Below are positions 1 to 64,000 of a DNA stretch of 64,000 nt, piece after piece. The notes under the pieces were generated by a model. The model searched no databases. It was not told the DNA's origin and worked only from the letters and a program-made list of their open reading frames with translations. A program made the position numbers and the translations under genes. Origin of the DNA: Vitrella brassicaformis CCMP3155 (Eukaryota; Protista; Chromerida); assembly GCA_001179505.1 (NCBI GenBank), contig CDMY01000366.1, positions 310,001-374,000 on the forward strand, written 5' to 3'. Position 1 is the first letter of the stretch. The number at the start of each line of letters is the position of its first letter.

Positions 1-917
1 CACGAGAAGCCCCGGTCGGGGCAGCCAAAGGGCCTCAACGAGCAGCACAACCTGGACGTGTTCCTCTCGACCGTGCAGACGTGGATGCAGCAGCTATACC
101 CCTTCCCCCTCCACCCAGACGACCTCGCCAAGAAGCTCGAGCGCCTGTCACGCGGCAGCTTCAAAGGCAACCCCCTCCGCGACCACATCATGCACCTCAG
201 GGCGCACCACAAGTTCCCCGACTGCCCCATCCCATTCACCAAGACACACCTGACCCTCCAGCAGGCCATCGAGCGCCTCAACCTCGGCGATGGCGGCGCC
301 AAGAGGGAGGCGGAGGACACCAAGATGCATGATGCCGCTGCTGACTACCCGGACCCCCATGACGACGGGGTGTTCGGAGGTCATCATGACGATGACGACG
401 ACCATTTCGTCCCTGACGAGCTCCTCTTCGGCAGTGGTGGTGGTGACGCCGGCCCCTCTCGGCATTCCCCGCCGCCCCCTGCAGCAGCTGGAGCAGCAAC
501 AGCACCGATGGACGAGGCGACCAAGGCCCGCATCGCAGCTGCCAAGGAGCGTGCCCTGGAGAAGAAGCGCAAGAAAGAGGAGGAGCGCAAGAGGCAGGAA
601 CAGGCGGACCATCAGGGAAGGCAGGAGGGGGGCGGGGGTGAGGGGGCCGGCGATAGAGACGTAGCCATGGAAAGGGATGGTGGGGGTGAGGATAGGGGTG
701 GTGTGCCTCAGTTGTCGCCTGAAGAGCTGGCTGCCAGATTGGAGCGGAATAGGAAGGCTGCAGAGGAGAGGAAACGGTACGTCTGACGCATGAATCCACG
801 GATACAATGAGTACAATGCAGGCGTTCAGTTGCGTGTTTCTGTACCTGTGTGTGTATTGCAGGTTGAAGCAGCTGCAACGGCAGCAGGAACAAGCCGACA
901 AGGCGAATCCCAACTGA
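1..917 (+). CDS. TIPIN: TIPIN/Swi3/Csm3-like replication fork protection protein (5' truncated, 2 exons visible)
   Basis: Frame reads NEQHNLDVFLSTVQTWMQQLYPFPLHPDDLAKKLERL, resembling the Swi3 domain, then an acidic/charged tail. Intron ~780-862 (GT..AG) joins in frame to LKQLQRQQEQADKANPN*. Confidence 0.6.
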
Positions 918-1203
918 TGGCTCCATACCTACCTAGACAGACGTGCCCAGATAGAGCCAGAGGAGACATCCGTAGATGGGCAGACAGACAGACACATTCA
1001 CGCGGAAGTAAGTGGTTTGGTTTGAATTAATCAATGAATGAACATGCTGCATTCATTCGTACAAATGTCGATCAACGTGTGTACGCATCCGACAACAGCC
1101 ATCGGCCTTTGCGAATGTTCGGAGGCAAAAAACGATACAGACACACGACCCGCTCCCCCGCACGCACAACGGCCCCGCCCGACGAGTGGCCAGCTCAGCT
1201 CCA

Positions 1204-4200
1204 CTACGTGTTCCTGTCGGTAGTCCTGTGTACGAAACAGCACCCACACGTTACCTCCCTCACTGTCATATCCCCATTCCCTCCAGCCCTCCTGCCGCTC
1301 TCCTGGACATCACAGCCCCGCGGGCACCCTCCACGCGGCCCTGTGTCGATATGTATGTCTGGCGGCCGCTCGGGCCCCCCATGACCGGCCCTGCCCTGCG
1401 GCAGTGGAGATGCACTTGTGTCTCTGCTGCTGCAGTGTGTCTCGAACACCGGCACACTCCTCCTGTGCGGCTGGTCGCTGACGGGAGAGTCGCTGGGTAT
1501 CGACCGCTGGTGCGTTGGCATGGACCTGACCATTCTTGTCACTGCCGGTCTTCCGGTCATCTGGTCCCTCTCAGCAAACTCCTGTGTCGAATCCGCACTC
1601 ATCTGGAGGTCGTCATCCGTATCTCCCCTGCTGGCTGGCGGATGGGGGTGTTGGCCGGAGTAGCCCCTCGGTGAAGTGATTGGGGTTTGTTCCGCCATGT
1701 CGATGTAGTTGTCGATGCCCTCCCTCACAAAGGCGGGCGATGCCAACACGTCGACGGCCTTGTGTTCAGGGGAGGAAGGGGAAGCCGCGCGCAGGGCGGG
1801 GATGTCTCCCACGGCCTTCTCGCCATTTGCGCGATTGTAATTCTCGAGCGCTCTTTTTTGCGCCATGGCCAGTTCGATCAGCTTCCGAAACTTCTTTCGT
1901 TTCCGCGCACCCTGTCCCGAACGGAAAGATACAGAGACACAAGTCGGTTTCTCTTGTGATCGGTTCGTGTGCGTGCAGGTGTACCTTCCAGAGAGCCTGA
2001 ACCTTGAGTGCGGCCGCCACTTGTGCAGCAGAGTACATAGTGTATTTCTTCTCGTCTGGCTTCCGTTGGGGGAACGGCAGCACCCGCGTGATGTTCTTGT
2101 TGATGAGGCGGAGAGCCTCGCAGTCGGCCACCTGCCGCATGTCAGCCCCGCTGACACATGACGCGAGGCTCCACAGCACCTCCATGAAGTGCACACGCCC
2201 GCCGTGGTCCTTGACGCCCAGGTTGGCGATGATCTGAAGGAGGGTGCCTCTGCAGACAGACAGAGGACAAGACATTGCTATGGAAGGATAGTGCAGGTGT
2301 GTCTGTGTAAGTGTGCTGCTGACGCGGCGAAGACCTCCCCCTTGAATCCCAGTGGAGGCTCCAGTTCGGCCAGCAGCAAGGGCAGCTGACCAGGAGCGGA
2401 GAGACACACACGTTCGTCCAGACTCTTGTTCTCGCCATTCATTCATATGTGTGTACGCACCTTATGCGTTGGCAGCCAGACCTCTGCGTTCGGACAAAGT
2501 CGAGCCCATGCGCTGATGTAGCGGTCCATGTCCATCTCAGACAGCAAACGGAAATTGAGCCGCTGCACAGAAAGGGAAAATGCATATCTGACCATTGGCA
2601 GCCTTGCTTTGTAGTTACGTCATCTGCGATGTCTGAGAAGTTTTCGAGGATGACGGCGATGAAGAGATTGATGAACATGAAGGACCCCAACTGACACGTG
2701 ACGGCAGAGCCCGTCTGTCTTTTTGTTTGCTGGTTCCTTCCTTCATATGTTATGTGCACGACGCGACCTACCAGCGTGAATGAGCTGAAGTAGATGATGG
2801 CAAAAGTGGTGCTGCCACAGTCCTGCGTATATCATCAATACATCAATCAATCCAGTCTGTCTCGCCTGTCCACAGCTGAGCTGTGTATGTGGAGTACCGA
2901 CCGCTTTGCCGTCAAAGGCATTGCAGTCCTTGCGGGTGAAACAATCATGCATCAGGTCATTCCTGCATCACAACACAACAAGTGAAGTGAGCACATTCAC
3001 CCGGCGCTCGGCATTCAAAGCCCTTTTGTGTCATTCATGCGCACCATGCCTCCCCAGTGGCCATTCTGAAGAGTGTCATCATGGCGTAGTAAAAGGTGCT
3101 GAAGTTGGCGTCTTCATTTAGCTCCTTGTTGCCCTCTTGCGGCAGCTAGACACAATCAATGAATGACACACAGGCAAGCCGATCGTGAGTAAGTCCGGCA
3201 TATCATTCAATTGGCTGCGTACCTACCCGTCCGAACAAGGCCATCCCAGCCACCGCATAGACATAGAACAGTAGCAGCAGTAGAGCACTGAGCAGAGACA
3301 CAGCGAATGGGCGGGACGTCCAACGGCTGTTGTGTCTCGTTGAAGACCTTACCCCACATTGACGAGCGACGGAAGCGATGACAACAGCGTCTGAAACAAA
3401 TTGCGAAGCTGCCGCAGCGACTGAAGCCAAATGAACAAATGCATAAGTGGTGCGAATATTCCGATCAGTAGTCTGACCTTGATGAGTCTGAAGAGCCGTG
3501 CGATCCTGAGGATGCGGAGAATCGTCGTGTCGAAACCCAGCTCGACTGCAGCAGACACACGAAAGTCGATGATGTTGACACGACATACGGGCGCACGCCA
3601 TGGCAGCTGCACTACCAGCGTTAGATTCCTTGATGATGATGCCCAACATTGGCAGCATGACGGTCGCGAAATCAAACACGTTCCAGGGGTCCTGATAGAC
3701 CGTGTGCACGAATCTGCTGTTGGTGTGCACATTTCTGAACAAACCTGGAAGTATATTCTCGGTTTGAATGCGATGATTTTCATCAGAACTTCACACCCGA
3801 ACACAGCCAAGAAACAATTGTTGGCCTGGAAAAGGCACAAACGGCAGATGGGTGGACCGAATTGCCTGTCTCTGTCTGCGCGCACAATATTTTGGAAGTC
3901 GCTTAGCGCCTTTGGGGCTTCCCAGAATCCGATAGCCAGCACCTGGACGCAAAGACAACACGGTCATTCCATTGCAGGTCTCCTATCATATAGTGCTGCT
4001 TACGATAGCATTGAGTATGATGCACACGAGCACCGCGATCTCAAACTCAGGCCGAGACACCCAGTGGAGAAGAAAACGACGCAGACCGCTCTTCTGCAAA
4101 ATCGATTGAACCGAAAGCACTGCACTGCACGCCTACTTGGCTCTTTGTGTATGTATCGTCTCACTCACAGGTCGCCTGAGGAGCACTTTGGGACGGATTT

Positions 4201-7200
4201 TGATGAGCATGCGTTGAGTCTGGACCCACTCCAGCTGCTTTGGGCTGAGGAAGGACAGGCCATTCATCTCGTTGCGGATGTCGGAGAATTTGTCGATGAC
4301 AATGCCGACGAAGAGGTTGAGGATGAAGAACGACATGACAAATATGAAGATCATGAAGTACACGACGGCAGTGGGGCTGGCATCATATTCCAGTGCCCTG
4401 CACACACACATACATTCATAGTCACATGGGCGAGCTATTCTTTAGCATTTGCGCTGCAGGTGTCATCCTCACTTTCTCGGCGCTTTTGTGTCAGTGCACA
4501 GGAACATGATGTCGGGCCACTGCTCCATTGTCGACATCTGATGAGATCGACAACGAGAACTTCTTTCTTGTCTCATGCGTCAATTCAGTCAGAGGACAGA
4601 CCTCAAACAGTGTGAGCATGGCGAGGAAAACGTTGTCGAACGAGTGATCGAGCCGCTCCCACTCCCTCTCTCTCGTCACGATGTCTCCCGTCGGGCCTTC
4701 CCTCACTTGAAACTCGCCCACACACTCATCGGCCGTCTTGATGGTCGGATCGCTGCACTGGTACAGCTTGCCCTTATCACATGAGAGGGAAAAGGAGGAG
4801 CAGATACCGAGGAAGAGACGGTCGCCTTTGTCTACCTTGAAGAACTGGACGCCCAGGATGCCGAATATGAATAGGAAGAGCATCGACACGATCAGCACGT
4901 CAGCTATGGCGGGAATCGCACGTAAGATAGAGTTGACGGCCGCCTGAACAGACAGACAACGAGAGATCCATGGGCCTACGTGATTGATTGCAACTCACGA
5001 TTACCTTCATTCCCTCGTTTCGAGACACCATCCTCAGTGGCCTCAGTGCCCGCATAGCACGCAGACTCTTGAGCCATGACAGATTCAAATCGGCTGACAG
5101 AGACACAGCCAGAGTCGCCAATACGCTATATATCGCAGGGCGCAGGCCACGTCATGTGCGCATACATGATTTGGGGTCGAGTGTGAATGCGATGTTGATG
5201 ACCGACGTGATGACGATAAAGAAATCCAAGACATTCCAGGCGTCACGCAAATAGGCCGTCCTCTCACGCACAAAACCGTACACAAGAATCTGAGACACAA
5301 AGAAGCTGCCATGATGCACAGCGTGCGCAGTCACGCACAGCGTCTGTGTGCTGTGCCACCTTCATGAAGGCTTCAAGTGTGAAGAAGACAGTCAGCACGA
5401 CATCCAGCGCAAAGAGGATGTCCTTAGTGTCAGACCCGGGAGACAGGCCTGGCTTGTCCATCGCCAGTCCTGCACCCACACAGAGACAATCAAGGAAGGG
5501 TCCATTTATTCCACTAGAACGACAGTTCATGCATTTTACCGACAGCCCCCACTGCGATGAGCCCGTATATGAAGCTGTCGAAGAATGGATGCTTCACCAC
5601 ATTCCACGCCCACACACGCAAAGGATGCTCCGGCTTAAGGCAAAACAGCGCGTCCCCCACCGGGCCTTGTGTCTTAATCACAGTAGACCCCGAGACGCCA
5701 CTCGGCTGTCTCGCGAAAGACCCTGTCGCCGACCGAAGCAGTCCGAGTGTCTGTGTGGTAAGCTTCCGCAGCAGATTCGACGGCGTCTTGACGGCTGCTG
5801 GAGGCATCGGTGACGGTCCAGGCAGCGCCTCACTTGAGGTCGCGCCAGAGCTCATCTCCTTCGGGCCTCCAGTGGACGACTCGAAGTGCTTGATGAGGAT
5901 GGCCAGGAAGAGGTTGAGCAGGATATAGTTGCCAAGGATGACAACTGAGACGAAGTACAGGGCCGACACCCAGCTCTTGGTCTCAATGCCGACGTATGCG
6001 ACGCTGTTCCAGTCCTCGCCCGTCAGCAGGATGAAGACAGTGGTAAACGAGTTGAGAAAATTCTTGAAGTTTGGCCGGATCAGCTCCTCTTCATCGCTCG
6101 GGTCGTCGGACCAGTCGTCTTTCAGCCATTTGCCGCCTGCACACGGAGCACTCAATCAGTGACAATAGCTTGTTCCTTCTTTTCACTGGCCTCGGTCACC
6201 ATAAATGGCCATGCCGAGCAGCGTGAAGACGAACATGAACAGGAACATGAGCAGTCCAAGGTTGGCGATCTCCCCAAGCGATGCCATCACCGTCACCAGC
6301 ACTTTCCTGAGCCCTTTCCAGGAACGAGCCAGCCGCAACACGCGGAGGAGCCTGAACGTCCTGAGTGCCGTGAAGACGCCATTCTTGTCTGGGAGAATAG
6401 AGAAGGGAACGTAGTTTAGGACCGTAATCTCGCCAATACTTATCCAAACAATGATACTGCAAGGGGGAGACACACATATACACGTAGTGTGAACAGAATT
6501 ATCCAGTGGATGGGTCTCGTCTGTCTTGCGTCTCTTACAAATCGAATGTGTTGAAGCCATCGGCGAAGTATGCCCTGCATCCGAGGCCAGTGAGTTTGAT
6601 GGCCATCTCGCCGAAGAACACAAAAGTGAATACGTAGTTGAATGTGTCCAGCAGCTGACACAGATACCAAGCAACCGAGCATCCATACATGTCGATTTTT
6701 CCTCCTCTCAGATTATCCTCTGACCTTTTGCAGGTCTGCATCCATGCCGCTTGTGTCACTCTTGGTCGGATCATAATGGTCGATAGCGAGCACGACGGTG
6801 TTGACGATGATGAGCAGTGTGATAAAGCCCACGAACAGACCGTGGGCTTGTACCCTGTACAGCAATCGACGGAACCGACTTAGCGACAGCTCGTTGAAGT
6901 TGATCGTCTGGGACAACCATAACAGCAGAGAAGCCACTGAGAGCCTCGCTTTGTGTTAGTAAACAATACATACAGACACATCTGGATGCGTACTGCGCGG
7001 CCGTATGAGCGGTTTTTCCTTTTCGGGCTCTGTCCACTTGTCGCACTGGCCGCATCTCCGTCGGCGATCTCATCGGACGTCCTGTCAAAGTTGGAGACGA
7101 GCACAGCGACGACCAAATTGATCATGAAGAAGGACCCCAAGATGATGAGCGAGGCGAAGTACAGGTCGTTGACGATGCCGCGAGGGTTGGTCTTTCTCAT

Positions 7201-9091
7201 GTCGTACATGATGGGCGACCATCCCTCGAGCGTGATGACCTGGAACACCAGGAACATTGCTGCCGGCAGGTGATCGAACGATGTGACCCCATAGTTGGGA
7301 TTCTCGCCCTTCTGCAGACAACGCGTGCCATCAGGACAACGCTGGAAAGAGTCTGCACTTCAGAGAAACAGAGACATACATCCGGCGCGGACAGGTAAGA
7401 CATTGAATGGAGTTGACTTGTCTCGTCATACGTGGTCCATCAGGGTGACAAAATGCAGCATCCTCTCCCTCCATGAGCACAAAGCGGTCAGTCCCCTCCT
7501 GCTGCTCACAGATCCCAATGCCCTCATAATCGACCAGGATATTCCCAGCACTAGAAGCGTTCAGCGGAGGCGACTCCCCTGGAGGAAGCCCCTCGGCAAC
7601 TGAAGGCTCGCAGAAACACTGCCGCCTCAATGCGCCCGCATAAAGCTGCACGCCGACAATGCCATACAGCACGATAACGAACGCGAAGAGGATCAAAGCA
7701 TCCCCGAGCATAGGAAGGGAATCAATTAGCGACTTGACGAGAATGCGCATGCCGGGGAAGCGATTGATGGTTCGCAGAGGTCGCAAGAGACGAATGGTAC
7801 GCAGAGCGGAGAAGCCAAGGCTTGACAGCGACTCAAAGAAGAAGCCGATCCATCCGGCGACAACGACAATGAAATCGAGGATGTTGAAAGGATCCTTGAG
7901 ATACGAATTGCGCCCCAACACAAAGCCCATAGCGATGATCTTGAAGAACATCTCCACCGTGAAGAGATAGAGAAAAATGCTGTCGACCTCAGCAAGGAAC
8001 TTCTTGCGCGATGGCGGGGCCTGCGGCTCGTCCATCGCCATGACGACGCAATTTGTCGCAATAATAAGCAAAACCACCCGGTCGAACCATGGGTTGGACA
8101 CCATCTGGATGAAGAACGCCCTGACAGGATTCTTAGGCGTTAGGCCACAGAGAGCAGTAGTGGCATATCTGCCATGTGGCGTCACTCCCGCGGCCTTATA
8201 GACCTCCAGCATGCTGTGGCTCCGAGTCAGCAGCTCCCGCATCCACACGTGTCGAGGCACGGATGCCTCAGGAACCGCCTTTGTAAGCTCTGCCGGCGGT
8301 GGTGGTGGTGCACGACCGATGGGCAGAGGAGACAGGGGCGATCCCGGGTGCGGGTCAGGGGCATCAAGATGAACAGCCTCCACGTTCTTCTTCGCAAATT
8401 CCGTCGCGAGGTTTTGCCTGCCGTCAGCTGCCGTCGGTTGTCCTGATCGCATTGGCGAGAAGACAGAATCCTCATGAAGCTGATAGACAGGTGTGTGATT
8501 CGCGCGTGGCCCTGCTCTGCTGCTAATATGAGACTCCTTCTCTTCTTCTTCGTGTTCCAAGATAGGAACATCGACTGTGTGGGGTCGCACGTGCTTTGGG
8601 CTCTGGCCCTCCCCGAGGGACGTCTGAGAGAAGGTCACGCTGAGCCGAGACGTGGACCGGCCGTAGTCTCGCCGAAGGATGGACGATGGCCGCTTCGGTG
8701 GCGTGACGTCTCGAGCGCTTGTCGGAGGCTCCTGCCGCGCGGAGGGCTCAGCAGGGGGAAGGGCGTGTGCGGGCTCGATTGGGCGCTGTGCAGAGTGCTG
8801 CTGGATGAGTATGGCGATGTCGTGCTTCCGCCTGAGCATCGGATTCCACTCGAGAAGGTCCAGTGAGAGGCCTCCCTTGTCCTCTCCATCTTTCCCTGCA
8901 TCCGTCATCTTGGGCGACTTGCCCCTTTCCGCATTTAGGCTCTCTTCGAGTATCTCCAGCAGCAGAGATGAGTTGCGTTTGCCGCCTTGTTTATCCATTG
9001 ATTCGGGGAGGAGGCCCTCCATGCCCTTGACGCTTCCTCCAAGCCTTGCAGCAGCTCGATTCATCATTGTCGTAGATCTCCGTTTCTTCAA
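1204..9091 (-). CDS. Four-domain voltage-gated calcium channel alpha-1 subunit (multi-exon; 3' end approximate)
   Basis: Four S4 segments (LRTIRLLRPLRTI, LRTFRLLRVLRLAR, LRAMRALRPLRMV, LRILRIARLFRLIK). Pore loops TLEGW/TGEDW/TMEQW/TGEAW. S6 motifs INLVVAVL, LNLFLAILI, LNLFVGIVI, INLFIAVILENF. IQ-like AAALKVQALWK. Confidence 0.93.
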
Positions 9092-9301
9092 GTACTTTCC
9101 CTCAGGCTGGGGGCCACATGCAGACGGGGGGCACTTGAAAAATCAAGCTTGCAAACGCGTGCGTTGCGGACAACGTATTGCGGAGCGAACACAGAAGGCA
9201 GGATGTGTGCGTGACGGCCCGAACACACCGACATGTATGCAAGACCTCTTTGCATGTTTGCACTTCCCTCTCATCTCTGTTAACGCTCTTTTCCTCCTCA
9301 A

Positions 9302-12300
9302 ATGTCATTGCTGATCCACAAGCGTCAACAGTCTGTAACAACAGAGTCAAGTCGGCCCATCTCTGGCTCAAAGCTGCGCGACACAAAGCCGCCCTCCCCT
9401 CCCCCCATGCCGCCCCGTCTGGACCTCAACCCCTACTGCCAGACCAACGTCAAGCTGCCTCCGCTCTCCACCAATTCCTCCTCCAAAAGACAGCAGCAGC
9501 AGCAGCAGCAGCAGGACAAGAGGGACGCTGCCAGAGACGCCCACTGTGACGATGCTGCCAAGAGAAACCGAGAGTATGTGCGGCTGCTACAGCAGAAGAA
9601 CCGGGACTTCGCACGACGGATGAGTGACTGCCGGGAGCGAGAGGAAAGCATGAAGAGGCGGCTACAACAGTCCGTGCTCAGCAACATGAGGATGCATTCA
9701 CTCAAGCGGAAGACACAGGCCCATCCACACCACATTGGCAGTGCAAAGCAGAGATCGCACTCGGTCGACTGTTCCGCGTCTGGTGCGAGGCGAGCCCCAA
9801 AGGAAGACGCCACATTCGCAGAAGATGACGCGCAAAAGACGGTGGACCGTTCGGTCTCCCCGGCCGAGCCAGCACCCACGTCAGAGACAGCAGCGACAAC
9901 TTGCTGCCCCTCCCTCGATTCGACCACAGCGCCATCCAGTATCCTGGCAGACAATCAATTCTCCGAGCCACTGCCGATCCGCGACGAAGAGACAGCAGCC
10001 CTTCCCCCGAACGCCTTGCTGGCGCCTGCAGGTGTTCCAACAAAAGCCGGACAGTCGCCTGTGGCAGCGGCCAACGAGCCAGCGGAGCCGGAAGCAGAAG
10101 AGGACGGGGAAGCGGCCAGCACCGATGAGAGCAGTCGCCTCCGGTCCCTCTTCCGCAGTAGGCACTTCTCCTTCCTCAAGACTTTGCAGGCCACCAAGCG
10201 CGAGAAAGATGCCGAGAGGGAAGAGGCCAGGGAGCGATTCGAGGCCCACCTGAAGAAGCTGAGGTCTCATCTCGGTCTGTCAAGGATAGCAAGCCGGTAT
10301 CGCGTGAGGAGCTGGTCACCCGCCTCACATCGGTTCGGGAAGGGTGTGAGCCAAGACAGCAGTCGGGCCAAGAGAGACGGAGACACGGGCGAGGATGCCG
10401 CTCAAGTCGAGAGGAGAAGGGAGGCGAACCGGAAGATCTTGATGCTCCAACAGGAGTGAGCAGTCTTGGGGAGGATGGGAATACAACACTGACTCTGGTG
10501 TCCGATGGACATGCAGGCAGCTGGCGAGGATGATGGAAAAGAAGAGGGCCGAGAAGGCAAAGGAGGAGCAGAAAGAAGCGATGCGCCAAATACTCCTCAA
10601 ACAGGTACGGGCGTGGCGTCCTTCCGTCGAGACTGCAGGCGACACTGACCCCTCCCTGTGTCCATCCGTTTGTACGTACATGTCTCAGGCCCGGGCGACA
10701 GTGCTAGCCAAGTGCTCCAAGCAGCGTTCACCCCCCTGTCCGCCGCCATGCCCTGCTCCCACCGCCCCCCCTCTCGACCAGCCTGACAGCAGCAGCGACC
10801 AGTCCAAGCCGCCCACACCAGCTCCGCAACCCCAGACGTTCAGGCTCCACAGACCGCGCAGCTCATCTGCCCTTCGACCGGATGCGTCATCACCATCGCG
10901 TGTCGCAGCTGCTGGTCGCAAGGATGGTGTGGTGTCGAGCAGCCCGTCTCCGGTGCGTATGGCGAGGAAGGCTGAGAATGAGGGGCCGCTGCCCACAGAC
11001 AGGGGGGACGGCGCGAGAGGGGGGACCAAGGCGTCTTGTGCTGTCAGCGCTACGGCGTCAAACATATCCGGTATGTATGTGTACTGTAATGTACATGTTT
11101 TTGCTGCCTTTCCGTCCGTCCGTCCACATTTGTAGGTTTGCATCGGTTCCTAAATCGCATGTCTGAGGGTCTGGCCAAGAACCAGCGCGTGCCATGCGTG
11201 GACATGCAGCACTGGAAGAGAAGACAGAGTGTCCAACCAGACACCAAAGTGAGTGAGTGAGTAAGACAGTGAGACGCCAACCATGGCTCTCGGCGTCAAC
11301 CTCTGCCTGTGTCGTGTCGTGTCGCGTCAGGTCTTTATCTGTTTGGGGGGCTATCCTGACATCAAGCGTGCATTATGGCGTCGTGGGTGGGTGGAGAACA
11401 GCGACCCCGAGAGCGACTTTTGGGACCTCAAGTGGACACTCAAGGCCAGGGACATCGGTACATCGGTCGATCCACAAACCGTCCGTCAGTGCTCGGTTAC
11501 CCTACCTTTGTCTTTGTTGATGCTTGTACGTACGCCCGACTGCGTACAGATCACACCAAGCTGGAGGACCACCAGATTGTCAATCATTTCAGTCGCAACA
11601 CGGAGATCACAACAAAAGTCTCACCAGATAGCCTAACCTGTGCCTCAATCAACCAACGACCCACACATTCACAGCACCCCTCACTCTGATGTCCTTCTTT
11701 CCTTCTGTGGGGTCTGTCTGTGTGCGTTGTGTTGTGTGCAGATCGGTCTGCTCCGCAATCTCCGGTCTCTGATATGGTTTGAGGATGTGGACATCGACAC
11801 TTTCTTCCCAAGATGCTTCGACCTCTCTGACCCGGCGGAGATGCAAGACTTTGTCGACGAGTACAAAGTGAGTGAGACATTGACTAATCTGCTTGTCTCA
11901 CCTTTGCGGCCCCCCAACAACATTAATGACATTCGCGTGCATTGCATTCGTGTCTGCTGGTACCCACGTCAGACGTGCAAAGCGATGGCCATTCTCAAGC
12001 TGTACGTCCAGCAGCTGAAACGCAAGTGGGCATGGCAATCGAATCGATTTGCTTTGCTATTCGATGCACGTAGACAAACACTCATACACTCTCGTTTGCG
12101 TCTCCTCTGTCTGTTCATTCAGGATCTTTTACCTGAAGCAGCAGCGGGAGGGCAAGGACCCAGCAGCAAAGGCCAGCCTGCAGTACGACCTCCGTCACCT
12201 TCTTCTTCGCACCACCACCCGCTCCTCCCAGACGCCCTCATCCGACCACACCAGCCGGGCGGCCACCTCCCACCTGCAGCCCAAATCGCGACCCTTCTCG

Positions 12301-14514
12301 AGGAAAGATGAGGCCATGCTCAATGTCGACACCTGCCCGCCGGTGTACGGCGAGGTCATTGTTCAGACTGGTCCGTCGCGATTGATTTGACCATCACAAA
12401 TGACAAATGGTCCTTGGTAGCACAGCATCTACAGGCGTCTGTGTCTGTGTCTCTCCCTCGGTGTCTGTGTGCAGCTCTTGAGGTGTGTCAGCGGTCTCTC
12501 CGCGACATCGATGACGTCATCGACGACCCTGTCAGTCACTCAATTGGGGAGCGCAAGACGCTGAATGAATGCGGATGTGTGTCTGCCCTGCCTGTTTGTA
12601 TTGCATGCACCACACAGGATTCCGAGAGCAGCCTCCTCGTCAAGAACCACGAATGGGCCATACTCAAGAACGTACGCCAAGCCAAGACACACAGCACAGC
12701 ATCAAGATTGACAGAAGTCTCCCCCCTCTCCCGTCAATCAATATGTATGTAGGTGTCTTTAGAGGACCCCACCCAGGCTCTCCCCGACTGGTCGCGAGCC
12801 GAGGCCCTCCGCGAGAGGTATCTGCGGCGGCTAAACAAGAAGGCCCTTAAGAAGCGCAAGAAGAGAGCCAAGAAGAAGAGCTCACTCGGACCTGTCTCGC
12901 CCTTCGACGCCTACCACGCTGGCCAGGATGAGGAGCAGGGGGATGACGGGGATGGAGAGGACGGGGGGGAGGGGAGTGAGGGCAGGAAGGACGGCGGCAA
13001 GGTCAGGCCTCTCAATGGGGAGCAGTACCTCCAGCCGGAAGAGCGCATCTTGCTCAGAAGGGTAGGTATACGGGGCGTTTCTCTCACGGTTCGGAATGTG
13101 TTGTGGTGTCCACTGACTGCATGTCATGTGCGAGCAGGTGCGTGAGGCGCTCCATACGTTGCGTGAGAGGTCCCCTCAATTTGACATGGACGGCACCAGC
13201 AACACGTGGGTTGCCAAGCCAGCCGGGAAATCGAGAGGCAGGGGCGTGCAGATACACACTAACCTCGGTCAGTCATTGCCCTTCCTGTCTCCCAGCTGAT
13301 GAGAGAGAGACGCGTCGCGTCATTGCGTGGTGTGTGCAGACTCGTTGCTGGACCAGGTCAAGACGCGTGAGTGTCAGTGGATAGTGCAGAAGTACATCGA
13401 GACGCCCCAGCTGATCCTGGGCCGCAAGTTCGACATCCGGCAGTGGGTGCTTGTCACCGACTGGAACCCTCTCACCATCTGGTTCTACCTAGACGCATAC
13501 CTCAGGTATGTAGGACACAGTCATTAATTGCTTGTGTGGCTGACGAACATGTCGCGCGTGTGCACGTGTGCTGTGTATGTTTGTCGTGTCACTCGTGCAG
13601 GTTTGGTGCTGACGAGTATTCGCTCAAGAACACGGACAACCGCTATGCGCATCTGACCAACAATTCGGTGGTCAAGTATGCCGACAGCTTCGGGGAGGTC
13701 ATCGACGGATGCATGTGGACTTCCGAACAGTACAGCGCCTTCCTCAAAGAACAAGTCAGTCAGTCTGCAAGGAGAGCGAACGGACGAAGGAGTCACTGCC
13801 TGTCGTGTGTGTGTGTGTGCCTATCTACATCAGTATGGTGAGGATGTGTGGGATTCCCACTTCCAGGCCCGACTGAAGCGCATCGTGTACTGGTCGCTCA
13901 CGTGTGCCCAAGACATGGTACACACAAAGAGAAGAGACAAGACATCTTAGGGCTAGGCCTTGCGTGTCTCCCTCACTCCCTCCACCCGACCTCGATTGTC
14001 CGTCCCGTCTGTCTGTAGGTTGAGAATAGGAAGAATTCCTCTGAGTTGTACGGGTACGACTTCATGGTGGACGAGAACCTCAACGTGTGGCTCATCGAAA
14101 TCAACTCGTCACCCGCCATGGACTACTCCACCAAGGTAAGGAAGGTACACATCCATCCATCGATCCACCCTGTAATGGATAGCTAATGTGATGTATGTTA
14201 TGTGTGCAATGCAATGCAATGCAGGTGACCAAGAAGCTGGTCAAGCAGGTGCTGGAGGACTCTATCAAGGTGATGGTCGATTACAACCTGGCCCCGCCCA
14301 AGAAGAGGGATCAGGTCGACACCGGCAGATTCGAGCTGCTCTACAAACACAAGGTCAGCCACTCCACTCGGGGCCACGGACAAATGCAATTACTGAATGC
14401 CATGTGGTGCATGTGTGTACGCAGAGGTGTGTAGAGCGCCCGCAGGCCTCTCTTGGAGTGTCTCTCGTGCTGCAGGGCAAGCCTATCGTCATACGCAAGG
14501 CACAGAGAGCATAA
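9302..14514 (+). CDS. TTLL3: Tubulin-tyrosine ligase-like protein, TTLL3/8 (glycylase)-type, multi-exon
   Basis: [101 protein letters not shown]. Confidence 0.88.
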
Positions 14515-15351
14515 AAATGCATGAAGGAACTAGCCGGCTGTGGCGCTTGCCGCAGGACGGAATGGGTGATGGATTGGTTTGTATGCGTGGGATGCATTGC
14601 ATTTCTGATTGATACGCGCGTGAGTGTGAGTGTGGTGGTCTTGTACGTTTCATTCCTTCATTCATTCAGCAGACCAGACAGACCCCTTACATGTCGTTCC
14701 TCAATTGTCAGCGTACACACATGCACACACGCACCACACCGCACCCTGCCATCCATTGTCACACCATACCCATCACAGGCTGCATGTGCTGCACGCCTTA
14801 GCTGGCCTCCTGCCGCCCCACCCACCCACCCGCACACACACACCAACGGCACTCACACGCCCAGCTGTTGTGTTGTGGTGGAACGTTAACGGCCTCACGA
14901 GGCTCAGCAATACGAGGCCAGAAACCCACACCAAACAGACAATGTAGAGCAATCAGAGCGCATGCACCACAGCCAGCCCGCCTGCGCCTTGCTCGTTCTC
15001 TCTCCTTCGTCGCCACATGCCGGATGGGCACCACTACTCAACGTGACTGTGTTGAGGCGGCGCGCATCCGGACACAGCACCAAAGTGAAAGGGAACGAAG
15101 CAATCCGCAGACAAGGGGTTAACTCACGTCACCACGACGTCATTACAACCAACCAACCAACCAGGCAACCAATCAACATGCAGTGCACCCGCCCCACCAT
15201 CATTCAATTCATTCATTCATTCATTCATCCTGCATTCCTTCCTTCCGACACCTTTATGCGCATGTCCACACATGAGTGTCGCCGTCTGACATCGATGTTC
15301 ATGTGTGGTGCATGTTCACCCAGACAACACACGGTTATATCCATGAACTGT

Positions 15352-15861
15352 CTAGATGACCCCTCCACCTTCGCCACCCGCCTTCTCTCCCCCAGTGGCC
15401 GCTTCCGTCGCATCATCGTGAGTGTCGGCCGCGGCACCATCCTCCTTGGGCTCCTCTGACGTCCCCTCTCCCGCACCGTTCTCATCCTTGTCATCACACT
15501 CGCCGTTCTTCGCTGCAGCCGCACCAGCACCAGCACCAGCACCACCAAAGCGCTCACGACGTCGCCTCTTCTTGTCTTCCTCCTCAGCTGAGCCATTCGC
15601 CTGTGCAGTGCCGAAGCGCTCCGCCCGCTTGCGCCGCTTCGCGCCTTCTGCCGTCTGCGCGCTCGATGCAGCAGCATTCACTTCAGCGATGCCGAACCTC
15701 TCCGCCCGTTTGCGGCGCCGCTCAGCCTCCTCTGGGTCGACGAAGGTCTTCTGTGCCGACTTGCTGGGCGCTGCATCGTCTGCAGAGGGGGAGGGGGTCT
15801 CGGAAAGGCCGAACCGCTTGGCGCGCAGAGCCATCTTCTCGCTGTGCGCGGATGAGCTCAT
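15352..15861 (-). CDS. Tho1/MOS11/SARNP C-terminal-like mRNA export protein
   Basis: Repeated LRAKRFG / RRKRAERFG / KRRKRAERFG / RRRERFG motifs. Confidence 0.7.
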   Translation of the reverse strand: MSSSAHSEKMALRAKRFGLSETPSPSADDAAPSKSAQKTFVDPEEAERRRKRAERFGIAEVNAAASSAQTAEGAKRRKRAERFGTAQANGSAEEEDKKRRRRERFGGAGAGAGAAAAKNGECDDKDENGAGEGTSEEPKEDGAAADTHDDATEAATGGEKAGGEGGGVI

Positions 15862-16001
15862 TGGTGGCAGATCTCAAGTAAAGAAGGACACAGAAACGTA
15901 GGAGAAAGCTAGGGAAGCAAAGGAACGTTCTTCCTTCGCCACTCAAGCTCGCCCTTTTCAAGCTCGCACTTGGAGGGGGATCTGTTCTGTTCTCTGCAAT
16001 T

Positions 16002-16011
16002 ATGACGTCAT
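16002..16011. promoter_or_regulatory. Palindrome ATGACGTCAT (CRE-like) in the divergent Tho1-like/ADSS intergenic region
   Basis: Perfect 10-bp palindrome between starts at 15861 (-) and 16098 (+). Confidence 0.3.
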
Positions 16012-16097
16012 TGGAGAAAGATTCGAGCCCTCAGAGCCTGACGGAGCCGGAGGAAGTGAGAAGGGATGCGCCCAGACGGAGGGTCTCACTCAGTGGC

Positions 16098-18873
16098 ATG
16101 GCCAACCATGTAAGCAAGGCACCCACCATGAAGGGACGAGAAAACGATGAGTAATGATGGCATATATAACGTAATCGAGATCTGTTGCTGGCGTGTGGTG
16201 TGTCCAGGTGGTAGCTGTGCTCGGGGCGCAGTGGGGCGATGAGGGGAAGGGGAAGCTGGTGGACATCCTGGCGAGAGATGCACACGTCTGTGCCAGATTC
16301 AACGGTGAGTGAGGAAAGACAGACCAACACTGAAGCCAGGCCTGGCATGAATCTCGCTTGTGCGTTGATGGACTGCCCGTGTGCTGTGAGTGCAGGGGGA
16401 TCCAATGCAGGCCACACGCTCCACGTGGTACTGTACGTCGCTCACATCACATCGATCTACCTTCACGACCTGCACTGTCATGTCATGTGTCCTAACTTTA
16501 ATCCTGTGTGCTGTCCTATCTTTTTCCATTATCAAATGAATCCATCGCATATATCGATCAGGAGGGCAAAAAGTATGCGCTTCACCTGCTGCCGTGCGGC
16601 TTGCTGTACAGCGGTGTCAAGAACCTCATCGGCAACGGGGTGGTCGTCCACCTCAAGACGCTACTCGAGGAGTTGGAGCAACTCAAGGACTCGGACCCAC
16701 AAGCCATCACCAGGTATACTATACATATGCGGGGGTGGGTGCGCACACACAGTCATGGGATGGATGGATGGAAGATCCATTGCGTCTTTCCTTTGCCCTT
16801 TCCCCTTTCCTGTGCCTGTCTGTGTGGCAGGCTGTTCATATCCAACCGTGCGCAGCTGCTGTTCGACTTCCACCAGACGGTCGACGGCCTATACGAAGCC
16901 GAAAAGACCAAAGACGGAAGTCAGTCAGTGGGATTCGGACTCACACCAACCACAGCAGCGCATCTGTGCCGCCGGTATGGCTGTGTTGTCTTGTGTTGTG
17001 TTGTGTATGGTTTTTAGATCAGATCGGCACGACCAAGAAGGGCATCGGCCCGTGCTACTCGAACAAGGCGGCACGGTCGGGTGTTCGTGTGGGGGACCTC
17101 CTCTACTGGGACACATTCGTCGAACGAGTAAAGAATGAAGGAAACCACATATACGACTCTAACTCTAACTCTTCCTCCACCATTGTGTGTGTGCAGTACA
17201 CTCGGCTGCTGAACGAGTACAAGAAGCGGTGAGATAGCGGCTCGACACACCACGACGCACTCGGCACACCAGAACCGTGCGTGTCGTCTCGTGTGTTGGC
17301 TGCTCGTCGCTCGTGCAGGTTCAGTTTTGAGCACGATGCAGAGGAGGAGCTGGCGCGACACAAAAAGTACCTGGAGGTGCGGTGCGAGGGCGGGCGGAGA
17401 ACACACACAGACAGATAAAACAAAAGAGCTAGCTAGCTACATGCCTGCGAAATGGAATGGCGTGCCTGTTGTGCATAACAGACCATCAAGGGTCAGATCA
17501 CCGACTCGGTCTACTTCATGAAGGAGTCGCTCGACAGAGGCGAAAAAGTCCTCGTGGAAGGTACGCAGGAAGGAAGGATGCACACACACACCGACCGACA
17601 TACACACACGCCACACAGCACTGTTTCGCCTATTTTCAGGTGCCAACGCGACGATGCTGGACATAGACTTTGGGACGTACCCGTTCGTGACGTCGTCGAG
17701 CACGGTGGCAGGCGGCATCTGCATCGGCCTGGGCATCCCGCCCACACAAATCGACTGCTGTATCGGCGTGGTCAAGGCATACACCACACGAGTCGGCAGC
17801 GGACCATTCCCCACAGAACTGCACGGTGGGTACGGCGGGCTGGCTGGGCGATCGAATGAATGCAATGCACAGACAGAGGGGGAGGGGAGGGATGGGGCGA
17901 GCGAGCGATTGTCGTGGTGCGGTGCGCGTGTGTGTGTGCAGATGAGATAGGGAAGCACCTGCAGGAAGTCGGTAAGCACTCGAGACAGCACTGGTGGGTG
18001 GGTGGATGGCATAGACGACCGGTCCCCGTGTGTGTCTTGTGTTGTGTTGTGCTGTGTTGTTGTGTGTCTGCCGGTAGGTAGCGAGTTCGGCACGACAACG
18101 GGGCGCAGACGCCGTTGCGGATGGCTCGACATGGTCATGCTCAGGTAGGCAACACCTGCCCACATACTCCGAGATGAAGAGGCAGAGACGGTCCATTCGC
18201 GCGTGTGTGTGTGTGTGGCATGGCATGGCATGGCTGCAGGTATTCTCAGTGCATGAATGGGTTCCACTCCGTCAACCTGACCAAGCTGGACGTCCTCACG
18301 GGCATAGACCAACTCAAAATCGCTGTCGCATACAAACTGCCAGATGGTACACACCTACGGTCGACAAGCATCACAAGCATCCACACCTCCATTCCATTCC
18401 ATGAATCCATACCCATCCCTCCCTCCCTCCCTCCCTTGTTTGTATTCCTTCCTTCCCTTCCTCCCGCAGGCACGGTTCTGCCCGAGGGCTACTTCCCTGC
18501 TGTGTTGGAGGAGCTGGCGAGCGTGGAGGTGGTGTACGAGACCATGTCCGGCTGGACCGAAGACATCTCACAGATGACCACATTCGACCAGCTCCCGAAA
18601 GCAGCACAGGTCAGTCAAGTCAGTTTCCGCACAGACAGACAGACGAGTGAGTCCATCACACGTGTGAGTGTTTGTGTTGTGTTAAGGACTATGTGGTGAG
18701 GATTGAGACCCTCATGAAGGTGCCGATATCATGGGTACGGAAGGCACAGACCGACCGACAGTCAGACAGACAACGAAGCCTGCCTGACCTGTCTGCTGCG
18801 GGTGTGGTGTTGATGTGTGTGTCAGGTTGGCGTCGGCCCCGACCGGCTCAACACGATCCGCCTGCGCCCCTGA
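16098..18873 (+). CDS. ADSS: Adenylosuccinate synthetase (multi-exon)
   Basis: [95 protein letters not shown]. Confidence 0.97.
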
Positions 18874-20008
18874 GAGAGACAGACAGATAGACATGCGTGT
18901 GCCGACCCTACCCGACTCGCTATGCCTTGCCTTGACGTGCCTGCCGTAGAGATAATGCAATGCTCGATAGGATAGATGTGGTCATATACCTACCTAGATG
19001 ATGGGGGTGGACGGACGGAGAGGGGGGGGGCGGATGGGGTGGACCCGTCACGGATTGTCTTTTCAGCCATCAATCCAATCAACCATCGAGTGGGTGGGCT
19101 ATGTGACGTGACGTGACGTGTATGGCCGTATATACATGCTATGCTGTTCCTTAATTCGTCTTTTGGAGTGAGTTATCGGTTTGGGTGGTGTGGTCTTGCT
19201 GAAACGATGGATGGACGGACACTTCCTTGCTCATGAAATGCATCGAGACGGCGCTTTGAGCAACCGGTTTTGGCTGGTTGCTGGGTGGGACGAGACTTTC
19301 GTCATTCGCTCTATCTATCCGGATCCTCCAGTGGATGGGCTCTGCGCAGAGATTTTTGGCTTGGCTGGCGTGGCTCTCTTTAAGTGGACTGCTTCCTTCG
19401 CTTAGTCAATCGCATGTGGTGTGTCCGATGTACAGGTATCTATCTACACAACACACGAGAGTGCGAGAGTGCTCTCCGAGTCGCCAAAGGGACTATCCCA
19501 CCCGATGGATGGATGCTATGGTACGTATCTATCTATGTAAGTAAGTATGCACGCCACCCATCCGACCTAGAAAACCATACAGACCACTTGTCTGCCCTGC
19601 CCTGCCATGCCATGCCTCGAACATATAACGACAGCTCAACGCTTCTGAGGGGGGAAGGCAAGTATCAACACCAGCGAGCCGCGCCACACACACACACACA
19701 CACGTACGTCATACATCACACATGGATGGCCAGACAAACAGACAGACAAACAAACAGACAAACAGACAGACAGACACGGCAAAAACCGGCACAGCACACC
19801 TGTAGTCAGTATGTGTCATGCCAGGAGTCAGTCAGTGATTGATTTATTGACAAACAGCAGTGTAAGTGAGTGGCTTGACAGACAGACAGACAGACAAAAC
19901 ACCAAGCTGACTGGCAGGGCGACAAGACAAGATGACCTATCATCGCTCTCAGGCTGGCAGTCCAGGAGAGCCCGGCTCTCCTCTTGTCTGGCTGGGGGAC
20001 CGTTCAGC

Positions 20009-20910
20009 TCACACGGGATGAGCTGCGTGGTCATGTGCCAGATCCACGTCTTCGAGGAGAGCAAGAAGATCATCTTTCGTCTCGGAATCTTCAGGCGCCG
20101 GCGTGCTGCCAACAAAACACACGACCATCCATCCATCCATCCATCGATCCATCCCGTCCGTCCGTCCGTCCGTCCGCAGTGCATGGGAGCGTGTCGGTGA
20201 TGGCTTCTTTTTCACTCACCTTTCGGGAATCGCCAGCAAATCATCCATCCATGAACCCGAAGGAACAGGATCAGTTGCGACGCACGGATTTCTTGGATCC
20301 TGATCTGAGCGGGCTACACAATCCAGCCATGATGGCAGGGAAAGGCGCCGGCGGAACAGGTGTAGCTTCGGGATGTTAGCATCGTCTTGGCCACCTTGGC
20401 TGAAGACAAACAAACAGCAAAACAAAAACAGACAGATAACCCAACCACCTTTTTGATCCCTGTGGGTGTGGTGTGGTGTGTCCCCCCCGTGCTGTGCTGC
20501 TTGCTCACAGTCGTCCCTCGGTGGTGCCCGCTGCCCGGAATGCTTCCTTGATGGGCTCGTTCATGTCAGGGAAAAACGGATTCTCCATGTCCACAAAGAA
20601 CGGCTGGTCCCCAACCTGTTCGTCACCAGCCTGAGGCGGCACCGTGGGGTGGAAGATGCCCTCGGCCGCCTCGGCGTTCTGCAGCCCCCCAGCCACACCA
20701 CACGACACAAGCACAAAGCGCGTCAATGGATGGGATGATACACGTGTGCTCAACGGATGTGCCTCAGTTATGCCAGTGCTCTTCCTTCCTTCCCACCGAG
20801 GACACGAGCTCCCGCAGGGGGGATTCATTACCCGAGCCGCCACAGCTGACGGCAACGGCCATGCACAAGAAGGCGGGCAGGGCGACACCACACCGAAAGG
20901 CCGACGTCAT
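20009..20910 (-). CDS. Hypothetical small protein with putative signal peptide (multi-exon)
   Basis: MTSAFRCGVALPAFLCMAVAVSCG hydrophobic N-terminus, followed by coding-like acidic segments (FHPTVPPQAGDEQVGDQPFFVDMENPFF; KDDLLALLEDVDLAHDHAAHPV*) separated by microsatellite introns. Exon chain not fully verified. Confidence 0.4.
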
Positions 20911-21363
20911 GGTGTTGACCGATGGATGGCAAGAAGGTCCAAAGAAGGCTGTAGAATACAAGTGGGCGGATAGCTTGGGAATGGCGGATAGATCTGACGC
21001 GTTGTTGAGGTGCAGGCCGGTTGGCTGCACCACACGACAGCAGGCCGCGACAGTCTAAGTCCATTCGAAGACGGGAGAGAATGGAGACCGCACCCGGTGC
21101 CTCTCCCTCAAACTCTCCTTCTCCCAATCGCTGAAAGCAGTGATGAAGATACTGTTCCAGACGGACAACGCCCCGAGAGCTGCATGCGGGTCACGTGAAT
21201 GGCGAAAAAGCTGAGGCAGAGGTCATCCGTTGCAAGATAAGCTCGCAGACGGATCGCAAGCTTTTCGTTCCCAACTCATCTCTCTCCAACTCATCATCAA
21301 CGCGAGCAACGCAGGGATACAGCTCGAGGAACCATCCCCAAGTGAAGATCCGCTGCTTCCGCG

Positions 21364-23068
21364 ATGCCGTGGCGTTGCGCAGCGTGCGACCACACTCAGT
21401 ACCAGCAGGATGCCATCTCCGGCCTTCGGTCGTGCACCGTGTGCGGCACCATCGACGAGAGGAGCGGCCAGGAGGAGCAGATGGGCGACTTCGACGACCC
21501 CATGGGCGGCATGATGTTCGCCAGCTTCAGGAGGCAGCAGGAGGTCAATCCCGAGAGGGCGGCTGCTCTCCTGGGCACACAGGCGGACAAGGAGGCGGCT
21601 GCATTTGGTGGCGAAGAAGCGCATGAGAGGGTGGAGCGGGAGGAGGACTATGCTTTGCCCACCATGTATGAGATCCCCATGCCGCCCGCAGGGAGCGGCC
21701 CGACCGAGGAGCATTTCCTGCTGGGCATGCAGACGATGCTGCGCGAAATGGTGAGGCAGCTGGTGGAAACCTGGGGGCTGCCGGCCGCCATCGAACGGGA
21801 AACCAAAAAGGTAAGGGAGGTGGGCAATGCATTGCAATGAACGAGGGAAGGGAGGGAGGCAGGGATGTTTGTTTGTGTGTGCGGTGTGTGCGGAGGAGAG
21901 AAGGCTTATGAGTGCTGGTTTGTTCTTGTTTGTCGTTGTTGTGTGCATCTGCATCCAATTCAGGTGTGGCTGGCTTACCTGTCCTTCTACCAGCGCCACC
22001 AGCTCCCGCTCAACTCATTCTTTGCCAACATGCGCAGAAGAACGCTCCGGATCCCGTAAGTAAGACCGATCTATCGCAAACAAAGAGATAAACAGATCCA
22101 TCCCTGCATGCATGGCCGCGCTGCTCTTGCTTCTGGACACACACAGGTGGGCGTCCCTCTATCAGACGGCCGCTCCGACAGACATCTCCGAGGACGGCAG
22201 GGCAAGCTTGACGCCTGCCGCAAGGAAAGGTAAGGTGCCTCGCCACACACTCACACTTTAAGTATACACATCACCGCTCTCACCCACCCATCTTGGTGTG
22301 TGTCTTGGCCAGTTGTGGAGGTGATGGGCACCGACCGTGTGGCCTACGTCAGGAGCCTGGCGCCCTCCGCCATCGGCCGGGGCAACATGGAGCGCCGTGT
22401 CGACAGGGAGGAGAAGGAGAGGAAGCGCCGCAAGGCGGCCAAGATGGGCCTGGCCGAGGACGAGCCACAGGAGGACGGTGTCATGGACGAGGGAGGAGAC
22501 AGGGAGGGAGAGGATGAGCAGCCAGAACTGACCGGCAACCAACAGGTGCGCGTCAAGCAGGAACCAATCGAGGAAGACGGCCCAACCCCCGAGCAGACTG
22601 CTGGCCGAGCAGCAGACGGCGAGAGTGAGTGCCAATCAGACTCCTCTGACAGCGAGAGCGACTCCTCCCTCGCCGACACATTTGCCGATACGGGTCATGA
22701 AAAGAAGAAGCGTCGGCCTGGGCGGCGGCGGATCGGCTACCCCGCTCACCTGCTCATGCCCGACAACAAAGTCAGCATCTATGCCCGCGACCAGCGGGAG
22801 CCGACGCCACTCGGACTGCCCATTGTCTTGCTCGAGTGTCTGGCGCGGAGCAGAAAGATCAGCTGTGAGTGAGGCAACGAATGAGAGACGGAGGGAGGGA
22901 GGGAAGGCGATGGACGGACACGGCAGGCAAGAACACTCACTGGATCTGTTTGTGTGTGCGTGTGCAGGTCTGCACATGATGTATACCGACGGCACCAAGA
23001 ACGTCGCCACCATCCCCCGCCGCAAGATCTCGCGGGACTTCCACTATGTCAACCGAACGGTCCCTAAC

Positions 23069-23099
<31 letters not shown>

Positions 23100-26000
23100 A
23101 CGAGGCCGTTAGATGAATGACATGGTACTTGCCCCCTCTGTGTACGTCAGGTGGATGCCATCTACGAGCACGACTTTCTGCTCCGGCTGATCCAGGCCGA
23201 CACCGATCTGAGCACCGAGTACGACTTCACCCTTGCTGACAAGGACGTGGCCCCCTCCCCCGACTCTCCTGATGTCGGCAGCCAGCCAGAGGAGCGAAGG
23301 GGAGAGGGAGACAGCGACCCCGAGATGCACCAGCCTGATGATGGAGGTGGTGGTGGGCCGCCGGCTCCAGCGGATGGTGACGACGGCGTGACGAGGATGT
23401 CGGTGAGCTCTCTGCCGCTCCATGTGCTCAGGAACTTCTGGCCAGTGCAGTCGGACCTGGTCAGTCAGTCAGTCAGTGAGGGAGGGAGGGAGGGAGGGAG
23501 GGAGCTGACACTGTCCACTGTGGTCAGCTGTTTCTGCATCTGCATATCTACTCCGTGCTTACTTAATGCAGGTTCGTCTGCGGTATGGCAGAGGTCGCAA
23601 GGCAGGCCGGGTCATCGCTATCAGAACGGTGAGCGAACAGACAAAGGCACGATTCCTGTGAAACGGACGGCGAGTGGTCTGGTGGGTCTCCTGTCTGCAG
23701 ATGTTGACCCGCCTGGGCGGCAGCGGTATCGGTGAAACGGCCCTGAGTCCGTCATCCCCCGACCCGCCCTTGCCGGCGACCTTGCCCCCGCTGGACCACA
23801 CCACCATGCTCGCCATCCTCTGGCTGGGACTCGTCAACGCCAGGATAGGTAGGTATCGCTGAAGGATGCATGGTACGTGGATGCCCAAGCGACCGACCTG
23901 TGTGGTGTGCGTCTGCTGTGTGTGGTAGGCGTGACTGCGGCCGATATGAGTCGATGGTGCTGGCAAGGCCGCATACCACTGTGGGGTGAGTTCCCTCCCG
24001 CTATCTAGAGAGGGCGGAAGGAGAGGCAGGCCTGCCTATATTGACTGACGTGTCTGTGTGTTTGTTGTCTGTCATTTGTGTTATGTGGTTGTGTCTGATC
24101 AGCATCGGCCGGCAAGGTGCCCGACTGGCTGCTGGAGGCAGGGTGAGCTTGGCATGCACAACAAACGTGTTGGCGCGGCGACAACGAATGTATCTCTGTC
24201 TGTCTGTCTGTCTGCCTGTGTGTCTGTCTGTGTGTCTGTCTGTCTGTGTGTCTCGGCAGCTTCAAGTTCTACCATGGTGCGAGTAGAGTGCTAAAGGCCA
24301 AAACACTCTTCCAGGTCAGTGAGTCAGTGAAGTGAACAGCCGGCTGGCTGGGCTAGGCATGAAAGACACGAGTGTGTGTGTGTGTGTGTGTTGGTCAGGC
24401 TGGCCGGATTCCGACAGCAGCGGCCCTGAATGAGACCGCCATCGACCTGCTTCAGGTGTGTTAATAAATGCATCCCGCACATGAGGGGCCCTCGTCATTT
24501 TCGTTTGCTGTCCATGTCTGGTGTCAGTGTGGTGTGTGCATTACGCCCTTCAACCACCCTCCCCTCACAGCGCGGCTCCTGCACGACGCGAGACTCCCCA
24601 TCTACCTCCAGCCGCTCGTCACAAAGTAGACAACCATCATACACACCAACATCCAACCATTTCTCCCCTCTCTCCGTCAATCAGGCTGTGTGGGCTTCTC
24701 TCCCGCCGTCGTGTCCCCTGGCGCACCATCGCCGTCTCACTGGTGGGTGAGCACCAGTGGACGGCCGCAAAGGGCCTGGTGCTCGGCACACACGGCAGCG
24801 ACCCACGCAAGAAGACCGGCAGCAGGGCCAGTCAGAGAGCCAAGACACAACGAGGGGCGGTGGCATCGATGACAAGGGATGTGGAGGGGGAAGATGAGCA
24901 GGAGCAGCGGCATGGTGGGACGATCCTTGCGGCGGCGGTGATGGAGCTGGAGTTGGCCTTGAACATGAGGAGACAGACGCAGCTATACGGCACTTTTCCC
25001 AACGCACAAGGCTGGCCCACTCACGTGTTGGTCCCCTCTCTCATCCTGGTCGCTGCCCGTCTCGTGTGGCCGGTGCTCAACTCCAACCCGCCAGCCATCG
25101 CCCAAAACCTCGACGGCTCATCAGAGGGCGACGAATCAGACGAACGGCCTCTCGCAGACACAGCCGACGACGACCGGCCTCCCCGCCGTCGAGTGCACCC
25201 TTCCAGTAACGACGCGTGTGGGCGGCTGATGGCCAACATGCCCGAGAACCGAGAGCTCTTCCATGTGATAAGAGGGAGGGGGTGGTTGCACACAATGGGT
25301 GGATGGGTGGATGGTGTCTGTGGCGTGGTGTGATGTGATGTGATGTGTGCAGACGCTTTCCCGCACGTGTCGTGGGGTGGATTGGTCGCGGTGGCGGGCC
25401 GGGCCTTATGCGGAGGGCAAACACGTACGTTACGTACACACACACGCACAGGACAGGACAGGACAGGGACACTGACTGACATCGATTAATGCATCGACGC
25501 AGAAAGAGGGAGAGAAGCCTTGGGTTGTTTGTCTGTGTGTTTGCTCTGCGTGTGTGTGTCTGTGATTCAGTGGGCCGACATGAGTGAGGAGCAGCGCGTG
25601 CAGATCCTTGATGGCTTCGAGTAAGGAAGGAATCTGTCAATCAATCCACCTGTTATCCGTCCATGTGGGTTTGTTGTGTCCCCCCAGGTGCCCTCTGCGT
25701 CAGTTGGTCAAGGCGGCGGGGCCACTCGATGACATCGCCGAGTAGGCAAAACCATATCGATATACACGTCGATCCGTCAACACCCACGAGCGGTGCTGTC
25801 CTTGTCTATGCAGCCTGTTGCACACCATCACCACAGACCTGGCCAAGAAGGGCCGTGGCGAAGCCGAAGCCGAGCAACCAGACACTCCTCTACCACAATC
25901 CCCACAATCAGACCAGGCGGCTAACGGCCACCCAGACCCACTGGAGCCCCCGCAGGCAGAGACCTTGAGCCCACAACAAGCACTGCAGGTGAGGGCACAA

Positions 26001-26725
26001 ATACGTTGGTTACCTTTTCAATGTTGCTGGCTGACATCCCCTGTTTGTTCCTCACTTGGTGCCATGCTTCAGCGATCCTACGGCGCCTACGAGAGCACTC
26101 TCACCCAGCAGTTCCCCGAGCCCCGCCCCCCCATACCCACACAATGGCGCTCTCCCGCCCGCATCAAGCGGCTTCTCCTTGGCCTTGACGTTGATGCCTC
26201 ATCCGACGACAGTGACGATGGCGACTCTGACGACCACAACCGAGGAGAAGGCGACGGCTTCGGCAGCCACCACGCCCTGCCGTTCTTGCCGCTTCCGCAC
26301 AAGGATCGGCTGCGGCCCACAGCTGAGAGGCTGCAGGGCGAGACGGAGGGGTGGGGAGGGCGGGAGAGCGAGAAGGCCAAGATGAAGAAGCAACATCACA
26401 GGAGGATACTCAGAGGTGGGCAAGTGGCGGGATGGCGGCCTGCTTTATCGGTGTGCTCTGCGTGCGTGCGTGTGTCATTTTGTACCGTCAGAAATGCCGG
26501 TTGCGTATTGCCTCCTGCTGCAGAAGCTCGCTGACCTGGTCGGCGAGCTGCCGCTCATAATACACGAGGTGAGTCCTCGACCATGCAGCTGGCTGGCCCC
26601 TTGTTGTGTGCATTGCTCAATGGCTGTGTGTGGTGTGTGCGCTCATTCATCCGTTCATTCAGTGTGTCCGTTTTGTGGAGGCCTGGCTGCCGATGGAGGT
26701 GGAGCTCATCGCCGCTGAGAGCTGA
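21364..26725 (+). CDS. TAF1B: TAF1B/Rrn7-like RNA polymerase I initiation factor (TFIIB-related), multi-exon; 3' end approximate
   Basis: N-terminal Zn ribbon CAAC..CTVCG. FLLGMQTMLREMVRQLVETWGLPAAIERETKKVWLAYL and MLAILWLGLVNARIG..DMSRWCWQGRIP match Rrn7/TAF1B cyclin-fold segments. Confidence 0.7.
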
Positions 26726-27342
26726 CAGATGGGTGGGTGGATGGCATGGGTGAGTGTGTTGTGCAGAGACCTGCCTCTCTTGAACGTGAAGATAGATACG
26801 TTAATGTTTAATTTCAAACACGAATAAAGGGGAATTAAGGCCGTCAGTTCCAAATTGCAGTCACACACGCGTCTGTCGGTCCGTGGTGTACAGAGTGATC
26901 GGGAGGGCTAATTGCTTAACGGAAATGCTTCGGTGAACTATGGCCGGTCTTACTGTACTGAGCTTTTCTTTGCGTTCCTTGAGGGTGTGCCTGAGTCCCA
27001 CACGCTGCCTCCATGCATATGGCCACGCAGGCCGGGCTGGGAAGAAGCGCCGCCCCTGGAGCACGAGATGGAGGTCATGCAGCGAGCAGTTTTCTGCCTC
27101 CACACGACTTCTCGCCGGATGGAGACGCGGGAGACAAACCCCACAAACCCTAATATGGATTTTCTTATCGTTTTTCCCCTGCACTTTCCCAAGCGTGTGT
27201 GACCCCTCAACCCCCCCGGGTGCGCCCGATACGGATATCGCGGCGCAGACTGGGGTTGTCACCTTTCAACGAGGTCACCACTGTGTGTGGCTGCCGCCGC
27301 CGCCAAGGTACCCCAAGGAGTCGACGGATGCAGCCAGGTATG

Positions 27343-27420
27343 ACAGCAGTCTTCGCTGACAACGCTCTATGCGAGGTGCCTGAGCACACCTGGCGGAGAT
27401 TGTGTGTGTGACGAGAAGTA
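27343..27420 (+). repeat. Internally deleted mini-copy of the 5' header of the tandem family
   Basis: acagcagtcttc(g/a)ctgac + gaggtgcctgag + cacacctggcggagat(t/c)gtgtgtg match pieces of 27591-27790 in the same order. Confidence 0.75.
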
Positions 27421-27639
27421 CCCATGGGCACGGCAGACAAAGGTAGTGGAATATCGCACTCTTACGAGGAAACCAAAAGGGCTGGCAGCCGGCGCCCTCG
27501 ACGTAAACGTGGTATCGGGCTAGGGCGGCATAGGGGCGACAAAGTGTTCCCAACTTCTACGATTTCGTCGAAGACGCTATTCGCAACCCAACAGCAGTCT
27601 TCACTGACGAGCGCACAGCCGGCCTGGGCCATCTTCGTC

Positions 27640-28807
27640 ATGGGGGGCCGGCTTAGCGTCCTCGAGGCATGTCCTGCACCCGTCGACCCCCTCGAGGCTC
27701 TCTGTGAGGTGCCTGAGCCACGCCGCACCAGCCGCCGCATCTTCGTGCCTAGCGCACACCTGGCGGAGATCGTGTGTGATAATAAGTATCGTGTTGCTGA
27801 ATCTGAGGACGACTACTGCCTTATTAGTGCTGCAAGGTGGGCGACGGGGATGGCGGATGCATGCCACAGGCAATTGTTGACACTTTTGTGCCGAAAATGC
27901 CACGCCTACTTTTTACGGATGCAGTTGGAGTGTCGTCCGCGGCCTCGGACAGGTACGCCCACACAGCCGGGATGCCTCACGACGATACACATTGTGTCTG
28001 TGGTTCGTTCGTTTCCCTCTCCCATGCATGCAGCCGTCAGACGCCCCCGTCAGGCAGCGGCAGCGGTGACGTCTGTGGCGCCCACCTGCCCGCCGCTGCA
28101 CGTTCCGCATCCAGATCTCACCCGACGTACGGCATCCCAGGACCAGCGGCTTCCCCAGCGTATTCCATCATCAGCTCTGTGCTGTGTGTTCAGTGGCGCC
28201 ACTTCTGTGTTACTGACGCTCACGCCAGATCCACTCGGCCCGAAGCCTATCAAGAAGAACAACACACTGCCTTTCCCGAGGGTTCAACACGAAGGCACCC
28301 GTGGTGGCCAGGACACCAACCCCGCCCAGCTGGGGGAAGAGGACGACTGCGCGATGGCGCTGAGGGAGGAGACCCTGATGCACCATGTGATGACTGAGGC
28401 CACCATGGCGCACCCAGCCAGAGCACATCGAGGACGAGGGAGAGGACCTGGGCGTGAGCGGCATGATGAGCCGGAGGTCGGCGGGGATGCTGCACCACAT
28501 CATGGAGGGCGACGACCGATTCTCCATTCCTGCACGTTTTGGCGGCCTCCCTTTCGTACCCTTCCTGGCTGACGCCGTCGGCACGCAGCCCCAGCCATCC
28601 CCCACACACACCATGGCCCGCATCATCCGCCGCATGACATGCCGCCAGCCCCCCGTCGCTCATCACTCCCGTCGCGTGCTGCGAGAGCTCAAGGGCCAGC
28701 AGTTCGCCATGGCCCGCGTGAAGCTCTTCCCGGACTACCTGCTGGTCGCCTTGAGCAACTCACCCACCTCACCCACGTTGCCGTCGCAGCTACGCACGGC
28801 GAGTGGT
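27640..28807 (+). pseudogene. Family copy A (truncated, frameshifted)
   Basis: Header MGGRLSVLEACPAPVDPLEALCEVPEP; body motifs ETLMHHVMTE, PARFGGLPFVP, FAMARVK in different frames. Ends at the start of copy B. Confidence 0.7.
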
Positions 28808-28838
28808 GAGCGCACAGCCGGCCTGGGCCATCTTCGTC

Positions 28839-30055
28839 ATGGGGGGCCGGCTTAGCGTCCTCGAGGCAGGTCCTGCACCCGTCGACCCCCTTGAGGCTCT
28901 CTGTGAGGTGCCTGAGCCACGCCGCACCAGCCGCCGCATCTTCGTGCATAGCGCACACCTGGCGGAGATTGTGTGTGATGATAAGTATCATGCTGCTTGA
29001 TCTGAGGACGGAAACTGCCTTATGAGTGATGCAAGGTGGGCGAGGAGGGACGGCGGGTGCATGCCGAAAGCAATTGTTCACGCCTAATATTTCTCTGTAT
29101 GGATCTTGTGCAAGTGCAGCGCGGAGCTGTGCGCGAGTAATGCCGACGGCACCACCACTGAGGCGACCGATGCAGCGAGGTGTGTACTCAAGGTCATTCA
29201 TGTTGTTGTTTCACTTTCAGACCACGCACCACCAGCAGCAGCAGCACCAGCAGTGTGCCTGCCGAGCATCGCACCCTCTCCCCCGTCACCACCCCTCCCG
29301 CCACCTACCGTTATTCTGTCGCCCCAAGCACCAGCCAGGAGCACCTGAGCACGCCAAACAGCAGGTTGCGGTTCTGTGCCTGCGAGAGTGCGGCCGTCTG
29401 CATCAAGACGGCTGTGCACGAGAGCGGGCTCATCGAGCCACTGATGAGCCACCTGCTAAGGGAGCAGTCCCTGGCGAATCCCCTGAGGCGCCACCTGCTC
29501 TACGGCACCACCGAGAACGAGAAGGCGGAGGAGCGGCAGTCACTTTACGAGCCGGGGAGGATGAGCCGCCGGTCAAGTGCCCTCTTTGATCGCATGTTGC
29601 GTGGCGACCGCAGCTTCCAGGAACCGGCGCGCTTCGACGGGCTGCCCTTCACCCCTTTCCTGTCCGCCGCCTCTCCCGCGACCAGCAGCAGCGCTATCAC
29701 CCCCACCCAAAGCAGCGCCCCCGCTCCTTTCTCCCCGTTGCCGCCATCCCCACCATCGTATGTGCTCGAGGGGATGCAATCAGGGGAGTTCGCTATGGCA
29801 GCGGTCAAGCGGTCGACCATCAGCAGTCTGCCGACCGACGTGAGCGAGAGAGGCGGCCTCCCGCTCGACGGGCTGAGCGCCCCAAAGGTGGACGAGGTGA
29901 CTCAGCGGCGTCTGCGGCTGGAGCAGCAGCAGAGGAGGTGGGCGATGGCGTATGCGACACTGAGCTGATGGACAAGGGCGTCGATGCCCACTCACACACC
30001 ATCGTCAGCTGCAGCGACAGCCGGGTGGCCGGCCGGCTGCAATGCGACGATGTGA
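28839..30055 (+). pseudogene. Family copy B (nonsense codon and frameshift, truncated)
   Basis: Header nearly identical to copy A, with TGA at 28998-29000 where A has GAA. Body LRF..AAVCIK, EPLMSHLL, PARFDGLPFTP, EFAMAAVK; frameshift at ~29962. Confidence 0.75.
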
Positions 30056-30179
30056 GCATGGCACTCAGAATTCACTCACCTAATATGCGTCGATATCCCA
30101 TGTGGTTCGCGCTGTGGGTGCAGATCCCTGCGTACATTTTATATCCCTTGGCCCCTTTTCCCCCACACCAGGCGGAGGC

Positions 30180-33100
30180 GGAGGTTCAATTGGACCACAA
30201 GTATCTATCGTATTGCTGATTCAGAGGACGACTTGCCTTGTCGACGAAGCAAGGTGGGCGAGGGGAAGCCACAAGCAGTCAGTGACCATTTCTTGCCGCA
30301 CACCACCTCATTCTGTGTGTATTTCCCTCTGTTGCACCACTGCATCATCGACGGCCACCAGCTCGCGGCGCCCAGCTCGGTGCTGCGCTTCGGCACAGTC
30401 GGCCAGGCGGCGGTGTGTTTGAAGAAGGAGAACGCAGAGGGCCTGGGAGGGCCGCAGGGCAGGATGGCGGTGGTGCACAACGAGGCGCTGATGCAACACA
30501 TGCCCGCCGAGGCGGCGCTCTCACATCCTGCCAGGGCCGAGTCGTCTGGAGGGGGCACGCTGAGGATGTGGAGCGTGACGACGCGACCACGCTGAATAGG
30601 CCAGGCGCGATGAATCGCCGCGCCGCTGCCGTGTCTGTCCCGTCTTCACCCTTCAAGATCAGCAAACCCTGAACAATCTCAAGGATTTGGACGGGGAAGC
30701 AATCGAGTGGTGAGAGGCGGCGAAATGGAGTTCCGTGCGTTGACGTACACATCCACAAGAACACTCGCACAGATGCTTCGTCCCCACTGTCTGTCTGTCT
30801 GTCTGTCGGTGTCTGAAGACATGATGGAGGGTAAGGCCACCTTCCAGCGGACAGCCAGGTTCCTCGATAAGTGCCGCAACCGCGCTGTGGGCATTCACAA
30901 CCTCATGGAGATGCTCAGTCGTGCCGCCCCTCGGTAAGGATCTCTGAGTGCTTGGCTGCACCATGGACGGACGGACGGATGTGGTTGTTTGCAATGCATC
31001 AGGGCACGCCGTGGCGCTGGTGCTCGGCTCGGCCAAGAGGAGGCTGCTGCTGCTGTGGCTGCGGCGCCCGCTGCTGCTGACTACAGCAAGTGCGACACGG
31101 ATGCATGCCGTCAAGGTGGTGTGCGGTGCGGCCACCCACCTGTCAGCGAGAAGCTGCAGGCCAACAACGTGCGCCACGTCGCCGCCAACCACCCCGCCAT
31201 TCTGGGAGAGAAGAATCGGCTGCCGTTTGTGGGGCTTTGTGTGGACGGACGATGACGGACCAACGCCCTGCTGTCATTTTCTGAGGTGCATTTGCGCATC
31301 GTCGAGATGCCCCGCCACGCCCAAGACGGCCCCTCTGCCACCCCGCACCTCGGCACGCAGCATAAGAGCATTCGACTGCCCCTTGGGTCCGTCACGCGCA
31401 TCGACGCCGTGGAGATGGTGACGGGAAGCCTGATTCCGGAGGCCTGCGGCAAGCCATACTGCAGGGTGCCGGAGATGCNNNNNNNNNNNNNNNNNNNNNN
31501 NNNNNNNNNNNNNNNNNNNNNNNNNNNNNNNNNNNNNNNNNNNNNNNNNNNNNNNNNNNNNNNNNNNNNNNNNNNNNNNNNNNNNNNNNNNNNNNNNNNN
31601 NNNNNNNNNNNNNNNNNNNNNNNNNNNNNNNNNNNNNNNNNNNNNNNNNNNNNNNNNNNNNNNNNNNNNNNNNNNNNNNNNNNNNNNNNNNNNNNNNNNN
31701 NNNNNNNNNNNNNNNNNNNNNNNNNNNNNNNNNNNNNNNNNNNNNNNNNNNNNNNNNNNNNNNNNNNNNNNNNNNNNNCGTCCCCACTGTCTGTCTGTCT
31801 GTCTGTCTGTCGGTGTCTGAAGACATGATGGAGGGTAAGGCCACCTTCCAGCGGACAGCCAGGTTCCTCGATAAGTGCCGCACCCGCGCTGTGGGCATTC
31901 ACAACCTCATGGAGATGCTCAGTCGTGCCGCCCCTCGGTAAGGATCTCTGAGTGCTTGGCTGCACCATGGACGGACGGACGGATGTGGTTGTTTGCAATG
32001 CATCAGGGCACGCCGTGGCGCTGGTGCTCGGCTCGGCCAAGAGGAGGCTGCTGCTGCTGTGGCTGCGGCGCCCGCTGCTGCTGACTACAGCAAGTGCGAC
32101 ACGGATGCATGCCGTCAAGGTGGTGTGCGGTGCGGCCACCCACCTGTCAGCGAGAAGCTGCAGGCCAACAACGTGCGCCACGTCGCCGCCAACCACCCCG
32201 CCATTCTGGGAGAGAAGAATCGGCTGCCGTTTGTGGGGCTTTGTGTGGACGGACGATGACGGACCAACGCCCTGCTGTCATTTTCTGAGGTGCATTTGCG
32301 CATCGTCGAGATGCCCCGCCACGCCCAAGACGGCCCCTCTGCCACCCCGCACCTCGGCACGCAGCATAAGAGCATTCGACTGCCCCTTGGGTCCGTCACG
32401 CGCATCGACGCCGTGGAGATGGTGACGGGAAGCCTGATTCCGGAGGCCTGCGGCAAGCCATACTGCAGGGTGCCGGAGATGCAGCTGCTGAGCACCTGAA
32501 GAAGGGCCTGGATGAGGCCCAATACATGTACAAGCCACCCGCCGGCAGCACATACCGCCAGTGCGTGGCAGATTACGTCGCCGTGGCGACGTGGCGCGAC
32601 GTGGTCCTGAAGGACCTGGGCTTCACGGGCGTCACCGCAGCCTTGTCCTTCATTACCGGCCGGCTCTCCACAAGACGCCCCACTGCGGCGGCCCCAGTGG
32701 GATATGGCAAACTTTTCGTCGACCCATCGCTCACAGGTCCGTGGAGGAAGAAAGGCCACACACTTGTGGTTCATGCATTCACTTATACAGTGTGTGTGGG
32801 TACGCTTTGTGTGTTGTTTGGTTGCAGGAATGGAGGCGGTGGTGCAGCACTCAGGGATGGTGCACGTGTCGGCGTCCCTCGCCAGGCAGCCAGGCAGCTG
32901 GAGGGGCGCAAGAGCTGATTCGAGAGGGCCCTCACACTGCTGGACTACACCAAAAGTGACACGCTGTCGCTGTCATGGTGGCCATGACGACTCCCACTAC
33001 CCACCACTCACACCCAGCCCCTGATATCGACCGCCTCATCACCGAGGGCCTCCCAATGGTCGAGGCCGCCAAGACCATGGCCTTTCAACTTATGACGCCC

Positions 33101-33380
33101 ATCCCGGCTGACCGAGAGAGGGCAGCTGGTGCGCCTCATGCAGGAGAGGACCATCATGCCCGCACCGGCGAGGAGGAAGTGGCTCAGCTGGGTGACGAAG
33201 GGCGGCCCTGCTGGTGTCCCGGGCACCGTACCAATACACCTTACCACCGGCCCCCGTGGACCCACCCAAGGCAGCTACGCCAGCACTGTGCAGCGCGACT
33301 GGAGGTGCTGTCTCCAGGGGATCCTCTTCTTATTTGTCCACATGTCTCTCGTGTCTTGTGCAGGTGGATCGCTGTGTACA
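30180..33380 (+). pseudogene. Family copy C (frameshifted; spans assembly gap)
   Basis: End of header (SEDD..DEARW), LRFGTVGQAAVCLKK, NEALMQHM, LQANNVRHVA, GSVTRID, KDLGF..AALSFITGR, PDIDRLI, AKTMAFQL, WRCC plus hydrophobic tail, split over frames. Confidence 0.7.
31479..31778. other. Assembly gap (300 N) flanked by a near-identical ~700-bp direct duplication (30779-31478 vs 31779-32482)
   Basis: Run of N. Flanks differ visibly by one GTCT unit and one A/C substitution. Confidence 0.95.
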
Positions 33381-33499
33381 TTTTATATCAAGACGGCCCC
33401 TTCTTGACATTCTATACGCCCCACAGCAGTCATGCACCTGTCTCTGCATGAGGGACTCGTGCCCGAGCAGACCGTCATTCTGCCCCTGGGCGGGTCCGC

Positions 33500-33960
33500 G
33501 ACATTCCATGATTTGCGCAGACCATGGGCGTGACGTCGTGGGCGACACGCTGGTTGCGGGCCATTGGACGTGGGGAGATGACAACCCCGAAAACGAGCTC
33601 GTCTCACTGCACCTCCTTCGCTTCCCTGACGCCCCTGTCGGCCGCCGCCACTCACATCCATGCCGTCAGCCGCAGCCCCCCACACACCCGGATGATGACG
33701 GCACTCTCTGTCACACGCATAGACCCCATCGGCACGGCAGAATTTTCGGCGAGTGCGACGCGTACAGCCCCGAGCAGGCCTTCCTCCACGCCTTCGCGGA
33801 GGCCTTGTCATCCCTGCAGCGGGTCCGCGACACTCATGCTCTGCGGTGGGCGATCGGCGTGAGGTCGTGGGAGACGGTGCTGACGTGTCTGTCGTTCCTG
33901 AGCCGCAGGGACCTCCACGGCCGACGGATGCCGGTGTGGAAGGTGGCACATCTGCATAGC
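33500..33960 (+). pseudogene. Family copy D (internal fragment)
   Basis: WTWGDDNPENELVSLH, SVTRIDPIG and YSPEQAFLHAF correspond to copy E VWGDDNGPNELISIH, SVTRIDPTG and SSPEQQFVRAL. Confidence 0.7.
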
Positions 33961-34689
33961 CACGAGTCGACAGGTAAAGGCACATGCACTGAGTGAGGAA
34001 TCCTTCCACACCAAACGATCCTCTGTGTGCAGAGGCGCCATGGTGTCTCTATGCACGTCTCTCGTTTGTCCCTCGATTGCGTGCAGAGTTCATTGCTGCC
34101 TGCATTTTATATTCTTGATGTCACTGGACCGGCATGACTCAGCTACCAATCATACACTCAGGCATCTGCGGTGTTGGCTAGACCGCATGGACCACACTCA
34201 CAGACCACACAAACATAACATCGCACTTACCACACATATCGCAACATATCACATATCTGTCACCACTCTGACAGAGCGTCACTCAACGAGCTGAAGGTAC
34301 ACATACGCACAGAGAGAGAGAGAGAGAGAGATTATGTAAAGAGAGGCATTCAGAGGTGTATGTGTCTTGTGGTTCAGGACACACTGTGTCGTTGGCGTGA
34401 CGACCCGACAAGAACAATCTCTGTACATGTATGCCAAAGGCGGTGCAGCGTGAAGTGTTTGCGGTGTTCCAAACTTGATCAATATCGATAATATATTGCC
34501 ACCCGTTCCGTCTTCCTCTAGCTAGACGTGAATGCATTCATGTCCGCTGGCCGACCAGAGTCACAAAGAAGTTGATGGACTCCACAGACCACATATACAC
34601 TACATGACAGCGCAACCACACACCAAATGTCTATCCCCTCGCAGGCCTTCTCAGCTCCTGTCACATCACACGTCCTTCCCCCCTCCGGA

Positions 34690-35685
34690 TCAAGTGTCCA
34701 ACAGCCCCCTCTCATTGACGGCCTTCATCGTCAGCAGCACCAGCTGGGATAAAGGAATCACCTGCGGCGGCACAGCCACGTTCTCCGTCGCAACACCGCC
34801 CTGGTTGCCGCGAGTCGCCAAGCTGCGGTCGAATGGGACATACGATTGCCGGTCGCCGGTCTGTTGCCCCTTCACTGTTGTACTCACAAGCCCCTGCAAA
34901 GCTGCATCGGCCGCAGACGTCGAAGGGCCCTCCACCTCACTGTCTCGACGCACAGACACCACCTGACAAACGAGAGGAAAACCACTTCAGTGCGCGCACA
35001 GATTGAGCCTGTGTGCATGTGGGGCTTTACTTACCCCAAGTGTGCGGAGCGTCAGCCACACGCATCGAATCCAGCGTGCCCGTGCCTCCTTGTCGTCCTG
35101 AGTCAGCCGCTCCAGCGGATTCCTCTCACAGTGGATCTCACCCTCTACCTGCGGACAGGCACCCCAGCTCAATGAATGAGGATCTCTCCTCATCTCCATC
35201 GGCCGACACCTTCGTACCTGTGTTTCAAGCTGAAGCTGCACGGGAGAGCAGCCGCCGTAGATGAAGACATCCACACACTCCTCCACAAAGTCGCCAAGCG
35301 CCTCGGCCAGAGAGCGTCCCCGATTATGCAGACACGCCTCCCGATAGTAGAGGTTGAGCGATCTGGCGCTCTTGTTGAGATCAAAGTCCGGCAACAGGGT
35401 GCTCATCATCAGCAGACGCCTCGACAAGTGCCGCTTGCTGATGCCGACTGAAGAAGAGGGCACGATGCGGCTTCGAAGCACGAAAGATGTACAAGGACTC
35501 ATTGCAGACGGCTGACGAGGGCATGCAGGGTTGGCTCGGCAGTCTTGCCGCCTGGCAGAGCTCCCCGCCGGCTGAATAAGCACCACACTCATCACCTGCC
35601 ATAAGATGTTCAAGATCTTCAACCAGCGAATGAGCGGTGAGAGTGAGTGACGGCGCCGTGCGTTTGGGGCATCCATTTCATTCAT
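34690..35685 (-). CDS. Hypothetical protein (multi-exon), possibly plastid-targeted
   Basis: Long ORF segments joined by GT-AG introns (e.g. RTLG|gtaagt ... tcag|VVSVRR in phase 0). S/R-rich N-terminal region; helical core AEALGDFVEECVDVF..QLQLE..DDKEARARWIRCVWLTL. Confidence 0.5.
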
Positions 35686-35879
35686 GTGGCCTTGGAGAAG
35701 ACCTCTGTTGCTTCCTCTCCCTCCCGTTTGCCCCTGAGCTCGCAGTCAGGGCTTAAGGGGTCGCGAAACTGCTCGTCGAGCTCGAGGGAGAGAACCAAAA
35801 AAGGAGGAAGGAGCAGGAAGGAGCCGTTATTGTTGTTGTTAGCTTGTAGTGTCCCGATTAGGCACTGCCAGCCAGCGCG

Positions 35880-37398
35880 ATGAACTTCTTCGGTTTGGGC
35901 AAGAAGAAGTCGCCCTCTCCGCAGGAGCTGTGGCGGCTCATCCGTTCCGACCTCGAGAAGCTCGAGAAGCTCGACCCGACTGCGGCCGACAGCAAGCACC
36001 AGATCGACAAGCTCAACAAGGACGCGGCCGAGCGGCTGACGCAGGTGCTGAGCCACCTGCCGCTGGCGACCGACTACGAGGACAAGCAGCTGCCTTCGGA
36101 CGAGGCGCGTGACGCCATCGTGAGCAGCATGCTGAGCGACGACACGCTGGTCATGATAGCCCGCGACCTGGGCAAGTACGAGTTCGAGGTGAAGCGGCTG
36201 GTGAGCCAGATATTCTCCAACCTGATGACGGCCAAGGAGGAGGAGAGCGGCAAGCGGCCCGCACTCGAGTATGTCCTCAACCACAAGACGCTCATCGACC
36301 ACCTCGTGGCGGGGTACGAGGCCAGCGCCTCCGGCAAGCAGCCCACCACCGTCCCACACGTGGGCGAGATGCTGCGTGCGTGTGCGGGCTACGACGAGCT
36401 GGTGCGGTACGTCTTGGAGACGGGCCACGTGTACCGCCTGATCGATGCAGTGAAGCTGCAGAACTTCGACGTGGCCAGCGACGCCTTTGTGTCGCTGCGT
36501 GAGTTCCTGGTCAAGAAGAAGAACGCGTCGGCCGAGTTCATCCAGGACCACTTCGACGAGTTCTTCGACAAGTACTGGGAGATACTCAACACGTCCAACT
36601 ACGTCACGGTGCGGCAGAGCCTCAAGGTCCTCAGCGAGCTGCTCCTCGACCGCACCTTCCTCAGGCCGATGCTCAAGTACGTCAAGAACGAAAAGTTCCT
36701 CATGCTCCACATGGACCAACTCAGGTGCCTGGGGAGGGGAGCGGGCAACACACACAACACACGGGCGCGGCGCATGGGTGTCAGTCATCCTTTGCTGTGC
36801 TGTGCTGTGTTGGTCGTGGTGGTGTCTTATGTGTAGGAATGAGAGCAAGGCGATAGCGTTTGAGGCGTTTCACTTGTTCAAGATCTTCGTGGCCAACCCG
36901 CAGAAGCCCCCGAGGGTCCACAAGATACTCTACGCCAACAGAGACCGCATCATCAGATTCCTCAACCAATTCCTCGTCGACAGGTACGTCACAGACACAT
37001 CACGCCCCACACCCACACAACGGCTCTCAATCCATCGCATGGCCCCATTGTTCTCCAGGGAGGAGGAACAGTTTGTGGCCGACAAGCAGACGATTCTGCA
37101 GAAGCTGGAGCAGCTGCCCCCGCCCCCCGACTCCCCCACACAGACCCAGGCCGCACCCGCCACACAGCAGCCACAGCCACAGGCAGAGGCTGAGGGCGCG
37201 AGTGGGGAGCCCACAGCGCCACAGCAGCAGCAGCAGCAGCCGGAGGGCCACGAGAGGCCTGAGGAGCAGCCACCAGCAGCAGCAGCAGCGTCAGCGTCAA
37301 GTGATGCGCCCCAAGAAGCGCCAGCAGCAGCGGCAGAGGCGGCCGTTGCGGGCAGCGGCGAGGCAGCACCCGAAACGGAGACTGGGGGAGGGTCCTAG
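35880..37398 (+). CDS. CAB39: MO25/CAB39 calcium-binding scaffold protein
   Basis: KKSPSPQEL, FEVKRLVSQIFSNL, GEMLRAC, FDVASDAFVSLREFL, NYVTVRQSLKVLSELLLDR, AFEAFHLFKIFVANP. Confidence 0.95.
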
Positions 37399-38845
37399 CA
37401 AGTGTGTTACCCGCGGGGCTGTCTGGTCGATCCGTAGCTTCCCCTCGTCGGTGTTGGTCGGGCTACTTCCGAGTGTCTGCGTCTCTGTCGGAGTGTGTGT
37501 GTGTGTGTGTGGTTGGTGGGATGGGTTTTGACGGCGGTTGGTCGGGTGAGCTGTGTAGCGGTGGATGGCCTGCCTGCCTGCCTGCCTGTTTAAGGGGATC
37601 AGGGGAGAAGCAGCCGCTGGCACTGCTCAGATTCTTGATTGCTTTGTTTGTCAGTCCACCCATCCATGCATCCATCCATCCGTCCATCCGTCCACGAGAA
37701 ACACCGTCACGCGTTGGTTGGTTTTTGTCCATCTTGGGGTAGGTTAGTTGCCTTTTGTTGCCTTCTGTTAGTGGTCGTCTGCGTGTAGACGAGTGTGTGC
37801 ACTTGCCCGCGCCTTCACACCAACGAGAAAACACTCCGTGCCTAAACAAACAGCATGGAACGGTTTCTTGTTCGTGTGGCGACGGCCAAGTGCACATACT
37901 CATCCACGAGGACAGATGGAGAGCTCTGCTTTTCCTCTGGTGACTGATTGACGGGGGCAGCCGTCTGTGTGGCCAGGGGCCCTTTGGGTGGGATTCCTTG
38001 ATCTATCCTGTACAGTCATCGATCAGACAGACAGAGATTTCGTCTCGTGGGGTTTGCGTCTCCCTTGTCTGAGATTCCTTTCTGTCGGCCTGCGTAGCAT
38101 TGTGACGGCCGGTGTATCGCCTGTGCGTGACACAGCTGCGCGCCGTCGACGGGAAAGGCCCTCAGACAAGGGGTTTCAAACAGGGGCTGTCCATTGGGTG
38201 TTTGCGGTGCATGCCGCTCTCTGCTTGTGTACATGGCGATCGCTATGCTGCTACGCTCTGTCTTGTCTGTCTCATTATTCCGAGTTTTGGTCTCTCCTCT
38301 GTTCCTTCCCCTCTCTCTCTGGTCTGCCTGGACCATCCATCCATCTGTAAATACCTCACTCACTCACAACTTCTTGACTCATCAACTTCCCTTCCTCTGT
38401 CTCTGCAGACTCGCCTCGCCTCGCCCTCTGTCTAGCTGGCTGGCCATGGGTGCATCTGTCTGTCTGTTTTTGCTCCATCCGTCAATAATGAATGACGCTC
38501 ACTCGATGCCATTAACACATACGATGCCGTGTGTGTATGTGTGTATGATGCGTGTTGACTTGAATTGCATGGCATGGATCCCTCCCTCCCTCCATCCCTC
38601 TCTCCCTCCGTGGTGTAACTAACTACTTCTTTGACCAGCCACGTGCAAATTGTCACACGCACGACACCATCAACAGACCCGTTTTCACACACACACTGAA
38701 CAAGGAACGGCTCTTCACCAGCACTAGACAGACAGACAGACAGACGGACACGCTACACACAAACACGTGGGGGGGAGAGGGGCCGTCCACCACATCACTC
38801 CAGTACGTACTGGCAACTGGCAGGCCCGTCGTGCATGTGCCAATC

Positions 38846-38912
38846 GTCCACACACATCCGCTTGGCAAGGCCCAGGCATGTGGGTTGTCTCGCCAACCTT
38901 CACTCGTGGGAC
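38846..38912 (-). promoter_or_regulatory. Type II SECIS element in the SelT 3' UTR
   Basis: Minus strand reads GUCCCAC-GA-GUGAA-GGUUGGCGAG-AC-AA-CCCA-CAUGCC-UGGG-C-CUUGCCAAGC-GGAU-GU-GUGUGGAC. This gives the UGAA/GGAU core, helix II, unpaired AA, apical mini-stem and helix I. Confidence 0.85.
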
Positions 38913-39027
38913 TCTCCAGGCACCGCAGCCAACGTCAGCCAGCCAGCCAGCCGACTGATGGAGGGATGGATGGAAGGACGGACAGCGGGGGCGGAGGGAG
39001 GGGGGAGGAGGGGGACGGGGCGGCGCC

Positions 39028-40009
39028 TTAGAGGGCCACTTCGATGCCGGCTTCCTTGAATGTTGTCATGATGTCATCCATCTGGGGCAACCGACCCTCG
39101 CTGAATCACACACACATACACAGAAGGGCGAGAAGGCGTCATTTGGCGACCGCGGTGCACATCAGTGTTCTTTTTGAATGCACACCTGAGGCTGGACCAC
39201 ACGAGTTGTCTTCCCTTGTAGATCTCGAAGGCGTGGGTGGCCGTGAGCGTCGACTGCACCAGATTGCCGACGAAGAAAAGGACTACGAACGACATCATCT
39301 TGTTCTGCTGCAACCTGCACACACACACACACACACAGGTGGTCGGTCCGTCTGACTAACATATGTGTGTGTGATGGTTGCCGTACGCGTCGATGAGTGG
39401 TGGTGTTGGGTCCAGCCCGAAGAATTGACATATGGTGGTGCCGGCGAAGACGCATGCGAACCCAGACAGCTGAACCACCATGGCTACCGACGCCATGCTC
39501 TTCCGAAGACCGCTCGGCTACACATACATACAATGGAATCTACCGTTTCGTGCTGTGCTTGCCGTCCGTCCGTCGACGCGCGCGGCGCGCGTGTGTGTGT
39601 GTGTGGTCGCCTGGCTGGCTTACTGACTGACCTCGTAAGGGACGCCCCTGACCCGGTAGTTGACGACGGAGCGGGTGTTGATGAAGTTGGCCACCTGCTG
39701 CGCCGCCCCCTTGTACTGTCAGGACTGGCAGTACTGAATCGTGATGGTGTCCTCGTCCACGTCAGCTGGTAAAGGGTTGACCGCACGCCAGAAACTCCCA
39801 TTCGTACCGAAATACCCTCCCTCCCCCTCGGTGGCAGTCCCTGGCCTCCTCTCCCTCTGATCTTCATCTTTGGGTAAATGGTGGCGCTCGTGCGGCTGCT
39901 GACTTGGTCCTCCTTCTTTGATGGAGGGCGCTGTGAGATCCTGCACCAGTCGGTAGGCCACCAGAGCCGCCACAAAGGCAAGGCCGTAGTGGTATGCTTG
40001 CAGCTGCAT
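39028..40009 (-). CDS. SELENOT: Selenoprotein T (4 exons: 40009-39632, 39517-39387, 39314-39186, 39100-39028; Sec UGA at 39721-39719; 236 aa)
   Basis: TIQYCQS-TGA-QYKGAAQQVANFI reads through as a CxxU motif. Downstream exons QNKMMSFVVLFFVGNLVQSTLTATHAFEIYKGRQLVWSS and GRLPQMDDIM match SelT. All three splice junctions are in phase, and a SECIS lies downstream. Confidence 0.93.
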
Positions 40010-40225
40010 ATGCCGATCTAAGGATGTCCTGCGGCTACTTCTGAGAGGCCAGCCACGCCCTGAGGCGCGTTTCGGCTCTTCATTGCTGCGCGAGCTTCGC
40101 TGTTGCGCACCAGCGGTTTCAGGGAACGCCCTAGGGAGCTACCCCCGCAGCTTCCTGTTGTGCGCGCAGCGGTCCTCTGTGGGTCTGGGTGCACCTGCGT
40201 GCGAGGAGTGTGCAGACCGTTGGCC

Positions 40226-42561
40226 ATGCAGTCGTGTGGGTGGATCTGCTGCAGACCAGCCCAAGTGAGGGACCACAACGAGCTGCTCGTCCAGGACAAT
40301 GGTAGGAGGCAATGGAGGCCAGATCACACACGACAACGCTCCCACATGCCCAATCGCTCTTGCGTATTGATCTTTCCCTCCCTCCCTCTCCCCCGCAGGT
40401 GTGCACGACGCCAACGCCATTCAGAGCATCCCCTCTGCCGACGGTCAGCTGAGGAAGCAAGGCAAGATGCCCATTCACAACCCACCTCTCCATCAATCTG
40501 CTCTACTCTGCTTGATCCATGTATCTCCACTTCAGGTGTGCGCAGTGTGGTGGTTCCGCGAGGCTCCAGGAGGGACACAATCTACCAACCGCCCAACGTG
40601 TTCCAGCTCGTCACGGGCACTGCGGGTGTGATGCAGCAGATCCTGCAGGAGAACCAGGGCGGCCCCATCGCCTTTGACGCGCCCATCGAGGTGGACGAAG
40701 AGGACAACTACGTCCAGGAGGGCGGACACGTATTCGTCAACGGCGTCGATGGCGCTAAGCAGACGGCAGAGAAAACCATCTCTACCACGGTCAGTGAGCC
40801 AACTGCGTAGCCGCAGATATCGAGATAGCCACCGGTCTGTTTGTCTGTTTCTTCTGTCTGTCATTCTTGAATGCAGACGCTGTCACCTGGCGCGTCGATT
40901 GACCACCTGCAGGATGGGATGGAGGCCGACGCGGTGCGGCCGCGCGTCGCCATGCGCTTGCTGAGTCGGACGGGCGACAATGTCGAATGGCTCTCCTTCG
41001 AGGAGAGAATTCTCGTCGGTCAGTGCAGGAACACCAAGAGAGACAGACGGTCAGACAGACGGTCAGACAGACAGACAGACAGACAGAGAAGCAGGGAAGC
41101 AGGTCAGGAGCCCATTGTTGTCTACGTAAGGCGCTGCCTGTCTGCAGGCCGTTTACGCGAGATCCTCGCCAAGGATTTGGCAGAAGTGCCTGCGTTTCCT
41201 GAGCTGACGGGCGACATTCGGCTGTTGCGGTTCATCCGGAAGTATGCCCGGCCCCTCCCACGCGCACACACCGTCGACATGGACGCCGCCAAGCGCTCCG
41301 GCGCTCACCGCAGAAAATCACCACGTCGATCGCCGTCCGTCAAGCTCTCAGATCTGGTATCACCTTGAGCTGCAATGAGCATTGAGTGCCCATGCAGCCC
41401 AGTGTGTTGTCGGCGCTTTTTGTTTGCAGGAGCCCCGGCTGCAGCAGGTCGCCAAGAAGTACCGTGCGATGCTCAAGTGGCGGCGTGAGAACCAGGTGGA
41501 CGAGGTGCGTCAGGAGATTGTGAGCAGGGACATGACGGTCAAGCAAATCTATGAGGAGAAGCAGGGCAACCTGGTGTGCGAGTTCTGCCCCACCGAGATG
41601 GCCTGGGGCGTCGGCAAGAACCCCAGGGGCGAGACCAGGCTCGTAAACATCGAGGTCCCCGGCACCTGGAACACAAAAGGTCCGTCGGTGGGGTGGCCAC
41701 ACACACAAACACACACACACTCACGCACACACACGAGATGGGATCCATCGAGCCGGCCAAGAAAGAACGCATCCACTGGGGTCTGTCTGTCTGTGTCATG
41801 TGTCTGTCGTGTGTCATTCAGGTGCTGTTGGTGCATTGCGTAAGGGCAAGCTGACAGTGGATGAGTTCGTGCGTTTCTGGATCTACATCGTGGAGTTCCT
41901 ATCCATCCAGCTGGACACCCTCTCCCGCCAGGACGGACGGCTGGCCTACATATGCGAAATCGTCGACCTCAAAGGACTGCACATGGGACAGGTAGGTCTA
42001 CCTGCTAACCAGACAGACAGACAGACAGAGACGACAGACGTGCTATCACGGCAAGGTGATCAGATCTCATCTCGTGTGCCTCCCTGTGTGTGTGTGTGTG
42101 TGTATCTATGCAGCTGTCTCCTGCGTTTTTCTCGTCTCTGTTGTCGCCGTGGGTGTCGTTCATGCAGGCGCACTACCCCGACTTCCAGGTGGACGAGATC
42201 GTGATTCATGCATGGGTGCGACATGGGTGCGTTGATTCATGCGCAGGGCGAGATCGTGATGATTAACGCCCCAGGTGTCTTCAAGGCCATGTGGAAGGTC
42301 TTCTCGGCACTCAACCTCATCGACGAATTCACCATGAAGAAATTCATCGGACTCAGGTCACCACACACACACACACACACACCGCACACACAGGTGGACC
42401 CAGTGTGTGTGTGTGTGTCGATTCATTGATGCAGTGGTGAGATCAAGGATCTGAGAGGCTGGTGGAACAAGCTGGAGGTGGTCCCCCTGGACCACACACG
42501 CACTCTGCGGTTCGCCCCAGCGGAGATAATGGAGGAGGACGACCTCAATCTCACTGTCTAG
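40226..42561 (+). CDS. SEC14/CRAL-TRIO lipid-binding protein (multi-exon)
   Basis: GDIRLLRFIR, YRAMLKWRRENQVD, EIVDLKGLHM, MQAHYP, IVMINAPGVFKAMWKVF. Confidence 0.88.
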
Positions 42562-43018
42562 CCTTGCTAGTGCGGCCAGCGCCTGTGATGAGTCCGTTTG
42601 TTTGATCTGCATACATACGTAAGTATGTGTCTCTAAGGGCCTAGAAAGGTGGTGTCAGTCAGTCATTTCGGATGGACGTGCTAGTGCTAGTACAGGAGGT
42701 ACCTACCTACTGATTGGGTCATTGGTTGACTGACTGGTGTGGTGTGCGGTGCCGTGCGTGAGGGGCCGGCTGGCTGGTTGGTCTCGCTTAAGCTTTCGCT
42801 AGCTAGTTTTGGCCATCAATCAGTTCAATCAAACGTCGGACAGAACATTTGCTCTCTAGAGTGAGTCGGTGGCGGCGTGCACGTGTGTGAGGTGTGTGTC
42901 TGTCCCTGTGTGTACAGCTATTGGCTGTACGTCACGTCAGTGACTGAGTGTGGGTGGCTTGAGTGAGTGTGACTTTTCTCAATATATCATTGCAATCATA
43001 CCAATGCACATCATCGCA

Positions 43019-47807
<4,789 letters not shown>

Positions 47808-47809
<2 letters not shown>

Positions 47810-49998
47810 GGCAGAGGACGCAGCAGCAGCCCTGAGAGAGCAGATCCGTCAGACAGAAGAGCAGCTGAAAGAGCTCGAAGCCCTGCCAGCCTCTGAAGAG
47901 ATCACAGCCATCAAGAAGGACCTCATCGCACTCATCAGCAGCCTGCAGGAGACGCTGCTCCAGCTGACCAAAGCCAGCGCCTTGCATTCGCTCGAACAAG
48001 TCGCCAACGGGCCGGAGAGTGCCTCCGGTAATTAAGAAGTCCGGCCAGACGAGTCGAGTTGCATGCTGTTCTCGGTTGTCATTTATCAGTCAGAGAGCCT
48101 CTCAGATCTGCGCGTTTGCTTGATCATCTTAGCCCAATGCACTGCACGCGGCCGTGGCCACTGTCGATACATCCATTCTTCTGTGTCTTGTGTGGGGACG
48201 TCTTGTCTTGTTCCTTCCTCAGGTGCCCCTTCCTGCCCCTTCAAGGAGATCGCAGCCGTGCTTTCCTCACCATCCCCATCACCAGAGCATCCCTCAGGCT
48301 CAGCCGCGCCGGCCACCGCTGCTGCTGCTTCCGACGACCTGCCAGCGGCATCTATCGACTCACTCGTGGGCTCCCGCGTCCTCTTCCCTCGGAGGGCTCT
48401 CAACGGGGCTGTCACATGGCGAATCGGCATTATCGAGCAGCTGAGGAGGTCTGATCACGATGCGCAGCGGCCACCTGAAGGTGGTCATCGTGATGGGGAC
48501 GAGGATGAGGGTGACGGCCTCCTCATGTGCCTGGTGTCTTATGCGGCTCCGCGGGAGAAGGGAGAGACCCGCTGTCGGCACATCCGCAATGTGAGCGAAT
48601 GTCCCTATGGACCCTCTTGCCGGTTCTCTCATGGTGTATGGGTGGAGCTGGATGCGCTGCAATCGCTCCCCTGGCACCACGAGGACATCTCTGAGGGCAA
48701 CAAGGTGGAGGCCCGTTTCTCTGATGGCCTGTGGTACGAGGCCACAGTGACGGAGGTGACACCTGATGGCCGCGTCAGGGTCCACTTCGACCCACCGCAC
48801 AGCCACGACTTCACCCTGCCCCCCACCGCTATATTGCCGCGTGCCGACGTCTTCTATGGTGGCTCTATCTCGAGCAAAGACGACCAAGAAGACGGCCAAG
48901 AAAACGAGCCATCCCGCCCGTCTCCCTCTCCCTACCCCTCCCCGGCCCCCTCTCCATCAGACGAGGCCATCGGCTGGGGCGGGTCCGACAGCGAGTCAGA
49001 TGGCGATGAGGAGGAGCAGCAGGGATTCCACGCGGTCCAGGAGCAGTTTGAGCACCCCCACGTGGAGGAGTTCGGCAAGTGGGAGCAGTTTACAAAGGGA
49101 TTTGGCTCCAAGATGCTCAAGAAGATGGGGTGGAAGGGCGGGGCACTGGGCAAGGCCGACCACATGGACCATGACAAGAGGATCGTCAACCCCATCTCTG
49201 TCAGGGTACTCCCGCCCAGGTCAGTGAATGCAGTGAGAGCACCAAAACCAAACACACATGAAACCCACCCAGCTCTTCTGTGTCTGTCTGTGTCTTCCCT
49301 CATCCAGGCGGTCTCTCGACTTCATCTCAAAGCCCTTCAAGAAAGGCGCCAGCAAGCGACGCGGTAAACGGGGCAGCGGCAAACGCAAGCTGGCGGCGAA
49401 ATACGGCGAGGCATGGCTAGCGCAGCACGGCCCCTCTGCCCCGCATGAGCGCGGCTCCTTCAAGCTATTGAATGACGGCCTGATGCAGGGGATGGGCCAG
49501 AAAGCCGACAGTGCAGCAGCTGAGGCGCGAAGGGCAGAGGCCAAGCACCAGCACGAGATGGAGAAGCTGCGACGGTCTCAGACGACCTCTGAAGGCGACC
49601 TGAGGAAGAAACTGGTGGCTTGCCAGGACAAACTGAAAGTCGCCCGATCGCAGCTGAGTGGCGCAGAGGACCAGCTGAAGCGACACCTGGGTGAGCGGAG
49701 AGGCAGACCATACACCTGTCGGTAACTGGTCGGTCATTGTGTGTGTGCTGTGTGTGCGTGCGTGTGTGTGCAGGTAAGGGTGCTGTGACGGAGCTGCAGG
49801 CGACCTACGGTGGATCAGTGGCGGCCAAGAGGAAGGAAATACAACGGCTGGAGGTGAGGTGGTGTGGGAGGGAGGGGTGGCTCCCGTCGAGTGGTGTGAG
49901 GGTCGGTTGTGTTGATTTGTGTGGCTTAGGACGAGGAGAGGGCGTTGACAGAGAAGCTGTCAGGCAACCGGGCAAAGAAGAAACTCAAGGTCTTCTGA
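47808..49998 (+). CDS. ZGPAT: ZGPAT-like zinc finger CCCH + Tudor + G-patch protein (multi-exon)
   Basis: N-terminal coiled coil MAEDAAAALREQIRQTEEQL..DLIALISSLQETL; CCCH CRHIRNVSECPYGPSCRFSHG; Tudor-like KVEARFSDGLWYEATV; G-patch WEQFTKGFGSKMLKKMGWKGGALGK; C-terminal KKKLKVF*. Confidence 0.88.
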
Positions 49999-50816
49999 GC
50001 GATTAGATGGATGGATGGATGGATGAGCCACTTCGTCGATAGTAACCGCACAAACATCGTTTATCGTGTCCCATACATGTGTATGCTAATCATGGTCTTC
50101 GTGTGTCTTATGCCGCGAATCCGTCACGCCAAGACAAAGCGATCCCAGACGCGCCATGCCACACATGAGTGGCTCCGCAGCCCAGACATGATGGAGAGAC
50201 AGGCCCAACCGCCTGGCTGTCGATTTGGTCTGTCATCTCCCCCATGACACAGCCGCAGTGACACTGAGAGGGCAACCACAACAGATGGAAACATGGGTGA
50301 TTCAGCAAAGCAGCCAGTGAGTGCATGTATATATACACAGCCAGGCGTATACACAATAGAGATAAGAACCGATTTCTCGCACTGCACCCCCAGGTAAGGT
50401 ACCCACACAGCTCTCCGTGTCCGTATACCGCTAAACCGCTGCCTGTCGTGTTGCGCCTCCAACAGTGCCTGTCATGTCTCCGCCCAGACTCAGCCGAGCC
50501 GCACAGAACACCTAGAGAGCAGCCCACGGCGACTGACTACAAGAAATGAATGCATGGGGCTGTCCTGTCACAACCACACACACGTCAAACCAGCCGGCAC
50601 ATACATACATACATATAGGATCAGTGAGTGTATGTATGTATATGTATGCACATGGCCCCCGGAGCCGAATGGGCATCAGGTCCGAAAATGGACTCAATAC
50701 ACACATTGGGAGCTGGGCACGGTACGGCAGGCAGCCGACAAGCGCACAAAGTCGGAATCTAGCCTTCGGCAATCCATCAGCTGGCTACTGACCGGCAGGT
50801 ATCCTCCCTCCCTCCG

Positions 50817-52099
50817 TCACTGGAGTGGACAGTCTCGTGGGTTAAATCGCTCGCCTCTGGAGCGGCCCCCGCCACCGCCGCCCATCTCTTCGTCGTCGTC
50901 GTCATCATCATAATCGTCGTCGTCCTCGTCGCCGCCACACGGGCAGGGGAAACCGCTGAGGCCCTGATGGACCATCGTTGATACACACACGTATAGTAAG
51001 GAGGGAAAGGTTGTGGTGAAAGGTGGGGCAGCCTCACTCACCGTGAAGTAGTGGTTACCGCAGTGTTCACAGTGGGCGTTGCGATAGTCCCCGATGCACT
51101 GGCCTGATTGTGCACACACATAGCAGCCACGTAGGTGGTGGTATGGAGGGTGTTCTCCTACCCACCTACCGTAGCCAGGACATTGGGAGCAGTGGTGGTG
51201 GAACTTGCCGCAATCGACCTCGGGACTGCACGCCCAGATCCACACCCACCCCAGACACATGTCCATCCATCATCCATCATTCCTTCGTACACTCACTTGC
51301 CGAGGCACAGCCGTGTGACGTATGCGCGCCAGTGGCAGTCCTCCCGCGGGCACACAACACCACCGCCCTCACTGCCGTCCTGATTGATTGATGACACAAA
51401 CGCACACACGCACATACATCCATGTGGGCATGAAGCTGGCGACGCTGCCCATGTCATGTGTAGGATGGACCTTCGCACGTATGTACCTCATAGTCCCAAC
51501 CTACGTTGCCCTGGTCGAGCTGCACACAGACGCATCGATGCCCACAAAAACACGTATGGGTTGTGTCATCCATCCCTACGCCCTGGTCCATGCCTACCAT
51601 ACCAGGTCACGCATCGTGACACTGATGCGCTTGTTGCAGTCCTCGCACCTGGTCTTCAAGACGATCACCCTGCAGTGCACACATACATGCCATGCGTGCC
51701 CATGCCCAGACCATCCATACAACACATCTTATTCCCCCATGGAGCCAGAGAAGAAAAGTAGGGTGACGTACGATAGCGGGTCCTCCTTTGAGAAATCGGG
51801 CTCCAGAAACCGCTGCGCAATGGCCGCCTTCAGGCACCTGCATGAGACAGAAGACGGATCCAGACAGACAGACAGACACAGACCGAATGAAGAATGGCAT
51901 GCTTCGCCCGATGCATTCATTCATTGATGGTTGCTTACATGTTGACCTCCTTTGGATCTTCAACGCCGCACCTCCTGAGGATCTCATTCACCCTCCTCCT
52001 CTGCTCCTTCAGCCCCCTGTTGGTGAAGTTGCCCTCGTCAGCCCCATCATCCTCATCCTCATCCGCACCTCCTGCAGTCCTACTGCGACGACTCGCCAT
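50817..52099 (-). CDS. Uncharacterised Cys/His-rich (putative multi-zinc) protein, multi-exon
   Basis: Short exons read RCLKAAIA, RCEDCNKRISVTMRDL, WDYE, VVCPREDC, RLCLG, DCGKFHHHCSQCPGYG, QCIGDYRNAHCEHCGNHYF, GLSGFPCPC, followed by a poly-Asp tail. Confidence 0.8.
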
Positions 52100-52180
52100 C
52101 CCAAAACAGGTCAAAACAAAGTGCAGGGTTTGAAACCCTGCAGGGTTTGGGTTTCGACCGTTGAACGTTGACTTCACGCA

Positions 52181-53971
52181 GTGGGTTGCTTGCGAGAGAT
52201 GATGCGGCGGCGGCAAGGCCTGAGGGCCTTCCTGCTCGGCCAGCAAGCCGAGGGAGATGTCGTTCCGTGTCCTTCAACTCCATATGCGTCGGCAACAGCG
52301 GTTGCTGGGGAGTGTTCGTGGCTGCTGTCGGTGCTGTATTGCGTCGGGCTGGTTATGGATGTCACCGACATGTGGGGCCACCCATGGAGCTGCGCGCTCA
52401 TGATGGTCTGGACGCTTCTCTTCGCCTGGACGAGGCATCCCCTTTTCCTCGTGGCTGCACTCGTTAACGACCTGGCTCACGTGGCACCCTACTGGCCTGA
52501 CGTCCCCAACCACTCCAACCTGATTGTGTTCCTGGACGTCATCATTCTCATGTGGCTGCTGTGGGACGTGTCGCTTGCGGTTGTGAGGCACTTTCGGCAT
52601 CGCGGCAGCAAGGACGGCCTCAAGAAGGGGTCGATACGGTCGGGGGACATCCTCCAGGTCATCAGCAGCAGCATGGAGTGCTCCGCCTACCATCGGATCA
52701 TGCCGCTGCTGCCCTTCCTGTTCTCGGTGCTGTACTGGTTCGCGGGCTTCCACAAGCTCAACTACGACTTCTTCACGCCCCCACAGTCCTGCGTGGCCGA
52801 CTTCACCAGACGCATTGCTGGGGGAATGGGCATCCAGCACCACCAGTGGCTCGCTGACCTCCTCCGCCCAGACACACAAGCCGCTGCGATGACGGTCTTG
52901 TTCCTCGGCGCGTTCGTCATTCTGTGGGAGCTGGGGTGTGCCGTGCTCGTGTGGAGCCGTCGGTGGCGTCCCTATGTGTTGGGCTTCATCGCCTTCATGC
53001 ACATGAACCTCGCTCTCGCCAAGTTCGTCAACTTCAGCTCGCTTATCAACGTCTTCATCTTGGCCTTTTTGGCCATCTCGCTGCCCCACACGACCCTCGT
53101 CAAGGCCTTTATGGAGGACACAGAGGGCAAGAGCAGGAGATGGGCCGTGTGGAGCAGGGTGCATCTGTATGTGTACGCCAATCTCCTGGCCTCGTGCAGC
53201 TTCTGGCTCATCCGGCTGGCGCCCGAGGGCAGCAAGAAGAAGCTCATGTATGTGCGGCTGAGAGCTGCCGTCTTCATCGTCAGCACCATCCACCTCCTGG
53301 CCACTCCCCTGTATCGCGCCATCGTCCACCACTCACGGCAGCAGCCGAAGACTAAAGCCAAGAGTGAAGACAGCCCGCCCCCTCCCCCAGTGTCTCTGTC
53401 ATTCTTCCAAGCGGCCCGTCGGCTCTCGTGTCTCAATTGGGTGTACGTGTTGCTGATGGTGCTCTTCTACCTGATGCCCTACCTCGGCCTACGGACGGCA
53501 GGGTGCGCCACGATGTTCTCCAACCTGCAGATCGAGTCGGTCGCCTACCCGCCTTACGCCTCGCGCAGCAACCACCTGCTGGTCTCCTCCGACGCACTGA
53601 GGCTCTTCAGCTACACCGACGACCTCGTGTACTTCCACAGTTGGCCATCAGGGATGATTGGCCGCAAGACATGGGGCAAGATGACAGGGCAGGCAGTGCC
53701 ACTGGTGGAGGTGCACAAGATGGTGCGCAAGGCCATCATAGAGACCGACCCACGGCTCAACTACGGGCTGCAGTTCGCTGCCAACTTCTCCTACTACCAC
53801 CACCCCAGCGGTGCTGACGATGACGACAGCGGTGGGTGGGAGACTCGTTGGGTGAAGGACATCCGGAAGGAGGAGCTGTTCACGAGTGGGGAGCTGGTCA
53901 GCTGGTGGGAGATGAGGCTGCTCTCGTTCAGACCCATACCATTCAACGCGCCCAAGCGATGCTACTGGTAG
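52181..53971 (+). CDS. Intronless multi-pass membrane protein, HTTM/VKG-carboxylase-like
   Basis: Single 596-aa ORF with many hydrophobic helices; motifs PNHSNL, LYWFAGFHKLNYDFF, FMHMNL, GLRTAGCATMFSNL, SNHLLV. Confidence 0.75.
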   Translation: MGCLREMMRRRQGLRAFLLGQQAEGDVVPCPSTPYASATAVAGECSWLLSVLYCVGLVMDVTDMWGHPWSCALMMVWTLLFAWTRHPLFLVAALVNDLAHVAPYWPDVPNHSNLIVFLDVIILMWLLWDVSLAVVRHFRHRGSKDGLKKGSIRSGDILQVISSSMECSAYHRIMPLLPFLFSVLYWFAGFHKLNYDFFTPPQSCVADFTRRIAGGMGIQHHQWLADLLRPDTQAAAMTVLFLGAFVILWELGCAVLVWSRRWRPYVLGFIAFMHMNLALAKFVNFSSLINVFILAFLAISLPHTTLVKAFMEDTEGKSRRWAVWSRVHLYVYANLLASCSFWLIRLAPEGSKKKLMYVRLRAAVFIVSTIHLLATPLYRAIVHHSRQQPKTKAKSEDSPPPPPVSLSFFQAARRLSCLNWVYVLLMVLFYLMPYLGLRTAGCATMFSNLQIESVAYPPYASRSNHLLVSSDALRLFSYTDDLVYFHSWPSGMIGRKTWGKMTGQAVPLVEVHKMVRKAIIETDPRLNYGLQFAANFSYYHHPSGADDDDSGGWETRWVKDIRKEELFTSGELVSWWEMRLLSFRPIPFNAPKRCYW

Positions 53972-55628
53972 ACAGAGGAGAGGAGACGGGGGGGAGGGTG
54001 GGTCTACCAGAAAGGGTCCAACTGTGCGGAGCGTGCGGCTCAATCGGCATGCAGCTCGAACTCGCTGACAGTTGCGGACCAAGAGGCTGGCTGAGGACCG
54101 CGCTGAGAACAATTAGAGGATATATGAGTCGCGGGAGAGTGGCTCAAAGGAAGCCTTCTCTGCGTGGGTGCGTGGCCGGCCGGACGAGTGATGAGTGGGG
54201 GTATTTGTGCAGTGCATCGTCTTTTGCTAGTAGCATTACGGGGTGGTGGTTGTGGGTGTGGTGTGAGCCATCGGGTGTGCGTTTCGGCCGACGGCAAGTT
54301 TTGTGTGTCTGTGGACGTGATGTGTGGTGTGGTGTGGTGTGGTGTGGTATAACGCTACTTGTGTCTGTGTGTGTGGTGTCATCCCCCGATGCTGTTTGTG
54401 CTGTCTGATGAGGACTTTGCGCATCATCACTTCAACCGATCAGCGGCTCATTCGGTTCATGCATTGTGGTGGTCTGTACAGCGAGCCAAAAGGGGGTTTA
54501 CCCAGACAGACAGACAGACAGGCAGACGCGCGCGCAATATCACAGCAGCCTCATGTGTACACAGCCCCCGTGTTTGACACATCCCTTAGCCAACACCACA
54601 CAAGACCATCCATCCAAAAACACAGCCATCCATCCATCCATACCCGTCAGCCGGTTAGACAGATCACACACTTGGACAGACACACACGTGCATGCGTAAT
54701 TAGACACACGCCTTGGAGAGCACACCATCCATCCACTCGGGCGGGCAGGTAGGCAGGTCAGGCAAGGCAGGCAGTGCGTGTGTGAATTGCAAACAGAACG
54801 TTCCTCGTGCGCATGGCATGCGTCAGCTGCCTTCAGGACTAAGGGCAAAATACATATGCATCCATCCATCCATTCGCTGAGGGTGTTTCCGTAGACAGGC
54901 GATCACTCACTCACTCACTCCGGTGCGTGCCACACCACCGGACCAAACAGACCCCCGCCCAGCCAGCCATACTCCATGGATGAAAAGAAAGGCAAAAGAG
55001 AGCAACGCATGCACTACGGTCTCTGTGTGGTGTGTGGCGATGGTCGTGTGGTGTCTAGTGGGTGTGGTGGGCTTAGAAGTGGACCCGTCCGGCGAAGACG
55101 GTCCCCAACTCGGCAGAGGCGTCGCGGAGGATGATGCCGCCCACCACAATGGCGATGCACACACAGCCACCGTGTCACACACGCGAATCATGGCCCCCAG
55201 GACGCCTCCTCGGCACCGTCGTCGTCGTCCGTCACGCCACCAGCACCTGCATCGCCGCCCTCACCACCAGCATCAGCACCTGCATCGCCTCCATCCCCCT
55301 CGCCGTCAGTACCCTCCTCAGCGCTAAAAACACACCCAAAGACAGAGGGAAAGCATTGCGATGGATGATGGAGGGCGATGCATTCCGACCCCGCGTTGCC
55401 GTAGGCCATGGGAGGCAGGCACACGTTGACCGTCGACAGCACATCATCAAAATCCTCATGGTCGCCGAGAAGGAATGCAATCTGTGCCATTTTTGCTCTC
55501 TTCCAAGTTCCCCCCCGACGTAAATAGTCAGTTTCGTGGTCTCGTGAAACCTGTCATTTCGTGGGAGCAATCACCCCCGAGCGCATTCAATTTGAGCACA
55601 TTTGAGCAGCAGCGACAGGCGATAACGC

Positions 55629-58320
55629 ATGGGGAGTCGGCTGACAGTGCTCGAGGTCGGTCCGACACCGTACGACCCCCTCGAGGCCCTTTGCGAGGTG
55701 CCGCAGCCACAGGGCACCACCAGCCGCATAGCTGTGCGCCGCGCCGACCTGGTTGAGTTCCCATGTGCCAAGACGTACCCCGAGAAAGACGTGGAAGACG
55801 AGTACTGCCTCATAGACGATTCAAGGTGGGAAAGGGGAGTGCTGGGCGCTGCATGCACCCATTCAACGAGCGACTTCACGGCAGAAGCGGGCATTTCCTG
55901 TCTGCTCTGCTTCCAGGGAGTGTTTGAGCACGACTGCCTCCGGCACCGATAGCGCAGCGGATGCATCCGAGTCGACATCTCGGTAACCGAAGAATGCACA
56001 CATGGCACACGCGAAGCGCCACCCACCGTGTGTGTGCTGGCGTTGTCATTCAGCAACTCTTCATCTCAACAAGGCACCGCAGACGCCGTCACCCTTTCCC
56101 CGCCCCACCCCCTCCCACAACCCAGCGCCCCCCCCTCTGTGGCGCCACACATTTTCCAGAAACGGCTACGGACCAGCAACTCCATGATCCGATTCAGGAC
56201 AATCGACAAGGCCACCGTCTGCATCAAGAAGGACCACTCAGTCACGGGCGGCCATGAGGTCACGGGCGAGGCTCTCATGAGCCACGTGCTGACGGAGCAG
56301 GCCCTCCGCCACCACTACAGGAAGGGGCTGGGATTTGTCGCCGACACAGAGGGTGATAGGATGGCGGGTGGGCTTAACGAGTCGGGTGGGATGAGCGAGG
56401 CCTCGCGTGCCATGCTGCGCCAGCTGAGGAGAGGCAACTACAGCTACCAGGCCCCCTCACGCTTCGGCGGCGTGCCCTTCACGCCCATGCTAGCCCACGG
56501 TGGCGGCGATGCACCACCCTCTCCCAGTGCCGCCCCACAGCTCACACAGCCGCCCTCGTCCGGCTCCCCTCCCGACCCCTCGTATGCGCTGAGGGGCCTG
56601 GCTTCCGATGAGTTTGCCATGGCTGCGGTCAAGTTCATCCCCCCTGGCCCAACCGCAATCTCAGCCCGGCCCAACCTGCCATCGCACCTAAAGGAGACGC
56701 ACGCCCTCCCAATGCAAGGGCAGAACAAGAGCGTGGTCGACGGCGTGATGCGGCGGCGCCTGGGGCTGACGGGCCAGCAGTCGTCGTGGGGCATGGTCTA
56801 TGGGGCGCTAGACCTCTTGGATAAGGGCAAGGAGATGCATGGCGTGACGGTCCTGGGGTGGAAGGGGGATTCAGAGGTGACGAGGCAGCTGAAGAGCGAG
56901 AACGTGCGGGCCGTGGCGGCATCGGCAGTGGGCAGGCGGGGCCTTTTCGTATGGGGTGACGACAACGGGCCCAACGAGCTGATCTCCATCCATGAGGTGG
57001 AGTTCGACACCACCCCAGCCCCCTCCGCATCGCGCAACCCTCCCCCTCCTTCGACCACCCACAAGAGGCGCGTAGCCGTCACCAGTGTCACCCGCATCGA
57101 TCCGACCGGCGACATGGCGGGCACGTTCCGCCATCTGCCGTTCAAGACTGACACGTCCAGTCCCGAGCAGCAGTTTGTGCGTGCCCTGGGGAGGTTGTAT
57201 ACTGGTGGGGCGAGACCGGCACCCAATACCGACCCACGGGCGGTCGAGTATCTGCGGCGGGTTGATATGGGGACGATCCTGCGGCAGGATCTGGGATTCT
57301 TGGGGTACTCTGCAGCAACCGACAACTGGCCAGCGGCCTTGTCGGCCATATCCTTTCTCAGTGGCCGTCCCTTGTTTCATATTGGCTGCGGTGTGCCCGA
57401 GTGGGAGATGGTGGTGGATGTCAACGCTTTGTACCGGCTGCACCAGGCAGGAGGCGCGTCGACAGGTACCTCAAGGCGACACTCGCACACACACCAGCAA
57501 CACACACACCAGCAACACTCAACAAGAGTCATCCACTCCGTGCTCTGCGCGTGTACGTGCAGGTGGGACATTCATGAGCCGTGCACTGGCCTGCCTCGAC
57601 TACAACAAGTGCATGACCCCAGACCGCTTCATCGAGAAGCTGGCGCGATACTTCCGTGTGGAGCCGATGCCCACCAAGCCACCCCCACCCACAGCTGCCC
57701 ATTCCTGTTCGCCATCCCCTCCCCCCAGCGCAGTGCCGGACATCGAGCGGCTCATCGGCGGCCGACAGGACATCATCGAGCCAGCCAAGACGATCCTTTT
57801 CCAGCTCGTGTGCCTCGATCCAGTCGAGAGGGGGGTCAAGGAGGCCGATGCAGTGAGAGGACAAATCGTCCGCCTCTTGCAGGAGAGGACTATCGTGTCG
57901 CGGCCTCTACCAGGGGCGAGTGAGGGGTCGGGGGACGTAGACGACACGCCCTATCGGATTATCCTGCCGCCGTCGCCAGCCGACATGCCGGCCGTCCCCC
58001 CACGCACCACCACTCGTCCCCAGCCGTACGATGGCGGCGGGTGGTGTTGTCTGATGCCGCTGGTGTTGCTGATGGTCGGATTTCTTCTGCTGATGGTCAC
58101 ATCGATGCTCCTGGTCGTCGAGCCGGTCAGCAGGTGCGCGAATAAAACAAGGGAGAGTCTGACGGAGGGACGGAGGGAGGGGGCGACCGCAGCCATATAT
58201 GCTGGCTGGCTGGCACTGTGTGTGTGCAGCAGCGTGACGCCCGTTGGCTTGCCACATGCCTGCATGCCCCCACACAATGGGCTCGGAGATTGTCTACCTC
58301 ACACGACATGGCAGCTGTAA
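55629..58320 (+). CDS. Family copy E: apparently intact tail-anchored protein of unnamed family (exons 55629-55825, 55917-55982, 56054-57465, 57563-~58320)
   Basis: Three GT-AG introns whose phases all match; no stop in the spliced frame. Shares header and body motifs with copies A-D. C-terminal WCC plus hydrophobic helix LMPLVLLMVGFLLLMVTSMLLVV. A further intron near 58133 is possible. Confidence 0.8.
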
Positions 58321-58639
58321 AGACACAACACATGTGAGCACACGCAGAGAGGGGAGGGGGAAGGGGAGGCCGCCATCCAGTGGATCATTCTGCGTGTTGG
58401 TGTGCGTGTGTGGTTTCCCTTTCTCCCTCCCTGGTTCAGGCAGGTGCCTAGCGAGTGACTGAGTGAGAGATCCGTTTCTTTCGGAGGCAGCCCGTCGCAC
58501 ATCCTTATCGCTATACAAGTCCAGTTTTCATCTACGTCTCGCTGGCTGGGATAGCCACGTAATGGGGGAGGGAGGGAGGAAAGAACAGCGAGGTCGAGTC
58601 GACGGAGGAGCCCCTCCCGTCAGTCAGCCGTCGATCGAG

Positions 58640-60860
58640 CTGCGTGCCATGGACGCCCCGCCCACAGCACCCCCGTCACCCAGCCACCACGGCCATCTGC
58701 CAGGGTCAAGGCTTTTCGTCATTCTCTTCCTCTTGCCGTCAGCCACCACAGGTCGCGATAGAAGTGCAGCCCACTCCCCGCCCCCACCCAACGCCAGGCG
58801 CCCCCAGTCACCCACATCCCTCCTGCTCAGCCCCGATTCGCCCTCCCACGCCACGGCCATGGTGACACAGCTCTCCAAGGACGACAGTGGATCGACGAGG
58901 GGCTGAGAGAGCCTGAGGTCAAGGAGACGCTGAGCTGCCGCTGAATCTCGAAGACCCCCACCAAGTGCAGCCGCGTCACAACGGTCAGTCGCTGCTGCTG
59001 CGTACCGCATCATGGCTGGAGCGTCACCCTCGACAAGGAGGCAGGGAGGGAGCTGACGACAAGCCCACCGATGGCTGCCTGGAAGCGCTCGGCGCTCTTA
59101 GAGAGCAGTGGCGTGGAAGGGCAGCCGAACATCGGCGGGCGGGGCTGACTGTCCGTCAGCCCCATCAGTGGCCAAGGCCCTTAAGGCCCCGCATGTCGAC
59201 GCGCGGCCACACGTCGGCTCCCCCCAGCCCGCTGCACCCGTCAGCGCGCACACCACCACACAACTGCAGCAGCAGCGAGTCAGCCTCCCCGAGAGCGAGA
59301 CACTGGCCCCCCCCTGACCAGGCGACCGACATTTACGCATCATCCAGCGGCTGGCATTCCAGCATGAGTCGAGGAGACGCTGAGCTAGCGCCTCCATGAT
59401 GAACAACACCAACACGACAGGCTCCCGCTGCCGAGATTCGACTCGGCACAGCGGCTGATGTTCGCCCGCCAGCACTCAAGACGCGACCTGCCGACCTTTG
59501 ACTAAAGGGGATCGACTAGGGGGCGTCCCGTGGCCACCACGGGCAACCGCCTCTATGACGTGTCTGATCGCAGCCCTTCGTCCATCTCGCAGACCATATC
59601 TCGACGAGTATCGAGGCAGCCCTCACAGCTCGAGGGAGGGGGAGCGATCGAAGGTCGTCGGGCGAGTCGTCCACGTTCGCACAGGCGCTGACACGCACAG
59701 ACGCTGCAGCGGATGCTGACGCGCATCCAGGAGCGGCCGAAGCACATGCAGCGGCGGTCCTGCACATCGGCGGACTCGAGAGCACCATCTCTCTCAACCC
59801 ACTCGACGAGCACCAGCTGCCCGTGCGCTTCACCGGCGCCCTTCATGACGACGAGGTCCAGACTTACAGGTGCAAGACTGTCCTAGGTGACTTCATCCAG
59901 GCTGACAAGATGGTGGGTTTGCGGCTGGAGCAGCTCACCTTCGAGGGCAAGTGCGGCGGCAAGCCCTCTCGACGCGAGCAGGCATCGGGGACCGGCCGTC
60001 TCTCCACAAGACGAGCTGAGGCGCCTGCAAGACAGAGTCGCCACGGCAGGTGCGTCGGCCTCCCCCACCCCCGGCCGCTTGGACTGCCACTGGACGGTCA
60101 GCAATGTGCGTGCAGAGATGGGGTCATCGTCGACGACGCGCATCCTGCTGGCCGTGTGAGAGGGGTGGCCCGACCATCGACGGGAGCCACATGCGCTTCG
60201 GACTGTCTGTGCCCCTGCCGCCCCGCCCGACAAATCACCATCCATCCAGTTCCGACCACTCCCCACCCACCACTAGTGACCCTAACGGACACCCTTGACA
60301 CACGATGGCAGCTTCCTCGCGCCACCTGGGGTGAGCAAAGCAGACGTGCATCCATGCAAACAGACACTCATTGATTGATTGCATCTTGGTGGGTACATGT
60401 GCGCTGCAGCCCGGTGTTGGTCGTGGAGACGTCTCACTCCCCACCCGCTCACCCAGCCGCCCACACCGTCACCAGCACCAACACCAGCGACAGCAGCCAC
60501 CGTCCGACAGCGTCATGGATGGCACGAATGCCAGCTCGTCTGTCTGGGGCTGTCCTACTGTGCGACAGCTGCCGCTGCTTCCTCTATCACCAGTGACACC
60601 CTGCTGCCGACGGAGCCCACACAGCCAAGCCACCCCATCCCCACCCGCAGCGAGGAGCTGTGCCCGACAATGGCGAACCTAGACGGCATCGGGATGGGCG
60701 CTGACGGGGGCGAGGTCAGCCGACAGACCCCCGGGGGCGAGGTCAGCCGACAGACCCCCACATTGTGCCCACCCGTCTCCGCCCAGCGGCGAGGGCTATA
60801 CGGGGACACCATCCACTGTGTGCCAGAGTGAGGGCAACCAGAGCGGGGGCGCACCAGATG
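58640..60860 (+). pseudogene. Possible degenerate lineage-specific coding sequence
   Basis: GC-rich coding-like patches in several frames (e.g. AAVLHIGGLESTISLNPLDEHQLPVRFTGALHDDEVQTYRCKTVLGDF), with no coherent gene model. Strand is uncertain. Confidence 0.25.
60706..60759. repeat. Exact 27-bp tandem duplication GGGGGCGAGGTCAGCCGACAGACCCCC x2
   Basis: Two adjacent identical units. Confidence 0.9.
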
Positions 60861-62653
60861 CGTCTGGCGTGGGCATGGCCGCCGCCGTGTCTTCGAGCGT
60901 CAGGCATCCCGGTGCAGGGAGTGGGCATGGGAGGCGGCAGCGGTGGGCTGGGCCTGCTCGAGGGCAACAACCAGCCCCTCGTGGCAAGTGCAACGTGCGG
61001 CAGGAGCGGCTGCGGGACGTGCAGGCACCGGCGCCCATTGACATGCCCAGCCAGGCCACGACCAACCTAATCGTTTGCCCGTCGAGTTCAGCACTTATTC
61101 CCCGCTGTCACCACAGCTTCTGTGCAGACGGCCAGCAGACACACACACAGAGAGAGAGGCAGACCGAGAGAGAGGGGGAATGCGAGTCTGTGTGTGGGGT
61201 GCCTTTTGTTTTTCCTTTCGAGAGGATGTTTGTCGCGTGACGTGATCCGCTAGGCTGGCTGAATGAATGGCTGGTTGGCTGGCTGGATGGATGGATGTGT
61301 GCCGGTGTGTGTGTCTGTCTGCGTACGTGGAGTGTGATGGGATGGATTGTCGTATCGTATTGATGGGTGTGAGTGTATTTGAGCTTTCGATCCAAGTAAG
61401 TGTGCGTCCGGGGTGAGTGTGCTGTGCTGTGTGTGTCGGGGAGTGGGCGTCTGGGGGTCCTGCAGTGCGATGGGGCCCTCAGCGCATCTCGGTGTGAGCC
61501 CACCTGTGTGTGTCATCGATTCATGTCTGCGTGTCGGGCGCCCCCGTGTTTGGCTGCATCGCACGTCTCATCGCTCGACTGTCTGCCGCCGTCTGCACCT
61601 GTCTCATCGCTCGTGTCTGTCTGAGGGGGCGCCCTGTGTGTGGCTGTGTGTGTGTCACTGATGGGTGTGTGTGTTGTGTGGACTGCATTGTGTGTGGTGG
61701 CGTGCATTTGGCTGGCCTGGCTGAGATGTCATTTGTCTGTTTGTCTGGTTGCTGTGCGCAAGTCACTGTGAGATGGCCCGCCGAGGCGCTCGACGGGCCC
61801 CGCACTCGGGCAGCGCACGCCAACACCCAAATTCTGTGCGATGGATGGATGGATGGACTGTCGTGTCGTCTGTCTGGCCGTGTGTTTGGATTGTCAGTCA
61901 TTTGTCGGCTGTTTCCTTTTTTCTTTGGCCTGTACGGTCGTGTTGTCTGTCTGGCTGGCTGAGGGCGGGCGTGGTTGTGGGTCGTTTCCCCTTCTCTGTC
62001 ACATCTCTGGCTGGACTACTACGGCAACACACAACCGATTTGCTGCCTCCTCGTGTGTGCGTCTGTCTGCACAGCACAAGCTGCCACTCACTGAGACTCA
62101 GCCAAGCAAGCAGTCTGGTCGTCTAATTCAGTACGGTGTGCCTGGCTACCATCAAATAAAACAGGAAGGTTCATACTGATGTGGTGGTGTGAGGCGGGAG
62201 GATGGGTGATGCGGTGGAGGCAAGACGGCGGGGGAATGGAGATCAATGCGTGAGCGAAGGATAGCTAGCTAATGGGGCGGGGCACTGCTGCAGTGCAGTG
62301 CACTTACTGCAGCAGACGGTTGTTATGCGCAAACGATTGATTGCTATGAGGCAGCGTGCGCCAAGCGTACAGTGCCTCTTTTTCAAGCATGTTATCCGTG
62401 TGTGTGTGCGTGTGCACGGTATTGGACATGAAAGACAGTGCTATTTGTGAAGAGATTGCATGTCTGTTACTCCCCCGCACGAAACGTGTGTGTCTGTCGG
62501 TCCTGCAAACCGTAAAACATCGTCACCACACTAACGCTAACCACACTTGTGACCACACAGACACCCACACTATGCACAGACAGAAAGGACCATAGAGACC
62601 CACGCAGACAGACAGACGCCCACTCGCATTCGTTCGGGTCGGTCGCACACGAC

Positions 62654-64000
62654 TCACTGATTGACTGGCTGACTGACTGACTGATCACCAGCTACCTGCA
62701 CTGGCCGGCTGACCATACCGTCTCTCGTCTCTCCTTCCTCCGTCTGTCTGATCCACAACATGACATTGACCAGCGAGAAGAGAATCGCATACGACACGGC
62801 CAGCACTGCCACCCCTTCGGCCGTCATCAGTCGCTCCACCAGCAGCCGCAGCCCCTCCAGGCCACACGCAAACCCGCACAGGTTAGCGGCCATCATCCCA
62901 TACACATTCAGCGCCCCCGCCGCGGCCACGACGCGCCGGCTCCACTTAGCCCTCGCCCCCTTGGTCACAGCCGTGTGCCACAAGCGCCTTGCGAGCAGCT
63001 CGGGCACCAGAATGGCGCACAGCAGTGCGGCCCAGCTGATGAGCTTGAGGCGGATGTCGTGCCACACGGCCACGTAGGCGAAGACCACCCATATGTTGAG
63101 GGCCTTCCATTTGCCGCCCCCCAGTGGCAGATAGATGTACCGGACGAGCCACTGGTTGAAGCTGCGGTGCCATGTGCGCCAAAACTCCTCGGTGCTGCGA
63201 ACACATGAAGACACACGGGAAGATGAGCATGGCGTCACGTCACATGTGGTGTTGATATGTGTGTGTGTACCTGTAGTTGTTGTAGACGCATCTGCCCATG
63301 TTCTCGTGTGTTTCGACCCCATCAGCCATCGCCCACAAGCGAAAGAACCTCCAAATGACCAGAAACTTGAGCCAGATGAAGCCCAGCGTCGTGAAGGCGC
63401 CCACAGCCAGCTGACCCACACCCACATGAGCCCACTGGTGGAACATCCGCTGGTTGGAGATGAGGGCATTGGACCAGTTGACACAGAGGAAGGCATCCAT
63501 CAGCAGCACGCAGGCGACCCACCTGGCGAGATACATGGCGAGATGCCGTCTCGGCGGGTGGGCAGGGCTGGCCATCTGAGAGATGAATGCGTTGTACGTG
63601 AGGATGGGCCCTGCCAGATAAAGAGGCGAATAGACCACATAAGCCAGATAGCCGAGAAGATGGTAATCACTCAGCGGACGGTGGCCCCTCTCTCTCTCAC
63701 GCAACGTCAGCGGAACAGCAGCAGCGCCACCATCAGCACACCAACCATCCCCTGCTGCCTTCCTCTCCTTCAGCTCCACCGCAACCGCCTCCTTGCTACT
63801 CGCCCGAGCCGACCAGAAAGCGTCCATGTTGAAGGATATCATGCGCAGCGACACAATGGGGAAGTGCACGTGCCATCTCGATTCGCCTTTGAGCCCGTCC
63901 AGGAAGCCCAGCCGTGGGTCTAGCCACGCCCACTTGTAGCCGCCGAAGCGATCGTTCAAGAAGAGAAGCCCAATACTCATCGCCCATGTCAGACCGGGCA
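62654..64000 (-). CDS. GUP1: MBOAT family O-acyltransferase, GUP1/HHATL-like (5' truncated)
   Basis: LRMISFNMD, YSPLYLAGPILTYNAF, WLKFLVIWRFFRLWAMADG..ENM.RC, FWRTWHRSFNQWLVRYIYLPLGG, VAVWHD (catalytic His). Confidence 0.92.

Follow-up and report, generated by a model that had tools for sequence, protein, structure and literature searches.

The locus at positions 39028-40009, on the minus strand, of the 64,000-nucleotide stretch of Vitrella brassicaformis CCMP3155 DNA analyzed here (hereafter, the window) is, with high confidence, the selenoprotein T (SelT) gene of this chromerid, consisting of four exons and containing a UGA at codon 97 that is read as selenocysteine (Sec). We infer the insertion of Sec itself, and the internal UGA almost certainly encodes it. 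A first-pass annotation, made from the sequence alone, had interpreted the locus as selenoprotein T with a UGA recoded in a CQSU motif; the gene structure, the transcripts, the homologous proteins and the Sec machinery genes of Vitrella described below support this interpretation.

Structure of the Vitrella SelT gene

The coding sequence begins with the minus-strand ATG at 40009, the earliest possible start downstream of the preceding in-frame stop, and extends for 96 codons, ending with ...ITIQYCQS, to the TGA at 39721-39719. Past the TGA, the frame is open for 29 more codons (QYKGAAQQVANFINTRSVVNYRVRGVPYE), until a GT donor at 39631. Three GT..AG introns, all joined in phase, define a coding sequence (CDS) of 4 exons and 711 nt, that is, 236 codons and the stop, in which the TGA is codon 97, within the motif YCQS-U-QYK. 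The features of the locus, all on the minus strand, are the following:

40010..40093 (-): 5' leader, minimum extent; the X1 contig (record 3) reaches 40093
39632..40009 (-): exon 1, coding part; ATG, N-terminal hydrophobic anchor, charged linker, CQS-U motif, 29 codons
39719..39721 (-): in-frame TGA, codon 97 (CQSU); second-Cys column of CxxC
39648..39725 (-): 78-nt 'intron' called falsely in the public entry CEM06465.1; excises Ser96, the TGA and 24 more codons
39518..39631 (-): intron 1, 114 nt, GT..AG; joint 39517>39632 in X1, X2 and X7, absent in X3
39387..39517 (-): exon 2, hydrophobic SelT-specific insertion; from alignment, hydropathy and contig pieces
39315..39386 (-): intron 2, 72 nt, GT..AG, with a (GT)n repeat; contigs have 5 letters between 39387 and 39309
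39186..39314 (-): exon 3, SelT block of highest conservation (NKMMSF...THAFEIYKGRQLVWSSL); HMM score 40.1 bits
39101..39185 (-): intron 3, 85 nt, GT..AG; joint 39100>39186 in X1, X2 and X7
39028..39100 (-): exon 4, coding part, with TAA at 39030-39028; from alignment, with a 100% tblastn match of P0001
38835..38925 (-): SECIS candidate, type II; GUGA 38903-38900, AA 38886-38885, GA 38858-38857

Several elements of this model had been proposed in the first-pass annotation, namely, that the open reading frame (ORF) halts at YCQS* yet the frame runs on past the TGA, that splicing proceeds in phase through three more exons to a 236-aa protein, and that the 96-aa N-terminal part carries a hydrophobic anchor and a charged linker. 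All are confirmed, the splicing by both the sequence and RNA contigs. The anchor corresponds to residues 8-22, which are hydrophobic (Kyte-Doolittle 1.77), and 17 of the 36 linker residues are charged; hydropathy peaks at 2.09 in exon 2 and at 1.89 in exon 3.

Transcript evidence

The contigs of four public runs (X1, X2, X3 and X7) were compared with positions 38000-40400 of the window. Runs X1, X2 and X7, which derive from two or three studies, are small assemblies of transcriptome size, and run X3, which is DNA-like (100% of words, colinear with the genome), served as the DNA control. The evidence from the runs consists of assembled contigs rather than raw reads and speaks to presence, not to abundance or transcript ends. 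One contig in each of X1, X2 and X7 skips exactly 39101-39185 and 39518-39631. Between 39387 and 39309, the X1, X2 and X7 contigs contain exactly 5 letters, matching the 72-nt intron 2; the gap of 5 letters is explained by the aligner having absorbed 'gt' and skipped the (GT)n repeat of this intron. The junction across intron 2 reads ...LIDALQQNK in the public proteins P0001, P0022 and P0023.

The spliced contigs are colinear with the window over 39632-40093, 39632-40067 and 39632-40020, with 0 differences; exon 1 is thus covered without differences, so the TGA is present in mature RNA. None of the 4 runs contains any other letter at the TGA. Retention of the UGA in transcripts, which the first-pass annotation had named among the observations on which its reading could fail, is accordingly seen in the spliced contigs of X1, X2 and X7. 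In X2 (record 8) and X7 (record 19), the contig carrying the CDS extends through 38616 or beyond, which places the proposed SECIS on the same transcript contig.

The leader also contains a 21-codon upstream ORF (MKSRNAPQGVAGLSEVAAGHP*) in a different frame (ATG 40083 to TAG 40018, minus strand), which overlaps the leader only and lies within the RNA contig reaching 40093. On the other side, a Mo25-like gene (PF08569, 197 bits; window 35880-37400, plus strand) converges on the SelT gene. One RNA contig (X7 record 19) extends from the CDS of SelT to beyond 38000, so that the 3' ends of the SelT and Mo25-like genes may overlap or may have been merged by the assembler.

Public gene models of the locus

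The protein cluster of the post-UGA product contains CEM06465.1 (UniRef100_A0A0G4F3Q4), a V. brassicaformis CCMP3155 protein named 'Selenoprotein T'. The first-pass annotation had called the selenoprotein 'hidden', which is an overstatement given that UniRef already attaches this label to the mis-spliced model. The sequence of CEM06465.1 (P0022, 210 aa) reads ...ITIQYCQ|GVPYEPSG..., and the loss of the catalytic selenocysteine and 25 adjacent residues is accounted for by a false intron called to avoid the UGA. A joint for the 39725-39648 intron was found in none of the runs, the contigs passing through the stretch. The JGI calls split the gene into a 96-aa ORF (P0024) and a 131-aa ORF (P0001) from the Val right after the TGA, and the MMETSP call is a 103-aa ORF (P0023) from an internal Met in exon 2. 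As the first-pass annotation had anticipated for standard gene callers, the gene is truncated or mis-spliced in all of these models. The junction residues predicted by the splice model, LID-A-LQQ and SSL-S-EGR, are common to these public gene calls. A homologue search with P0022 retrieved its own cluster only. The gene model presented here corrects CEM06465.1 (A0A0G4F3Q4), and re-annotation of this entry is worthwhile.

Family assignment and the position of the UGA

The exon pieces (1a, 1b, 2, 3 and 4) were searched and aligned singly; the joined forms are represented by the public proteins P0001, P0022 and P0023 only. In a six-frame Pfam search of the genome (72.7 Mb, 1064 contigs), the Rdx domain (PF10262) was detected at window 39185-39748 with 21.2 bits, or 24.1 bits with neighbouring pieces, for a cut-off of 22.6; the small margin is due to the split of the domain over four exons. 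The five exon pieces compared with Pfam one by one gave nothing useful, being too short. Against the Pfam Rdx model, the public post-UGA fragment P0001 scores 19.1 bits, and the relatives P0016 and P0017 score 34 bits and 62 bits, respectively.

Exon 3 alone (42 aa) identifies 21 proteins at E<=0.001 among 1.84 billion, most of them 100-150-aa ORFs that start just past the expected CxxU motif. One relative, P0017, a Cys-type SelT-like protein of 252 aa from a nematode and of full length, led to 86 named SelT-like proteins; 12 of these made up the reference alignment, to which the five window pieces were added as separate rows. The pieces tile the 12 named proteins colinearly: piece 1a places ...YC-QS under ...YC-IS and is followed by one empty column and then by piece 1b (QYK under GYK), and the empty column, at the TGA, is the second Cys of C-x-S-C in the 12 proteins. 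A hidden Markov model (HMM) of the same 12 proteins assigns Ser96 to node 84 and Tyr2 of piece 1b to node 87, so that the TGA corresponds to node 85, a Cys. The UGA thus aligns with the Sec/Cys column of SelT-like sequences, at the second Cys of CxxC, which is where the first-pass annotation had proposed that it should lie. With this HMM, exon 3 scores strongly by itself (40.1 bits); the other pieces, though weak individually, occur in the expected order and register. In the alignment with the named SelT-like proteins, exons 2 and 3 match the hydrophobic insertion by which SelT differs from SelW and SelH.

A second Rdx locus was detected in the genome (L001, G000:C104:162217-165591, minus strand; locus 1880-1810), with the sequence ...IEIE|YCVGCRWML... 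Its candidacy as a paralogous selenoprotein was rejected: the protein is of the Cys type (CVGC), and the two TGAs inside the match are intronic.

For six truncated homologues, from different samples, the contigs were fetched. In all six, a TGA (C-x-[S/A]-TGA) occupies the Sec column, right upstream of the called ORF, in the motifs YCSS*, YCSS*, YCIS*, FCKA*, FCTS* and FCSS*; metazoan homologues have Cys at the UGA column. One of the six, L017, shares the whole N-terminal architecture (M..LLAYRLVRDL...NPLPPNV...TVTVQFCTS*), and its pre-TGA ORF and that of the window align end to end (E 1e-09) with the same stop column. BLASTP of the 29-residue post-UGA piece against L017 yielded no alignment, the piece being too short. 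A TGA that is maintained in the column of a catalytic Cys, flanked on either side by similar sequence, is the classical hallmark of a selenoprotein.

The L017 contig (JGI 3300017196, 1712 nt) is an intron-less SelT transcript contig with the anchor motif AYRLVRDL and NPLP...FCTS-TGA, and possibly comes from a close relative of Vitrella. Scans of the homologue contigs L017 and L026-L029 for SECIS gave nothing convincing, for which truncated 3' UTRs or elements that deviate from the scan pattern may be responsible.

A candidate SECIS element in the 3' UTR

The best SECIS candidate in the 2 kb downstream of the stop has a GUGA core that starts 125 nt after the stop. The core is followed by 1 unpaired nt and a 10-bp helix II (GGUUGGCGAG/CUUGCCAAGC, with one G.G mismatch), and the apex consists of an unpaired ACAA (AA 38886-38885) and a CCCA/UGGG mini-stem. 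The unconstrained minimum free energy fold of 38925-38835 (-37.3 kcal/mol, z -2.4) recovers every part of the SECIS shape, helix I among them. With a simple SECIS descriptor (RUGA, a 9-12 bp helix with <=1 mismatch, AA, GA), 6 sites were found in the window's 128 kb, compared with 3.7 +/- 2.0 in shuffles, and the probability of a chance descriptor match within a 0.5-1 kb UTR is about 0.01-0.03. The full SECIS fold is present at only one of the 6 sites, 38925-38835; the other descriptor matches, at 34092 (-), 22273 (-), 18665 (+), 58863 (+) and 63427 (+), are without it, and their number lies in the range of the shuffles.

The Rfam SECIS_1 model gave no match in the 3' region (2.3 kb or 131 nt), even at E<=10, and none in all six homologue contigs, so that the model is insensitive to these protist sequences. 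In the whole genome, SECIS_1 produced two sub-threshold matches only, one of which is the true SECIS of a Sec-containing glutathione peroxidase (GPx) gene; the other (L020), which has no evident gene upstream, is probably false. The candidate has the same geometry as the Sec-GPx SECIS of Vitrella, with 1 nt, 10 bp, NCAA and a mini-stem; the layout of the latter is AUGA, 1 nt, 10 bp, UCAA, mini-stem, 10 bp, 1 nt and GA. With a covariance model derived from two further SECIS-like hairpins of Vitrella, namely, the GPx SECIS and a GUGA hairpin beside a deiodinase-like gene, 38925-38835 ranks 4th in 128 kb (13.4 bits, E 0.25), and the three matches ranked above it have most of the structure deleted. 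A covariance model from the GPx SECIS alone did not recover the candidate at 38925-38835. Two alignments were discarded: in a MAFFT alignment of several SECIS, the structural elements did not line up, which made it unusable, and a model-guided alignment of three SECIS loci was contaminated with junk matches.

In Ostreococcus, SECIS elements normally have a G-type core and a long mini-stem, SelT being the standard illustration (PMC2375036), and such elements are also documented in Chlamydomonas and sponges (PMC3473315). The first-pass annotation had stated, without coordinates, that a SECIS is present; a SECIS-shaped hairpin does occur at 38925-38835, on contigs that carry the CDS, but Rfam misses this hairpin and the statistics are modest.

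Selenocysteine machinery and the predicted product

The genome encodes components of Sec biosynthesis and decoding, namely, tRNA-Sec, SepSecS, SelD and eEFSec; of these, tRNA-Sec and EFSec had been listed by the first-pass annotation among its tests. The tRNA-Sec scores 71.6 bits with Rfam (gathering score 47) and has the anticodon TCA according to ARAGORN; SepSecS and SelD/SPS are each present as a multi-exon gene. For the first exon of the eEFSec gene, the best match in the PDB is human eEFSec (5izk), with 183.5 bits, followed by archaeal SelB with 103 bits and by EF-Tu and eIF2-gamma with about 70. Exon-by-exon searches of the genome for PSTK (TIGR03575) and SelK (PF10961) gave no match, which does not imply absence.

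From what is established about Sec decoding in eukaryotes and about SelT, the proposed mechanism is one in which the type II SECIS candidate in the 3' UTR, ~125 nt past the TAA, would recruit a SECIS-binding protein (SBP2), which would bring eEFSec with Sec-tRNA(Sec), such that the ribosome inserts selenocysteine and does not terminate. The predicted product consists of 236 residues, with an N-terminal hydrophobic anchor or signal, a charged linker and an Rdx-family thioredoxin-like fold. Its redox centre would be Cys94-x-x-Sec97, and the fold would be interrupted by a hydrophobic segment tying SelT to the ER membrane; the protein is a putative ER-located oxidoreductase.

Alternative explanations for the in-frame TGA

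Three other explanations, namely, termination at the UGA, the public intron, and an error or nonsense allele, are improbable even when taken together. If the UGA were a true stop, the gene would produce only a 96-residue anchored peptide, and translation of any downstream part would start at the internal Met of exon 2. Gene callers yield exactly such ORFs (P0024, 96 aa, and P0023, 103 aa), and Sec insertion is a step that we infer; nevertheless, the 29-codon stretch from the TGA to exon 2 is open and aligns with helix alpha-1 of SelT, the TGA is conserved at this column in 6/6 homologues with similarity on both sides, and both a candidate SECIS and the Sec machinery are present. Furthermore, a thioredoxin-like fold could not function if divided at the redox motif. 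Termination at codon 97 is therefore very unlikely.

Even less credit can be given to the possibility that CEM06465.1 is right and that a 78-nt intron at 39725-39648 removes the UGA, resulting in a 210-residue protein without Sec. This intron does have GT..AG ends and a length divisible by three, but the spliced contigs, which come from three runs and two or three studies, are colinear through the stretch and show no such joint, and its removal would delete the second redox residue along with the next helix, both of which are kept in all homologues. The least plausible of the three is that the TGA is an artefact of assembly or sequencing, or a nonsense mutation peculiar to this strain, in a Cys codon (TGT/TGC), so that the gene would encode a Cys-type SelT or be a young pseudogene. 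Cys-type SelT-like proteins are indeed common, for example, in nematodes and insects; against this stand the four runs without any other letter at the TGA, the six independent homologue contigs that also have TGA, and the SECIS candidate in the 3' UTR. Recoding of the UGA as selenocysteine remains by far the preferred explanation.

Comparison with known SelT systems

Mammalian SELENOT, an Rdx thioredoxin-like oxidoreductase of the ER membrane, resembles the Vitrella protein in having CxxU at the start of the fold, with Sec in the second position, a UGA codon and a 3' UTR SECIS, a candidate one in the case of Vitrella, and its hydrophobic insertion and conserved GAFEI...WSKL block are colinear with those of Vitrella. 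The motif is CVSU in mammalian SelT and CQSU in Vitrella. In Vitrella SelT, the region ahead of the motif is far longer than in the mammalian protein (96 residues, including the charged linker), and the core of its SECIS candidate is GUGA rather than AUGA; a metazoan-based SelT HMM scores most Vitrella exons weakly. In Toxoplasma gondii, the core of the SelT SECIS is reportedly an unusual GGGA (Novoselov et al. 2007), compared with the GUGA of Vitrella. A review (PMC9344019) deals with the role of SELENOT in the ER in association with OST.

The SelT genes of the marine algae Ostreococcus tauri, O. lucimarinus and Thalassiosira are similar to that of Vitrella in encoding Sec, predicted in the case of Vitrella, and in a SECIS with an unpaired G preceding the UGA quartet and an apical mini-stem (PMC2375036, PMC3473315), as in the Vitrella candidate, but green algae and diatoms are lineages different from the chromerid alveolate Vitrella, and the likeness is drawn from published descriptions. 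Compared likewise by description, T. gondii provides an example of an alveolate SelT with a type II SECIS (PMC3737529). The Cys-type SelT-like proteins of nematodes, rotifers and insects (P0017 and the CG3887 homologues) share with the Vitrella protein full-length colinearity, the N-terminal anchor and a variable acidic linker, but have Cys (C-x-S-C) at the position of the UGA and need no SECIS.

The literature search returned no paper mentioning selenoproteins of Vitrella or Chromera, and a 2020 survey of algal selenoproteomes covered Symbiodinium as the only alveolate. On balance, we are inclined to consider the gene described here the first documented Sec-containing SelT in a chromerid, belonging to an undescribed, fairly rich selenoproteome and equipped with a green-algal-like G-type mini-stem SECIS. 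If so, this would imply that Apicomplexa descend from a photosynthetic ancestor with a broad selenoproteome, which the parasites later reduced. Vitrella SelT adds to the evidence for selenocysteine use in chromerids and bears on the shrinkage of the selenoproteome towards parasitic Apicomplexa. As a family member, the gene is unremarkable and implies no new mechanism: SelT is among the most widespread eukaryotic selenoproteins, the UniRef name is in place and G-type SECIS are known, so that what is new is a correct model of a gene of a known kind.

Other candidate selenoprotein loci in the Vitrella genome

The GPx gene (L019, G000:C249:98240-101311) contains NVASK-TGA-G at the active site, with the TGA at locus 560-562, and an AUGA type II SECIS at ~1511-1561 (+), which scores 29.3 bits with Rfam SECIS_1, below the gathering score; the Pfam GSHPx search of the genome did not list this locus. 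Deiodinase-like (PF00837) genes are located at G000:C386:44160-44802, C638:11397-12029, C255:107261-108042 and C768:11426-11796, and three of them contain an in-frame TGA. SECIS-shaped hairpins were found downstream of those at C255 (AUGA core) and C768 (GUGA core), the deiodinase-associated hairpin coordinates being L033 1137-1201 (-) and L030 2814-2875 (+); the C768 hairpin has the context cacgaGUGA, as does the hairpin in the window. Finally, several tRNA-like matches and an intron-less EF-Tu-like ORF (selB model, 178.6 bits) were detected on G000:C467 (28277-28812, 61578-62495, 68335-68420), which is probably an organellar contig in the assembly.
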